A DNA stretch of 64,000 nt from Candidatus Dormiibacterota bacterium (GTDB taxonomy: Bacteria; Eisenbacteria; RBG-16-71-46; SZUA-252): assembly GCA_035635575.1 (NCBI GenBank), contig DASQAV010000002.1:1539-65538 (forward strand). Direction: 5' to 3'. Shown one piece after another: positions 1 to 64,000 of this stretch. Both the position numbers and the translations under genes were made by a program. Position 1 is the first letter of the stretch. Every line of letters starts with the position of its first letter. The notes beneath the pieces are model-generated. The model was not told the origin of the DNA and made no database searches. It saw only the letters and a list, made by a program, of their open reading frames with translations.

Positions 1-780
1 CCCGTGCTCGGGAACTCGAACTCCTGCGCTTCGGGCGCGATCGCGATCGGGGAGGCCTTCCGCGCGATCCGGGACGGCGACGCGCGCGCCATGATCACGG
101 GCGGGGTTGAGGCGCCCCTGGCGCCCCTGACCTTCGCGGCGTTCACGATCATCAAGGCGATGTCGACCACGAACGACGAGCCGGCGCGGGCCTCACGCCC
201 CTTCGACGCCCGCCGGGACGGCTTCGTGATGGCGGAGGGAGCTGCGATCCTGGTTCTGGAGGAAATGAAGTCGGCCCTGACGCGCGACGCGCGGATCTAC
301 GCCGAGGTCGCGGGCTTCGCCACGACGAACGACGCCTTCCACATGACCGCGCCGCAGCCGCAGGGACGGGACGCGGCGCGGGCGATGCGGCTTGCCCTTC
401 GCGACGCCGGGCTCACGACGGACGAGATCGAGGCGGTGAACGCCCACGGATCTTCGACCGTGCTCAACGACCGCATCGAAACGCTCGCGATCAAGGAGGT
501 CCTGGGAGAGCGGGCGCGTCGCGTGCCCGTGAGCGGGACGAAGGGGCTCCACGCTCACGCGCTCGGCGCCTCGGGTGCCATGGAGGCGGCCATTGCTTCC
601 CTCTCGGTCTCGGAGGGCTACCTGCCCTCTACCGCCAACCTGGATCACCCCGATCCCGAGTGCGACCTGGACTACGTGCCGAAGGTCGGACGCGCGGTCA
701 CCGTCCGCACCATCATCTCGAACTCTTTTGGATTCGGAGGAACGAACGCATGCTTGGTCTTCAAGGCGGTCGACACGTGA
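1..780 (+). CDS. fabF: 3-oxoacyl-ACP synthase II, C-terminal part (5' end cut by window edge)
   Basis: Translation of frame 1 gives the KAS-II C-terminal region (…AHGSSTVLND…GHALGASGAMEA…NSFGFGGTNACLVFK), stop at 778-780. No start codon inside the window. Confidence 0.85.
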   Translation, partial: PVLGNSNSCASGAIAIGEAFRAIRDGDARAMITGGVEAPLAPLTFAAFTIIKAMSTTNDEPARASRPFDARRDGFVMAEGAAILVLEEMKSALTRDARIYAEVAGFATTNDAFHMTAPQPQGRDAARAMRLALRDAGLTTDEIEAVNAHGSSTVLNDRIETLAIKEVLGERARRVPVSGTKGLHAHALGASGAMEAAIASLSVSEGYLPSTANLDHPDPECDLDYVPKVGRAVTVRTIISNSFGFGGTNACLVFKAVDT

Positions 781-1181
781 GGGGGCCGGTGCTCTTCGCT
801 CTCGCTCTCGTCCTGGCGGGATGCGGCACGGCGGGGAGCAAGCTCCCGGTGAGCGAGATGACGGCCAGAACGAACTCGGCCGGCGTGCAGGTGGTGGACG
901 TGGACGTCCACACCTACTACTTCAAGCCCAACCGCATCGTGCTGAAACAGGGAGTTCCCGTGGACCTCACGGTCCACTTCAAGAGCTTCTTCGTGCCGCA
1001 CACCTTCACCTGCAACGAAGGCGACGCGGGTCTCGCGGTGAGCCTGGGCGCGGGATTCATGAGCTTCCACCGCACGAAGCATGCGCGCCTCACCCCGACG
1101 CAGCCAGGCGAGTTCGAGTTCTTCTGCCACGTGGGAAAGCATCATCAGAAGGGAATGGAAGGGACGATCGTCGTGCGGTAG
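777..1181 (+). CDS. cupredoxin-like lipoprotein
   Basis: GTG at 777 overlaps the fabF stop (GTGA). Signal peptide with lipobox LAGC, and a C-terminal EFEFFCHVGKHHQKGMEGTIVV motif typical of a single-domain cupredoxin (Cys/His/Met copper-ligand spacing). Confidence 0.55.
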   Translation: MRGPVLFALALVLAGCGTAGSKLPVSEMTARTNSAGVQVVDVDVHTYYFKPNRIVLKQGVPVDLTVHFKSFFVPHTFTCNEGDAGLAVSLGAGFMSFHRTKHARLTPTQPGEFEFFCHVGKHHQKGMEGTIVVR

Positions 1182-1206
1182 GGACCGGTCCGGCCCCTCG
1201 CTGCAG

Positions 1207-2580
1207 CTAACGAACGACGCGATACAGCCAGCCGCGCGCTTCTCCGAGCGAAGTCGCGACAGGCATCATGACGGCGACCAGCGTTCCGTCCGCCGAGAGC
1301 CACGTGCGCCGCGGGACGGCGCCGGGCTCGTATTCCCCCCGTGAGACCCGCTCCAGGTTCCAGGCCATGAGCCTCCGGCCGTCGCCCCCAAGAAGTAAGA
1401 CCGCGCCCGTCGAGAGACGCAAGAGCACGCGGCTGGCGTCATCCGCCACCGATAGCTCCGTCACCTCCGCCCCCTTGGCCGCATCCAGATTGAGGGTCTT
1501 TCGCGTCCAGATGGGAGCGTTCCGCCGAACGTCGTAGAGGGCGAGCCAGGGACCGGTTCCCTTTCGCCTCGCCAAGGGAGAGCTGGTCGCGACCAGGACG
1601 AACCGGCCGTCGGGAGTCATCGCGGTCCGCCCCACCGAGTTTCGCGGAAGCGGCGTCCGCATCTTCTCGATCCCCGAGCGGTCCAGCACCAGAAGCTCTC
1701 CGTCGCGCGCGATCGCCACGTCCCCGAAATTGCTCACGGCGAACTCTCGCGAGTCGGCCGTCAGCGGGCGCGTCCAGACAATCGTTCCCTCGAGATCGAT
1801 CAGCCGCAGCTCGTCCTGCCTCGAGCCGAGCGTGGAATCGAAGACCCCGATCGAGTTCACCGCCAGGAAATTCCCCAGCGGAGAGGATGCGCCCCAGCCC
1901 ATGGCTCCCGGCCACGTCGCGAGCTGCTTGCCGCCGGGCACTTGGAGAACACTCAATCGCGGCACCGAGTCCTTGCTCGCGGCACGGCGCGCGAGCACGA
2001 AGTCTCTGCCCAAAGGCGCGGGCGAGAGGAGATCCTTGGTCTCCCACTCGACCTCGCCATCCGGACCGTAGAAGACGGAGCGCCGCTGAGCCCGGGCGCC
2101 GGGATCCTTCATGAGCGCGGCGGTGGTGACCGCCGCGGATTCGGCGGGCGTCTCGACCACGATCCACCGGTAGCCGGGAAAGATCCGCACCGTATGGGAG
2201 GCGAGATCTTGCCTTGGCCACGAGGCAACGAGGTACGCGGGAGAGCGCGGTGGGAACACGAAGAGCGATTCCGAGCCGGAGGGACCGAGGACGCGCAGCG
2301 CTGCCCAGCTGGGCAGCCCCACACCCGTGGACTTGTTCCGATTCACGGTGGCGTTCCAGGCGAGCGGCCCCAGGCCGTCGAACACCAATTGCGCGGTCGC
2401 CGCCGACTTGGAGGGAGCGTCCGGTGTGGCCTGGGCCGGCCTCACCACGAGCCGGCGCGCGCCGGGAGGCGCGGGCCTGCCCACGTCCGGCGTCGCGGCC
2501 GCGAAGGCTTCCCCCGCGGCGAGTCCCGCGATCAGGACCGAACTCAGGAGCACGGTGCCGACGCGCGACGTGGCGGCCAC
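1207..2580 (-). CDS. secreted hypothetical protein (beta-propeller-like repeats)
   Basis: 457-aa ORF with an N-terminal signal peptide (VLLSSVLIAGLAAGEAFA). GTG start abuts the upstream gene's stop. No recognisable catalytic motif. Confidence 0.5.
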   Translation of the reverse strand: MAATSRVGTVLLSSVLIAGLAAGEAFAAATPDVGRPAPPGARRLVVRPAQATPDAPSKSAATAQLVFDGLGPLAWNATVNRNKSTGVGLPSWAALRVLGPSGSESLFVFPPRSPAYLVASWPRQDLASHTVRIFPGYRWIVVETPAESAAVTTAALMKDPGARAQRRSVFYGPDGEVEWETKDLLSPAPLGRDFVLARRAASKDSVPRLSVLQVPGGKQLATWPGAMGWGASSPLGNFLAVNSIGVFDSTLGSRQDELRLIDLEGTIVWTRPLTADSREFAVSNFGDVAIARDGELLVLDRSGIEKMRTPLPRNSVGRTAMTPDGRFVLVATSSPLARRKGTGPWLALYDVRRNAPIWTRKTLNLDAAKGAEVTELSVADDASRVLLRLSTGAVLLLGGDGRRLMAWNLERVSRGEYEPGAVPRRTWLSADGTLVAVMMPVATSLGEARGWLYRVVR

Positions 2581-2581
2581 G

Positions 2582-3667
2582 TTATCGTTGGGTTCTACGC
2601 GCCGCGGGTTTTCGAGCGGTCGAGCCCGCCCGTGATTTCTTGGATCGCGCGGGCTCGGGTGGAGGCTTCAGCGTGAGATCCTCGGCGACCCAGATGTCTT
2701 CGCTCTTGTCGTTCACCAGCGAGTAGTAGATCGACTTCGAGTCCCAGGCCCAGGTCGGCTTGATGCAGTTTCCGCTCGTCGTGACGGGGAAGGTCTTCCC
2801 CGAGGACACGTCCATGACCCAGACGTCGCGCTTCGGCCCGACCTGGCGTCCGAAGGCGATCCATTTCCCATTCGGCGACCACGAGGGCCACGTGTCCTCG
2901 AAGGGCTGGCCGTCGATCTTGCCCTTCGTGAGGCGGATTTCCTTTCCGCCGTTCGCGGGGACTTTGTAGAGCTGATATTTCGTGAACAGGATGTTTCCTT
3001 CCATCGTCTGCTGCCGGGTGGAGTCGTATTCCTTGGCGACGAACGCGATCCACTTGCCGTCCGAGGACCAGGTGGGATGGCCGGGGCTGCCCTTGCTGTC
3101 CGTCACCTGCCTCGCCATGTCGTCCTCGTGCTCTCCATCGGCATCCATCACGTAGATGTTGAATCCGTAGAGCTCCCCGGGGCGAACGCGATTCGAGTAG
3201 AACGCGATCCGTTTCCCGTCCGCCGAATAGGTCCCGAAGCGATGGCTGCCGGGAGCGTGCGTCAGCTGCTTCGGCTCGCCCTTCGCCTCGCCGCCCTCGA
3301 AGGGAAGCGAGTAGACGTTGTAGCGCTTGCCGCGCGTGGAGACATAGAGGAGAGACTTTCCGTCGGGCGCCCAGCTGGGCGTTCCCGCGCGCGTGCTGTC
3401 CGGCTCGTCCGTGAGCTGCCGCGGCTCGCCGCCCTCGGCGGGGATGACGTAGATCTGAGTCGCGCCGTGTCCGCCGCGATCGGAGGTGAAGGCGAGCCAC
3501 TTTCCATCCGGAGAAGGAGTGGGATCGGTCTCGCGCGTGGTGTCCGCGAGGATCTCCTTGAAGGTCGTGGCCGAGGCCCCACGGAGAGGCAAGGCGACGC
3601 ACCCCATGAAGATGGCGGTCGATATCAGCCAGGAAAGGTTCCCGAAAAGGCGCGTTCTCATGAGCAT
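2582..3667 (-). CDS. TolB-like periplasmic beta-propeller protein (PD40/WD40-like repeats)
   Basis: Start MLMRTRLF… or the second ATG at 3661 with an AGAGGA Shine-Dalgarno 6 nt upstream. Signal peptide, then repeated DGKWIAF/SPDGK PD40 motifs. The track's 496-aa version extends through an unlikely Arg-rich N-terminus. Confidence 0.7.
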   Translation of the reverse strand: MLMRTRLFGNLSWLISTAIFMGCVALPLRGASATTFKEILADTTRETDPTPSPDGKWLAFTSDRGGHGATQIYVIPAEGGEPRQLTDEPDSTRAGTPSWAPDGKSLLYVSTRGKRYNVYSLPFEGGEAKGEPKQLTHAPGSHRFGTYSADGKRIAFYSNRVRPGELYGFNIYVMDADGEHEDDMARQVTDSKGSPGHPTWSSDGKWIAFVAKEYDSTRQQTMEGNILFTKYQLYKVPANGGKEIRLTKGKIDGQPFEDTWPSWSPNGKWIAFGRQVGPKRDVWVMDVSSGKTFPVTTSGNCIKPTWAWDSKSIYYSLVNDKSEDIWVAEDLTLKPPPEPARSKKSRAGSTARKPAARRTQR

Positions 3668-3753
3668 TCCTCTAAACCCAGGGTGAGCCGGGGGGTTCCG
3701 CTTGGCGCCATGGCCCAAGCGGTTCCGGGCGATTCGACGGAGGGCTTCCCCCG

Positions 3754-4368
3754 TTACGGCCGAGGCGCAAATCCCTCGCCTGTGGTCAGAACTTCGTACG
3801 AAGCGACCCCGAGAGCGGAGCGGCGAAGCTGGCTCCAGGGGCGATCGAGGATGTGGCACTTGAGCAGCGCCAGCACGATCTGGTGCGAGACCACCGCGAC
3901 CAATCCTTCCGACGCGGGGTGCTTTGCGGCGATGTCGCGCATCGCCGCGACGGCGCGCTCGTGGACGGCGGCGAGCGGCTCCGCCCCGGGTAGTGTCACC
4001 GCGGTCGGATCCTCGCGCCACTTCCGATAGAGATCGAGATCGGGCAGCTCCGACTCGCTCAGCCCTTCCCATTCTCCGTGGTGAATCTCATTCAGACGAG
4101 GATCGATCGTGACGTTCACGCGATGCGGGCCCGCGACGTAGGACGCGGTCTCCACCGCACGCGGGAGCGCGCTGGAATAGACGGCCGCGATCGGAACTTC
4201 CCAGAGTGCCCGGGTCAGGCCCTTCGCCTGCTCGTGGCCCGCGGGATTCATGGGCGCGCCCTTCGAGCCCTGGATGCGCTTCTCCCGATTCCAATCCGTC
4301 TCGCCGTGCCGCACGAAGACGAAATCGCGCGTGCGGGTGTTCGCCGCCAAGCTAGATCCGGCCGGCAT
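3754..4368 (-). CDS. histidine phosphatase family protein (phosphoglycerate-mutase-like)
   Basis: N-terminal FVFVRHGETDWN (RHG catalytic motif). ATG at 4368. 17-nt overlap with the asd 3' end. Confidence 0.7.
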   Translation of the reverse strand: MPAGSSLAANTRTRDFVFVRHGETDWNREKRIQGSKGAPMNPAGHEQAKGLTRALWEVPIAAVYSSALPRAVETASYVAGPHRVNVTIDPRLNEIHHGEWEGLSESELPDLDLYRKWREDPTAVTLPGAEPLAAVHERAVAAMRDIAAKHPASEGLVAVVSHQIVLALLKCHILDRPWSQLRRSALGVASYEVLTTGEGFAPRP

Positions 4369-5416
4369 GCGCGAGCAGCTCCGCGTTCAGGATCGCCGCT
4401 CCCGCGGCGCCGCGGATCGTATTGTGGCCGAGGGCGTCGAATTTCCAGTCGAGCACGGGGCAAGGGCGGAGCCTTCCCAGCGTCACGCCCATTCCCGAGG
4501 AGCGGTCCACGTCGAGACGCGGCTGCGGCCGGTCGTCCTCCTCGCGCACCTGGATCGGCTCCGAGGGCGCGGAGGGAAGCGGCATGCGATCGAGCGGGCG
4601 GAAGCCCATGAGCGCCGCGAGCATCTGCTTGAGGGTCGCCTTGCGCTTCAGCTTCACGCTCACCGCCATGAGATGCCCGTCCAGCACCGGCACGCGGTGG
4701 CAGGATGCGCTCACCGTGATCCCGGCGGATTCGATTCCGCGCGCGCCCAGGGTGCCCAGGATCTTGTTCGTTTCGGATTCCATCTTGGGTTCTTCGCCCG
4801 GAATGTAGGGCACCACGTTGCCCAGGATGTCGATCGAGGGAACGCCCGGGTAGCCCGCGCCGCTGGTGGCCTGGAACGTGGTCACGATGCAGGACTCCAC
4901 GCCGAAGGCGCGATGGAGCGGCGCCAGCGCCATGACCAGCACGATCGTGGAGCAATTCGGGTTCGTGAGGATCCCGCCGCGCGGGCCCGGACCGTTCGAG
5001 AATTTCTGACGCTCCAGAAGCTCGAGGTGATCGCGGTTCACCTCGGGGATCACGAGCGGCACGAGAGGATCCAGCCGGTGATTTCTGGCATTCGAGGAGA
5101 CCAGGTGGCCGGCGCGCGCGTACTGCTCCTCCAGCTCTCCCGCCACGGAGGCGTCGAGCGACGAGAAAAGGACCGGCGAGCGGAGCTTGTCCCCGGGGCC
5201 TCGTACACGGAGCTTGGCGACCGCGTCGGGAATCCGCGTGGTCAGCTTCCAGCGAGCCCCGACCGCGTCGGCGTAGGACTTTCCGGCGCTCTGGTCGGAG
5301 GCCATCACCTCGTCCACGTAGAACCAGGGGTGATTCTCGAGGAGCTGGATGAAGCGCTGCCCCACCGTGCCCGTGGCCCCCAGAATTCCGACCGGGGTCG
5401 GGGCCCGTCCGTTCAA
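4352..5416 (-). CDS. asd: aspartate-semialdehyde dehydrogenase
   Basis: VGILGATGTVGQRF NAD-binding N-terminus and catalytic NCSTI…Cys region. TTG start at 5416 preceded by AGGAAG with a 5-nt spacer. The upstream 2.7 kb of the track ORF is artefact. Confidence 0.8.
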   Translation of the reverse strand: MNGRAPTPVGILGATGTVGQRFIQLLENHPWFYVDEVMASDQSAGKSYADAVGARWKLTTRIPDAVAKLRVRGPGDKLRSPVLFSSLDASVAGELEEQYARAGHLVSSNARNHRLDPLVPLVIPEVNRDHLELLERQKFSNGPGPRGGILTNPNCSTIVLVMALAPLHRAFGVESCIVTTFQATSGAGYPGVPSIDILGNVVPYIPGEEPKMESETNKILGTLGARGIESAGITVSASCHRVPVLDGHLMAVSVKLKRKATLKQMLAALMGFRPLDRMPLPSAPSEPIQVREEDDRPQPRLDVDRSSGMGVTLGRLRPCPVLDWKFDALGHNTIRGAAGAAILNAELLAHAGRI

Positions 5417-5527
5417 GGATGGACCCTTCCTGGCCTGACCCGAGCCCGATGGAGAGCGCTTCGCACGACCGGAAGTCGTTGTGGAACGCGCAGAAGACAT
5501 TGCGGAGCCCCGTGATTTTGCTAGCAT

Positions 5528-8254
5528 ATGCCGCCCATGATACGGTTTTTCTTCGGCATCTTGGCCGCATTTCTTCTGTTCGCGGATCCCGCGTTCGCGC
5601 AGCAAGCGCCCCGGGTCATCGGGACCTCTCCCGCGAACAAGGCGAGGCGCGTCCCGCCCAACGCCCAGATCAAGTTCATCTTCGACCGGCCCACGGGGAA
5701 GGTCGCTTCCTATTCGATCGCTCCCGACACGTCCACGGGAGGAACGACCACCACGCTCCCCAACATCTGGTCCGCGCGGGGGGACACGCTCACCATCACG
5801 CCCTTCGAGCCGCTCGCGATCGGGCACACCTATATCTACAAGCTCAACGCCCTTCAGGACACCACCGGGGCGCAATACAACAATCCGGCCTACTACGAGG
5901 ACATCTACACGTTCTCCGTGATCTCGCGCGCGTTCGTGGAGCGCGTGCAGTCGGGCAACCTGAGCCTTTCCCTGGCTCCCGACGCCACGCTGCCCGCCAC
6001 GATCCCCGTGCGCGAGACCGCCGGAACGGACGTGTCCTTCCCCACGGCGCGGGTGCAGTTCCTGTCCTCCCCGTTCATCACCAATTCGGGGTCGATCCCG
6101 CTCGACACGTCGGCCACGCCTTTCTACGAATACACGGTCCCGATCGGCGCGTTTCTTCCACGATATGGCGCCGCCCCGCTCACGGCACCGGTCCTCATTC
6201 CAGCTTCCGTCGCGCGTACGATTCCACAGGGAATGCTGGGCGTGCGGCTGACCTTCTATGGACAGGACGAGCTTTCCACCCCGATCGTCATCGACGCCTG
6301 CTACCGCGTGGACCCTACGAGCGTGGTGTGCCACCAGGCGACGGTTCTCCCCGCGATGGCGACCAACGTGCTCATTCGCTCGGCCTCGCTCGAGTGGCCC
6401 TTGCACGGCGCCGTGATCGCGGCCGGAGACACGATCGTTCCGCGGGCGGTCGTGGTGGGGAACGGCACCGGGCCCTTCCGCGCGGGCTTCTACATGGATG
6501 GGGACCTGATCTCGATCGAGGAGGGCTACATGGAGGCGGGGCGCCCGGTGACCGTCACCATGCGCGGTCCCCTGCCGACGCGCCGCTTGGGCGAGCACCG
6601 GCTCCAGTTCCAGGTGGAATCTCCGCAGCCCCTCTCCGCCAATCCCATCTCGTTCGTGTGCGCGCCGCTCCCGAACGGCGTGTCTCCATTGAAGGCGCCC
6701 TTCATGCAGCCTCCCACCTCCACACCGGTGACCATCCCCTACAGCCCGGTCCGCGGCTCGCTGACGTGGCTCGCCGATGGACGACCGGGGTTCCGGGGAG
6801 AGGACAAATCCGCGGTGGGCTGGGGATCCTGGGAAGGCTTCTACGATCTCGGGCCGATGAGCCAGCGGCCCATGCGCCAGCTCCAGGCTTCCGTTTCGAT
6901 GCGGCTCCGCTTTGACGAGACGGGGAACGGCAGCGGGAAGCCGCAGCATCTGAAGCTGCGCTACACCGACCCGCACGGCTCGCTGGAATGGAGCGACGCG
7001 CCTCCCGTGGGCGCTAACGAGATGCCGCTCCTCATGAGCCCCGTCCCTCGGAGGAACGCCCAGGCCGCGTTGCCACGTACGCCGCTGGGAAGCCTCGACG
7101 GATACGTGGCCCTGGCGTCCCGCCCCATCTCGGCGGCGGGCCCGACCCGCGCGGAAGCGGATCTCTACGCGGCGCGACTCGTTCGCTCCTGGCTCCGAGA
7201 CAAGGTGGTCACGACGTTCTACGGGGGATACACGCACGAGAAGAGCGGGCCGTCCTATTTCGGGGCGCTCTTCGGTAGCGGCGGCGTGGTGCACCGGAGC
7301 GTCACGTACGGCGCCACGGGCCGGTTCGACCTTCCGGGCACCTGGACCCTGCTCGCCGACGGCGCCACCGTACGGCATCGCGCCACGGCCGGCGTGGAGG
7401 AGGGGCGCTCCCGCACCGCGTGGCGCGGGGAGCTCCAGGGCGCGGCGGCCGGGTTCCAGGCGCAAGCGCAGGCCTTCTCCTACCAGCCCGCGCTTCAGAC
7501 CGCGCTCAATCCATACGCGCTCTCCGACCGCCGGGGCGGATTCGCCCGGCTGGACCGCGCCATCTGGAAGTGGAATCCGTTCGTGAGCTTCCGCTCCGAG
7601 GAGCCCGCCTCCCGGGAGGGATTGATCCCGGTCGTTCGCGTGCAGACGGGAACGGTTGGCGCGAGGCTCAAGATGAGCGAGGACAGCTGGGTCACGCCGT
7701 CCGTGGTGCGGGTGACGCACCGAGGCGCGAACACCGAATTCACCGAGCACCGTCTCGCCACCGACTACACCGTGGCCGAGATGGGCGGAAGGACGACGGC
7801 CCGCTTCGACATCACGTATCTCGACGACCCGATGCGGGGCGGAGCCAAGCGCCGGGTGATCTCGGGCTCCGTGGTGTCCTCGCGCCGCCACCCCGGGCGG
7901 GTGGTCAGCACCACCACCTTTGGCGTTGAGCAGAACCATTCGAGGGTCGTGAACCTGACCGACATGACGATTCAGGGATCCTTCGAGGCGCGGTGGGAGG
8001 CGATTGCCGGGCGCCTGCTCGTGACGCCGTTCTTCTCCGGCGCGTCCCGAAGCTACGACCTCCAGGGATACCGCGATGAGCACTACACGGGACGGCTCCA
8101 GATCGCGTTCCTTCGCATCCCCCACATGGGCGAGAACGCGGTTTCCCTGGAAGGGCGGATCGATCGCCTGCGGCAGACGCAAACCACGACGGTCCGCCTC
8201 GACGAGTCAGTCCAGCTCACCATCGGACAGCGCTTCAGCATCGGCGGGATGTAG
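5528..8254 (+). CDS. large secreted protein, N-terminal Ig-like region and possible C-terminal beta-barrel
   Basis: 908-aa ORF with a signal peptide (FFFGILAAFLLFADPAFAQQ). Antisense to the spurious 1276-aa track ORF. C-terminal third is rich in alternating aromatic/Gly beta-strand patterns. No catalytic motif recognised. Confidence 0.6.
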   Translation: MPPMIRFFFGILAAFLLFADPAFAQQAPRVIGTSPANKARRVPPNAQIKFIFDRPTGKVASYSIAPDTSTGGTTTTLPNIWSARGDTLTITPFEPLAIGHTYIYKLNALQDTTGAQYNNPAYYEDIYTFSVISRAFVERVQSGNLSLSLAPDATLPATIPVRETAGTDVSFPTARVQFLSSPFITNSGSIPLDTSATPFYEYTVPIGAFLPRYGAAPLTAPVLIPASVARTIPQGMLGVRLTFYGQDELSTPIVIDACYRVDPTSVVCHQATVLPAMATNVLIRSASLEWPLHGAVIAAGDTIVPRAVVVGNGTGPFRAGFYMDGDLISIEEGYMEAGRPVTVTMRGPLPTRRLGEHRLQFQVESPQPLSANPISFVCAPLPNGVSPLKAPFMQPPTSTPVTIPYSPVRGSLTWLADGRPGFRGEDKSAVGWGSWEGFYDLGPMSQRPMRQLQASVSMRLRFDETGNGSGKPQHLKLRYTDPHGSLEWSDAPPVGANEMPLLMSPVPRRNAQAALPRTPLGSLDGYVALASRPISAAGPTRAEADLYAARLVRSWLRDKVVTTFYGGYTHEKSGPSYFGALFGSGGVVHRSVTYGATGRFDLPGTWTLLADGATVRHRATAGVEEGRSRTAWRGELQGAAAGFQAQAQAFSYQPALQTALNPYALSDRRGGFARLDRAIWKWNPFVSFRSEEPASREGLIPVVRVQTGTVGARLKMSEDSWVTPSVVRVTHRGANTEFTEHRLATDYTVAEMGGRTTARFDITYLDDPMRGGAKRRVISGSVVSSRRHPGRVVSTTTFGVEQNHSRVVNLTDMTIQGSFEARWEAIAGRLLVTPFFSGASRSYDLQGYRDEHYTGRLQIAFLRIPHMGENAVSLEGRIDRLRQTQTTTVRLDESVQLTIGQRFSIGGM

Positions 8255-8466
8255 TCGACGTCGAACGTCTGACGCCACGATCTCGCGCCCGCGCGACGCC
8301 TCGCGTAGGCGCCCCGCTTCATCTCTCGATTCCACCGCCGTTTCCTCCGCAGATTCGATCTCGACGCATCGCGTCCTCCTGGAACGGATCGTGCTCGAGG
8401 GCACATCGCCCTCGCTCCTCGGCGCCCACCGCGCGGCATGCCGCGCAAATCGAAGGGGGTGCCGAA

Positions 8467-9177
8467 ATGAATCGTCTCAAGTTGTGCCTCGTTGCAACCG
8501 CGCTCGCTCTCGCCGCATTCGGGTCCGGATGCTCGAAGGAAGCCGGCCGACAAGCGACCGCTCCAAAGCGGCCCGGTCCGGATCCATCGATGATCCACGA
8601 CGCTCGCTGGATCACCTCGAGCGAAGAGCTTCGCGGTCTCACGGCGCGCGCCGGGAAGAGCCCCTTGATGGCCCGGGCGATTGAGCTGGAAGCAACGGAT
8701 CCTGATCTGGAATTGCATGCGAGCGGGGTCGTCGGGGCGACGGCTTCCACGACAAGCGGAGATCGGATCCGGATCACGATGATTCCCTACCAGTCCCGGA
8801 GCGACCCCGACCATGCGCGGTATTTCGTTCTCAACGAGCTGAACGGCCAGGCGAGGGCCGAGACCTTCGATCTGCTTCGGCGGAGGCCGCGTGCCGGTGA
8901 GGAGGGCTTCCTTCCGGTGAATGGCGCCGCGCACGGGTTGTGGATCCGCCCCGGCTCGACGTACGCGCAGCCACAGTCCGGATCGGCTCATCAGGCTCCC
9001 GAGAAATTCAACTGGGCCAAGTTCGGGCTCTGCTTTGCCACGGTCGGCGACATGGTGGTCGGCGCGGTGAACGCAGGGTGCTCCGCGATGGGGGACTGGC
9101 CGGGCTGCAGGGCGATCGGGGACGGCATTGGACTCGCCGGTGCCGCAGGCTACTGCGGAATCATGGCGTGGGGCTGA
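8467..9177 (+). CDS. lipoprotein, Cys-rich C-terminus
   Basis: AAGGGGG Shine-Dalgarno upstream of the ATG. Signal peptide plus lipobox FGSGC. C-terminal CFATVGDMVVGAVNAGCSAMGDWPGCRAIGDGIGLAGAAGYCG. Confidence 0.6.
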   Translation: MNRLKLCLVATALALAAFGSGCSKEAGRQATAPKRPGPDPSMIHDARWITSSEELRGLTARAGKSPLMARAIELEATDPDLELHASGVVGATASTTSGDRIRITMIPYQSRSDPDHARYFVLNELNGQARAETFDLLRRRPRAGEEGFLPVNGAAHGLWIRPGSTYAQPQSGSAHQAPEKFNWAKFGLCFATVGDMVVGAVNAGCSAMGDWPGCRAIGDGIGLAGAAGYCGIMAWG

Positions 9178-9181
9178 GACG

Positions 9182-9550
9182 ATGCGACCTTCGTGGATCC
9201 CGCTCTTCGTGGCGCTGATCGGAATCGGGTGCGGCGTGTTCGCGCTCTTTCCGCCGCGGTGGTCTCCCGATCTCTCGCAGGGAATCCTTGCGGGAATGGC
9301 GATGTACTTCGTGGGGCTGCCGCCCGCGATCGCGCAGGCTCGCGCCGGCACCGGGCTGATCCCGCCCCTCTTCGGCCCTCACGGGATCATGGCGGGGGTG
9401 CTCTACCGCGTGCTCCGGTTCCTGATCATCCTGGTCGCGATCGCGTACGTGTTCTTCGACCGGCGAAGCTTCTGGGATATCACGTGGCCGGTGCTCATCC
9501 TGGCATCGTGGAGCCTTGCCGATTCGACGGCGAGTCGTATGAGGCGCTGA
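9182..9550 (+). CDS. small integral membrane protein (3 predicted TM helices)
   Basis: ATG at 9182 overlaps the upstream stop. Hydrophobic segments IPLFVALIGIGCGVFALF, MAMYFVGLPPAIA and FLIILVAIAYVFF. Convergent with lon. Confidence 0.45.
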   Translation: MRPSWIPLFVALIGIGCGVFALFPPRWSPDLSQGILAGMAMYFVGLPPAIAQARAGTGLIPPLFGPHGIMAGVLYRVLRFLIILVAIAYVFFDRRSFWDITWPVLILASWSLADSTASRMRR

Positions 9551-9558
9551 GGCTGTGA

Positions 9559-9576
9559 AGCGAGGGCTAGCGCCCT
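9559..9576. terminator. short GC hairpin between convergent genes (possible bidirectional terminator)
   Basis: GAGGGC-tagc-GCCCTC stem-loop spanning the lon stop codon. No clear U tract. Confidence 0.25.
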
Positions 9577-18259: not shown

Positions 18260-19522
18260 ATGGCCGCGGCCGCCGACGTGAGCACAGGGGGCGTCCATGA
18301 GACGGTCCTCGAGAACGGCCTCACAGTCCTGATCCAGGAGGTGCACGTCGCGCCGGTCGTGTCCTTCATGATCTGGTACAAGGTGGGCTCGCGGAACGAG
18401 AGCGCCGGCTGGACCGGAATCTCGCACCTCCTCGAGCACATGATGTTCAAGGGCACCCCCCGCCACGGAAAGGGCGAGATCGCCCGGCTCCTCCAGCGCA
18501 ACGGCGCCTCCTTCAACGCGGGCACCTCGCTCGACTACACGAACTACTACGAGGTGCTGGCCGCGGACCGGCTGGAGCTCGCCATGGAGATCGAGGCGGA
18601 CCGCATGGCGAACGCGCTCATTCCGGAAGAGGAGCATCGTCTCGAGATGACGGTCGTGCGCTCGGAGCTGGAGCGGAACGAGGACAATCCGCATCGGGCG
18701 CTCTACCAGGACCTGTTTGCCCAGGCCTTCGAGGCGCACCCCTACCACTGGCCGACGATCGGGTGGCGAACCGACGTCGAGGCCATCCGGACCGAGCAGA
18801 TCCGCGAGTACTACAAGAGCCACTACATGCCGAACAACGCCGTGGCCGTGGTCGTGGGGGACGTGGATCGGGAGCGGGCGCTCGCGATGGTGGAGAAGCA
18901 CTTCGGCGGGATCGAGCGCGGAGTGGAGCCTCTCCCTGTCGTGACCGTCGAGCCGCCCCAGCTGGGGGAGCGCCGGTTCAAGATCCAGAAGCCCGGCGAC
19001 ACGCGCTACCTCATGGTGGGCTGGCGAAATCCCGAATTGATCCACGCGGACAATTATGCGCTCGACGTTCTGGGGATCATCCTCGGCCACGGAAAGACCT
19101 CGAGGCTCTACCAATCGCTGGTGGAGGGAAAGCTCGCGACCGAGGCGGAAGCCCAGAACGAGACCGCGCGCGACCCCTTCCTCTTCATCGCACAGGCCAC
19201 GGCGGCTCCCGGCATCCGGCTCGAGCAGCTCGAGGAATCACTGTTCGGACAGACGGAGCGCCTGATGTCGGAGCCTCCGTCCGCGCTCGAGATCGCCCGC
19301 GCCAGGAAGCAGATCCAGGCCTCCTTCGTCTATTCCAGGGACTCCATCCGGAGCCTGGCGCAGCAATTGGGGTACTACGAGGCCGTGGGGTCCTACACCT
19401 ATCTCGATACCTATCTGGACCGGATCGCGGCCGTCCGCCCTGAGGACGTCTCCCGCGTGGCCCGCCAGTACCTGTCGGAGCGAAACCGCACCGTCGGACT
19501 CTATGAACCGATATCCGAGTAG
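18260..19522 (+). CDS. M16 family zinc peptidase (active subunit)
   Basis: HLLEHMMFKGT inverted zincin motif (HxxEH). Start chosen at the ATG after rlmD; the track's start at 18167 overlaps rlmD. Confidence 0.8.
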   Translation: MAAAADVSTGGVHETVLENGLTVLIQEVHVAPVVSFMIWYKVGSRNESAGWTGISHLLEHMMFKGTPRHGKGEIARLLQRNGASFNAGTSLDYTNYYEVLAADRLELAMEIEADRMANALIPEEEHRLEMTVVRSELERNEDNPHRALYQDLFAQAFEAHPYHWPTIGWRTDVEAIRTEQIREYYKSHYMPNNAVAVVVGDVDRERALAMVEKHFGGIERGVEPLPVVTVEPPQLGERRFKIQKPGDTRYLMVGWRNPELIHADNYALDVLGIILGHGKTSRLYQSLVEGKLATEAEAQNETARDPFLFIAQATAAPGIRLEQLEESLFGQTERLMSEPPSALEIARARKQIQASFVYSRDSIRSLAQQLGYYEAVGSYTYLDTYLDRIAAVRPEDVSRVARQYLSERNRTVGLYEPISE

Positions 19523-20837
19523 CGGCTCCGGCACCGCCGTCGCGCGGCCCTCGGCCCGCACCGTGCGTCCGACCCGGGTCGAGCTTCCGAACGGCCTCGT
19601 CGTGATCTTCCAGGAGAATCACGCCAACCCGACCGTGGCCATCCAGGGGCTCGTGAAGGCGGGCGCCATCTTCGATCCCGCGCCGCGGAGCGGTCTCTCC
19701 CGATTCGTCTCGGCGATGCTCGACCGGGGCACGACGAAACGGACCGCCTTCCAGCAGGCGGATGCTCTGGAGACGCTCGGCGCCAGCATCCACTTCGAAG
19801 GGGGCCCGGAAACCATCGGGATCTCCGCGAACATGCTCTCCGAAGACACGGGTACGGTCCTCGAAGTCCTGGCCGACGCGCTCCGGAATCCGTCCTTCAC
19901 GCCGGATCAGATCGAGAAGGCGCGCGACGAGATGCTCGTGCGGGTGAAGATCTCGAACGAGAACACGGCTTACGTCGCGACGAGAACCGCGAACGAGCTG
20001 CTCTATCCGCCCGAGCATCCCTACCACCGGCCGCCCCTGGGAACCGAGCCCACGCTCCGGGCGGTCACGCGGGAGGATCTTCAGGCGTTCCACGCGTCCC
20101 ACTATGGCCCCAACACGGCGGTGCTGGTGCTCGTGGGAGACGTGGATCCCGAGTCCACGCTGGAGCCGGTGAAGCGCGTGCTCTTGGACTGGAGGAAGCT
20201 CCATGCTCCCCCTCCCTTCTCGGTGCCGCGCGCGGGCCCGCCCGAGCGTCCCAGGCGCCGGGTCGTGGCGATGAAAGGAAAGTCCCAGGTCGACGTGGCG
20301 GCCGCTCTTCCCGGAATCGCGCGAACCGACCCCGAGTACTACGCGGCGATGATCATGAACTACGTGCTGGGGGGAGGCTCCCTCTCGAGCCGGCTCATGG
20401 ACCAGCTGCGCGACAAGATGGGCCTGGTATACGGGGTCTATTCGAACCTCCACGCGGGCATCGGGGCCGGGCCCATCCAGGTCCGCGCGGGCACGAACCC
20501 GGCGAACGCCGATCGCACCGCCGAGGCAATGCTCGCCGAGGTGCGGCGAATGCACGAAGAGGGGCCCACCGAGGCCGAGCTGGAGGAAGCGGTGAGCTAT
20601 CTCACGGGAGTCTTTCCCGTCCGCATGGAGACCAACGCGGGCGTGGCCTCGCAGCTTCTCGGAGCCGAGCTCTACGGGCTGGGCATGGACTACATCGAGC
20701 GCTATCCCGGAATCCTCCGTGGGATCCGGATCGAGCACGTGCGCGACGCATCCCGGAAGCACCTTTCTCTCGACGGCTACGCCCTGGCCATGGCGGGGAG
20801 CTACCCGGAGACCACCGAGGCACGGCGAGACGCGTGA
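19503..20837 (+). CDS. M16 family peptidase-like protein (non-catalytic partner)
   Basis: M16 fold (…FDRGTTKRTAFQ…) but lacks HxxEH. 20-nt overlap with the preceding M16 gene. Confidence 0.75.
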   Translation: MNRYPSSGSGTAVARPSARTVRPTRVELPNGLVVIFQENHANPTVAIQGLVKAGAIFDPAPRSGLSRFVSAMLDRGTTKRTAFQQADALETLGASIHFEGGPETIGISANMLSEDTGTVLEVLADALRNPSFTPDQIEKARDEMLVRVKISNENTAYVATRTANELLYPPEHPYHRPPLGTEPTLRAVTREDLQAFHASHYGPNTAVLVLVGDVDPESTLEPVKRVLLDWRKLHAPPPFSVPRAGPPERPRRRVVAMKGKSQVDVAAALPGIARTDPEYYAAMIMNYVLGGGSLSSRLMDQLRDKMGLVYGVYSNLHAGIGAGPIQVRAGTNPANADRTAEAMLAEVRRMHEEGPTEAELEEAVSYLTGVFPVRMETNAGVASQLLGAELYGLGMDYIERYPGILRGIRIEHVRDASRKHLSLDGYALAMAGSYPETTEARRDA

Positions 20838-22132
20838 GACCCGGACTCCGATCCCGATCCAGGCATCTCGCATTCGCGGCGGCGCTCCTTCTCGTCCTCG
20901 CCGGCACGGTCGCCCCCGGATCCGCGCAGGCCAGGCGCATCTTCGTGCCGCGTCAGCACAAGCTCCTCCAATCCGCCATCGACGCCGCGCGCGCGGGAGA
21001 TACGGTGTGGGTCGCGGCGGGTACCTACTACGGCCCGCTCGTGTTGAAGAAGCAGATCGTCCTCTTCGGCGACGGAGGACCGGACAAGACGATTCTCGAC
21101 GGCAAGGGCAATGCGCGCGTGCTCCACGTGGAAGGGATCTCGCGCGGGGCCATCGTCGGGTTCCGGATCCAGAATGGAAAGGCCGCCGGCGGCAGCGGCA
21201 TCTACTGCCTGCGCGACACGGCGTTCCTCATCGCGGGCTGCAAGATCCGGGATAACTGGGAGGCCGGGGTCGCCACGTGGCAATGCGCCCCGCTCCAGAT
21301 CGTGGAGTCCGAGATCACCGGAAACAAGGGGAGCGGCGTGACCGCGAACGACTCGCGCATCCAGATGATCCGGGTGCTCGTTCGCGGGAACGAGAGCCCC
21401 ACGGGAGGAGGGATGGCGCTCACCTCCTCCGAGGTGATCCTCCGCGATTGCAAATTCGAGGAGAATCGCGCGTCGGACGGCACCGGGGGGGGAATCTACG
21501 GTGAGGATGATTCCTCGATCCGCACGTTGAACTGCGTTTTCCGCGGCAACCGCGCGGCGGCGGGAGGCGGAGCGATCGCGGGCAGGGACAGCAGCGATGT
21601 CCGCATCCGGACGACGCTATTCGCCGAGAACCATGCCTCGACCGGCGGGGCCATCCTCACGGACATGTGCACGCTCGACCTCATGTCGTCCATTTTCACC
21701 AAGAACCGGTCGACCACGGCGGGATCCGCGCTCCAGATCATGGGCCGGCGCGTCGCCGGCGTGAACCCGCTCATCTCCATGAATACCTTCTACCGGAATG
21801 GCGTCGAGGCGCCGGACGGCGCCGCCATCTTCTCCATGGACGTGGCGCCGGAGATCGTCCGCAACATCTTCGTCGTGGACAGCACCGAGAAGAACCGCGC
21901 GGTGCTCGAGATGCGAGGCGTGCCGCGCTACGAATGCAATCTGGTGTACTCCCCGGACGGCCCGCTCGCCCCGCCGACCGCGACGACCATCGTCGGGAAT
22001 CCCTCCTTCTGCGACGCGGAGAAGGAAGACTTTCACCTGAGGGACCTGAGCCCCGCCCTCGTCGGCCCCTGCGGAAGGCTTGGTGCGCTGGGGAAAGGCT
22101 GCACCACCTTCCGGATGCTCCCCAGCCAGTAG
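20834..22132 (+). CDS. secreted right-handed parallel beta-helix repeat protein
   Basis: GTG overlaps the upstream stop (GTGA). Signal peptide, then repeated G-rich beta-helix rungs (NGKAAGGSGIY, NKGSGVTAN, GGGMALTS, GTGGGIYGE, AAGGGAIAG). Confidence 0.6.
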   Translation: MRPGLRSRSRHLAFAAALLLVLAGTVAPGSAQARRIFVPRQHKLLQSAIDAARAGDTVWVAAGTYYGPLVLKKQIVLFGDGGPDKTILDGKGNARVLHVEGISRGAIVGFRIQNGKAAGGSGIYCLRDTAFLIAGCKIRDNWEAGVATWQCAPLQIVESEITGNKGSGVTANDSRIQMIRVLVRGNESPTGGGMALTSSEVILRDCKFEENRASDGTGGGIYGEDDSSIRTLNCVFRGNRAAAGGGAIAGRDSSDVRIRTTLFAENHASTGGAILTDMCTLDLMSSIFTKNRSTTAGSALQIMGRRVAGVNPLISMNTFYRNGVEAPDGAAIFSMDVAPEIVRNIFVVDSTEKNRAVLEMRGVPRYECNLVYSPDGPLAPPTATTIVGNPSFCDAEKEDFHLRDLSPALVGPCGRLGALGKGCTTFRMLPSQ

Positions 22133-22372
22133 CCCCATCGCCGGAGTTTTCGCCCGCCTCCGCGTTTTTTCCGCATCGCTACGCGTTTTTTGGCACGCCA
22201 TCAATAGATTTCCCGGTCGACATGGGATTAGACTTTTTGTGGGAGGAGGCCGGCCGGAGGCCGATGGCTCCCCACGCATGCTCGTTCTGCCGGGAACTTT
22301 AGGGGGCTTCGGGCGGTAGTGCTTCGTGAGGCTTTGGTGGCCGTGTAAGTGTATGTCCCGCAAGGAGGTCAA

Positions 22373-23254
22373 ATGAAGGTGCTCGAGATGATGCCGATCG
22401 GCGCAGCTGTGTTCGCGCTGAGCCTGGGCCTCTCATCGGTCGCTCCCTCCCCCGCTCGCGCGGATGACGACTGGGGAAAAGGTGACAAGAACCTCATCCG
22501 AATCGTGCAGGAGGACCAGGATAACGATCGAGACAGCGATCGAGTGTCCAGCTCCTCCGGCTATCTGGGGGTCCAGGTTCAGCGGCTGAGCGCCTCGCTT
22601 CGCAGAGCGAAAGGCATCCCCGAGGCGACCGAAGGCTCCCTGGTGAGCAACGTCGAGGACCAGAGCCCCGCGGACGATGGCGGCATCAAGCGCGGTGACG
22701 TGATCCTGGAAGTGAATCGTCAGTCCACGCCCAGCCCGAACGATCTCGTCCGGGTCGTGCGCGACCTCGAGCCCGGACGCAGAGTCCCGGTGCAGATCTG
22801 GCGCGACGGCGTCACCCGCACCGTGACGCTCACGGTCGGAACGCGCCCGGCGGGCGCCGATGCTCCACCCCGGGCGCCGGAGCCACCGGACGCTCGCGGC
22901 GATGCGCCGGACCCGCGTGATGTGCCGGACGTGCGCAGCGTGCCGGACGTGCGCGGCATGCCCGACATGCGCGGCATGCCCGATGGCAGCCGGATGCAGA
23001 TCCTCCGCCGCAACCGGGATGATCTCCAGCGGCAGCTCCAGGACATCCACGAGATGTTGTCCCGGCTGCGCGACGTGGACCTGGCCAGACTCGAACGAGA
23101 GATCCAGCAGCTTCGCTCCGAGCTACAGCGTGGCGGCGCGCTGGAGCGTCGGAACCGCGATAACGAGGAGCGCGATCGCGGCGATCGCCAACGCGACCAG
23201 AATGAACGCGACAACAAGGATCGTGAACAGGACCACAGCAACGACGGCGATTAG
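22373..23254 (+). CDS. secreted PDZ-domain protein with low-complexity repeats and Asp/Arg-rich tail
   Basis: AAGGAGG Shine-Dalgarno. Signal peptide. PDZ motif GYLGVQVQ…GDVILEVN. VPDVR/GMPDMR tandem repeats encoded by 15-nt DNA repeats at ~22905-22985. Coiled-coil, then an RD/ER-rich tail. Confidence 0.6.
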   Translation: MKVLEMMPIGAAVFALSLGLSSVAPSPARADDDWGKGDKNLIRIVQEDQDNDRDSDRVSSSSGYLGVQVQRLSASLRRAKGIPEATEGSLVSNVEDQSPADDGGIKRGDVILEVNRQSTPSPNDLVRVVRDLEPGRRVPVQIWRDGVTRTVTLTVGTRPAGADAPPRAPEPPDARGDAPDPRDVPDVRSVPDVRGMPDMRGMPDGSRMQILRRNRDDLQRQLQDIHEMLSRLRDVDLARLEREIQQLRSELQRGGALERRNRDNEERDRGDRQRDQNERDNKDREQDHSNDGD

Positions 23255-23273
23255 CTCCTGAGAGAACGCAGTC

Positions 23274-23336
23274 TGGCGGGTGGGTGTTTCCATTGGACGG
23301 TTCTAGCCCATCGAAAACCGTTCAAGCCCACCCGCC
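23274..23336 (+). terminator. nested GC-rich stem-loop downstream of the PDZ gene
   Basis: GGCGGGTGGG … CCCACCCGCC outer stem enclosing a GGACGGTT…AACCGTTC inner stem. No U tract. Confidence 0.2.
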
Positions 23337-23527
23337 TCTCCCTATCAAAAGAACTGGACCGCGGCGGCCCTCGCGGGTAGCATGCGGGCGCTCGGCGTTA
23401 CCAAGCTGCGCCGCGTATGCTTTTTGCTACATATCGGAGTGCCCAGTCCGATAAGCCTGGAGGAGACATCCCCTTGTCTCTTTCGCGCAAGTCTCAGTGA
23501 CCCGCACGGATGAGGGCTGGGAGAATC

Positions 23528-24538
23528 ATGCGCTATCGACGATTCGTCGCTTCGCTGACTTGTGGAGTGCTTGTAACACTGACGCTTTCGGTGCACGTTC
23601 CGGAAGCCTCGGCGCAGCAATCTGCACGTTCCGGAGGCTCGGAGCCCACGCGGCTGGCGTCTGCTTCCAGCTCGCGCGCCTCCAGGAAGCAGGTGCGGCC
23701 GCGCCGGCATCGCAGGACGCGGAGGCTCCGCCGCCAGGCCACCTTCTCCCTGCCGCAAGTGACGCGTTACGGGATTCCCCGGCTTCACGCGAAGGCGGCC
23801 TTCGTCGTGGACGCCACCAGCAACAAGGTGCTCTTCCAGAAAAACCCCACGGAGCTGTACCCCATCGCCAGCCTCACCAAGCTCATGACCGCCCTCGTCT
23901 ATTTCCAGACGAAGCCGCAGTTCGATCAGGTGGTCGAGATCGCGCCCGATGACGTACGGCATTCCAGCAGGTCCCACATCCGGGCGCGCGAGGACATCAC
24001 CGTGCGCGATCTCCTGCACGCGTCGCTCATGGCCTCGGACAACGTGGCCACGAAGGCGCTCGTCCGTTCGTGCGGCCTGCCGCGCGAGGAGTTCGTCCGG
24101 AGGATGAACGCCATGGCGGATTCCATGAACCTGACCGGGACGCATTTCGTCGAGCCCACGGGACTGGACGAACAGAATGTCGCGACCGCCCAGGCCATCG
24201 CGACGCTTCTCCGGACCGCGGCCAGCAATCCGGTCGTCGGCTCCATCATGCAGAAACAGACCTATACCTTTGCTTCGAACCGGAAGCTCCATCGGCTCGT
24301 GAACACCAACCGGCTGCTCAAGAGCAAGTGGCGCATCACGGGAGGGAAGACGGGATTCATCAGCGAGGCGGGCTACTGCTTCGCGACGATGGTCGAGACC
24401 CCGTCGGGAACGGAAGTGACCGCGGTCCTGCTCGGCGCTCCCAGCAATCGCCTCCGCTTCGCGGAGGCAAGACGGATGCTCGACTGGACCTTCCGATTCG
24501 GGCTGCCGCAGGCTGCTGCGGCGAATGGCGGCGAATAG
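23528..24538 (+). CDS. D-alanyl-D-alanine carboxypeptidase (peptidase S11, PBP5-like)
   Basis: Signal peptide. SxxK motif IASLTKLMT; SDN (ASLMASDNVA); KTG (GGKTGF). Confidence 0.8.
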   Translation: MRYRRFVASLTCGVLVTLTLSVHVPEASAQQSARSGGSEPTRLASASSSRASRKQVRPRRHRRTRRLRRQATFSLPQVTRYGIPRLHAKAAFVVDATSNKVLFQKNPTELYPIASLTKLMTALVYFQTKPQFDQVVEIAPDDVRHSSRSHIRAREDITVRDLLHASLMASDNVATKALVRSCGLPREEFVRRMNAMADSMNLTGTHFVEPTGLDEQNVATAQAIATLLRTAASNPVVGSIMQKQTYTFASNRKLHRLVNTNRLLKSKWRITGGKTGFISEAGYCFATMVETPSGTEVTAVLLGAPSNRLRFAEARRMLDWTFRFGLPQAAAANGGE

Positions 24539-24541
24539 CGC

Positions 24542-26044
24542 GTGCGGGCCCCCGGCATAACCGCCGGCCTTCGACCCCACCCCCTCCAAGCCACGCTCGT
24601 ATTCGCTTCGCTTCTCCCCGCGCTCTTTCTGCTTCCCCTGCCGGCCGCGGCCGATGAGCCTCCGCCGATCGCGTCGGCCTTCGTCTTCCCCGTCGGTGAC
24701 GAGCTGGACTTCAAGAAGCCGGCCGCGGGCGAGCCCAACGGCTTCCATGTAACCGACCCGTATCTGAAAGTCCGGAAATCGCGCAAGCATCGCCCTCAGC
24801 GCGTCCACTACGGCGTGGATCTCTCCGGCAGCGCGGGCGGCCTCCTGGTGCGGGCGATCGCGGCCGGAGTCGTCGAGATCAGTGATGCCAACGCCCTCGT
24901 CAAGGTCCGCAGGCCGCAAAAAGTAAAGCTCCCGACGGTCGTGAATGGGAAGAGGATCTACGCATGGGGAGTCCGATACCGGACGGTCTGGAAATGGCGC
25001 ACGGGTTGGGGAAACCGCATCGTGATCCGGCACACGCTCCCGGACGGACAGGTGGTCTATTCCCTCTACGCGCACCTCATGTCGCGATCGGTCCTCGTTC
25101 GCGCGGGGGAGCCGGTCGCGGCCGGGCAGCCCATCGCGAAGGTGGGCAGGACAGGCCGCGCCACGGCGCCCCACCTCCACCTCGAGATCCGGACCACGCG
25201 CCTCGACGAAGCCGCCGAGATCTCCGATCCCGACGACTCCGAGGTCACCGACGAAGGCGAGACGGCGGAGCGCCCGGAGACCGAGCTTCCGCACACGGTG
25301 GATCCGCTCGCCTTCCTGGTGGACCACGTGCTCCGGTTCGAGGATCTGGAGCCCGGGAGCTGGCAGGTGCGCTATGCCCTTCCCGCCGTTAAGGACGGCG
25401 TGATGAGCTGCGACCGGGGACGCTTCGATCCGGACGAGGCCGTGACGCGGGCTGAATTCTACGCCGCGCTCGTGGCTTCGTTCCGCCTGGGGACGGGCTT
25501 CACGAAGAACGAGTACGATTCGCAGGTGGACGCCCTCATCGACACGGGCATTCTCGACAGCTCCGCGCGGCATCAGAATCGACGGGACCCCATCGAGCGC
25601 TCGGACGCGCTGGAGCTGGTGCTGCGGTGCCTCGACCGGGGAGCGGCCCGGGCGCTCAGCATGAGCCGCATCCCCGGGGAGCAGCTGGCCCGTGATTTCA
25701 ACGCGGAGTTCGCGGGCCGGGACGCGGCGAACGAGGCGGAGCAGGAAGCGCGAAGGCTGGCGGCCGGGGAGACGGCGGAGCTCAGGAAGGCCGCGGCCGC
25801 GCGGGACGAGCGCCGCGCCAAGGCGGCACTCGAGCGCGGGGCACCTCCGCCCAAGAAGCGGACCAAGGTCGAGGCGGTGAAGCCCGTGCCCATGCTCGAC
25901 CCGGGTTTCGATTCGCTCGCGCAATCGAAGGAGAACCTCTCGCGGGCCGAAGTATGCCTGCTCCTCGCGTCGACCCTTCGCATCGGATCCGCGAACGTCT
26001 CGGCCCTCCAGCGCGCGGCCTCGCGCGCCGCGAAGACGGGCTAG
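24542..26044 (+). CDS. M23 family metallopeptidase with SLH-like motif
   Basis: HYGVDL and HLHLEI LytM motifs. VTRAEFYAAL resembles an S-layer-homology motif. Signal peptide. Charged coiled-coil tail. Confidence 0.7.
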   Translation: MRAPGITAGLRPHPLQATLVFASLLPALFLLPLPAAADEPPPIASAFVFPVGDELDFKKPAAGEPNGFHVTDPYLKVRKSRKHRPQRVHYGVDLSGSAGGLLVRAIAAGVVEISDANALVKVRRPQKVKLPTVVNGKRIYAWGVRYRTVWKWRTGWGNRIVIRHTLPDGQVVYSLYAHLMSRSVLVRAGEPVAAGQPIAKVGRTGRATAPHLHLEIRTTRLDEAAEISDPDDSEVTDEGETAERPETELPHTVDPLAFLVDHVLRFEDLEPGSWQVRYALPAVKDGVMSCDRGRFDPDEAVTRAEFYAALVASFRLGTGFTKNEYDSQVDALIDTGILDSSARHQNRRDPIERSDALELVLRCLDRGAARALSMSRIPGEQLARDFNAEFAGRDAANEAEQEARRLAAGETAELRKAAAARDERRAKAALERGAPPPKKRTKVEAVKPVPMLDPGFDSLAQSKENLSRAEVCLLLASTLRIGSANVSALQRAASRAAKTG

Positions 26045-26077
26045 CCTTCCCAGGGCGGCGCTGGCATTGTCGGCGCC

Positions 26078-27343
26078 GTGACCACTTCGACCCCATCGCT
26101 TCGCCCCACCCTCGTACGGGGCGAGGGCGTCCACGTCTGGGACGCCGACGGCCGGCGCTATCTCGACGCGATCTCGGGATCCTTCGCGGTGCAGCTGGGC
26201 TATGGCCGCGCCGATCTCGTCCGCGCGCTGACGGAAGCCGCCTCCCGCCTGCCGTACGCCCGCCCCTCCCGATTCGAGAGTGCGGAGTCGGAGGCCTATG
26301 CGGAAGAGCTGCTGCTCGCCGCGGGTCCCCCCTACAAGCGCGCGTTGTTCACATCGTCGGGCAGCGAGGCGGTGGAGGTCGCGCTGAAGGCGGCGCACCG
26401 GTATCAGAGCGCGAAGGGCCGCCCCGGCCGGACCCGGATCACACACCTGCGCGGCCACTTCCACGGGGCCACGCTCGCCGCTCTGGGAGTCACCGACTAC
26501 CGGCCGCGACGCGACGCGTATGACGCGATCCTCGCCGGTGGACCCGCCTTCGATGAGGGTGCCGCCGATCTCGAGGGCGAGCTTGGGTCCGCGGCAGCGC
26601 TCATCGCCGAGACCATCCCGGCCGTGGGCCGCGGGGCTTCGTTGCCGCGGCCCGGATTTCTTCGGGAAGTCCGCCGCGCGTGCGACCGCCAGGATGCGCT
26701 CTGGATCGCGGATGAGATCCTGACGGGATTCGGCCGCGTCGGATCCCTCTTCGCCTGGAAGCGATTGGCGGAGGATTCCAGGGAGCCCGAGGCCAAGCCG
26801 GACATCGTCGTGTTCGGGAAGGGAGCGGGTGCCGGATACGCGGCGATCGCGGGCGTCTTGCTGGCGGAACGTGTTGCCGCCGTGCTCGACGCGGCGCCAG
26901 GGGGAGCGTTCTCGCATGCCCAGACCTACGGCGGACACGCGCCCGCGTGCGCCGTGGGAAGGCGCGTGCTCGCCGCCATGCGCGAGGAGAAGATCGAGGC
27001 GCGGGTGCGCGAGAAGGAGGGGGCGCTTCGTGACGCTTGGACCGCGCTCTCGGCCCATCCTCACGTGCTGGACGTCCGGGGCCTGGGCTTTCTCTGGGGG
27101 ATGGTGCTCAGGAAGGACCGGGAAAGCGGGAAGCCCTTCCCGCGCGAGCGCAAAATTGCCGAGCGCGTGGAGGCAGCCTGCCGCGACCGGGGCCTCCTCG
27201 TGTTCTCGGGCTCAGGCTCCCACGACGGGAATCTCGGCGATCACCTCCTGATTGGACCGCCGCTCGTCTCGGACGCTCACCACTTTCCTCAGATCGCGAT
27301 CGGGATCAGGGAGTCTCTGGACGCGGTGATGCGCGATACGTGA
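26078..27343 (+). CDS. class-III (omega) aminotransferase, PLP-dependent
   Basis: GTG start. DEILTGFGRVG and FGKGAGAGY (PLP-Lys) motifs. Confidence 0.75.
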   Translation: MTTSTPSLRPTLVRGEGVHVWDADGRRYLDAISGSFAVQLGYGRADLVRALTEAASRLPYARPSRFESAESEAYAEELLLAAGPPYKRALFTSSGSEAVEVALKAAHRYQSAKGRPGRTRITHLRGHFHGATLAALGVTDYRPRRDAYDAILAGGPAFDEGAADLEGELGSAAALIAETIPAVGRGASLPRPGFLREVRRACDRQDALWIADEILTGFGRVGSLFAWKRLAEDSREPEAKPDIVVFGKGAGAGYAAIAGVLLAERVAAVLDAAPGGAFSHAQTYGGHAPACAVGRRVLAAMREEKIEARVREKEGALRDAWTALSAHPHVLDVRGLGFLWGMVLRKDRESGKPFPRERKIAERVEAACRDRGLLVFSGSGSHDGNLGDHLLIGPPLVSDAHHFPQIAIGIRESLDAVMRDT

Positions 27344-27375
27344 CCACCTGAACTTTCTCTCGTACAATCGTACCG

Positions 27376-28179
27376 ATGAATCCAAATCCGCCGATCAAGA
27401 GCCAGCGCAGCATGACAGCACTTCTCGCGGGCGGCGCGATCCTCGTATGCGCCTCCGTCCTGGGATGCGCCGCCGACTCGGAGCTCAAGCGATACGACCC
27501 CTCCCTGAACGAGATCGACCTCCGCCAGGGAAAGATCGCGGACATGGGCGTGGTGAAATTCCAGGAGCCCGATCAGATTCGCCCGCCGCTCATCGCCACC
27601 CTGGAGCGAACCTTCCGCGAGGAGCGTCCGGATCTGACCGTGCTCCCGGCCGACAGCGTGCGGCACCTCCTCGGCGGCGAGCGCTACCGGAAGCTCATGC
27701 TCGGCTACGAATACCAGGGCACCCTCGACGGCCCGGCCCTGAGCGAGATCTCCGATTCGCTGCGTGGGGCGGCGCGCTTCCTTCTTCTCGCCCGCGTCGT
27801 GAAGGACCGCACCCGGAGCTCGGCCCGCGGCATGGCCCAGGGCGATACCGGATTGTCCTCGGCCTCCTATGCCATGGGGATCACGGGGCGCGATGCGCAG
27901 GTGGTCATCCATCTCTACGATCTTTCGAGGAGGAGCCTGGCAGTGACCGCGAGACTCGACGGCTCGAGCGAGAACTCGAGGCCCGTGCTCTCGCCGATCC
28001 GCCCTGGCTCCAGCGGGACGGTGGAGCTGGGGAGGGTCGTGCCTCCGGAGGAGACCGGGTACCCCGCCTCCCCCGAGCTGGCCCAGGCGGTCGAGGACCC
28101 GTTCCGCACGTTCGCGAAGACGCTGCCCGGCACTCCCTTGCCGGCCGGCGCCCCCCAGCCGGTGCCTGCTCGGCGCTAG
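27376..28179 (+). CDS. lipoprotein, hypothetical
   Basis: Lipobox VLGC after a hydrophobic signal. No known domain recognised. An alternative ATG lies at 27412. Confidence 0.5.
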   Translation: MNPNPPIKSQRSMTALLAGGAILVCASVLGCAADSELKRYDPSLNEIDLRQGKIADMGVVKFQEPDQIRPPLIATLERTFREERPDLTVLPADSVRHLLGGERYRKLMLGYEYQGTLDGPALSEISDSLRGAARFLLLARVVKDRTRSSARGMAQGDTGLSSASYAMGITGRDAQVVIHLYDLSRRSLAVTARLDGSSENSRPVLSPIRPGSSGTVELGRVVPPEETGYPASPELAQAVEDPFRTFAKTLPGTPLPAGAPQPVPARR

Positions 28180-29036
28180 TCCGCGCTCACCTTCTTCAGC
28201 TCGGCCACCAGCACCCCGGACAGGATCGCGGCGCTTCCCAGCACTTCCCATCCCGACATGTGAGCGCCGAAGAAGCCCATCGCGAAGAGTGACGCGAACA
28301 CCGGCTCCAGCGAATAGATCACTCCCGCGCGCACCGGCTTCGTCTTTCCCAGCGCCCAGGTCTGGAGCACGAGAATCAGCGCGGTCGCGATGACGCCGAG
28401 ATAGAGGAGCGTCCCCCACGCTTCGGTGGGCACCGAGAGCTTCCCGCGGGCCGCGACGAAGATCCATCCCATGGCGCCCGAGACCAGGGCCTGCATCGCC
28501 GAGACGGCAAAGGGATCGCTCCGCCGCGCGGCCACGTTCGTGTACACCACTTGGCACGCGAAGAAGACCGCGCCGGCCAGCGTCCAGAGGTCCCCCGCAT
28601 GCAGGCTGAGCCCCGCGTCCGCGTAGAAGATCAGGAGCCCCACGAACACCAGCGCCACCCCGAGAATCTCTCCGAGCCGCACGCGCGATCGCTGCACCAG
28701 GAACGCGATGAACGGCATGAACACGACCGCGGTTCCGGTGAGAAACGCCGAGCGCGGCACGCTGATCGTCGTGAGCCCGATCGCCTGCGTGAGATAGCCC
28801 CCGACGAGAAAGAGTCCCGTGCGGATTCCATCCCAGAGATCCTGACGTCCCATCCGCGCGAGCCGGCGCCGGTAGATCAGGCAGAGCACCAGCGCCGCGA
28901 TGGAGAAGCGCACCGCCACGATCGTGTACGCGTCGACCCGGTGGAGGATGACGCTGAGGAGCGGAAAGGTCGTTCCCCAGATCGCCGTGATGAGGAGGAG
29001 CGTGCCCTCGGCGACCCGGCTCGAATCCCTCCTCAA
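28176..29036 (-). CDS. EamA/DMT family transporter
   Basis: Ten hydrophobic TM segments in two EamA repeats. TTG start overlaps the rex stop. Confidence 0.75.
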   Translation of the reverse strand: MRRDSSRVAEGTLLLITAIWGTTFPLLSVILHRVDAYTIVAVRFSIAALVLCLIYRRRLARMGRQDLWDGIRTGLFLVGGYLTQAIGLTTISVPRSAFLTGTAVVFMPFIAFLVQRSRVRLGEILGVALVFVGLLIFYADAGLSLHAGDLWTLAGAVFFACQVVYTNVAARRSDPFAVSAMQALVSGAMGWIFVAARGKLSVPTEAWGTLLYLGVIATALILVLQTWALGKTKPVRAGVIYSLEPVFASLFAMGFFGAHMSGWEVLGSAAILSGVLVAELKKVSAD

Positions 29037-29686
29037 CGGCGCGGGCGCCGCGTGGGCCGTGCGGTCAAGGCCTTGATCGAGAAGGAGAGGCTCTCCAGCT
29101 CCACCGCCAGGTTCACGTTCCGGAGCGCCACTTGCGGCGGAATGAAGAGCTTCCGGTGGGCGAAGTTCAGGATTCCGCGCATTCCCGCCATCACCATGCG
29201 GTCGGCCACGGCCTGGGCCGCGCGCGCGGGCACGGCGATGACCCCGATCTCGAGCCCCAGCCGCTCCGTCTCCTCTTGCAGCGCGTCCACGTGGAGGATC
29301 TGGAGGTCACGCCACTTCTGGTGGATCCGCTCGGGGCTCACGTCGAACACCGCGGCGAAGTCGAATCCCTGGCGGCGAAATTCCTTGTAGGAGAAGAGGG
29401 CCGAGCCGATGTTCCCCGCGCCCACCAGGGCCACTCTCCAGCGGCGGTTCAGCCCCAGGATGAGGCGGATCTCTTTCTTGAGGCGCGCGACCAGATACCC
29501 CAGGCCGCGCTTGCCGAAATTGCCGAAGTAGGAGAGGTCCTTCCGAACCTGCGCGGAGGTGACTCCGCTCAGGTGGGCCAGGCCCTGCGAGGAGACGGTG
29601 CGAACGCCTTCCAGCTCCAGATCCTCGAGAACCCGGTAGTAATCGGAGAGACGCCGGACCGTCGAGGTGGAGATCCGAGGATCCAG
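29033..29686 (-). CDS. rex: redox-sensing transcriptional repressor Rex (proposed CTG start fused to gyrA stop)
   Basis: The winged-helix N-domain (ISTSTVRRLSDYYRVLEDL…SYFGNFGKRGLGY) and Rossmann GAGNIG domain lie in one open frame running back to the gyrA TAG. No ATG/GTG/TTG exists upstream of 29434. CTG at 29686-29684 lies 5 nt after GAGGAGGAG. The track lists only the C-terminal 133 aa. Confidence 0.65.
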   Translation of the reverse strand: MDPRISTSTVRRLSDYYRVLEDLELEGVRTVSSQGLAHLSGVTSAQVRKDLSYFGNFGKRGLGYLVARLKKEIRLILGLNRRWRVALVGAGNIGSALFSYKEFRRQGFDFAAVFDVSPERIHQKWRDLQILHVDALQEETERLGLEIGVIAVPARAAQAVADRMVMAGMRGILNFAHRKLFIPPQVALRNVNLAVELESLSFSIKALTARPTRRPRR

Positions 29687-32125
29687 CTACTCCTCCTCGC
29701 CCTCGTCCTTCTCCTCGACCTTGGCGACGTCGATCAGCTGGTCGCCCGCTTCCAGGTTGATGAGCCGGACGCCCTGGGTATTCCGGCCGATCTCGGAGAT
29801 TTCCGAGACCTTGGTGCGGATCACGATCCCGCCTCGGGTGATGAGCATCACCTGGTCGTTGGATACGACTTCGAGGGCCGCGACCACGCGCCCATTCCGC
29901 TCGGTGGCCTGGATCGAGATGATCCCCTTCCCGCCGCGTCCGGTGATCCGGTACTCGGAGATGGGAGAGCGCTTGCCGTATCCGTTCTCGGTGGCGACCA
30001 GGAGCGAGGCCTCGCGCTTCACCGCGATCATGCCGACCACCGCGTCGTCCTCTTCCAGGGTCACGCCGCGAACGCCGTAGGCCGTGCGCCCCATGGGACG
30101 GACGTCCCCTTCGTTGAAGCGGATCGCCTTGCCGTTCCGCTTCTGCAAGATGATGTCCTGGGTCCCGTCGGTGAGGACCGCGTCGATGAGCGAGTCGTCA
30201 CCGTCCACGCCGATCGCGACGATGCCGCCCCGGCGCGGATTGGAATAGGCGGAGAGCGGCGTCTTCTTCGCGGTGCCGTTCTTCGTGACCATCATGATGA
30301 AATGCGTGTCGTCGAATTCCTTCACGGGCAGCACGGACGCCACGCGCTCCTGCTGCGACATCTCGACCATGTTCACGATCGCCTTCCCCTTGGCGGTCCG
30401 GCCGCCCTGGGGCACCTCGTGCACCTTGAGCCAGTACACGCGACCGCGGTCCGTGAAGACGAGAATGTAGCTGTGGGTCGAGGCGATGAAGAGATGCTCG
30501 ATGAAATCCTCTTCGCGCGTGCCCGCGCCCGTGACGCCGCGGCCGCCGCGCCGCTGGCTCCGGTACGTGGTGACCGGGAGCCGCTTGATGTAGCCCGCGT
30601 GGGAGATGGTGATGACCATGTCCTCTTCGGCGATCAGGTCCTCCGCCTCGAACTCTCCCGAGCCCGCGACGATCTCCGTGCGGCGATCGTCGCCGAAGCG
30701 CTCCCGCACCTGGACCAGCTCCTCCTTGATGATCTGGAGCACCTTGGCCGGCGAGGCGAGGATCGCCTTGAGGCTCTCGATGAGCTGGATCACCTCGAGG
30801 TACTCGTCCTCCACCTTCTTCCGCTCGAGGCCGGTGAGCCGCGAGAGGCGCATCTCGAGGATCGCGCTCGCCTGGATCTCGCTCAGGCCGAAGCGGCTCA
30901 TGAGCCCGGTGCGCGCGGATTCGGTGTCTGCGGCCGCGCGGATGAGCTTCACGATCTCGTCGATGTGGTCCAGGGCGATCTTCAGCCCTTCGAGGATGTG
31001 GGCGCGCTTCTCCGCCTCGGCCAGGTCGAACTTGGTGCGCCGGACCACGACCTCCTGGCGGTGGCCGATGTAGTGCTGGATCATCTCCTTCAGCGTGAGC
31101 GTGAGCGGGCGGTTGCCGACGAGCGCCAGCATGTTCGCGCCGAAGGTGGTCTGCATCTGGGTATGCTTGAAGAGCTGGTTCAGGACGACCTTGGGCTGCG
31201 CGTCGCGCTTCAGCTCGATCACGATTCGCATCCCATCGCGGTCGGATTCGTCGCGGAGGTCGGAGATCCCGTCCAGCGGCCCGTCCTTCACGAGATCGGC
31301 GATCTTCTCGAGGAGCGCGGCCTTGCTCACCATGTAGGGAATCTCGGTTACGATGATCGCCTGGCGGTCCTTCCGGATCTCCTCGACCTCGGTCTTCGAG
31401 CGAACGGTGATGTGCCCGCGCCCGGTGCGGTAGCAGTCCGTGATTCCCTGGCGCCCGTAGATGATTCCCCCCGTGGGGAAATCGGGGCCGGTCACGAGGC
31501 TTAGAAGCTCGTCCGCCTCGCACTGGGGGTTGTCGATGACGTGATGGATGGCGTCCACGATCTCGCGCAGGTTGTGGGGCGGGACGTTGGTGGCCATGCC
31601 GACCGCGATCCCGGCCGAGCCGTTCACGAGGAGGTTCGGAACCGCCGCGGGGAGCACGACCGGCTCCTCGCGCGACTCGTCGTAGTTCGGGCGCATGTCG
31701 ACCGTGTCGCGCTCGATGTCGCGGAGCATCTCCTCCGCGAACTCGGTCAGCCGCGCCTCGGTGTAGCGCTCCGCCGCGGGGGCGTCGCCGTCCACCGAGC
31801 CGAAGTTCCCCTGACCGTCCACGAGCGGATACCGCATCGAGAAGGTCTGCGCCATGCGCACCATCGTCTCGTAGACCGCCACGGTGCCATGCGGATGATA
31901 GTTTCCCGTCACGTCGCCGGTGATCTTCGCCGATTTCCGGAAGGGGCGGTCGTGGAGGAGATTCAGCTCCCGCATCGCCACGAGAACGCGGCGGTGCACG
32001 GGCTTCAACCCGTCACGGACGTCCGGCAGGGCGCGCGAGACGATGACCGACATCGAATAGTCGATGTAGGAGTTCCGCATCTCATCTTCGATGTAGATCG
32101 GAACTTCTCTATCGCGCGTTGCCAT
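29687..32125 (-). CDS. gyrA: DNA gyrase subunit A
   Basis: Full-length GyrA (…AAMRYTEARL…), six C-terminal beta-pinwheel repeats, acidic tail EEKDEGEEE. Confidence 0.95.
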
Positions 32126-32175
32126 CGATCAAAGGCTCCTTGGTTGAGATCGCCGCCGCACGAGCGGCGTGAATG

Positions 32176-35599
<3,424 letters not shown>

Positions 35600-35609
35600 G
35601 CGTTCCGGG

Positions 35610-36767
35610 TCAGCTCGCCAGGCGAAGGGGCATCACGAGACAGAGAAGATCCTCTTTCGAGGCGCTCCCCTTGTCCGTTTGCGCGGTGGGCGCGATGAGT
35701 CCGGCCGTCACCGGCGTGTTGAGACGAATGTCGACTTCTTCGCTGTCGATCGTACGAAGAATGTCGAGCAGGTAGGCCGCGTTGTACCCGATGTCGAGGT
35801 CGTCCGAGCCGTACTGCGCGTCGAGCTCCTCGGTCGCGTCTCCCTGGTCGGGCGTCTGAACCATCAGGGTGAGGCGATTGGGGCGCAGCGAGAGTTTCAC
35901 CTGGCGCGTGAGGCTGTCGGAGAACACTGAAACGCGCTCCAGCGCCTGGGCCAGATCTTCCCGTTTCACCCTTAGATGCTTGTTGTTCTGCTTGGGAAGC
36001 ACCTGTTCGTAGTTCGGAAACGGCCCTTCGATCAACTTCGTCGTGAGCGTGGTGTCGCCGATCGTGAAGCGGGCGTGATTCTTTGAAATTCCAATGCTCA
36101 CGGGCCCCGCGGCCAGGGCCAGCAGCCGCTGCAGCTGATTCAAGGCCTTGAGGGGCACGATGACGTCCCCCTTGGGTGGCGTGGGAATCCCTCCCGTGGG
36201 CGTACACGATGCCTTGGAGAGCCGGTGCCCATCCGTCGCCACCACGCGCAGCTCCCCGTCACGCACCTGGAACAACGCGCCGTTCAGGGCCGGCCGCGTC
36301 TCATCCGTCGAGACCGAATAGATCGTGCGGCGGATCAGACGCTCGAGCAGATCCGGCTCGAGCGAGATCTCGGAATCCGCTTCCACCTTGGGAAGCGCCG
36401 GAAATTCCTCCGGACGGATGCAGAGAAACTTGTAGCGGCCGCTTTTGCTCCCCACGTTCAGCGTGAGGTCCTTCGCTTCGATCTTGAGCTCCTCTTTTGG
36501 AAGCTTTCGCACGAGCTCGAAGAGCTTCTTTGCGGGGACGGTCAGCGTTCCTGAATCTTTGACGTTCGCGCGTGCCTTCGTCGCGATCGCGAGGTCCAGA
36601 TCGGTCGCCCGCATCTCCACCTTGTCCTCGGAAGCCTCTAGGAAAATGTTCGAGAGGACGGGTAGTGTCGTTCGGCTTGGAACCGCGCTCGAAACCACCT
36701 GCAAAGCGTCGAGAAATTCGCTCTGCGCAATCGAGAACTTCATGGCCACTTCCTGTGCTGTGATCAT
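35610..36767 (-). CDS. dnaN: DNA polymerase III beta sliding clamp
   Basis: Three-domain clamp (MKFSIAQSEFLDALQ…). The second ATG at 36743 with a GGAAG Shine-Dalgarno is the more likely start. Confidence 0.9.
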   Translation of the reverse strand: MITAQEVAMKFSIAQSEFLDALQVVSSAVPSRTTLPVLSNIFLEASEDKVEMRATDLDLAIATKARANVKDSGTLTVPAKKLFELVRKLPKEELKIEAKDLTLNVGSKSGRYKFLCIRPEEFPALPKVEADSEISLEPDLLERLIRRTIYSVSTDETRPALNGALFQVRDGELRVVATDGHRLSKASCTPTGGIPTPPKGDVIVPLKALNQLQRLLALAAGPVSIGISKNHARFTIGDTTLTTKLIEGPFPNYEQVLPKQNNKHLRVKREDLAQALERVSVFSDSLTRQVKLSLRPNRLTLMVQTPDQGDATEELDAQYGSDDLDIGYNAAYLLDILRTIDSEEVDIRLNTPVTAGLIAPTAQTDKGSASKEDLLCLVMPLRLAS

Positions 36768-37194
36768 CTCCGTTGATCCCCCGCTAATCTTTTGTCGGAT
36801 TAGGGTTTGCAGGTGGCGTCGGGAAGGGTCTTTGCTCCTCGAAAAGTATAGTTTCGGAGGGTCTTTTTCACAATAGAAAACCCCTTATTTTTGATGCTGT
36901 TTTGGGCTTCCTGTTCCGGGAGCTACGAAGATCAGGTTCCATGAATAGAAGCAGTAGTACTAGGGGCTGTGGATTGTGTGGATTGAGCACAGTGCAAACC
37001 TCCGAAGTAATTGTGCCACAGTAGATTAGAAAATCGTGTCGACGAGCCGAGCGCGGTGAAGCGTTGTGGACAAGCCCAAAGTTATGCCCGGTAATCCACA
37101 AAACGGACGAGCCCCCCGCGTTATCCACACGGAACTCACCGTCTTTGAGTCGGTGAATCCCGGGGATCCGCGGGGGTCGCCCGTTTGATCTTCG
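36768..37194. other. oriC: candidate chromosomal origin (oriC): DnaA-box cluster plus AT-rich unwinding element between dnaN and dnaA
   Basis: Perfect TTATCCACA at 37121-37129. Single-mismatch boxes at 37092-37100 (TAATCCACA) and 37065-37073 (TGTGGACAA). Overlapping tandem TGTGGATTG at 36969-36985. AT-rich stretch at ~36870-36960. Confidence 0.55.
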
Positions 37195-38532
37195 TTACGT
37201 GCTGATGTTGGAGATGAGCTCTTCAACGACGAGTCGGAGCTCCTGGTCGGTGGACATGAGCGCTTCGATCTTGCTGCAGGCGTGGAGCACGGTGGAGTGA
37301 TCGCGACCGCCGAATTTATTGCCGATGTCCGCGAGCGAAAGGTCGGTCGTGGCGCGCGCGATGTACATGCCGATCTGACGGGGGAAGGCGATCACGTCGG
37401 TGCGGCGCTTTCCGCGGAGCGATTCCTCGGACACGTTGAAGTGCCTCGACACCAGGCGCTGGATGTCGGAGACGTCGACGCGCGCCATGTCCGGCTTGAT
37501 CTGGTCGCGCAGCACCTCCTGGGCGAATTCCACGGTCATCTTCTGATTCATGAGATCCGCAAAGGCGAGGAGCCTCGAGAGGGAGCCCTCGAGATCGCGG
37601 ATGTTCGTCTTGATGCTGCTCGCGAGGAGAAGGCAGACCTCGTTCGGGATGGTCCGGTTCTGGAGCTCCGCCTTCTTCTTCACGATCGCGACCCGCGTCT
37701 CCAGATCCGGCGCCTTGAGATCCACGGACATCCCCCAGCCGAATCGGGAGACGAGGCGCTCCTCGATTCCGGTCATCTGGTTCGGAGGAGCGTCGCTCGT
37801 GAGCACGATCTGCTTCCGGGAGTCGTGGAGCGAATTGAAGGTGTGGAAGAACTCCTCCTGCGTGCTCTCCTTGCCCGCGAGAAACTGCACGTCGTCGAGG
37901 AGGAGCACATCGACCGTGCGGTAGCGGCTCTTGAACTCGAGCGTCGTGGCGTGCTGGATGGCGTAGATCATCTCATTCATGAATTTCTCGGCGCTCACGA
38001 GGAAGATTCGAGCGCTGGGCCGGCTGGCGCGGACATGGTGCCCGATGGCGTGCATGAGGTGGGTCTTGCCCAGCCCCACGCCGCCGTAGATGAAGAGCGG
38101 GTTGTAGCACTCCCCGGGATCTTTCGCCACCGCCTGAGCCGTCGCGTGAGCCATTTGATTCCCGCTCCCCACGATGAAGGTCTCGAAGGTGTTGTTGGGG
38201 CTGAGGAGGCATTCGTTCCGGGAGGGAAGGGGTCCGCGGGGTCGCTCCTCGAACACCGGGGGCTCCGGCGTCCGCACCTGGAAGGCGAGAATCACCGGGT
38301 GGCCCGCCACGGCGGCGAGGGAGGACTCGATGAGGCCCCGGTAATGGTGGTCGAGCCAATCCACGTAGAATTGGCTCGGAACCTCGAGCACCATCGCGGA
38401 CCCGTCGAAGTCGAGCGGTCCGAGGGAGCGAAACCACGTTTCGAAGGTCTGACTCGAGATGTGAGTCTGGATCTTTTCGAGAGCGCCCTGCCACACGTCA
38501 CCCGCCACCATGGACTCCGTCATCGTCGTCAT
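37195..38532 (-). CDS. dnaA: chromosomal replication initiator DnaA
   Basis: AAA+ Walker A GGVGLGKTHLMHA, sensor motifs and a C-terminal helix-turn-helix. Start placed at the ATG at 38532 with a GGGGA Shine-Dalgarno; the track's GTG at 38562 adds 10 aa. Confidence 0.9.
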   Translation of the reverse strand: MTTMTESMVAGDVWQGALEKIQTHISSQTFETWFRSLGPLDFDGSAMVLEVPSQFYVDWLDHHYRGLIESSLAAVAGHPVILAFQVRTPEPPVFEERPRGPLPSRNECLLSPNNTFETFIVGSGNQMAHATAQAVAKDPGECYNPLFIYGGVGLGKTHLMHAIGHHVRASRPSARIFLVSAEKFMNEMIYAIQHATTLEFKSRYRTVDVLLLDDVQFLAGKESTQEEFFHTFNSLHDSRKQIVLTSDAPPNQMTGIEERLVSRFGWGMSVDLKAPDLETRVAIVKKKAELQNRTIPNEVCLLLASSIKTNIRDLEGSLSRLLAFADLMNQKMTVEFAQEVLRDQIKPDMARVDVSDIQRLVSRHFNVSEESLRGKRRTDVIAFPRQIGMYIARATTDLSLADIGNKFGGRDHSTVLHACSKIEALMSTDQELRLVVEELISNIST

Positions 38533-38566
38533 GTTGTCCCCATCCCCGCACAGGGTGTCCACCGCT

Positions 38567-38586
38567 TATCCACATACTTATCCACA
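38567..38586. promoter_or_regulatory. two tandem perfect DnaA boxes in the dnaA leader
   Basis: TTATCCACA at 38567-38575 and 38578-38586, ~35-55 nt upstream of the dnaA start codon. Confidence 0.6.
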
Positions 38587-38594
38587 AAGAAATC

Positions 38595-38631
38595 GGGGCG
38601 TAACGGGCGTGCTTCCGATCCGTTACGCCCC
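38595..38631. other. perfect 12-bp GC-rich inverted repeat/hairpin in the dnaA-rpmH intergenic region
   Basis: GGGGCGTAACGG-N13-CCGTTACGCCCC. On the minus strand it is followed by GATTTCTTTG. Confidence 0.4.
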
Positions 38632-38855
38632 GAGAAAGGGCTATCGGCCTTGAGTATCCTCACAACGCGTCTTGTCCGAGTTTTGAGGGGCGCGTCGTCC
38701 GCGCGGGGGAGACCCGACTGCGAAGACCTGGAGCATGAGCGGTGACGTTCACGTTCCCAGTCTTCGCGACGGGCGCAATGTAGCATCCGTGGTTCGGACG
38801 CGCGCAACGAAAATCTTTCGGCGGTGGAACCGCCGTGGTACCGCGGGCTTTCGGA

Positions 38856-38885
38856 TTGACCCGGACCCCCTGAGTTCGCTAGAAT
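38856..38885 (+). promoter_or_regulatory. putative sigma70-type promoter of the rpmH operon
   Basis: TTGACC-N18-TAGAAT, ~50 nt upstream of the rpmH GTG. Confidence 0.35.
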
Positions 38886-38934
38886 CCGGCGCTCGTCTCC
38901 AACGTTCCTTTTCTCTTTCTAGAGGTCCTTTCAC

Positions 38935-39069
38935 GTGAAGCGCACGTTTCAGCCGCACAATCGCCGCCGGAAAAAGGTGCACGGCTTCCGCGAACGCATG
39001 AGCACGCGAGGCGGACGGGCCGTCCTCAAGCGCCGCCGTGAACGAGGCCGCAAACGTCTCACGGTATAG
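38935..39069 (+). CDS. rpmH: 50S ribosomal protein L34
   Basis: [47 protein letters not shown] start with an AGAGG Shine-Dalgarno. Too short for the ORF track. Confidence 0.85.
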
Positions 39070-39094
39070 CGCCGGTACGGGTTACCGGGCCACG

Positions 39095-39442
39095 ATGTCC
39101 GACGCGCTCCGGCCGCGCGATCGCCGCCTGCACCAGGGCTGGCAATTCCGCGAAGTGTACCAATCAGGGAAATCCTTCCACGGCAGCTTGATGACGCTCG
39201 TCTGCCTCGCGCGGGATCGGGACCATGGCCGCGTGGCGTTCGTCGCCAGCCGCAAGGTCGGGCCAGCGGTCCGTCGGAATCGCGCCAAGCGCCTACTCCG
39301 GGAGTCCTTCCGGGGCCAGAGTCCGGCCATCCGCGACCGAGGCTCCTGGCGCATCTGGATCGCGCGCAGCGCCTGCGCCGTGGCGTCCTTGCAGGAGGTG
39401 ACGGTCGAGATGAAGTCGCTTCTGGGAAGGGAGCCCGAGTGA
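39095..39442 (+). CDS. rnpA: ribonuclease P protein component
   Basis: Basic ~115-aa protein (…RLRKRREFREVYQ-like FREVYQSGKSFHG…VGPAVRRNRAKRLLRE). Start chosen at the ATG after the rpmH stop. Confidence 0.8.
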   Translation: MSDALRPRDRRLHQGWQFREVYQSGKSFHGSLMTLVCLARDRDHGRVAFVASRKVGPAVRRNRAKRLLRESFRGQSPAIRDRGSWRIWIARSACAVASLQEVTVEMKSLLGREPE

Positions 39443-39681
39443 GCCAGGGGATCCGGGTATTGGCGCCGGGACCTCGGTGGGTGCTCCTCTCCCTGGTCCG
39501 GGTGTACCGCGCGGCCATTTCGCCTTCCTTGCCCCGTGCTTGCCGCTTCGAGCCTAGCTGCGCCGCCTACGCCGAGGAGGCGATCGCCAGGAAGCCGCTG
39601 GCCCGCGCGCTCTGGCTCATCCTGAGCCGGATCTCGAAGTGCCATCCATTCCATCCCGGAGGCTACGACCCGGTCCCCTGA
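39439..39681 (+). CDS. yidD: membrane protein insertion efficiency factor YidD
   Basis: LVRVYRAAISP…CRFEPSCAAYAEEAI…HPGGYDPVP. GTG overlaps the rnpA stop. Confidence 0.85.
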   Translation: MSQGIRVLAPGPRWVLLSLVRVYRAAISPSLPRACRFEPSCAAYAEEAIARKPLARALWLILSRISKCHPFHPGGYDPVP

Positions 39682-39699
39682 CCGGACCGGAACGCATTC

Positions 39700-41355
39700 A
39701 TGGATCGCAAAGTCCTCCTCGCGATGGTGCTGATCATGGGCGTGCTGCTCCTGGACCAGGTGATCTCGCCTCGGTTCTACCGGCCCAAGCCCAAGCCCGT
39801 CCCCTCGCAGCAGGGAAGCGGCTCGGCTTCGACGCCCGGGACCACGGCGCCGGCGCCCAGCGGCGGCACGACGACCGCCATTCCCTCGGTCACGACGGCA
39901 GGCCCCCTTTCCGCGGCGGCTCTGATCCAGCCCGAGGTACCGGCGGCGCCGGGCGAGGTCCGCCAGCTCAAGACGGAGCATTTCCAGGCGACGATCACGA
40001 GCGAAGGCGCCTCGATCACCGACTGGGTCCTTCCAGGCTACAAGGACGAAGTCCGAAACGTACCCATCGATCTCGTCCCGCCGGGGAACCGCGCCTACAA
40101 GGTCATCGTGGAGGCGGGAGGGAAGGCGCTCGATTTCTCCCAGGCTCCGTTCCGGATCACGGAGGATCGCGCGGAGCAAGGCGTCCTGACCTTCGAGGCC
40201 CGCGACCAGAGCGGCATCCGCGTCGTGAAGACGTATCGGATCGGAAACGACCGGCGCCTCCTCGACACCGAGGTCCGCGTCTCGGCGCCCGCGGAGCTGG
40301 GCCCCGTGCGCTATCGGATCGGGTGGGGAACCCCTCTGCCCATCACCGAGCCCTCCACGCAACCCAACCAGCTCCAGGCCGTGGCGCTGCTCGGAACGAA
40401 GCTGGAGCACGTCATGGGAGCGAAGGAGGCGTCACCGGAGCGCGTCTTCTCGGGAAACGTCCGCTGGGTGGCGAGCCGCAGCAAGTACTTCATCGCCGCC
40501 GTGATTCCCGATTCGGGAACGGTGTCCGAGGTGGCGTTGCGGAGCGACGGCGCGTGGCACACGACCTCGTGGCTCATCGGAACCGCCTCACCCGGCATCG
40601 AGGTGGCGCGGCACGCGCGCGTGTACGCCGGACCCATCCACTACGAGACGCTGGCCGCGATCGGTGCGGGGCTGGACGAGGTCGCGAATCTGGGGTGGAG
40701 GTGGCTGCGCGGAATCAGCGTCCTTCTCCTCCAGGGCCTGAACGCGCTCTACAAGCTCATTCCGAACTACGGCGTGGCGATCATCGTCCTCTCGGCGGCC
40801 ACGAAGCTCCTCTTCTATCCGCTCACGCAGGCGAGCCTCCGCTCGATGAAAATCATGCATCACCTGCAGCCCCAGATCAAAGAGATGCAGGAGAAGTACA
40901 AGAACGACCCGATGAAGCTGAACCAGGCGATGATGGCGCTCTACAAGGAGAACAAGGTAAATCCCATGTCGGGGTGCCTTCCGATGCTCCTGCAAGTACC
41001 CGTGTTCATCGGGCTCTACAACGTGCTCCTCTATTCGATCGAGCTTCGCGCGTCGGGCTTCGTGGGCTACATCCGGGACCTGTCCGCGCCGGACGTGCTC
41101 ATGACGGTCGCGGGTTTTCCGCTGCACCTCATGCCCGTCCTCATGACCGCCAGCACCTACGCGCTCCAGTCCCAGACGCCGGTCGCTCCGGCCCAGAAGG
41201 GCATGATGTACGTCATGCCCCTCTTCATGCTTTTCTTCATGTATAGTTTTCCATCCGGTGTGGTCCTGTATTGGACCGTGAACAACCTGCTCTCCGCGCT
41301 CCAGCAGTACCTGGTCAACCTAGCCGAAGACCGAAGGCTCGCCGCACAGGGCTGA
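39700..41355 (+). CDS. yidC: membrane protein insertase YidC
   Basis: N-terminal TM, periplasmic domain, conserved 5-TM core (…LIPNYGVAIIVLSAATKLLFYPLT…). Confidence 0.9.
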   Translation: MDRKVLLAMVLIMGVLLLDQVISPRFYRPKPKPVPSQQGSGSASTPGTTAPAPSGGTTTAIPSVTTAGPLSAAALIQPEVPAAPGEVRQLKTEHFQATITSEGASITDWVLPGYKDEVRNVPIDLVPPGNRAYKVIVEAGGKALDFSQAPFRITEDRAEQGVLTFEARDQSGIRVVKTYRIGNDRRLLDTEVRVSAPAELGPVRYRIGWGTPLPITEPSTQPNQLQAVALLGTKLEHVMGAKEASPERVFSGNVRWVASRSKYFIAAVIPDSGTVSEVALRSDGAWHTTSWLIGTASPGIEVARHARVYAGPIHYETLAAIGAGLDEVANLGWRWLRGISVLLLQGLNALYKLIPNYGVAIIVLSAATKLLFYPLTQASLRSMKIMHHLQPQIKEMQEKYKNDPMKLNQAMMALYKENKVNPMSGCLPMLLQVPVFIGLYNVLLYSIELRASGFVGYIRDLSAPDVLMTVAGFPLHLMPVLMTASTYALQSQTPVAPAQKGMMYVMPLFMLFFMYSFPSGVVLYWTVNNLLSALQQYLVNLAEDRRLAAQG

Positions 41356-41384
41356 GCCCGAGGTCGAGAGATCGTGCATCGAAC

Positions 41385-42203
41385 ATGAGCGATTCCATTC
41401 AAGTCGAAGCCGCGAGTTATGGGGATGCCGTGCACCAGGCGGCGGACCAGCTGGGGATCAGCCCCAGGGAGCTCGCGGTCGAAGTCGTGGATCCGGGGCG
41501 CTCGGCGAATTCGCTGGGCGGGTTCCGTCCGGTGAAGCTTCGCGCGTGGCGGCGTGATCCCTCGGCGCCACCCGACGGAGCGGGGCGCATCCCCGCGAGC
41601 GCGGTGCGCCGGCAGAGCTCTGCGGTGGGGGAGGAACGCCGGGGCGGAGGCGCCCGACGCGGCGTCTCCATGGAGTCCTACGGCCCGCCACCGCCTCCGC
41701 TCGATGCCTCCCTGATCACGCCCGAGCTGGTCGAGACGGTGCGCACGATCGCCGCGGGAATCGTGAGCGAGATGGGTTTTCCCTCCGACGTCACCGCGGA
41801 GAAGACGCGGGACGGAATCCGCGTGGGCGTCGCGGCGGGGGACAAGGACCAGTTCCTGATCGGCCGCGACGGCGAGACGCTCGCCGCGCTCCAGCACCTG
41901 GTGGCGCGGATGCTTCGCGCCCGGGCCCCCGAGGAAGCGATCCCGCGCGTCGAGGTCGATGTTGCCGGGTACCGCGATCGCCGCGTCGAGAGCCTGCGCG
42001 AGCTGGCGCGCCAACTGATCGACGAGGTCCGCGAGACGGGGCACGAGGTCTCGACCGAGCCGCTCTCCGCGATCGAGCGCCGCATCGTTCATCTGGAGGT
42101 CGCCGAGGCGGACGCGTTCACGAGCACGAGCATCGGCGACGGCCTCTTCAAGCGCGTGATCATCCGACGTGACGAGGAAAAGCACTCCGGATCCCCCGAG
42201 TAG
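41385..42203 (+). CDS. jag: Jag/KhpB-like RNA-binding protein (Jag_N, KH, R3H)
   Basis: Jag_N (MSDSIQVEAASYGDAV…), KH and a C-terminal R3H (ERRIVHLEV…). Start chosen after the yidC stop. Confidence 0.7.
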   Translation: MSDSIQVEAASYGDAVHQAADQLGISPRELAVEVVDPGRSANSLGGFRPVKLRAWRRDPSAPPDGAGRIPASAVRRQSSAVGEERRGGGARRGVSMESYGPPPPPLDASLITPELVETVRTIAAGIVSEMGFPSDVTAEKTRDGIRVGVAAGDKDQFLIGRDGETLAALQHLVARMLRARAPEEAIPRVEVDVAGYRDRRVESLRELARQLIDEVRETGHEVSTEPLSAIERRIVHLEVAEADAFTSTSIGDGLFKRVIIRRDEEKHSGSPE

Positions 42204-42217
42204 GCAAGGCATGGCGG

Positions 42218-43675
42218 ATGGTGGAAAACGAGACCATCGTGGCGCAGGCCACGGCACCAGGAGAATCCGCCATCGCCGTGGTCCGCATGAGCGGGCCCCA
42301 GGCTCTGGAGATCGCCTCGCGGCGGTTCCGGGGCACACGATCCCCGCGCGATAGCGGCTCCCACCGAATCCTCTTCGGCGCCTTCCTCGGCGCCGGCGAT
42401 ACCCCCCTCGATACCGTGCTGGTCTCCGTCTTCCGCGCGCCGAATTCCTACACCGGGGAAGACGTGGTCGAGATTTCCTCGCACGGCGGGGCCGTGATTC
42501 CCGGCGCGATTCTCTCCGCACTGGTGGAGGCGGGGGCGCGTCCCGCGCGTCCCGGCGAGTTCACGGAGCGCGCGTACCGGAATGGAAAGCTGGATCTGGC
42601 GCAGGCCGAGGCGGTCGCGGCTCTGGTGAAGTCGCGGTCCGATCGCGCGGCGCGCGCGGCCAATTCGGCGCTGGGGGGCAACCTTTCCCGGCGCGTGGCG
42701 GACCTGGACCGGAGCCTGGTGGAGCTCCTGGCCGAGGTGGAGGCGCGGATCGATTTCCCGAACGACGTGGGCGAGGCCCTGGACGGCGCCGCGCTGGCGG
42801 CGCGGTGCGCCGGGATGTCGCGGCCGGTGCGTGAGTGGGTCGCGGCGCTTCCTGTCTCGCGCCGGCGGGAGCAGGGAGTGCGCGTCGCGTTCCTCGGGCG
42901 CCCCAACGTCGGAAAGTCGAGCCTCCTGAACGCCCTCGTCGGATTCGACCGCGCGATCGTGAGCGACGTGCCGGGCACCACTCGCGACACGGTCGAGGAA
43001 TCGATCTGGCTCGAGGGCGTGGAATGCCGTCTCTGCGATGCCGCTGGCGTTCGCGAGCCCGGAGAGCCGCTGGAGCGGCTGGGGCTGGATCGCACGAGGG
43101 ATTCGGTGAGGCGCGCGGATCTGGTCATCCTGGTCCTCGACCGTTCCGATCCCCGCGAGGTGGAAGATCGCGCGGCGCTGGCGATGATTGGGGACCGGCC
43201 GGTGGTGGTTGCGTGGAACAAGGCGGACCTGGCGGATGGCTGGGGTGCCAAGGCTCCGGGCGACGGTAGCGCGGGAGGAGTCGCGACGGTAGCGACTGCG
43301 ACGGCGGTCGCGGTGTCGACCCTTCCGCTGCTCGACGTGCCCCGCGCGCAGCTTCTCGACGAGGTCCTGACGGTCGCGGTTCGTCCTCTCGGTGCCGAGC
43401 CGCTGCGCGAGGCGCTTCGAGCTTCCCTTGCGCGCCTCTCCGGTTCTGCCGCGGGGGAGGAGCTTCCCACCACGAGCCTGAGGCAGGAGGCGCTCTTCGG
43501 GCAGGCGCTCGAGGCGCTGGATCGCGCGGAGCGGTCGCTTCGCGACGATGCTCCCTACGATCTCGTGGCGGTGGACCTCACGGACGCGCGGCGCGCGCTC
43601 GGCGAGATCGTGGGCCGAGGCGTCGACCAGAGCGTAGTCGACGCCATCTTCTCCCAGTTCTGCATCGGGAAATGA
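42218..43675 (+). CDS. mnmE: tRNA modification GTPase MnmE
   Basis: G1 [14 protein letters not shown]. Ends with the C-terminal CIGK motif. Confidence 0.9.
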
Positions 43676-45549
43676 GCCTCGGTCGTTACCCCCTCATCGT
43701 CGTCGGCGCCGGGCACGCGGGCTGCGAAGCCGCCTGCATCGCGGCCGCGATGGGAGTCGAGACGGCGCTCGTCACGATGAGCCTCGACGCGATCGCGCAG
43801 ATGTCCTGCAACCCCGCGATCGGAGGGCTCGCGAAGGGGCACCTGGTCCGGGAGATCGACGTCCTCGGCGGCATCATGGCGAAGATGGCGGATCGCGCGG
43901 GCATCCAGTTCAAGATGCTGAACCGCGCGCGCGGCCCCGCCGTGTGGTCCCCGCGCGCGCAGGAGGACAAGGCGCTCTATCGCGAGATCGTTCGCGCGCA
44001 TCTCGAGAGAACGCCGGGGGTGACGCTGGTCCAGGCGCAGGTCGTCGGGTTCCTGGTCCGGAACGGCCGCGTGCACGGAGTGGCATTACAAGATTGCGGC
44101 ACGATCGAGTCCGACGCCGTGGTGGTGACGCCCGGCACGTTCATGAACGGTCTCATGCACATCGGAGACCGCACGCTGGCGGGCGGCCGCGTGGGCGAAG
44201 CGGCATCGCGTGGGCTCTCGGAGTGCCTCGCCGAGCTGGGCTTTCGCGTGCTCCGGCTCAAGACGGGCACGCCGCCGCGGATCCATCGCGACACGATCGA
44301 TTTCTCGCGGATGCTGGAGCAGCCCGGCGACGAGCCGCCGCGTCCCTTCTCTCATTTCACGCGGGCGCTCGAGGTGGATCAGGTCCTCTGCCACCTGACG
44401 CACACGACCGAGGAGACGCACGCGCTCATTCGCGCGAACCTCGATCGCTCTCCTCTCTACACGGGGAAAATCCGAGGCATCGGGCCGCGCTACTGCCCAT
44501 CGATCGAAGACAAGGTGGTGCGGTTCTCCGAGAAGCGCGCGCATCAGATCTTCATCGAGCCGGAGGGGCGGACGACGCACGAGTACTACATCAATGGTCT
44601 GTCCACGAGTCTTCCCGAGGAGATCCAGTGCGCAATCTTGCATACGATCCCGGGGCTCGAGGAGGTCGAGATGATCCGTCCGGGATACGCGGTCGAGTAC
44701 GACTTCCTTCCACCCGACCAGCTCGGACCCACGCTCGAGACGCGCGCGATCGCGGGGCTCTATCTCGCGGGACAGATCAACGGCACGTCGGGATACGAGG
44801 AGGCGGCTGCCCAGGGACTCTACGCGGGCATCAACGCCGCGCTCGCAATTCAGGGCCGGGAGGCGATGCGGCTCGGGCGCGAAGAGGCGTATGTCGGAGT
44901 GTTGATTGACGATCTAGTGACCAAAGGCACCGAAGAGCCCTATCGCATGTTCACTTCGAGTGCCGAGTATCGTCTTCTGCTACGCCAGGATAACGCAATC
45001 GATCGGCTTCTTCCCCGGGCGCGGGAGCTCGGGACCTTGAGCTCGGAGGAGCTCCGGATTGCGGAGAGATGGGTCCGGGATCGCGATTCCGCGGTCACGC
45101 GCCTGCGCGGCGCGAGAGCCGGTTTGACTCCGGACTCGGACCATGCGGCTCGGGGTTCGACCTCTGGCCAGGAGTCGCTGGCCCAGCTCCTCTGCAACGG
45201 GACGCTCGCCCTGGAAGACGTCCTGGGCCGGCGTGAGCTTGCGGATCTCTCACGGGAGACCGTAGAGTCCGCGTCCATCGAGGTGCGCTACGAGGGATAC
45301 ATTCGGAGGCAGCTTCGGGAGGTCGAGAGGACGGCGCGATATGAACACCTGCACCTGTCGGATTCGATCTGGGAGGAGCCCATGCTCGAGCTCTCGAGAG
45401 AGGGACGCGAAAAGCTGGGCAGGATCCGGCCGACCACGGTCGCGCAGGCGGCACGGATCCCAGGCGTTTCACCCGCGGATGCGGCGGTCCTCGTAATTTA
45501 TGCGGAACGGGAGCGTAGACGTGCAGATCTCTCTTCAGTTACCTCGTGA
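43672..45549 (+). CDS. mnmG: tRNA uridine 5-carboxymethylaminomethyl modification enzyme MnmG
   Basis: FAD-binding [16 protein letters not shown] overlap with mnmE. Confidence 0.9.
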
Positions 45550-46216
45550 CCTCGAGCCTGACTTCGGTGAGTTCAAGGGCCGAGTCTCCGAGAGGATTCA
45601 ATCGGGGGCGCTTTCGGCCGACGCGGTGCAGCTGCTCGCGCGCTTCGGCCAGCTCGTCTACACGCAGGTAGCGCAGCTCTCCCTGGTAGCGCGCGGCGAT
45701 CGCACCGTGCTCTACACCCGGCACATCCTGGATTCCCTGAACCCCATCGACATTCAATCGCCGCCACCGGCTTCCGCGCTGGATATCGGAAGCGGAGGCG
45801 GATTCCCCGGCATACCGCTGGCGATCGTCTGGCCCGGGACGCGATTCACCATTCTCGAGTCGAGAGAGAAGAAGGCCGGTTTCCTCGAGCGGGCCGTGCG
45901 CGAGCTCGGCATCCGCAACGTGACGGTCGCGTGTGGCCGGCTCGAAGAGTACGGACGCAGCTGGACCGCCGAGCCTCATCGGTCTGTCTACGTCAGGGCC
46001 CTGGGTGAGCTGCCCGAGGTGCTTCGGTCCGCGGAGCGGGTCGCGGTACCCGGCGCGGAGTGGGTCTACTTCCTGGGCGCGGAAGCATCGCCCGAGCACC
46101 TCACCGAGCGGCTGGGCCCGGGGGGCAAGTGGGCATCGGTCCTGCCGGGGGCATTCGGCGGGCGCCTGCTTCGCGGGTACTTCCCGCCAGGGCCCCAATC
46201 GTTGGGGAAACGGTAG
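45521..46216 (+). CDS. rsmG: 16S rRNA (guanine527-N7)-methyltransferase RsmG
   Basis: SAM motif [19 protein letters not shown] at 45521 with a GGGAG Shine-Dalgarno 7 nt upstream; the track's ATG at 45500 overlaps mnmG by 50 nt. Confidence 0.8.
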
Positions 46217-46280
46217 CCGAAACTCCGGATCTCCCCTCGCGTACGGTTGATTCTGTGGTCCCACCCCCCAATCTCTCCCA

Positions 46281-46296
46281 TGTTTCACGTGAAACG
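46281..46296. other. parS: parS centromere-like site
   Basis: TGTTTCACGTGAAACG: 15/16 match to TGTTNCACGTGAAACA and a perfect 14-bp palindrome. Confidence 0.75.
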
Positions 46297-46841
46297 TCGC
46301 GATAAACCACTGCATTAACGCCGATTATCCATACGACGATCACGCGATCGCAGCTTCTGCCCGGCATCGTGAGGGAGTCTCAGTGTGGGGCCATGGGCCC
46401 GCGCATGGATTCTCGTCCCGCGGTAGCCTGGGCTGGCAGATGGCGGCCTCCTGGATAGACTGGCCTGGCGAGCAGCCTCCCGGCCCGGAGTAAGGCCCTG
46501 GCAGCCGTCCACACGAAGCTCGACGCGTCCGCGGTCAACCGGCCATCAGGTCGAGAGACGAGCCTCCCGTGGTCCGCCGCACCACAGGGGCGGCGGGTGG
46601 ACGTGAAGGATCGCCCACCCAAAGCCTGGCCCCCCGCGAGGCCGACCCACTGGGACCCAACACTCAGGACCTATCCGCAAGGGCTCAGCCTCAAAGACCA
46701 ACCCGATCCCCGGCAGCGCCCCGTATCCAGGCTCAAAAACCACCCCGCTTCGTGGCCTAACCCCCAATCATTACGCGTAGGTGCCCTGCATGGCGCAGGA
46801 CGCCAAGAGTCAATAGGTTCATTTGCAGCCACTTACCAGAA

Positions 46842-46857
46842 TGTTCCACGTGAAACA
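46842..46857. other. parS: parS centromere-like site (perfect)
   Basis: TGTTCCACGTGAAACA: exact canonical 16-bp parS palindrome, ~105 nt upstream of parA. Confidence 0.85.
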
Positions 46858-46964
46858 TTTTCCTTTGCCCTTTTCCTCTCACTTGCTTATTCTGCGGCTT
46901 GGCCCCCGGCAAGGATGCGGGATGGGCGCGAGCCGTCCCGAGGGGTAGATGGGAGAGTGGGTGG

Positions 46965-47777
46965 ATGGCCAGGACGGTGGCGATCGCAAATCAGAAGGGT
47001 GGCGTCGGCAAGACCACGACGGCCGTGAACCTCTCGGCTGCGCTGGCGCTCAAGGGCAAGACAGTCCTCCTCGTTGATCTCGACCCCCAGGGAAACGCAG
47101 GCAGCGGCCTCGGCTTTCCAAACCTCAAGAACACGAATCGCGGGATCTACGAAGTTCTCACCGGTGGCCTCGCAGCAGATCAGGCCATCGTGGATGGCGG
47201 CATTCCGGGCCTGGGATTCATTCCGTCAGGACAGCGCCTGGCCGGAGCTGAGGTGGAGCTCGTCGACGCCGAGAGGCGGGAGTTCCGATTGAAGGACGCC
47301 TTGGCCCCCTTGGACGAGCGCTATGAGTACATCCTCATCGATGCCCCGCCCTCTCTGGGGCTCCTCACCGTCAACGCGCTCACCGCGGCCACCTCGGTCC
47401 TCGTCCCGGTCCAGTGCGAGTACTACGCGCTCGAGGGCCTGAGCCATCTCCTCGGCGCGATACGGCTGGTGCAACAGGGGCTGAACCCTTCGCTCATGAT
47501 CGAGGGTGTTCTCCTGACGATGTATGACAACCGCCTGAATCTGTCCCAGCAAGTGATGGATGAGACGCGGCGTTATTTCGCGGAGCGGGTCTATCACACG
47601 GTGATCCCACGAAACGTCCGACTGAGCGAGGCGCCGAGTTTCGGCAAGCCGGTCGTCGTTTACGATCCTGACTGTGCCGGATCGGTGAGCTACATGAACC
47701 TTGCGAACGAGGTGCTCAATCATGGCGAGAAAGGCCTTGGGGCGCGGGCTGGCGTCCCTCATTCCATCAGCAGCTAA
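46965..47777 (+). CDS. parA: chromosome partitioning ATPase ParA/Soj
   Basis: Deviant Walker A KGGVGKTTT. Start at the ATG after a GGGAGAG Shine-Dalgarno. Its C-terminal ~18 aa overlap parB. Confidence 0.85.
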   Translation: MARTVAIANQKGGVGKTTTAVNLSAALALKGKTVLLVDLDPQGNAGSGLGFPNLKNTNRGIYEVLTGGLAADQAIVDGGIPGLGFIPSGQRLAGAEVELVDAERREFRLKDALAPLDERYEYILIDAPPSLGLLTVNALTAATSVLVPVQCEYYALEGLSHLLGAIRLVQQGLNPSLMIEGVLLTMYDNRLNLSQQVMDETRRYFAERVYHTVIPRNVRLSEAPSFGKPVVVYDPDCAGSVSYMNLANEVLNHGEKGLGARAGVPHSISS

Positions 47778-48630
47778 TCGGGAAGTCGCGGTCACGCCCG
47801 AGCTGCGGGCGGTCGAGTCTCGTCAGGGTGAGATCCAGCACGTCGCACTCGACAAGATCGTCCGCAACCCGGCGCAGCCGAGAACGCAATTCGAACCGAG
47901 CGCCATCAGCGACCTCGCGACCTCGATTCGCGAGCGCGGCGTCCTTCAGCCCGTCCTGCTCCGCCCCTCGGGCGGCGCATTCCAGATCGTCGCGGGCGAG
48001 CGCCGATTCCTCGCCGCACGCGAGGCGGGGCTCGAGACGATCCCCGCGATCGTCCGCCAGTTCACGGATCGCGAAGCGCTGCTCATCGCGCTCATCGAAA
48101 ACGTCCAGCGCGAGAACCTGAACCCCATGGACGAGGCGCGTGCATATTACAGGCTGGCAATGGAGTACGGTCTGCCGCATGAGGAGATCGGACAGCGTGT
48201 GGGCAAGGATCGCTCAACTGTTTCCAACATACTTCGCTTCAACAACTTACCAGCCGAAATCCAGACCTTCCTGGAGACTGGAAGCATCAGCGCGGGCCAC
48301 GCGCGAGCACTCCTGGCTCTGACCAGCGAGAAGACCCAGGTCGATCTCGCCAAGTCGGCGGCGGCCCACGGCTGGTCCGTGCGCGAGCTGGAGGAACGAG
48401 TCCGCAGATCCACCTCCGAAAAGGGCCCGCGGACGAGAAAGACCCCCAAGCGAGCCTTCTCCTCGGAACTTATGGGACTTGAAGACGATCTTATGAGAGC
48501 CTTAGGCACGCGGGTTCGGATTACGCGCCGGCGCGGGGGCACCGGTTCGATCTTCATCGACTACCACTCCGAAGAGGAGCTCGACCGCCTCGTGAATGTG
48601 CTTCGATCCTTGGCCGTGGATGCGCGATGA
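47722..48630 (+). CDS. parB: chromosome partitioning protein ParB/Spo0J
   Basis: RGLGRGLASLIP N-terminus, ParB box GERRFRAA, helix-turn-helix. GAGGTG Shine-Dalgarno 7 nt upstream of the ATG. Confidence 0.85.
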   Translation: MARKALGRGLASLIPSAANREVAVTPELRAVESRQGEIQHVALDKIVRNPAQPRTQFEPSAISDLATSIRERGVLQPVLLRPSGGAFQIVAGERRFLAAREAGLETIPAIVRQFTDREALLIALIENVQRENLNPMDEARAYYRLAMEYGLPHEEIGQRVGKDRSTVSNILRFNNLPAEIQTFLETGSISAGHARALLALTSEKTQVDLAKSAAAHGWSVRELEERVRRSTSEKGPRTRKTPKRAFSSELMGLEDDLMRALGTRVRITRRRGGTGSIFIDYHSEEELDRLVNVLRSLAVDAR

Positions 48631-48724
48631 TTGCGCGTCCCGACGCCGCTAACGCCCGCCGCTAGCAGAAGAAGGATCGGGGCCGCACTGCCCGTAGCTT
48701 AATCAAGCCGAAAAAGTCCGAAAT

Positions 48725-48753
48725 GTGGATAACTCGCTAGGTGTGGTGGATAA
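48725..48753. promoter_or_regulatory. pair of DnaA-box-like sequences downstream of parB
   Basis: TGTGGATAA (perfect, 48725-48733) and GGTGGATAA (1 mismatch, 48745-48753). Confidence 0.35.
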
Positions 48754-48907
48754 CCGGGCAAGGCTCACCGCGTCAGGCGCTTCCGTGGGCAGCCGTGAGT
48801 TTTTCCGATGAGAAAGCCGCACTTATGCACATTGTGGGGAGCGCGGCGCATACCCTCGCTCCATTTCCAGGGAAGCCCCTCCGGGGGCGACCGCGGAGAA
48901 TGAAAAC

Positions 48908-49924
48908 ATGACTCAGGCGGTCCCGAAGGACGACCTCAGACTTCTGGAGGATCTCAAAGAAGCGCGCGGCGCAATCCTGCACGAGCTGCGCAAGGTCATC
49001 GTCGGCCAGGACCAGGTGGTCGAGCAGCTCCTGACGGTGCTCTTCGCGAATGGGCATTGCCTGCTCGTGGGCGTGCCCGGGCTCGCGAAAACCCTGCTCG
49101 TATCGACCCTCTCGCAGATCCTCGATCTCAAGTTCAGCCGGATCCAGTTCACACCGGATCTCATGCCCTCCGACATCACGGGCACCGAGATCCTCGAGGA
49201 CGATCCGGTGACGGGACGGCGCGCGTTCAAGTTCATCCACGGGCCGATCTTCGCGAACATGATCCTTGCGGACGAGATCAACCGAACACCGCCCAAGACC
49301 CAGGCGGCGCTCTTGCAGGCGATGCAGGAATACCGGGTCACCGCGGGGGGCGAGACCTATCCGCTCTCGCTTCCGTTCTTCGTGCTCGCGACGCAGAACC
49401 CGATCGAGTTCGAGGGCACCTATCCGCTCCCCGAGGCCCAGCTGGATCGCTTCATGTTCCACATCTCGGTCGGCTATCCCTCCACTCAGGAGGAAGAGCG
49501 GATCGTCGCGACCACCACAAGCGCCTACGAGGCGGAGCCCAAGACGGTGCTCGGCGTGGAGCAGATCCTGGATCTGCAGAGGCTGGTGCGGAGGATTCCC
49601 GTGGCCGAGCACGTGGTGAGCTACGCGGTACGGCTGGCCCGCGCCTCCCGCCCGGGACCCGAGAGCGCCTCCTTCGTTCGCGACTGGGTGAGCTGGGGCG
49701 CCGGCCCGCGCGCCGCGCAGTTCATCGTGCTGGGCGCGAAGGCGCGGGCCGCCCTGCACGGCCGTCCGACTCCCAGCGCCGAGGACGCGAAAGCGGTCGC
49801 GCCCTCCGTACTGCGCCACCGCATCATTCCCAACTTCAACGCGGAAGCCGACGGGATTTCGAGCCTCGACATCATCAACAAGCTCCTCGAGACCACTCCC
49901 TCGGTCGACGGCAAGCGCTCCTAG
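48908..49924 (+). CDS. MoxR-family AAA+ ATPase
   Basis: Walker A GVPGLAKT, Walker B ILADEINR. Typical MoxR length. Confidence 0.85.
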   Translation: MTQAVPKDDLRLLEDLKEARGAILHELRKVIVGQDQVVEQLLTVLFANGHCLLVGVPGLAKTLLVSTLSQILDLKFSRIQFTPDLMPSDITGTEILEDDPVTGRRAFKFIHGPIFANMILADEINRTPPKTQAALLQAMQEYRVTAGGETYPLSLPFFVLATQNPIEFEGTYPLPEAQLDRFMFHISVGYPSTQEEERIVATTTSAYEAEPKTVLGVEQILDLQRLVRRIPVAEHVVSYAVRLARASRPGPESASFVRDWVSWGAGPRAAQFIVLGAKARAALHGRPTPSAEDAKAVAPSVLRHRIIPNFNAEADGISSLDIINKLLETTPSVDGKRS

Positions 49925-49936
49925 TCGGCAGCGGCC

Positions 49937-50833
49937 ATGGCGAAAACCTCGCAGCGCCTCCTCGATCCCCACTTCGTGTCGAAGCTCGCCCGGCTCGATC
50001 TTCGCGCGCGGCTCGTCGTGGACGGATTCCTCACGGGCCTTCACAAGAGCCCCTATCACGGATTCAGCGTGGAGTTCGCCGAGCACCGCCAGTACATGCC
50101 CGGCGATCCGCTGCGGCATCTGGATTGGAAGGTGCTGGCGAAGTCGGACCGCAAGTACCTCAAGCAGTACGAGGAGGAGACGAACCTTCGCGCGACCCTC
50201 CTCATCGATACGAGCGCGTCCATGAGCTATTCCTCGCACGGCCTCTCGAAGCTGGATTACGCGCGCCAGCTCGCGGCCTCGCTCGCCTATTTGATGCTCC
50301 GGCAGAAGGACGCCGTCGGGATGTACGCCTTCGCCAGCGGGCGCGGAGAGCTGATCCCTCCGCGGTCCACGCCGAGCCATCTCCGCCAGCTCCTGGTGCT
50401 CCTGGACCGGCTCGAAGCCGCGGGAGGAACCGACTTCGCGTCCTCGCTCCACGCGCTCGCCGAGCGCGTCAAGCAGCGCGGCCTGATCGTCATCCTCTCC
50501 GACCTGCTCGACGACCCCGAGCGGATCGCGAGCGCGATCCACCATTTCCGCCACCGGAAGCACGAGGTGCTGGTCTTCCACGTGCTCGATCCGCAAGAAA
50601 CGTCGTTCCAGTTCGAGCGCGAGGCCACCTACATCGACCTCGAGAGCGGCGATCGCGTGACGACCCGGCCACAAGAGCTGCGCGCCGACTACCGGACGCG
50701 CGTGAAGGGCTGGATGGACAAGATCCGGGAGTTCTGCATCGAGAAGCAGGCGGACTACGTGGCCGTCTCCACGGACACTCCGTACGACCGCGCGCTCCTC
50801 GAGTATCTCTCCAAGCGCGCCCGGCTACTCTGA
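49937..50833 (+). CDS. DUF58 domain protein (MoxR-associated, vWA-like)
   Basis: GFSVEFAEHRQYMPGDPLRHLDWK DUF58 signature. Confidence 0.8.
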   Translation: MAKTSQRLLDPHFVSKLARLDLRARLVVDGFLTGLHKSPYHGFSVEFAEHRQYMPGDPLRHLDWKVLAKSDRKYLKQYEEETNLRATLLIDTSASMSYSSHGLSKLDYARQLAASLAYLMLRQKDAVGMYAFASGRGELIPPRSTPSHLRQLLVLLDRLEAAGGTDFASSLHALAERVKQRGLIVILSDLLDDPERIASAIHHFRHRKHEVLVFHVLDPQETSFQFEREATYIDLESGDRVTTRPQELRADYRTRVKGWMDKIREFCIEKQADYVAVSTDTPYDRALLEYLSKRARLL

Positions 50834-50846
50834 GAGCGCGTCCCTG

Positions 50847-52955
50847 ATGTTCTCCTTCCTCAATCCGGGATTTCTCTGGGCGCTTCCGCTCGCGGGAATT
50901 CCGCTCCTGATCCATTTCCTGAGCAAGCGAAGGCTCCCGGAGATCCGCTTCCCGACGGTGACCTTCCTGCGTCAGCTCGAGCCGCGCGAGATCCGAAGGC
51001 TCCGCCTGCGCGAGATCCTGCTCCTCATCCTGCGCACGCTCGCCATCCTGCTCATCGTCTGCGCCTTCGCCCGGCCGTCGATCCAGCCCAAGGACGCGGC
51101 CGCCCGCGCGGCAGCCGCGGTGGCGGTCGTCCTGGACGACTCGGAGAGCATGGGGGCGATGGACGAGCAGGGCCGTCCCCGCATCGAAGGGGCGCGCGAG
51201 CGCGGGCTGGCCATCGTGGACGCGGCGCGGGCCGGCGACGAGGTCGCGATCACCACCACGACGGGACCCGACGCTCCGCTCTCCAACCGCTCCGGCGACC
51301 GCGTGCGCCTCACGCGCACGGTGCGCCAGATCGGGACGACCTGGCTCCCGGGCAACATGGAGCAGGCGCTGGAGCGGGCGCGCCGCTTCCTGGGACGAAG
51401 CTCTCTCCGCGCCCACGAGCTCTACCTGATCAGCGATTTCCAGGCGACGAACTTCACGCGCGGGGCCCGGGAGAAGCTGGCGCTTCTCTCCCGCGCGGGG
51501 ACTCGCGTGGTGGTCCTGCCGGTCGTCTCCTCGCGCGTCCCCAATCACGCGATCGAGGACCTCGATCCCGAGCTCCGCCCCGGACCTCAGGGCAAGGGTC
51601 TCGAGATGCGCGCGCGCCTGGTGAACCATGCCGACGCCCCGAGCGAGAGGCTCTCGGTGCGCGCCCGGCTCGGCGACGCCCTGATCGGAGGGGGTGACGT
51701 CACCCTTCAGCCGGACGAGTCGCGCTGGGCCTCGCTTCCCATCGACTGGCGGGCGGGCGCCGGCGCCGGCGCGGAGATCAAGGGAAAGGCGCCGGTCGTG
51801 GTGGAATCGGACGTGGATGCGCTACCCGGTGATGACCGGCGATTCGCGGTCCTGGGAGCGCCGAGACGGCTTCGCGTCCTTCGCGTCGTGGAATCGCGCG
51901 CGGGCGAGCCCGCCTCGCGCTTCACCGCCCTCGCGCTGGATCCGGGGCAGGACGGCTCCGGAGGGTACCTCGTCGAGACCGGGACGCCCGCGTCCGTGCT
52001 CAGCCTCTCCCGAAGCCGCTACGACGTCATCCTCCTCGAGGACATCGCCGCACTCTCGAGCGACGCCGAGGGGAAGCTCCGCGCCTTCCTGCGCGAAGGC
52101 GGCGGGATCGTGATCGCGCTCGGCCCGCACGCGGACCCAGACTATTACGGGCACAAGCTCTTCCCCGGCGTCGTGGATCTCGCGCTCGAGGGAACCGAGC
52201 ACGCCGCGGAAGGCCAGGCCTTCGAGATCCGCGCTCGAACTCCGGCGCATCCCATCCTGGAAGGATTGTCCCTGACGGTCGGCTCGCCTCTGACTCAGTC
52301 CCGGCTCGTAGCGCTCGCCAAGGGACGGACCACGTCCCCCCGCGCGGAGGTGGTCGTCATGACCACGGGAGGGCTTCCGGTCGTGGTCGCCGCACATCAA
52401 GTTTCCGTGTTCCTTGGCTCCCTCTCCGATGACTGGGGCGATCTTCCGTATTCGGGAGCCTTCGTGCCGCTCGTGCGGGGGCTGGTCGATCACGCCGCGC
52501 GGACAACGTCTCCGGAATCGCGCGACCTCTCGCTGGTCGGACGTCCTCCCGCGGCGCATCTCGACGCGGCGCCCCCGGGCCTCGTGGTCGTGCGTGGTCC
52601 GGACTCCTACCGCTCCCAGGCTACGGTTGCTTCGGACGGATCCGGATTCCTGGCCGTGGCCGACACCCCCGCTCCCACGCCGGGCTTCTACGTCTTCGAG
52701 GCGGGCGAGCGCGAGGCGGCGGTCGTGGCGGTCAATCCGGATCCCATCGAGAGCGACCTGAAGCCGGTCTCGATGGAGTCGCTCCAGGCTGGATCGCCGG
52801 ACCCGCCGCGCGCGATCGTCACCGTGCGATCGCTCCGCACGCATCTTCGGGACATGCGCCAGGGACGGGAGCTCTGGCTCCTTTTTCTCATCGGAGCCGC
52901 GCTCGCTCTCGCCGGCGAGCTGGCCCTCGCCAGCGCCCGCGCCGTAGGGCCGTGA
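50847..52955 (+). CDS. BatA-like membrane protein (N-terminal double-TM aerotolerance-regulator domain)
   Basis: MFSFLNPGFLWALPLAGIPLLIHFL…TLAILLIVCAF double-TM N-terminus. Third member of the MoxR cluster. Confidence 0.6.
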   Translation: MFSFLNPGFLWALPLAGIPLLIHFLSKRRLPEIRFPTVTFLRQLEPREIRRLRLREILLLILRTLAILLIVCAFARPSIQPKDAAARAAAAVAVVLDDSESMGAMDEQGRPRIEGARERGLAIVDAARAGDEVAITTTTGPDAPLSNRSGDRVRLTRTVRQIGTTWLPGNMEQALERARRFLGRSSLRAHELYLISDFQATNFTRGAREKLALLSRAGTRVVVLPVVSSRVPNHAIEDLDPELRPGPQGKGLEMRARLVNHADAPSERLSVRARLGDALIGGGDVTLQPDESRWASLPIDWRAGAGAGAEIKGKAPVVVESDVDALPGDDRRFAVLGAPRRLRVLRVVESRAGEPASRFTALALDPGQDGSGGYLVETGTPASVLSLSRSRYDVILLEDIAALSSDAEGKLRAFLREGGGIVIALGPHADPDYYGHKLFPGVVDLALEGTEHAAEGQAFEIRARTPAHPILEGLSLTVGSPLTQSRLVALAKGRTTSPRAEVVVMTTGGLPVVVAAHQVSVFLGSLSDDWGDLPYSGAFVPLVRGLVDHAARTTSPESRDLSLVGRPPAAHLDAAPPGLVVVRGPDSYRSQATVASDGSGFLAVADTPAPTPGFYVFEAGEREAAVVAVNPDPIESDLKPVSMESLQAGSPDPPRAIVTVRSLRTHLRDMRQGRELWLLFLIGAALALAGELALASARAVGP

Positions 52956-55900
52956 TCCGGACCCAGAACTCGCTCGCGGAGCAGCTGCTTCGCGGCGCCG
53001 AGCGCCATGCCGCATTCGAGGCGCTGAAAGCGCGCGTCGAGGCCAAGGCAATCGCGCCGGCGATCCCCATCCGCGGCGTCGCCGGCAGCGCGGGCGCCCT
53101 CTTCCTGGCCGCGCTCGCGCGCTCGGTGAAGCGCCCCTTCGCGGTGATCGCCCCCGATCTCGATCGAGCGGAAGCGTGGCGCGACGATCTCGAGTTCCTC
53201 CTCGGACCCGACCGCGTGGTTTCCATCCCGCCGCACGACGTGGTCCCCTGGACCTCGCAGGTCGCCACCGGCCCGGTTCGCGACGATCGCGTGACCGCGA
53301 TGCTCCGTCTGGGAGATCCCGATCCGCCGATCGTGGTGATCCCCGCGGTCTCCCTCTATCGCAAGGCACCCGCGCCGGAGACGATCCGCGCGCGCGCGGT
53401 CTCGCTCGAGCGAGGCACCGAGATCGCCCCCGAGGTTCTGGCGCATCGTCTGGTGATGGCAGGCTATCGGTCGGTGGGCGAGGTCGGGGAAGTGGGGGAA
53501 GTGAGCCGCCGCGGAGGCCTCCTCGACGTCTTCGGGCCCGGCACGCACTACCCGGTGCGGATCGAGTTCGACGGCGACCAGGTCGCGTCGCTCCGCACCT
53601 TCGACGTGTCCACGCAGCGCTCCGTCGCTCCCATCGACCGGGCCCGCATCGCCCCCGCGCGCGAGGTGCTCTTCCCCGAGGATCTGGACGAGCGACTGCA
53701 GGCGCTCGACCGCGGGACGCTCTCGGGCGATCTCGAGGGGGTGCGCGTCCGCGAGCTGGTGCGCGAGGGGGTTTATTTCGAGGGCGTCGACTGGCTCGCG
53801 CCTCATCTCGGAGTCCCCCTGGGGTCCGTCCTCGAATACCTGCCCGCGGATGCGGCCATCTGGGTGGATGAGCCCGAGGCGGTGGCCCGGGAGCTGGAGA
53901 CCGCGGAGCGCGAGGCGGAGCGCCTGGAGCCTGACGCGCGCGGCAAGTCCCCGCATCTCCCCGAGCGCGAAGATCTCTTCGATCCGCCCGACCGGGCCCT
54001 GGCCCGGCTCGGCTCCTTCCAGCGGATGGAGTCGCGGGTGACCTTCCAGGGCGGGGGGCATGAGCCCGCGATCTCCCTCGACGCCCGGCCCCAGCCCTCC
54101 TTTGGAAGGAAGCTCGATCTCCTGCGCGGCGAGCTCCGGCGCCTCGAGGAGCTGGGATACGAGCGCGTCATCGTCTGCGACAACCGCGGCCAGGCGGAAC
54201 GGCTGGAGGAGATCCTCGGCGAAGGCGTGGTCTCGGTGGACGTGGGCGCGATCACGTCGGGGTTCGTGCTCCCGCCCGCGCGACTCGCGGTCTTCACCGA
54301 CCACGAGATCTTCGCGCGGTACCGGCGGCGCCGCGGACGGCGCTCCGCCCCCTCGCGGGCCACGATCCGCGATCTCATGTCGCTCGAGCCCGGCCAGTAC
54401 GTCGTCCATCTGGACCATGGAATCGGGGTCTACCGCGGGCTGAAGCGGATCACGCTCGACGGCCAGGACACGGAATGCATCCAGATCGACTACGCCCAGG
54501 GCGACCGGCTCTTCGTCCCCATCGATCAGCTGGGGATGGTGCAGCGGTACTCGGCGGAGGAGGGGCGCACGCCGCTCATCTCGCGGCTCGGGGGCACGGC
54601 GTGGCAGCGGACCAAGGCGAAGGCGCGCAAGGCCATCCAGGAAATGGCGGAGGAACTGCTCCGGAACTACGCCCTCCGGAAGGCGCGCGGCGGGCGCGCG
54701 TTTCCGCCGGACACACCGTGGCAGCGCGAGCTCGAATCCTCCTTCCCCTACGAGGAGACCCCGGACCAGCTGCGCACGGTCGAGGAAGTGAAGCGCGACA
54801 TGGAGTCGCCGCGCGCCATGGACCGGCTGGTCTGCGGCGACGTGGGCTACGGCAAGACCGAAGTGGCGATCCGCGCCGCGTTCAAGGCCGTGCAGGACGG
54901 AACGCAGGTGGCGATCCTGGTCCCCACGACCGTGCTCGCGCAGCAGCATCTCACCACGTTCACCGAGCGCTTCGCCGATTTCCCGGTGCGGATCGACATG
55001 CTGAGCCGGTTCCGGTCGACGCGGGAGCAGAAGGAGATCGTGGAAAAGATCCGGCGAGGCGAGCTGGACATCGTGATCGGAACGCACCGGCTTCTCTCGA
55101 AGGACGTCCAGTTCAAGAATCTGGGATTGGCGGTCATCGACGAGGAGCAGCGCTTCGGCGTGGCCCAGAAAGAAAGGATCCGGACGTTGGTCGAGAACGT
55201 GGACGTCCTCACGCTCACGGCGACGCCCATTCCCCGGACCCTGCACATGAGCCTCCTCGGGGCGCGGGACATGTCGGTCATGCAGACGCCGCCGCGCGGG
55301 CGCTATCCGATCAAGACCGAGATCGTGGAGATGAACAAGGACGTGATCCGGGACGGGCTGCTCCGGGAGGCGGACCGGGGCGGTCAGTCCTTCTTCGTGC
55401 ACAACCGGGTCGAGTCGATCGACCGGATCGCGCATTACCTCCAGAGCATCGTTCCCCAGCTGCGCTACGGGGTCGCGCACGGGCAGATGCGCGACGTGGA
55501 GCTGGAGAAGGTGATGCTGGATTTCCTCGAGCGGCGCACCGACGTGCTCGTGACGACCCTCATCATCGAGTCGGGCCTCGACATCCCCACCGTGAACACG
55601 ATGCTCATGAACCGCGCGGACGCCCTGGGGCTGGCGCAGATCTACCAGCTTCGCGGGAGGATCGGCCGCTCCCACCACCAGGCCTTCTGCTACCTCCTCG
55701 TTCCGGCGGGGACCGTGCTGAACGAGGATGCGGAAAAGAGGCTCCGCGTGATTGCCGAGCACGAGGAGCTGGGGGCGGGGCTCACGATCGCCATGCGCGA
55801 TCTCGAGATCCGCGGCGCCGGGAATCTGCTCGGGCCGGAGCAGCACGGCTTCATGGTGAGCGTGGGCTTCGATCTCTATTGCCGAATGGTGGACGAGGTG

Positions 55901-56404
55901 GTCCAGGAGCTTCAGGGGAAGGCGCCGGACCGCCGCTCCGAGCCCGCGATCTCGAGCGATCTTGCGGCATTCATCCCCGAGGAATACATCCAGGATCCCG
56001 ACGAGAAGCTGGATGCCTATCGCCGCCTCGCGGGCGTGACGGAAGCGGCGGAGCTGGAGGAGATCGCGGCGGAATTCCGGGATCGATTCGGACCGCTGCC
56101 GCCCGAGGCGGAGCACCTCTTCGAGCTGAAGCGGCTGCGGCTCATCGGACGCGACGTGGCGGCCACCCGACTGCGCGTGGGAAGGGATCGACTGGAGATC
56201 GACCTGGCGGAGCCCCTGAAGCGCGACCAGATCCTGCGCCTCGTGGCCTCCACGCCGGCCCGGATCGAGTTCGTGGGGGGCGGCACGGGGTCCTTCCGCG
56301 TGCGGCAGCCCGGCGAGCCGATCCTACTGGCCACAAATCTGTTGCGGGTGCTGGGGGGCTCTGATACCGTCGCGGATCTGCCTCTTCCAGCTGCTGGAAG
56401 TTGA
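52952..56404 (+). CDS. mfd: transcription-repair coupling factor Mfd
   Basis: UvrB-homology N-terminus, RNAP-interaction domain, SF2 helicase motifs (GDVGYGKTEVA, DEEQRFG, translocation module). Confidence 0.9.
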   Translation: MIRTQNSLAEQLLRGAERHAAFEALKARVEAKAIAPAIPIRGVAGSAGALFLAALARSVKRPFAVIAPDLDRAEAWRDDLEFLLGPDRVVSIPPHDVVPWTSQVATGPVRDDRVTAMLRLGDPDPPIVVIPAVSLYRKAPAPETIRARAVSLERGTEIAPEVLAHRLVMAGYRSVGEVGEVGEVSRRGGLLDVFGPGTHYPVRIEFDGDQVASLRTFDVSTQRSVAPIDRARIAPAREVLFPEDLDERLQALDRGTLSGDLEGVRVRELVREGVYFEGVDWLAPHLGVPLGSVLEYLPADAAIWVDEPEAVARELETAEREAERLEPDARGKSPHLPEREDLFDPPDRALARLGSFQRMESRVTFQGGGHEPAISLDARPQPSFGRKLDLLRGELRRLEELGYERVIVCDNRGQAERLEEILGEGVVSVDVGAITSGFVLPPARLAVFTDHEIFARYRRRRGRRSAPSRATIRDLMSLEPGQYVVHLDHGIGVYRGLKRITLDGQDTECIQIDYAQGDRLFVPIDQLGMVQRYSAEEGRTPLISRLGGTAWQRTKAKARKAIQEMAEELLRNYALRKARGGRAFPPDTPWQRELESSFPYEETPDQLRTVEEVKRDMESPRAMDRLVCGDVGYGKTEVAIRAAFKAVQDGTQVAILVPTTVLAQQHLTTFTERFADFPVRIDMLSRFRSTREQKEIVEKIRRGELDIVIGTHRLLSKDVQFKNLGLAVIDEEQRFGVAQKERIRTLVENVDVLTLTATPIPRTLHMSLLGARDMSVMQTPPRGRYPIKTEIVEMNKDVIRDGLLREADRGGQSFFVHNRVESIDRIAHYLQSIVPQLRYGVAHGQMRDVELEKVMLDFLERRTDVLVTTLIIESGLDIPTVNTMLMNRADALGLAQIYQLRGRIGRSHHQAFCYLLVPAGTVLNEDAEKRLRVIAEHEELGAGLTIAMRDLEIRGAGNLLGPEQHGFMVSVGFDLYCRMVDEVVQELQGKAPDRRSEPAISSDLAAFIPEEYIQDPDEKLDAYRRLAGVTEAAELEEIAAEFRDRFGPLPPEAEHLFELKRLRLIGRDVAATRLRVGRDRLEIDLAEPLKRDQILRLVASTPARIEFVGGGTGSFRVRQPGEPILLATNLLRVLGGSDTVADLPLPAAGS

Positions 56405-56481
56405 ACCGCGACCGGGAGTTCGGGGTACTCATGGGGGAGCGGTGCGGCGCTGGAAAGCCCGCCCGGAAGACAACGATTCCG

Positions 56482-58272
56482 ATGCCTAGACAGAGGTCGA
56501 TCCCCGCGGTCCTCGCCGCGCTCGCCGTGCTCCTGTCTCTCCCCCTCGGTTCCGGATCTGCCAAGGGTGCGAAACAGCCTTCGCCGGCCGCCAAGGCATC
56601 GCCACGCCCGAAATCGCCTGCCACGGCGCCGAAGACGGCCGCCGGCGCGATCGCGCTCATCGCGGACCGCCGCGTCGAGGAAGCGGACATCCAGCGCGCG
56701 GCCCTGGTCATGGAGCGGGATCCTCTTCGCAAGACGAACCACGCGCTCTGGCGCAAGAAGCTCCTGGATCTCTGCGTGGATCGCGAGCTCCTGGCGCTGG
56801 AGGCGGAGCGTGCGGGCCTCCTGAACGATCCCGACGTGAAACGAGAGATCGAGCGGAACACCGCGGATCTCCTCTACGCCGTGATCCGCGACCGTTACCT
56901 GATTCCGGAGATCGCCCCCACCGCGTCCCAGATCGATACGGCACGGGCGGGGGGACTCTACAGGCGCGTCAAGGTGGACTACATCCTGGCCGTCACCGAC
57001 GAGCAGACCACGTTCAAGGTCTACGAGGACCTCCGAAACGGGGCGAGCTTCGACTCCATCGCCACGCTCTACAGCATGCATCCTTCCGCCGCCAAGGCGG
57101 GCGTGATCGGGTGGAAGCGGATCGGGGCGCTGAACCAGCAGGCCTGGAAGCCGCTCCAGCACGCCAAGCCCGGCGACCTCTTCGGGCCCTACGAGAATGC
57201 GAACGCACATGAGATCTACAAGGTCGAAGCGATCGAGGACCCCGACGACGCGGAGCTTCGGGAGACGATGCTGGGCGATCGCGCGGCCGAGCTCGACTCC
57301 CGATATCGCGTGGGGCTGCTTCGGAGGTACCGGTTCCAGCTCAACCCCGAAGAGGTGAGCTCGGTCATCTTCGCCGCCGCGACCGAGCCCATGGATTCCA
57401 TCCTGGCCTCGCTCGATGCGCAGGGCCGGAGACCCAAGATCGGCGTTCATCCCCCTCTCGGCGTCATCGCGCGGCTGGAGGGGGATTCCATCACCTACCG
57501 GGAGCTGGCGTGGAGCGGCGTGCTTCAGCGTGAGCCCGACGGGAAAGCCCACATCGATGACTCGCGCGCGCTCCTCATGCTCGCGGCGCAGGCGGTGCTC
57601 CCGCGCCTCATCGAAAAAGACGCGCGGGAGAGGGGCGTCGAGAAGGATCCCACCGTCGCGCGGCAGCTCCGGCTGATCCGGGAGGAAGTCTCGACCCGCG
57701 CGATGGTGGCGCGGGCCGTCCCGCTTCTTTCGCCCGCCGCGATCCGCGCCTACTTCGATTCCCACCCATCTCGTTACCGCCGTCCTGCGGCGCGGCGCGC
57801 GCTCATCGCGGCGTTCGCAGCCGAGGACACCGCCAGGGCCGCCGCCGTGAGCTGGAGCCGGGCCTCGTACCGCGACTCGGTGTATGGCATCCAGGGGTTC
57901 CGGAAGCTGGAGGGAGCAAAGGCAGGTACCGTGTGGCCCCGATCCTATGGGGAAGTGGCGGTCTTCGATTCCGATCCGGATCCGCTCTCGGTCGCGGTGC
58001 GCTCGCTCGAGCCCAACCAGATCTCGTCCATCATTCCCTCGGCGAATGGGTACGCGATCGCGATGCTGACGGCCCGGGAACCGGCACGGGCCCACACGTT
58101 CGAGGAGGTTTCGGTATCGGTGGCGGCCGACGCGCGTGAAGACGCTGAGGATGCCTGGGTGACCACACAGCTCCAGCGGTTGCGGGCGGCGACGCCGGCC
58201 CGTACCGTACCCGCACGCTTGGAAGCGGTGCGGCTTGGAATGAATTCCGACAAGGGAGGAACACGCCGATGA
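56482..58272 (+). CDS. SurA-like periplasmic chaperone / parvulin PPIase
   Basis: Signal peptide (AVLAALAVLLSLPLGSG). Parvulin motifs (GVIGW…GDLFGP…HEIYKV). Start uncertain between 56401 and 56482. Confidence 0.7.
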   Translation: MPRQRSIPAVLAALAVLLSLPLGSGSAKGAKQPSPAAKASPRPKSPATAPKTAAGAIALIADRRVEEADIQRAALVMERDPLRKTNHALWRKKLLDLCVDRELLALEAERAGLLNDPDVKREIERNTADLLYAVIRDRYLIPEIAPTASQIDTARAGGLYRRVKVDYILAVTDEQTTFKVYEDLRNGASFDSIATLYSMHPSAAKAGVIGWKRIGALNQQAWKPLQHAKPGDLFGPYENANAHEIYKVEAIEDPDDAELRETMLGDRAAELDSRYRVGLLRRYRFQLNPEEVSSVIFAAATEPMDSILASLDAQGRRPKIGVHPPLGVIARLEGDSITYRELAWSGVLQREPDGKAHIDDSRALLMLAAQAVLPRLIEKDARERGVEKDPTVARQLRLIREEVSTRAMVARAVPLLSPAAIRAYFDSHPSRYRRPAARRALIAAFAAEDTARAAAVSWSRASYRDSVYGIQGFRKLEGAKAGTVWPRSYGEVAVFDSDPDPLSVAVRSLEPNQISSIIPSANGYAIAMLTAREPARAHTFEEVSVSVAADAREDAEDAWVTTQLQRLRAATPARTVPARLEAVRLGMNSDKGGTRR

Positions 58273-59588
58273 GGCGTCATACCGTGAGAACCGTTGCCTG
58301 GATCGCCTTCGCGCTCGCTCTGGCGGCGACCCCGGCCACGCGCGGCGCCTCGGCAACGGAGCGAATCGCCGCGATCGTGAACAAGGAAGTAATTCTAGAG
58401 TCGGACGTGGACGAGCAGCTCCGCGTGGCGATATCGAATCTCCACGTCGACCCCAGCGATTCCGTGACCGTCGCGAAGCTGAGAAAGGACGTGCTCCGGC
58501 AGCTCATCGACGAGCAGGTCATCCTGGCCGAGGCGCAGCGGCAGAGCATCACGATCCCCAAGGCGGAGCTGGACGCCGCGGTGACCAAGGCGATCGAGAG
58601 CGTGAAGACGCGCCTGGGGTCGCCGGCGAATTTCGCGCGCGCGCTCCGGGACGAGCACACCACCGAGGACGCGCTCCGGCGCAAGTACGAGCCCGACGTC
58701 AAGAAGCAGCTTCTCGTGATGCGGCTGGTCCAGAAGGAGGTCCAGAACCGGACCACCGTCACCGACGCCGAGGTGAAGACTTATTTCGCGGCGCATCGGG
58801 ATTCCCTGGCCAAGCGGGGGGAGCAGCTCAAGCTCTCCGCGATCGTGATCGGCTTCGAGCCCGATTCCATCCAGGTGAGGCGCCTCCACGCGCGGGCCGA
58901 CAGCCTGCGCAATCTCATCGTCGTCAAGAAGCAGCCCTTCGAAGACGTCGCCCGGAAGTTCTCGGACGATCCCTCCGGGCAGCGGGGGGGAGACCTGGGA
59001 ACCTTCGAGCGCGGGGACATGGTCGGTGAGTTCGAGGACGTGGCCTTCGGGCTCAAGCCCAACGAGGTCAGCCAGCCGGTCCGCAGCCGCTACGGGTGGC
59101 ACCTGATCCTGGTGCTCGAGCATTTCCCGAAGACCGACTCGACCAGCGAGCGCGTCCACGCGCGTCACGTCCTGCTGCAGGCCAAGATCAATCCACCCGA
59201 CGAGGAACGGGCGCGCAAGCGCGCGCTCGCGGTGCGCGACTCGCTCACCCGGGGCGCCGACTTCGCCGCCATGGCCAAGCGCTACTCGATGGACACCTCC
59301 ACCAAGGATTCCGGAGGCTACCTCGGCGAGGTGCCGGTCACGGGCCTGCCCCCCACCTTCCAGGAGCCGCTGACCGGACTGGGCGAGAACGAGGTGAGTG
59401 TCCCCTTGAAGGGAGAAGCCGGGTACTATGTGTTCAAGCTCCGGGGACGCGTTCCCGAGCGCGAGTTCACCTTCGAAGAGATTCGTGACGACTTGAAGCA
59501 GCTCGTCCAGAATCAGAAGCTTCGCGACGCATACGACCGCTGGCTGGATCGAATCCGAAAGAACGTCAATATCGAGGTCAAGGACTGA
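58269..59588 (+). CDS. surA: SurA-like periplasmic chaperone / parvulin PPIase, second paralogue
   Basis: SurA_N (IAAIVNKEVILESDVDEQL) and parvulin domain (GGDLGTFERGDMVGEFE…GWHLILV). Overlaps the previous stop. Confidence 0.75.
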   Translation: MRRHTVRTVAWIAFALALAATPATRGASATERIAAIVNKEVILESDVDEQLRVAISNLHVDPSDSVTVAKLRKDVLRQLIDEQVILAEAQRQSITIPKAELDAAVTKAIESVKTRLGSPANFARALRDEHTTEDALRRKYEPDVKKQLLVMRLVQKEVQNRTTVTDAEVKTYFAAHRDSLAKRGEQLKLSAIVIGFEPDSIQVRRLHARADSLRNLIVVKKQPFEDVARKFSDDPSGQRGGDLGTFERGDMVGEFEDVAFGLKPNEVSQPVRSRYGWHLILVLEHFPKTDSTSERVHARHVLLQAKINPPDEERARKRALAVRDSLTRGADFAAMAKRYSMDTSTKDSGGYLGEVPVTGLPPTFQEPLTGLGENEVSVPLKGEAGYYVFKLRGRVPEREFTFEEIRDDLKQLVQNQKLRDAYDRWLDRIRKNVNIEVKD

Positions 59589-59610
59589 GCGCAAGGAGGC
59601 ACCCGGACCG

Positions 59611-60654
59611 GTGGCGCCGCGTCGGCACACGCTCCTCTTCACGATGGGGGATCCCGCCGGCATCGGCCCCGAGATCCTGGTCCGGACCCTGGCGCTTCGA
59701 GCCTTGCGCACCCAGGCGCGCGTCGCAGCGGTGGGCGACCCCGAGGTGATCGACCGCGCCGCGCGCCGGGCCCGGATGAAGCTCCGCTTCCGCCCCCTCG
59801 ACCCGGAGCAATTCGATCCGAAGATGGATGCCAAGGATGGGATTCCGCTCCTCCTGTCCACCTCGGGCGTGTGGGGCACGTTCGATCCCGGCGCGCCCTC
59901 GAAGGAAACCGGGCGGGCCGCGGCCCGCGCCATCGAGGTTGCCGCGAAGGTCGCCCTGGAAGGACGCGCCACCGCGATCGTGACCGCTCCCATCTCCAAG
60001 AAAGCCCTCCAGCTCGCGGGATATCCCTATCCGGGACATACCGAATTCCTCGGTGCGCTGAGCGGCGCGCCGGAGACGCACATGATCTTCGTCGGCGGCC
60101 GGTTCCGGATCCTGCTCGCCACCGTGCATCTGGCCTTGAAGCAGGTTTCCGAATCGCTGCGGGTCGATTCGCTGGCAAGCACCCTTCGCTACGCCGCGAT
60201 GGCCATGCGGAATTTCCGGTGGGGGCCGAAGAAGCCGGTCGCGGTGCTGGCGCTCAATCCGCACGCGGGGGAAGAGGGGCTCTTTGGCGATGAGGAGGAG
60301 CGCGTGATCCGTCCCGCGATCGAGCGAGCCCGCGCGGAGGGCATCCGGGCGGAGGGACCCTTTCCAGCCGACACCTTCTTCGCGCGAAGCGGCGATGCGT
60401 TCGGAGTCACGGTCGCGATGTACCACGATCAGGGATTGATCCCGGCGAAGATGGAGGGAATCGGCGGCGCGGCGAACGTCACGCTGGGGCTTCCCTTCAT
60501 TCGAAGCTCCGTGGATCATGGCACCGCGTTCGATCGCGCCTGGAAGGGAGGCGCGCGTGCGCCCGACCCCGCAGGCCTCGTGAAGGCGGCCCAGGTGGCG
60601 ATCGAGCTTGCCGCGCGGACCGGAGGGCGGAGGCTGGGGTGGTCATGGCCCTGA
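59611..60654 (+). CDS. pdxA: 4-hydroxythreonine-4-phosphate dehydrogenase
   Basis: FTMGDPAGIGPEI N-terminus and GYPYPGHTEFL motif. surA-pdxA linkage as in enterobacteria. Confidence 0.85.
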   Translation: MAPRRHTLLFTMGDPAGIGPEILVRTLALRALRTQARVAAVGDPEVIDRAARRARMKLRFRPLDPEQFDPKMDAKDGIPLLLSTSGVWGTFDPGAPSKETGRAAARAIEVAAKVALEGRATAIVTAPISKKALQLAGYPYPGHTEFLGALSGAPETHMIFVGGRFRILLATVHLALKQVSESLRVDSLASTLRYAAMAMRNFRWGPKKPVAVLALNPHAGEEGLFGDEEERVIRPAIERARAEGIRAEGPFPADTFFARSGDAFGVTVAMYHDQGLIPAKMEGIGGAANVTLGLPFIRSSVDHGTAFDRAWKGGARAPDPAGLVKAAQVAIELAARTGGRRLGWSWP

Positions 60655-61331
60655 TCAAGCTCGAGCACGTCACGAAGTCCTACCGCGAGCGTCTCGCGCT
60701 GAGCGACGTCTCGCTCTCCTTCGAGCCCAGCGAGTGGGTCTACGTCACCGGCCCGAGCGGCGCCGGCAAATCCACCCTGCTCCGTCTCCTCTCCCTCTCC
60801 GAGCGGCCCAGCCGCGGCCGCGTGGAAGCGGAGCCGGGGCTGAGGAAAGCGATCGGAATGCTCGGCCAGGAATTCCGCCTTCTCAACGATCGGAACGTGT
60901 ACGAGAACATCGCGCTGGGGTGCCGGATCTCCGGCGTGTGGGACAAGGAGGAGATCCAGGAGCGCGTGGCTCCGCTCCTCGACGAGATGGGAATCCGCGG
61001 GCACGAGGAGCTCTTTCCCGGCCAGCTCTCCGCGGGAGAGAAGCAACGGGTCGCCCTCGCGCGCGCCCTGGTGCGTCATCCGCGGATCCTCATCGCCGAT
61101 GAGCCCACGGGAAACCTTGATCCCACGGCCGCGGCCCAGATCTTTTCCCTGATGCGCCAGTACCGCGACCGCGAGACGCTGGTGGTGGTCGCGACGCACG
61201 CAGAGGATTGGACGCTCAAGCACCCGGGCCGCGTGATCCGCCTCGAGCAGGGGGTGGTGCGATCGGATCAGCCGCGGGCCGGGACGGATGGACCCGCGGC
61301 GCCGCCGTCCCCGCCCGGCGGTGGAATCTGA
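60645..61331 (+). CDS. ftsE: cell division ATP-binding protein FtsE
   Basis: Walker A GPSGAGKST, ABC signature LSAGEKQR, Walker B ILIADEPT. Confidence 0.85.
   Translation: MALIKLEHVTKSYRERLALSDVSLSFEPSEWVYVTGPSGAGKSTLLRLLSLSERPSRGRVEAEPGLRKAIGMLGQEFRLLNDRNVYENIALGCRISGVWDKEEIQERVAPLLDEMGIRGHEELFPGQLSAGEKQRVALARALVRHPRILIADEPTGNLDPTAAAQIFSLMRQYRDRETLVVVATHAEDWTLKHPGRVIRLEQGVVRSDQPRAGTDGPAAPPSPPGGGI

Positions 61332-64000: not shown

Follow-up and report, generated by a model that had tools for sequence, protein, structure and literature searches.

The rex gene that follows gyrA in this stretch of DNA, from a soil Eisenbacteria genome, very probably begins translation at the CUG codon 29686-29684 (minus strand), directly behind the gyrA stop codon. 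The explanation that we consider best, and likely to hold, is that this CUG start is used with the help of an extended Shine-Dalgarno (SD) sequence located inside gyrA, probably aided by termination-reinitiation of the ribosomes that leave gyrA. All positions given below refer to the window, i.e. the whole stretch of 64,000 nucleotides that was analysed.

The gyrA-rex junction

On the minus strand, the 3' end of gyrA reads ...GGC GAG GAG GAG TAG, with the TAG at 29689-29687. The frame behind this stop codon continues as CTG GAT CCT CGG ATC TCC ACC TCG ACG GTC CGG CGT CTC, which is translated as LDPRISTSTVRRLSDYYRVLEDL... The features of the region are as follows.

29687..32125, minus strand: gyrA coding sequence including the TAG stop (812 aa; taken from the open reading frame list, Pfam DNA_topoisoIV and six DNA_gyraseA_C repeats).
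29692..29698, minus strand: extended Shine-Dalgarno-like heptamer GAGGAGG, ending 5 nt before the CTG.
29684..29686, minus strand: CTG, the codon proposed to initiate rex, immediately next to the gyrA TAG; NTG is kept in relatives.
29675..29683, minus strand: rex codons 2-4, GAT CCT CGG (Asp-Pro-Arg), located after the CTG and before the rival ATC.
29672..29674, minus strand: ATC (Ile5), the other near-cognate candidate start and the first residue matched by the Pfam domain.
29033..29686, minus strand: full-length rex coding sequence, 217 codons plus TGA (NCBIfam Rex models, solved Rex structures).
29531..29674, minus strand: winged-helix DNA-binding domain, Pfam PF06971, aa 5-52, wholly upstream of the first canonical start.
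29159..29446, minus strand: Rossmann-type NAD(H)-binding domain, Pfam CoA_binding, aa 81-176, with GAGNIG (Pfam and translation).
29432..29434, minus strand: GTG, first in-frame canonical start (codon 85), the start chosen by gene callers.
28176..29036, minus strand: EamA-family transporter gene downstream of rex, TTG start at 29036-29034.

The first-pass annotation stated that rex has no canonical start before the GTG at 29434, and this was confirmed, as no in-frame ATG, GTG or TTG is found for 84 codons past the gyrA stop. It also stated that a start at this GTG would delete the entire DNA-binding domain, which agrees with the Pfam winged helix at aa 5-52. In the other two frames there are zero ATG, GTG or TTG codons between 29800 and 29400, and a simple indel would therefore not supply a start. 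The only near-cognate codons in frame ahead of the winged-helix domain are CTG 29686 and ATC 29674.

The whole window was screened for long stretches of high GC3 preceding the first canonical start. Rex is the sole genuine open reading frame in the window with such a GC3-rich (0.83) stretch; the remaining candidates were shadow frames of real genes and were rejected. Since only rex stands out in this screen, CTG initiation is no general habit visible in the window. At the other end of the gene, the TTG start of the EamA-family gene overlaps the rex TGA by 4 nt (TTGA).

Identity of the Rex protein

When translated from the CTG, the protein matches Put_DNA-bind_N (Pfam PF06971) at aa 5-52 with E = 1.8e-18 and 66.7 bits (cut-off 27), and CoA_binding (Pfam) at aa 81-176 with E = 8.7e-21, the GxGxxG motif being present as GAGNIG. 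The NCBIfam model NF003995 (Rex) scores 255.9 bits with a cut-off of 126, and the equivalog NF003993 scores 250 bits with a cut-off of 217. In the NCBIfam Rex models aa 4-206 align to profile positions 5-207. The Rex structures from T. aquaticus and T. thermophilus (1xcb, 3ikt) match with E ~1e-50, where residues 6-204 of the query correspond to residues 4/5-201 of the chain. The protein thus has the same layout as Thermus Rex (1xcb, 3ikt, 2dt5) and Bacillus subtilis 2vt2, i.e. an N-terminal winged helix and an NAD(H)-binding Rossmann fold. As part of the explanation given above, we regard it as likely from these matches that rex is a complete and functional gene from the CTG onward.

Conservation of the proposed start codon

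The gyrA-rex junction was compared in a set of 91-92 unique related Eisenbacteria sequences belonging to the fused clade, an alignment that the first-pass annotation had suggested as a check. The codon homologous to the CTG of the window is CTG in 82, TTG in 8 and ATG in 1 of 91 unique sequences, many of the 82 CTG sequences being related to one another. In the basal relative L119, a GTG is found at the homologous codon. A canonical start at this position in relatives had been named as evidence against CUG initiation; that condition was ill-posed, as TTG, ATG and GTG at the same codon mark the start position.

Counted by Fitch parsimony on the tree, bases 1, 2 and 3 of the start codon have changed 3, 0 and 0 times, respectively; over 38 fully conserved 4/6-fold codon columns the third base has changed 16.5 times on average, with a minimum of 1. 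CTC is preferred at 8 of the 10 other Leu columns and is never seen at the start codon. Synonymous sites have diverged by about 1 substitution per site across the sequences in which this restriction to NTG holds.

The distance between the gyrA stop and the CTG is 0 nt in 51 sequences, 1 nt in 16, 4 nt in 14 and 3 nt in one, and these spacer classes interconvert on the tree. Across the classes the bases flanking the CTG vary while the CTG stays. In 30 of 92 unique sequences rex is out of the gyrA frame (+1; spacer of 1 or 4 nt), and in these sequences, too, CTG, SD and Rex N-terminus are kept. The outgroups have a gyrA-rex spacer of 16-172 nt and canonical rex starts.

The amino acids of rex codons 2-4 (D-P-R) are conserved in 90%, 79% and 98% of the sequences, and the entropies of their third bases are 0.99, 1.85 and 1.13 bits. 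Such a pattern, in which the residues are kept and the wobble bases vary freely, marks codons that are translated. From Ile5 to codon 80, comparison with 11 relatives gave a dN/dS of 0.04-0.18 at a dS of ~0.5-1.3; by the pattern of substitutions, the reading frame from the CTG onward is under purifying selection. NTG conservation, variable spacing, codons 2-4, the GAGGAGG described below and dN/dS all support the CUG-started rex abutting the gyrA stop that had been proposed. In bacterial initiation the initiator tRNA reads near-cognate codons such as CUG, and with the initiator tRNA on this codon the protein would begin fMet-Asp-Pro-Arg-Ile...

The proposed Shine-Dalgarno sequence

The heptamer GAGGAGG is made up of the penultimate Glu-Glu codons of gyrA and the first G of the last gyrA codon, and the GyrA of the window ends in a short acidic tail. 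The first-pass annotation placed the SD inside the codons of this acidic tail, which is correct, and assigned a spacing of 5 nt to the 9-mer GAGGAGGAG, which is not: the 9-mer ends 3 nt before the CTG, and the 5-nt spacing holds for the heptamer (29698-29692).

Each of the 82 CTG sequences on the tree has GAGGAGG within the final gyrA codons, 5-9 nt ahead of the start. A separate tally found it in 83 of 84 CTG assignments, the exception probably being L119, where the actual start is GTG. It is absent from the 8 sequences with a TTG start (8/8) and from the single one with an ATG start (1/1). The TTG starts represent two independent lineages, and the association of CTG with GAGGAGG versus TTG with a weaker SD reflects only two or three independent evolutionary events.

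Within the window, the pattern GAGGAGG-N5-CTG was matched once compared with 0.38 matches expected, and 28 of 100 shuffled sequences had at least one match, so this count is within chance. The significance of the pattern therefore comes from the comparison with relatives and not from the single-window count. A strong SD is missing from most other genes in the window.

An extended SD in the GyrA acidic-tail codons would offset the weak CUG start. In E. coli reporters CUG reportedly initiates at ~0.1-1% of AUG, and the Rex yield may therefore be very low.

Alternative explanations

Four other explanations of the junction were considered. The start could instead be ATC (29674-29672), the Ile5 codon, decoded as fMet, which would make Rex four residues shorter and leave the CTG and the Asp-Pro-Arg codons untranslated. 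ATC is among the near-cognate codons permitted as starts, Ile5 is the first residue in the Pfam domain match, and the NCBI start of L033 (P0023) lies at the equivalent ATC; P0019 ('MPASTV') may add the ATT of L030. However, the Rex fold conserves Ile at this position and Ile codons are all ATH, so conservation at this codon is uninformative on its use as a start. The conservation of codons 2-4 with third-base entropies of 1-1.9 bits is expected only if these codons are translated, and an ATC start leaves the invariant NTG 3-6 codons upstream unexplained. Furthermore, the ATC lies 17 nt from the SD in the window and 27 nt from it in the class with the 4-nt spacer, whereas 5-10 nt is usual. We therefore consider ATC improbable as the start of rex. 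The Ile5 codon may nevertheless act as a minor start, as ATH is itself near-cognate.

A GyrA-Rex fusion, or a Rex produced only via read-through of the in-frame gyrA UAG, would make the CTG no more than the sense codon that follows a leaky stop. The frame allows this in the window and in 59 of 92 unique relatives, where rex is in the gyrA frame and only the TAG separates the two genes. A conserved frame would be expected for read-through, and the 30 sequences that have rex in the +1 frame with CTG, SD and Rex N-terminus kept rule it out as a general route; the interconversion of spacer classes on the tree speaks against it in the same way. Depending on the relative, the gyrA stop is TAG, TGA or TAA, i.e. 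no particular leaky stop is kept. Read-through would not hold the next codon to NTG either, and no stimulatory RNA structure was found at the junction (z = 0.10). The chance that Rex is made in this way appears very small.

Smaller still is the chance that translation begins at GTG 29434 (or GTG 29425) and yields the C-terminal Rossmann domain alone, with the winged-helix sequence decaying and rex being truncated or a pseudogene. In each of the four contigs that have the identical locus, the called start is a GTG (133 or 130 aa), and many entries from relatives are similarly truncated. Against this, the frame upstream of the GTG is intact in more than 90 unique sequences, with a dN/dS of 0.04-0.18 at dS ~1, a GC3 of 0.83 and the full Pfam winged-helix match (E = 1.8e-18). 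The internal starts chosen by gene callers vary among relatives, and they are therefore incidental codons.

A sequencing or assembly error that removed a canonical start (e.g. an ATG or TTG read as CTG), which the first-pass annotation had raised and for which a metagenome-type assembly and the single C/T or C/A difference to the TTG or ATG found in relatives might speak, is a negligible prospect, since the junction DNA (and the GyrA protein) is identical in four independent metagenome contigs from different samples and CTG is shared by 82 unique sequences that come from dozens of samples and genomes, one being the complete 3.1-Mb chromosome record OY969801.1. Another complete Eisenbacteria chromosome, OZ244990.1, is of the ATG type. 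The source soils are those of the JGI samples behind Ga0137394, Ga0137397 and Ga0209388.

Possible coupling to gyrA, and regulation

For the CUG start with its extended SD, the mode of initiation was considered separately. Ribosomes that have just terminated on gyrA would probably be held by the SD and reinitiate 0-4 nt downstream (termination-reinitiation), and the output of Rex would then be low and in fixed proportion to GyrA. Given the CUG start, we lean slightly towards the view that such reinitiation by gyrA-terminating ribosomes would account for a substantial share of initiation, as opposed to purely de novo binding at the SD. Judged by geometry alone, translational coupling of rex to gyrA is plausible: it fits the spacing of 0-4 nt, the SD inside gyrA and the lack of a predicted promoter or terminator between the genes. 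A single transcript recF-dciA-gyrB-gyrA-rex-eamA would be expected. Initiation at CUG, coupling, co-transcription and a low expression level are in this sense what we infer.

Scans for sigma-70-like promoters and for terminators on the minus strand gave no hit in 27900-36500, the region from recF to eamA; these scans looked for consensus sites of the sigma-70 type as far as promoters are concerned, and their outcome is a weak negative. Folding of the junction RNA gave no SD-sequestering or recoding structure beyond shuffled controls (z = 0.10), and the Rfam scan of the window returned no known RNA family.

The rex genes that have been characterised start at canonical codons, and autoregulation via a TTGTGAA-N4-TTCACAA operator is common among them. 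Unlike these, rex is here appended to gyrA, with no Rex operator found nearby. Allowing up to 3 mismatches, the operator search found nothing in the 64-kb window, and only weak matches came up with 4 mismatches; the search covered the window and the rex loci, and Rex targets may lie outside the window. No Rex-box-like site was found upstream of rex in the fused-clade loci, and Rex-box-like palindromes upstream of rex occur only in the outgroups L036, L041/L130 and L050.

One further scenario, which we regard as doubtful, is that a deletion in this clade removed the far end of the GyrA tail together with the gyrA-rex spacer and the autoregulated promoter and operator of rex. Rex would then have become purely a translational by-product of gyrA, and a dedicated SD-UAG-CUG reinitiation device would set a fixed and very low Rex:GyrA ratio. 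If this were true, Rex output would vary with gyrase expression and with how strictly start codons are discriminated (IF3), redox-responsive transcription control would be linked to DNA supercoiling, and CTG with GAGGAGG versus TTG or ATG with a weaker SD would represent a natural compensatory tuning of start and SD strength.

Annotation of rex in databases

Automatic gene callers start rex at GTG 29434 or GTG 29425 in the four contigs with this locus (L001-L004), which results in a truncated product of 133 or 130 aa. The NCBI pipeline is inconsistent on the Rex start, using the CTG in one genome and the ATC in another: the annotation of the relative L049 begins Rex (P0008) at the equivalent CTG, and that of L033 begins it (P0023, 'MPTSTV') at the equivalent ATC. 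By reading, the N-terminus of P0019 (MPASTV) fits the Ile codon ATT of L030, and an exact-match search gave no placement of P0019 on L030; that P0019 is the ATT-start case of L030 is something we infer from the sequence. Nearly all public Rex gene calls in the clade are too short by 17-84 residues, so that the DNA-binding domain is partly or wholly missing. In Eisenbacteria, Rex will consequently be missed or misclassified by regulon predictions and domain censuses.

The junction provides, in ~40 nt, a natural test case for SD strength and termination-reinitiation rescuing weak start codons. Its comparative signature is clean, consisting of a codon restricted to NTG, a position independent of the gyrA frame and a perfect co-occurrence with an SD in the GyrA tail. 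Additionally, the locus would illustrate how a regulator loses its own promoter and operator and is taken up into a housekeeping operon.

Comparison with known systems

Our literature search found no paper on rex of Eisenbacteria or on a rex start codon, and to our knowledge naturally conserved CUG starts are rare in bacteria. In E. coli, infC and pcnB start at AUU. Conserved non-canonical starts are known from S. aureus ccpN (AUA) and cvfC1 (AUU), where each goes with an extended SD and an efficiency of ~10% of AUG, and infC of this species has an AUA start (PMC13009471). As in these three S. aureus genes, the proposed near-cognate start of rex is kept in relatives and a strong or extended SD would direct its selection. 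The product is, as for ccpN, a metabolic HTH transcriptional repressor, the level of which is presumably kept low. Unlike the S. aureus cases, the codon is CUG and not AUU or AUA, and the SD consists of coding codons of the upstream gene. The proposed rex start also differs from them in lying 0-4 nt from the upstream stop, where reinitiation likely contributes.

A CUG start has also been described for Caulobacter dnaA, which is a negative example, as it is not functional in vivo (PMC8443254). The reinitiation at non-canonical codons reported in PMC4648390 is eukaryotic (Xenopus oocytes).

The described bacterial reinitiation pairs restart at AUG, GUG or UUG (ATGA, TGATG), unlike rex, where the restart codon would be CUG. 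The junction otherwise resembles known termination-reinitiation pairs (Huber et al. 2019, PMC6728339; review PMC12548453), in that the genes are co-directional, stop and start are 0-4 nt apart and an intragenic SD lies upstream. It also resembles the groups in which the SD matters more for reinitiation, as this lineage, judged from most other genes in the window, rarely uses strong SDs elsewhere.

Sequences of relatives

A protein search placed the gene in Candidatus Eisenbacteria. Junctions of relatives were collected by a one-genome-per-species scan (49 loci) and a metagenome-contig scan (80 loci), and the analysis drew on 132 usable junctions, of which 106 were unique. Start-codon classes were counted over 92 unique fused-clade sequences, i.e. 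Eisenbacteria relatives in which rex adjoins gyrA, according to which codon stands at the homologous start. A tree was built by neighbour joining from 91 unique sequences, and start-codon changes were counted on it by Fitch parsimony. Five contigs with an Eisenbacteria-type gyrA-CTG-rex arrangement (L049, L033, L010, L013 and L028) are binned under Hyphomicrobiales, Bacteroidota, Binatia, Acidobacteriota and Limnocylindrales; these labels are probably binning or labelling errors in metagenome-assembled genomes.

The gyrA-rex junction

The following features were located at the junction.

32125..29687, minus strand: gyrA open reading frame, 812 amino acids, ending GGC GAG GAG GAG TAG
29698-29692, minus strand: heptamer GAGGAGG, ending 5 nt ahead of CTG
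29689-29687, minus strand: gyrA stop codon TAG

Past the TAG the gyrA frame reads CTG GAT CCT CGG ATC TCC ACC TCG ACG GTC CGG CGT CTC..., which is translated as LDPRISTSTVRRLSDYYRVLEDL... A codon scan of 29800-29400 agrees with the first-pass annotation that rex lacks a canonical start before GTG 29434 and that a CTG stands right after the gyrA stop. The earliest in-frame ATG, GTG or TTG is GTG 29434 (codon 85), and the only start-capable in-frame codons between the TAG and the conserved domain are CTG 29686 and ATC 29674. Neither of the other two frames holds an ATG, GTG or TTG in this interval, so an indel would not expose a start. An assembly artefact is ruled out, as four metagenome contigs assembled independently, three from JGI samples and one from an ENA assembly, carry identical junction DNA and encode an identical GyrA protein.

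Counted from CTG, Rex has 217 amino acids, with Pfam domains Put_DNA-bind_N at 5-52 and CoA_binding at 81-176. A start at GTG 29434 would, as had been claimed, cost the protein its entire DNA-binding domain. The NCBIfam Rex models are passed, amino acids 4-206 matching profile positions 5-207, with 255.9 bits for NF003995 and 250 bits (cut-off 217) for the equivalog NF003993. Residues 6 to 204 align with chain residues 4/5-201 of solved Thermus Rex structures (E ~1e-50). Since models and structures are aligned along the whole length, the CTG-started protein is of exactly normal length. Judged by its sequence, the product is a typical Rex protein with every sequence-level defining feature of the family.

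Conservation of the start position

Rex adjoins gyrA in every relative whose Rex shares at least 74% identity.

Start codons of rex in 92 unique fused-clade sequences (codon; distance from the gyrA stop; unique sequences)
CTG; 0 nt; 51
CTG; 1 nt; 16
CTG; 4 nt, two additional N-terminal codons; 14
CTG; 3 nt; 1
CTG; upstream end absent from the sequence; 1
TTG; 0 nt (two more without upstream sequence); 8
ATG; 58 nt; 1

In the basal relative L119 the codon is GTG, 2 nt past a TGA stop. All four NTG codons are therefore represented at the homologous position and nothing but NTG, with CTG in most relatives. In the basal loci L103 and L119 the N-terminus is shorter, (M)-L-R-I, reading TAA ctc CTG CTT CGC ATT (L103, ~945-966) and TGA cg GTG CTC CGG ATT (L119, ~1480-1500); the alternative homologous start is again NTG, CTG versus GTG.

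The window differs from other CTG-bearing lineages by a pairwise dS of 0.5-1.3 substitutions per synonymous site. On the tree, base 1 of the start codon shows 3 changes (C, T, A), NTG being retained each time, and bases 2 and 3 show 0. As control, 38 fully conserved codons with four- or six-fold degeneracy were scored at the third base, which changed a mean of 16.5 times (median 17, range 1 to 28). CTC is preferred at 8 of 10 other conserved leucine columns of rex; the start position is never CTC, CTT or CTA in the aligned fused-clade relatives. The bases beside CTG are free to vary in the 1-nt and 4-nt spacer classes.

Ribosome-binding site

The Shine-Dalgarno sequence (SD) had been placed 5 nt before CTG; this holds for GAGGAGG and not for the 9-mer GAGGAGGAG, which only the TAG separates from CTG. 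A perfect GAGGAGG lies 5-9 nt upstream of the start in 82 of 82 CTG sequences on the tree. It consists of the penultimate Glu-Glu codons of gyrA and the initial G of the last codon, a codon for Glu, Ala or Val. The two Glu codons are always GAG GAG, although 19% of all Glu codons in the 3' region of gyrA are GAA. In two independent TTG lineages the motif is weaker (GGAGAGG, GGAGAAG or GGGGAGG), and the single ATG sequence has none. An inverse relation between the strengths of start codon and SD is suggestive, with two or three evolutionary events behind it.

Most other genes of the window lack a strong SD upstream of their likely starts, the exceptions being gyrB (AGGAGG, 34122), gyrA (AGGAG, 32125), rex and a few others (for example 58269). 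The lineage seems to make little use of SDs, with strong ones concentrated in a small number of genes.

Alternative readings of the rex start

The sole rival near-cognate codon is ATC 29674 (Ile5). The NCBI pipeline starts Rex at the equivalent ATC in L033 (P0023), and P0019 (MPASTV) by its sequence apparently starts at the equivalent ATT of L030, an exact match to that locus not being obtained. In L049, however, the same pipeline starts at CTG (P0008), so that the CUG start is not wholly unseen by databases. The isoleucine is a conserved fold residue and all Ile codons are ATH, and its conservation is therefore uninformative on start use. Between CTG and ATC, the residues Asp, Pro and Arg are conserved in 90%, 79% and 98% of sequences, with third-base entropies of 0.99, 1.85 and 1.13 bits for their codons, which is the signature of translated sequence. 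Moreover, the SD would stand 17 nt from the Ile codon (27 nt in the 4-nt-spacer class), as against 5-9 nt from CTG. We consider it highly probable that translation starts at the CUG; the CUG-initiated Rex of the first-pass annotation is supported by the NTG-only start position, the conserved Asp-Pro-Arg codons and the GAGGAGG that accompanies every CTG.

A GyrA-Rex fusion made by UAG read-through is conceivable, as rex shares the gyrA frame in the window. However, rex is in the +1 frame in 30 of 92 unique sequences, where the spacer measures 1 or 4 nt, with CTG, SD and N-terminus unaltered. The spacer classes interconvert across the tree, the gyrA stop may be TAG, TGA or TAA, and the junction RNA folds no better than shuffled sequences (z = 0.10).

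Readings as a truncated protein or a pseudogene are excluded, since the winged-helix-coding segment, entirely upstream of the first canonical start, has a dN/dS of 0.04-0.18 and a GC3 of 0.83 and is thus translated and selected.

Operon context and history

The gene calls recF, dciA, gyrB, gyrA, rex and eamA are all on the same strand. The genes are tightly packed: recF/dciA and dciA/gyrB each overlap by 4 nt, gyrB and gyrA lie 50 nt apart, and the distance from gyrA to rex is 0 nt. Features of rex borders are:

29033-29036, minus strand: TTGA, 4-nt overlap of the rex TGA with the TTG start of eamA (EamA-family transporter)
L036:2959-2976: Rex-operator-like palindrome
L050:2973-2990: Rex-operator-like palindrome
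L041 and L130: Rex-operator-like palindromes, one 116 nt before the rex Ile codon and a second 1165 nt past it

No SD precedes the eamA start. Neither a sigma-70-like promoter nor a coding-strand terminator was predicted in 27900-36500, a result of little weight.

In more distant Eisenbacteria (50-64% identity), too, rex follows gyrA, with a spacer of 16-172 nt, canonical rex starts, and long, variable GyrA acidic tails without a terminal GAGGAGG. The fused-clade tail is short and acidic, ~10 residues past ...LIDVA(K/R)VEE (window 29690-29730). In the outgroups L036, L041/L130 and L050 the palindromes lie 40-116 nt upstream of rex. They resemble TTGTGAA-N4-TTCACAA with 2-3 mismatches, and their hosts are distant Eisenbacteria and TA06 relatives with a spacer and canonical start of their own. 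None was found in any fused-clade locus or anywhere in the window, which suggests that rex autoregulation was lost on joining to gyrA. The simplest history is a deletion of the far end of the GyrA tail together with the spacer and rex's promoter and operator, which would make rex expression dependent on the gyrBA transcript; the short fused-clade tails, against long outgroup tails, are consistent with a deletion reaching from the distal tail across the spacer into the 5' region of rex.

Annotation of Rex

On the four identical contigs (L001-L004), gene callers give Rex as a 133- or 130-aa fragment with the CoA_binding domain only. Public entries of the clade are shortened to 133-204 aa (P0003, P0030, P0031, P0040, P0090, P0094, P0106 and many others), beginning at incidental internal ATG, GTG or TTG codons, and the NCBI starts are inconsistent among P0008, P0023 and P0019. 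In practice, Rex is systematically mis-annotated as truncated throughout the clade.

Proposed mechanism and comparison with known systems

The comparative sequence analysis establishes a rex frame translated from CTG onward without a canonical start, a start position constrained to NTG, and an extended SD accompanying CTG at functional spacing, with stop and start 0-4 nt apart. Near-cognate starts in bacteria are read by the initiator tRNA, and this tRNA would read the CUG. Pairing of SD and anti-SD may hold ribosomes finishing gyrA for reinitiation on the adjoining CUG, perhaps beside a share of SD-directed de novo initiation. With so weak a codon, the Rex repressor would stay rare next to the abundant gyrase subunits. 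Coupling of rex to gyrA translation is plausible. Huber et al. (PMC6728339) reported that SDs lying within upstream genes are often important for termination-reinitiation, and that in several groups they weigh more there than in de novo initiation.

No paper describing the gyrA-rex CUG arrangement was found in a literature search. Further parallels for a weak conserved near-cognate start are infC and pcnB of E. coli. The CUG with extended SD also parallels ccpN and cvfC1 of S. aureus, where conserved AUA/AUU starts with extended SDs give ~10% of AUG output (PMC13009471). The arrangement represents no new kind of mechanism and would fall within two known kinds, conserved near-cognate starts and termination-reinitiation coupling. 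What is unusual is the combination of a CUG codon, its role as the restart codon directly after the stop and an SD written in the coding sequence of the GyrA tail. The junction offers a neat example from nature of a CUG start conserved in bacteria and paired with a compensating SD.
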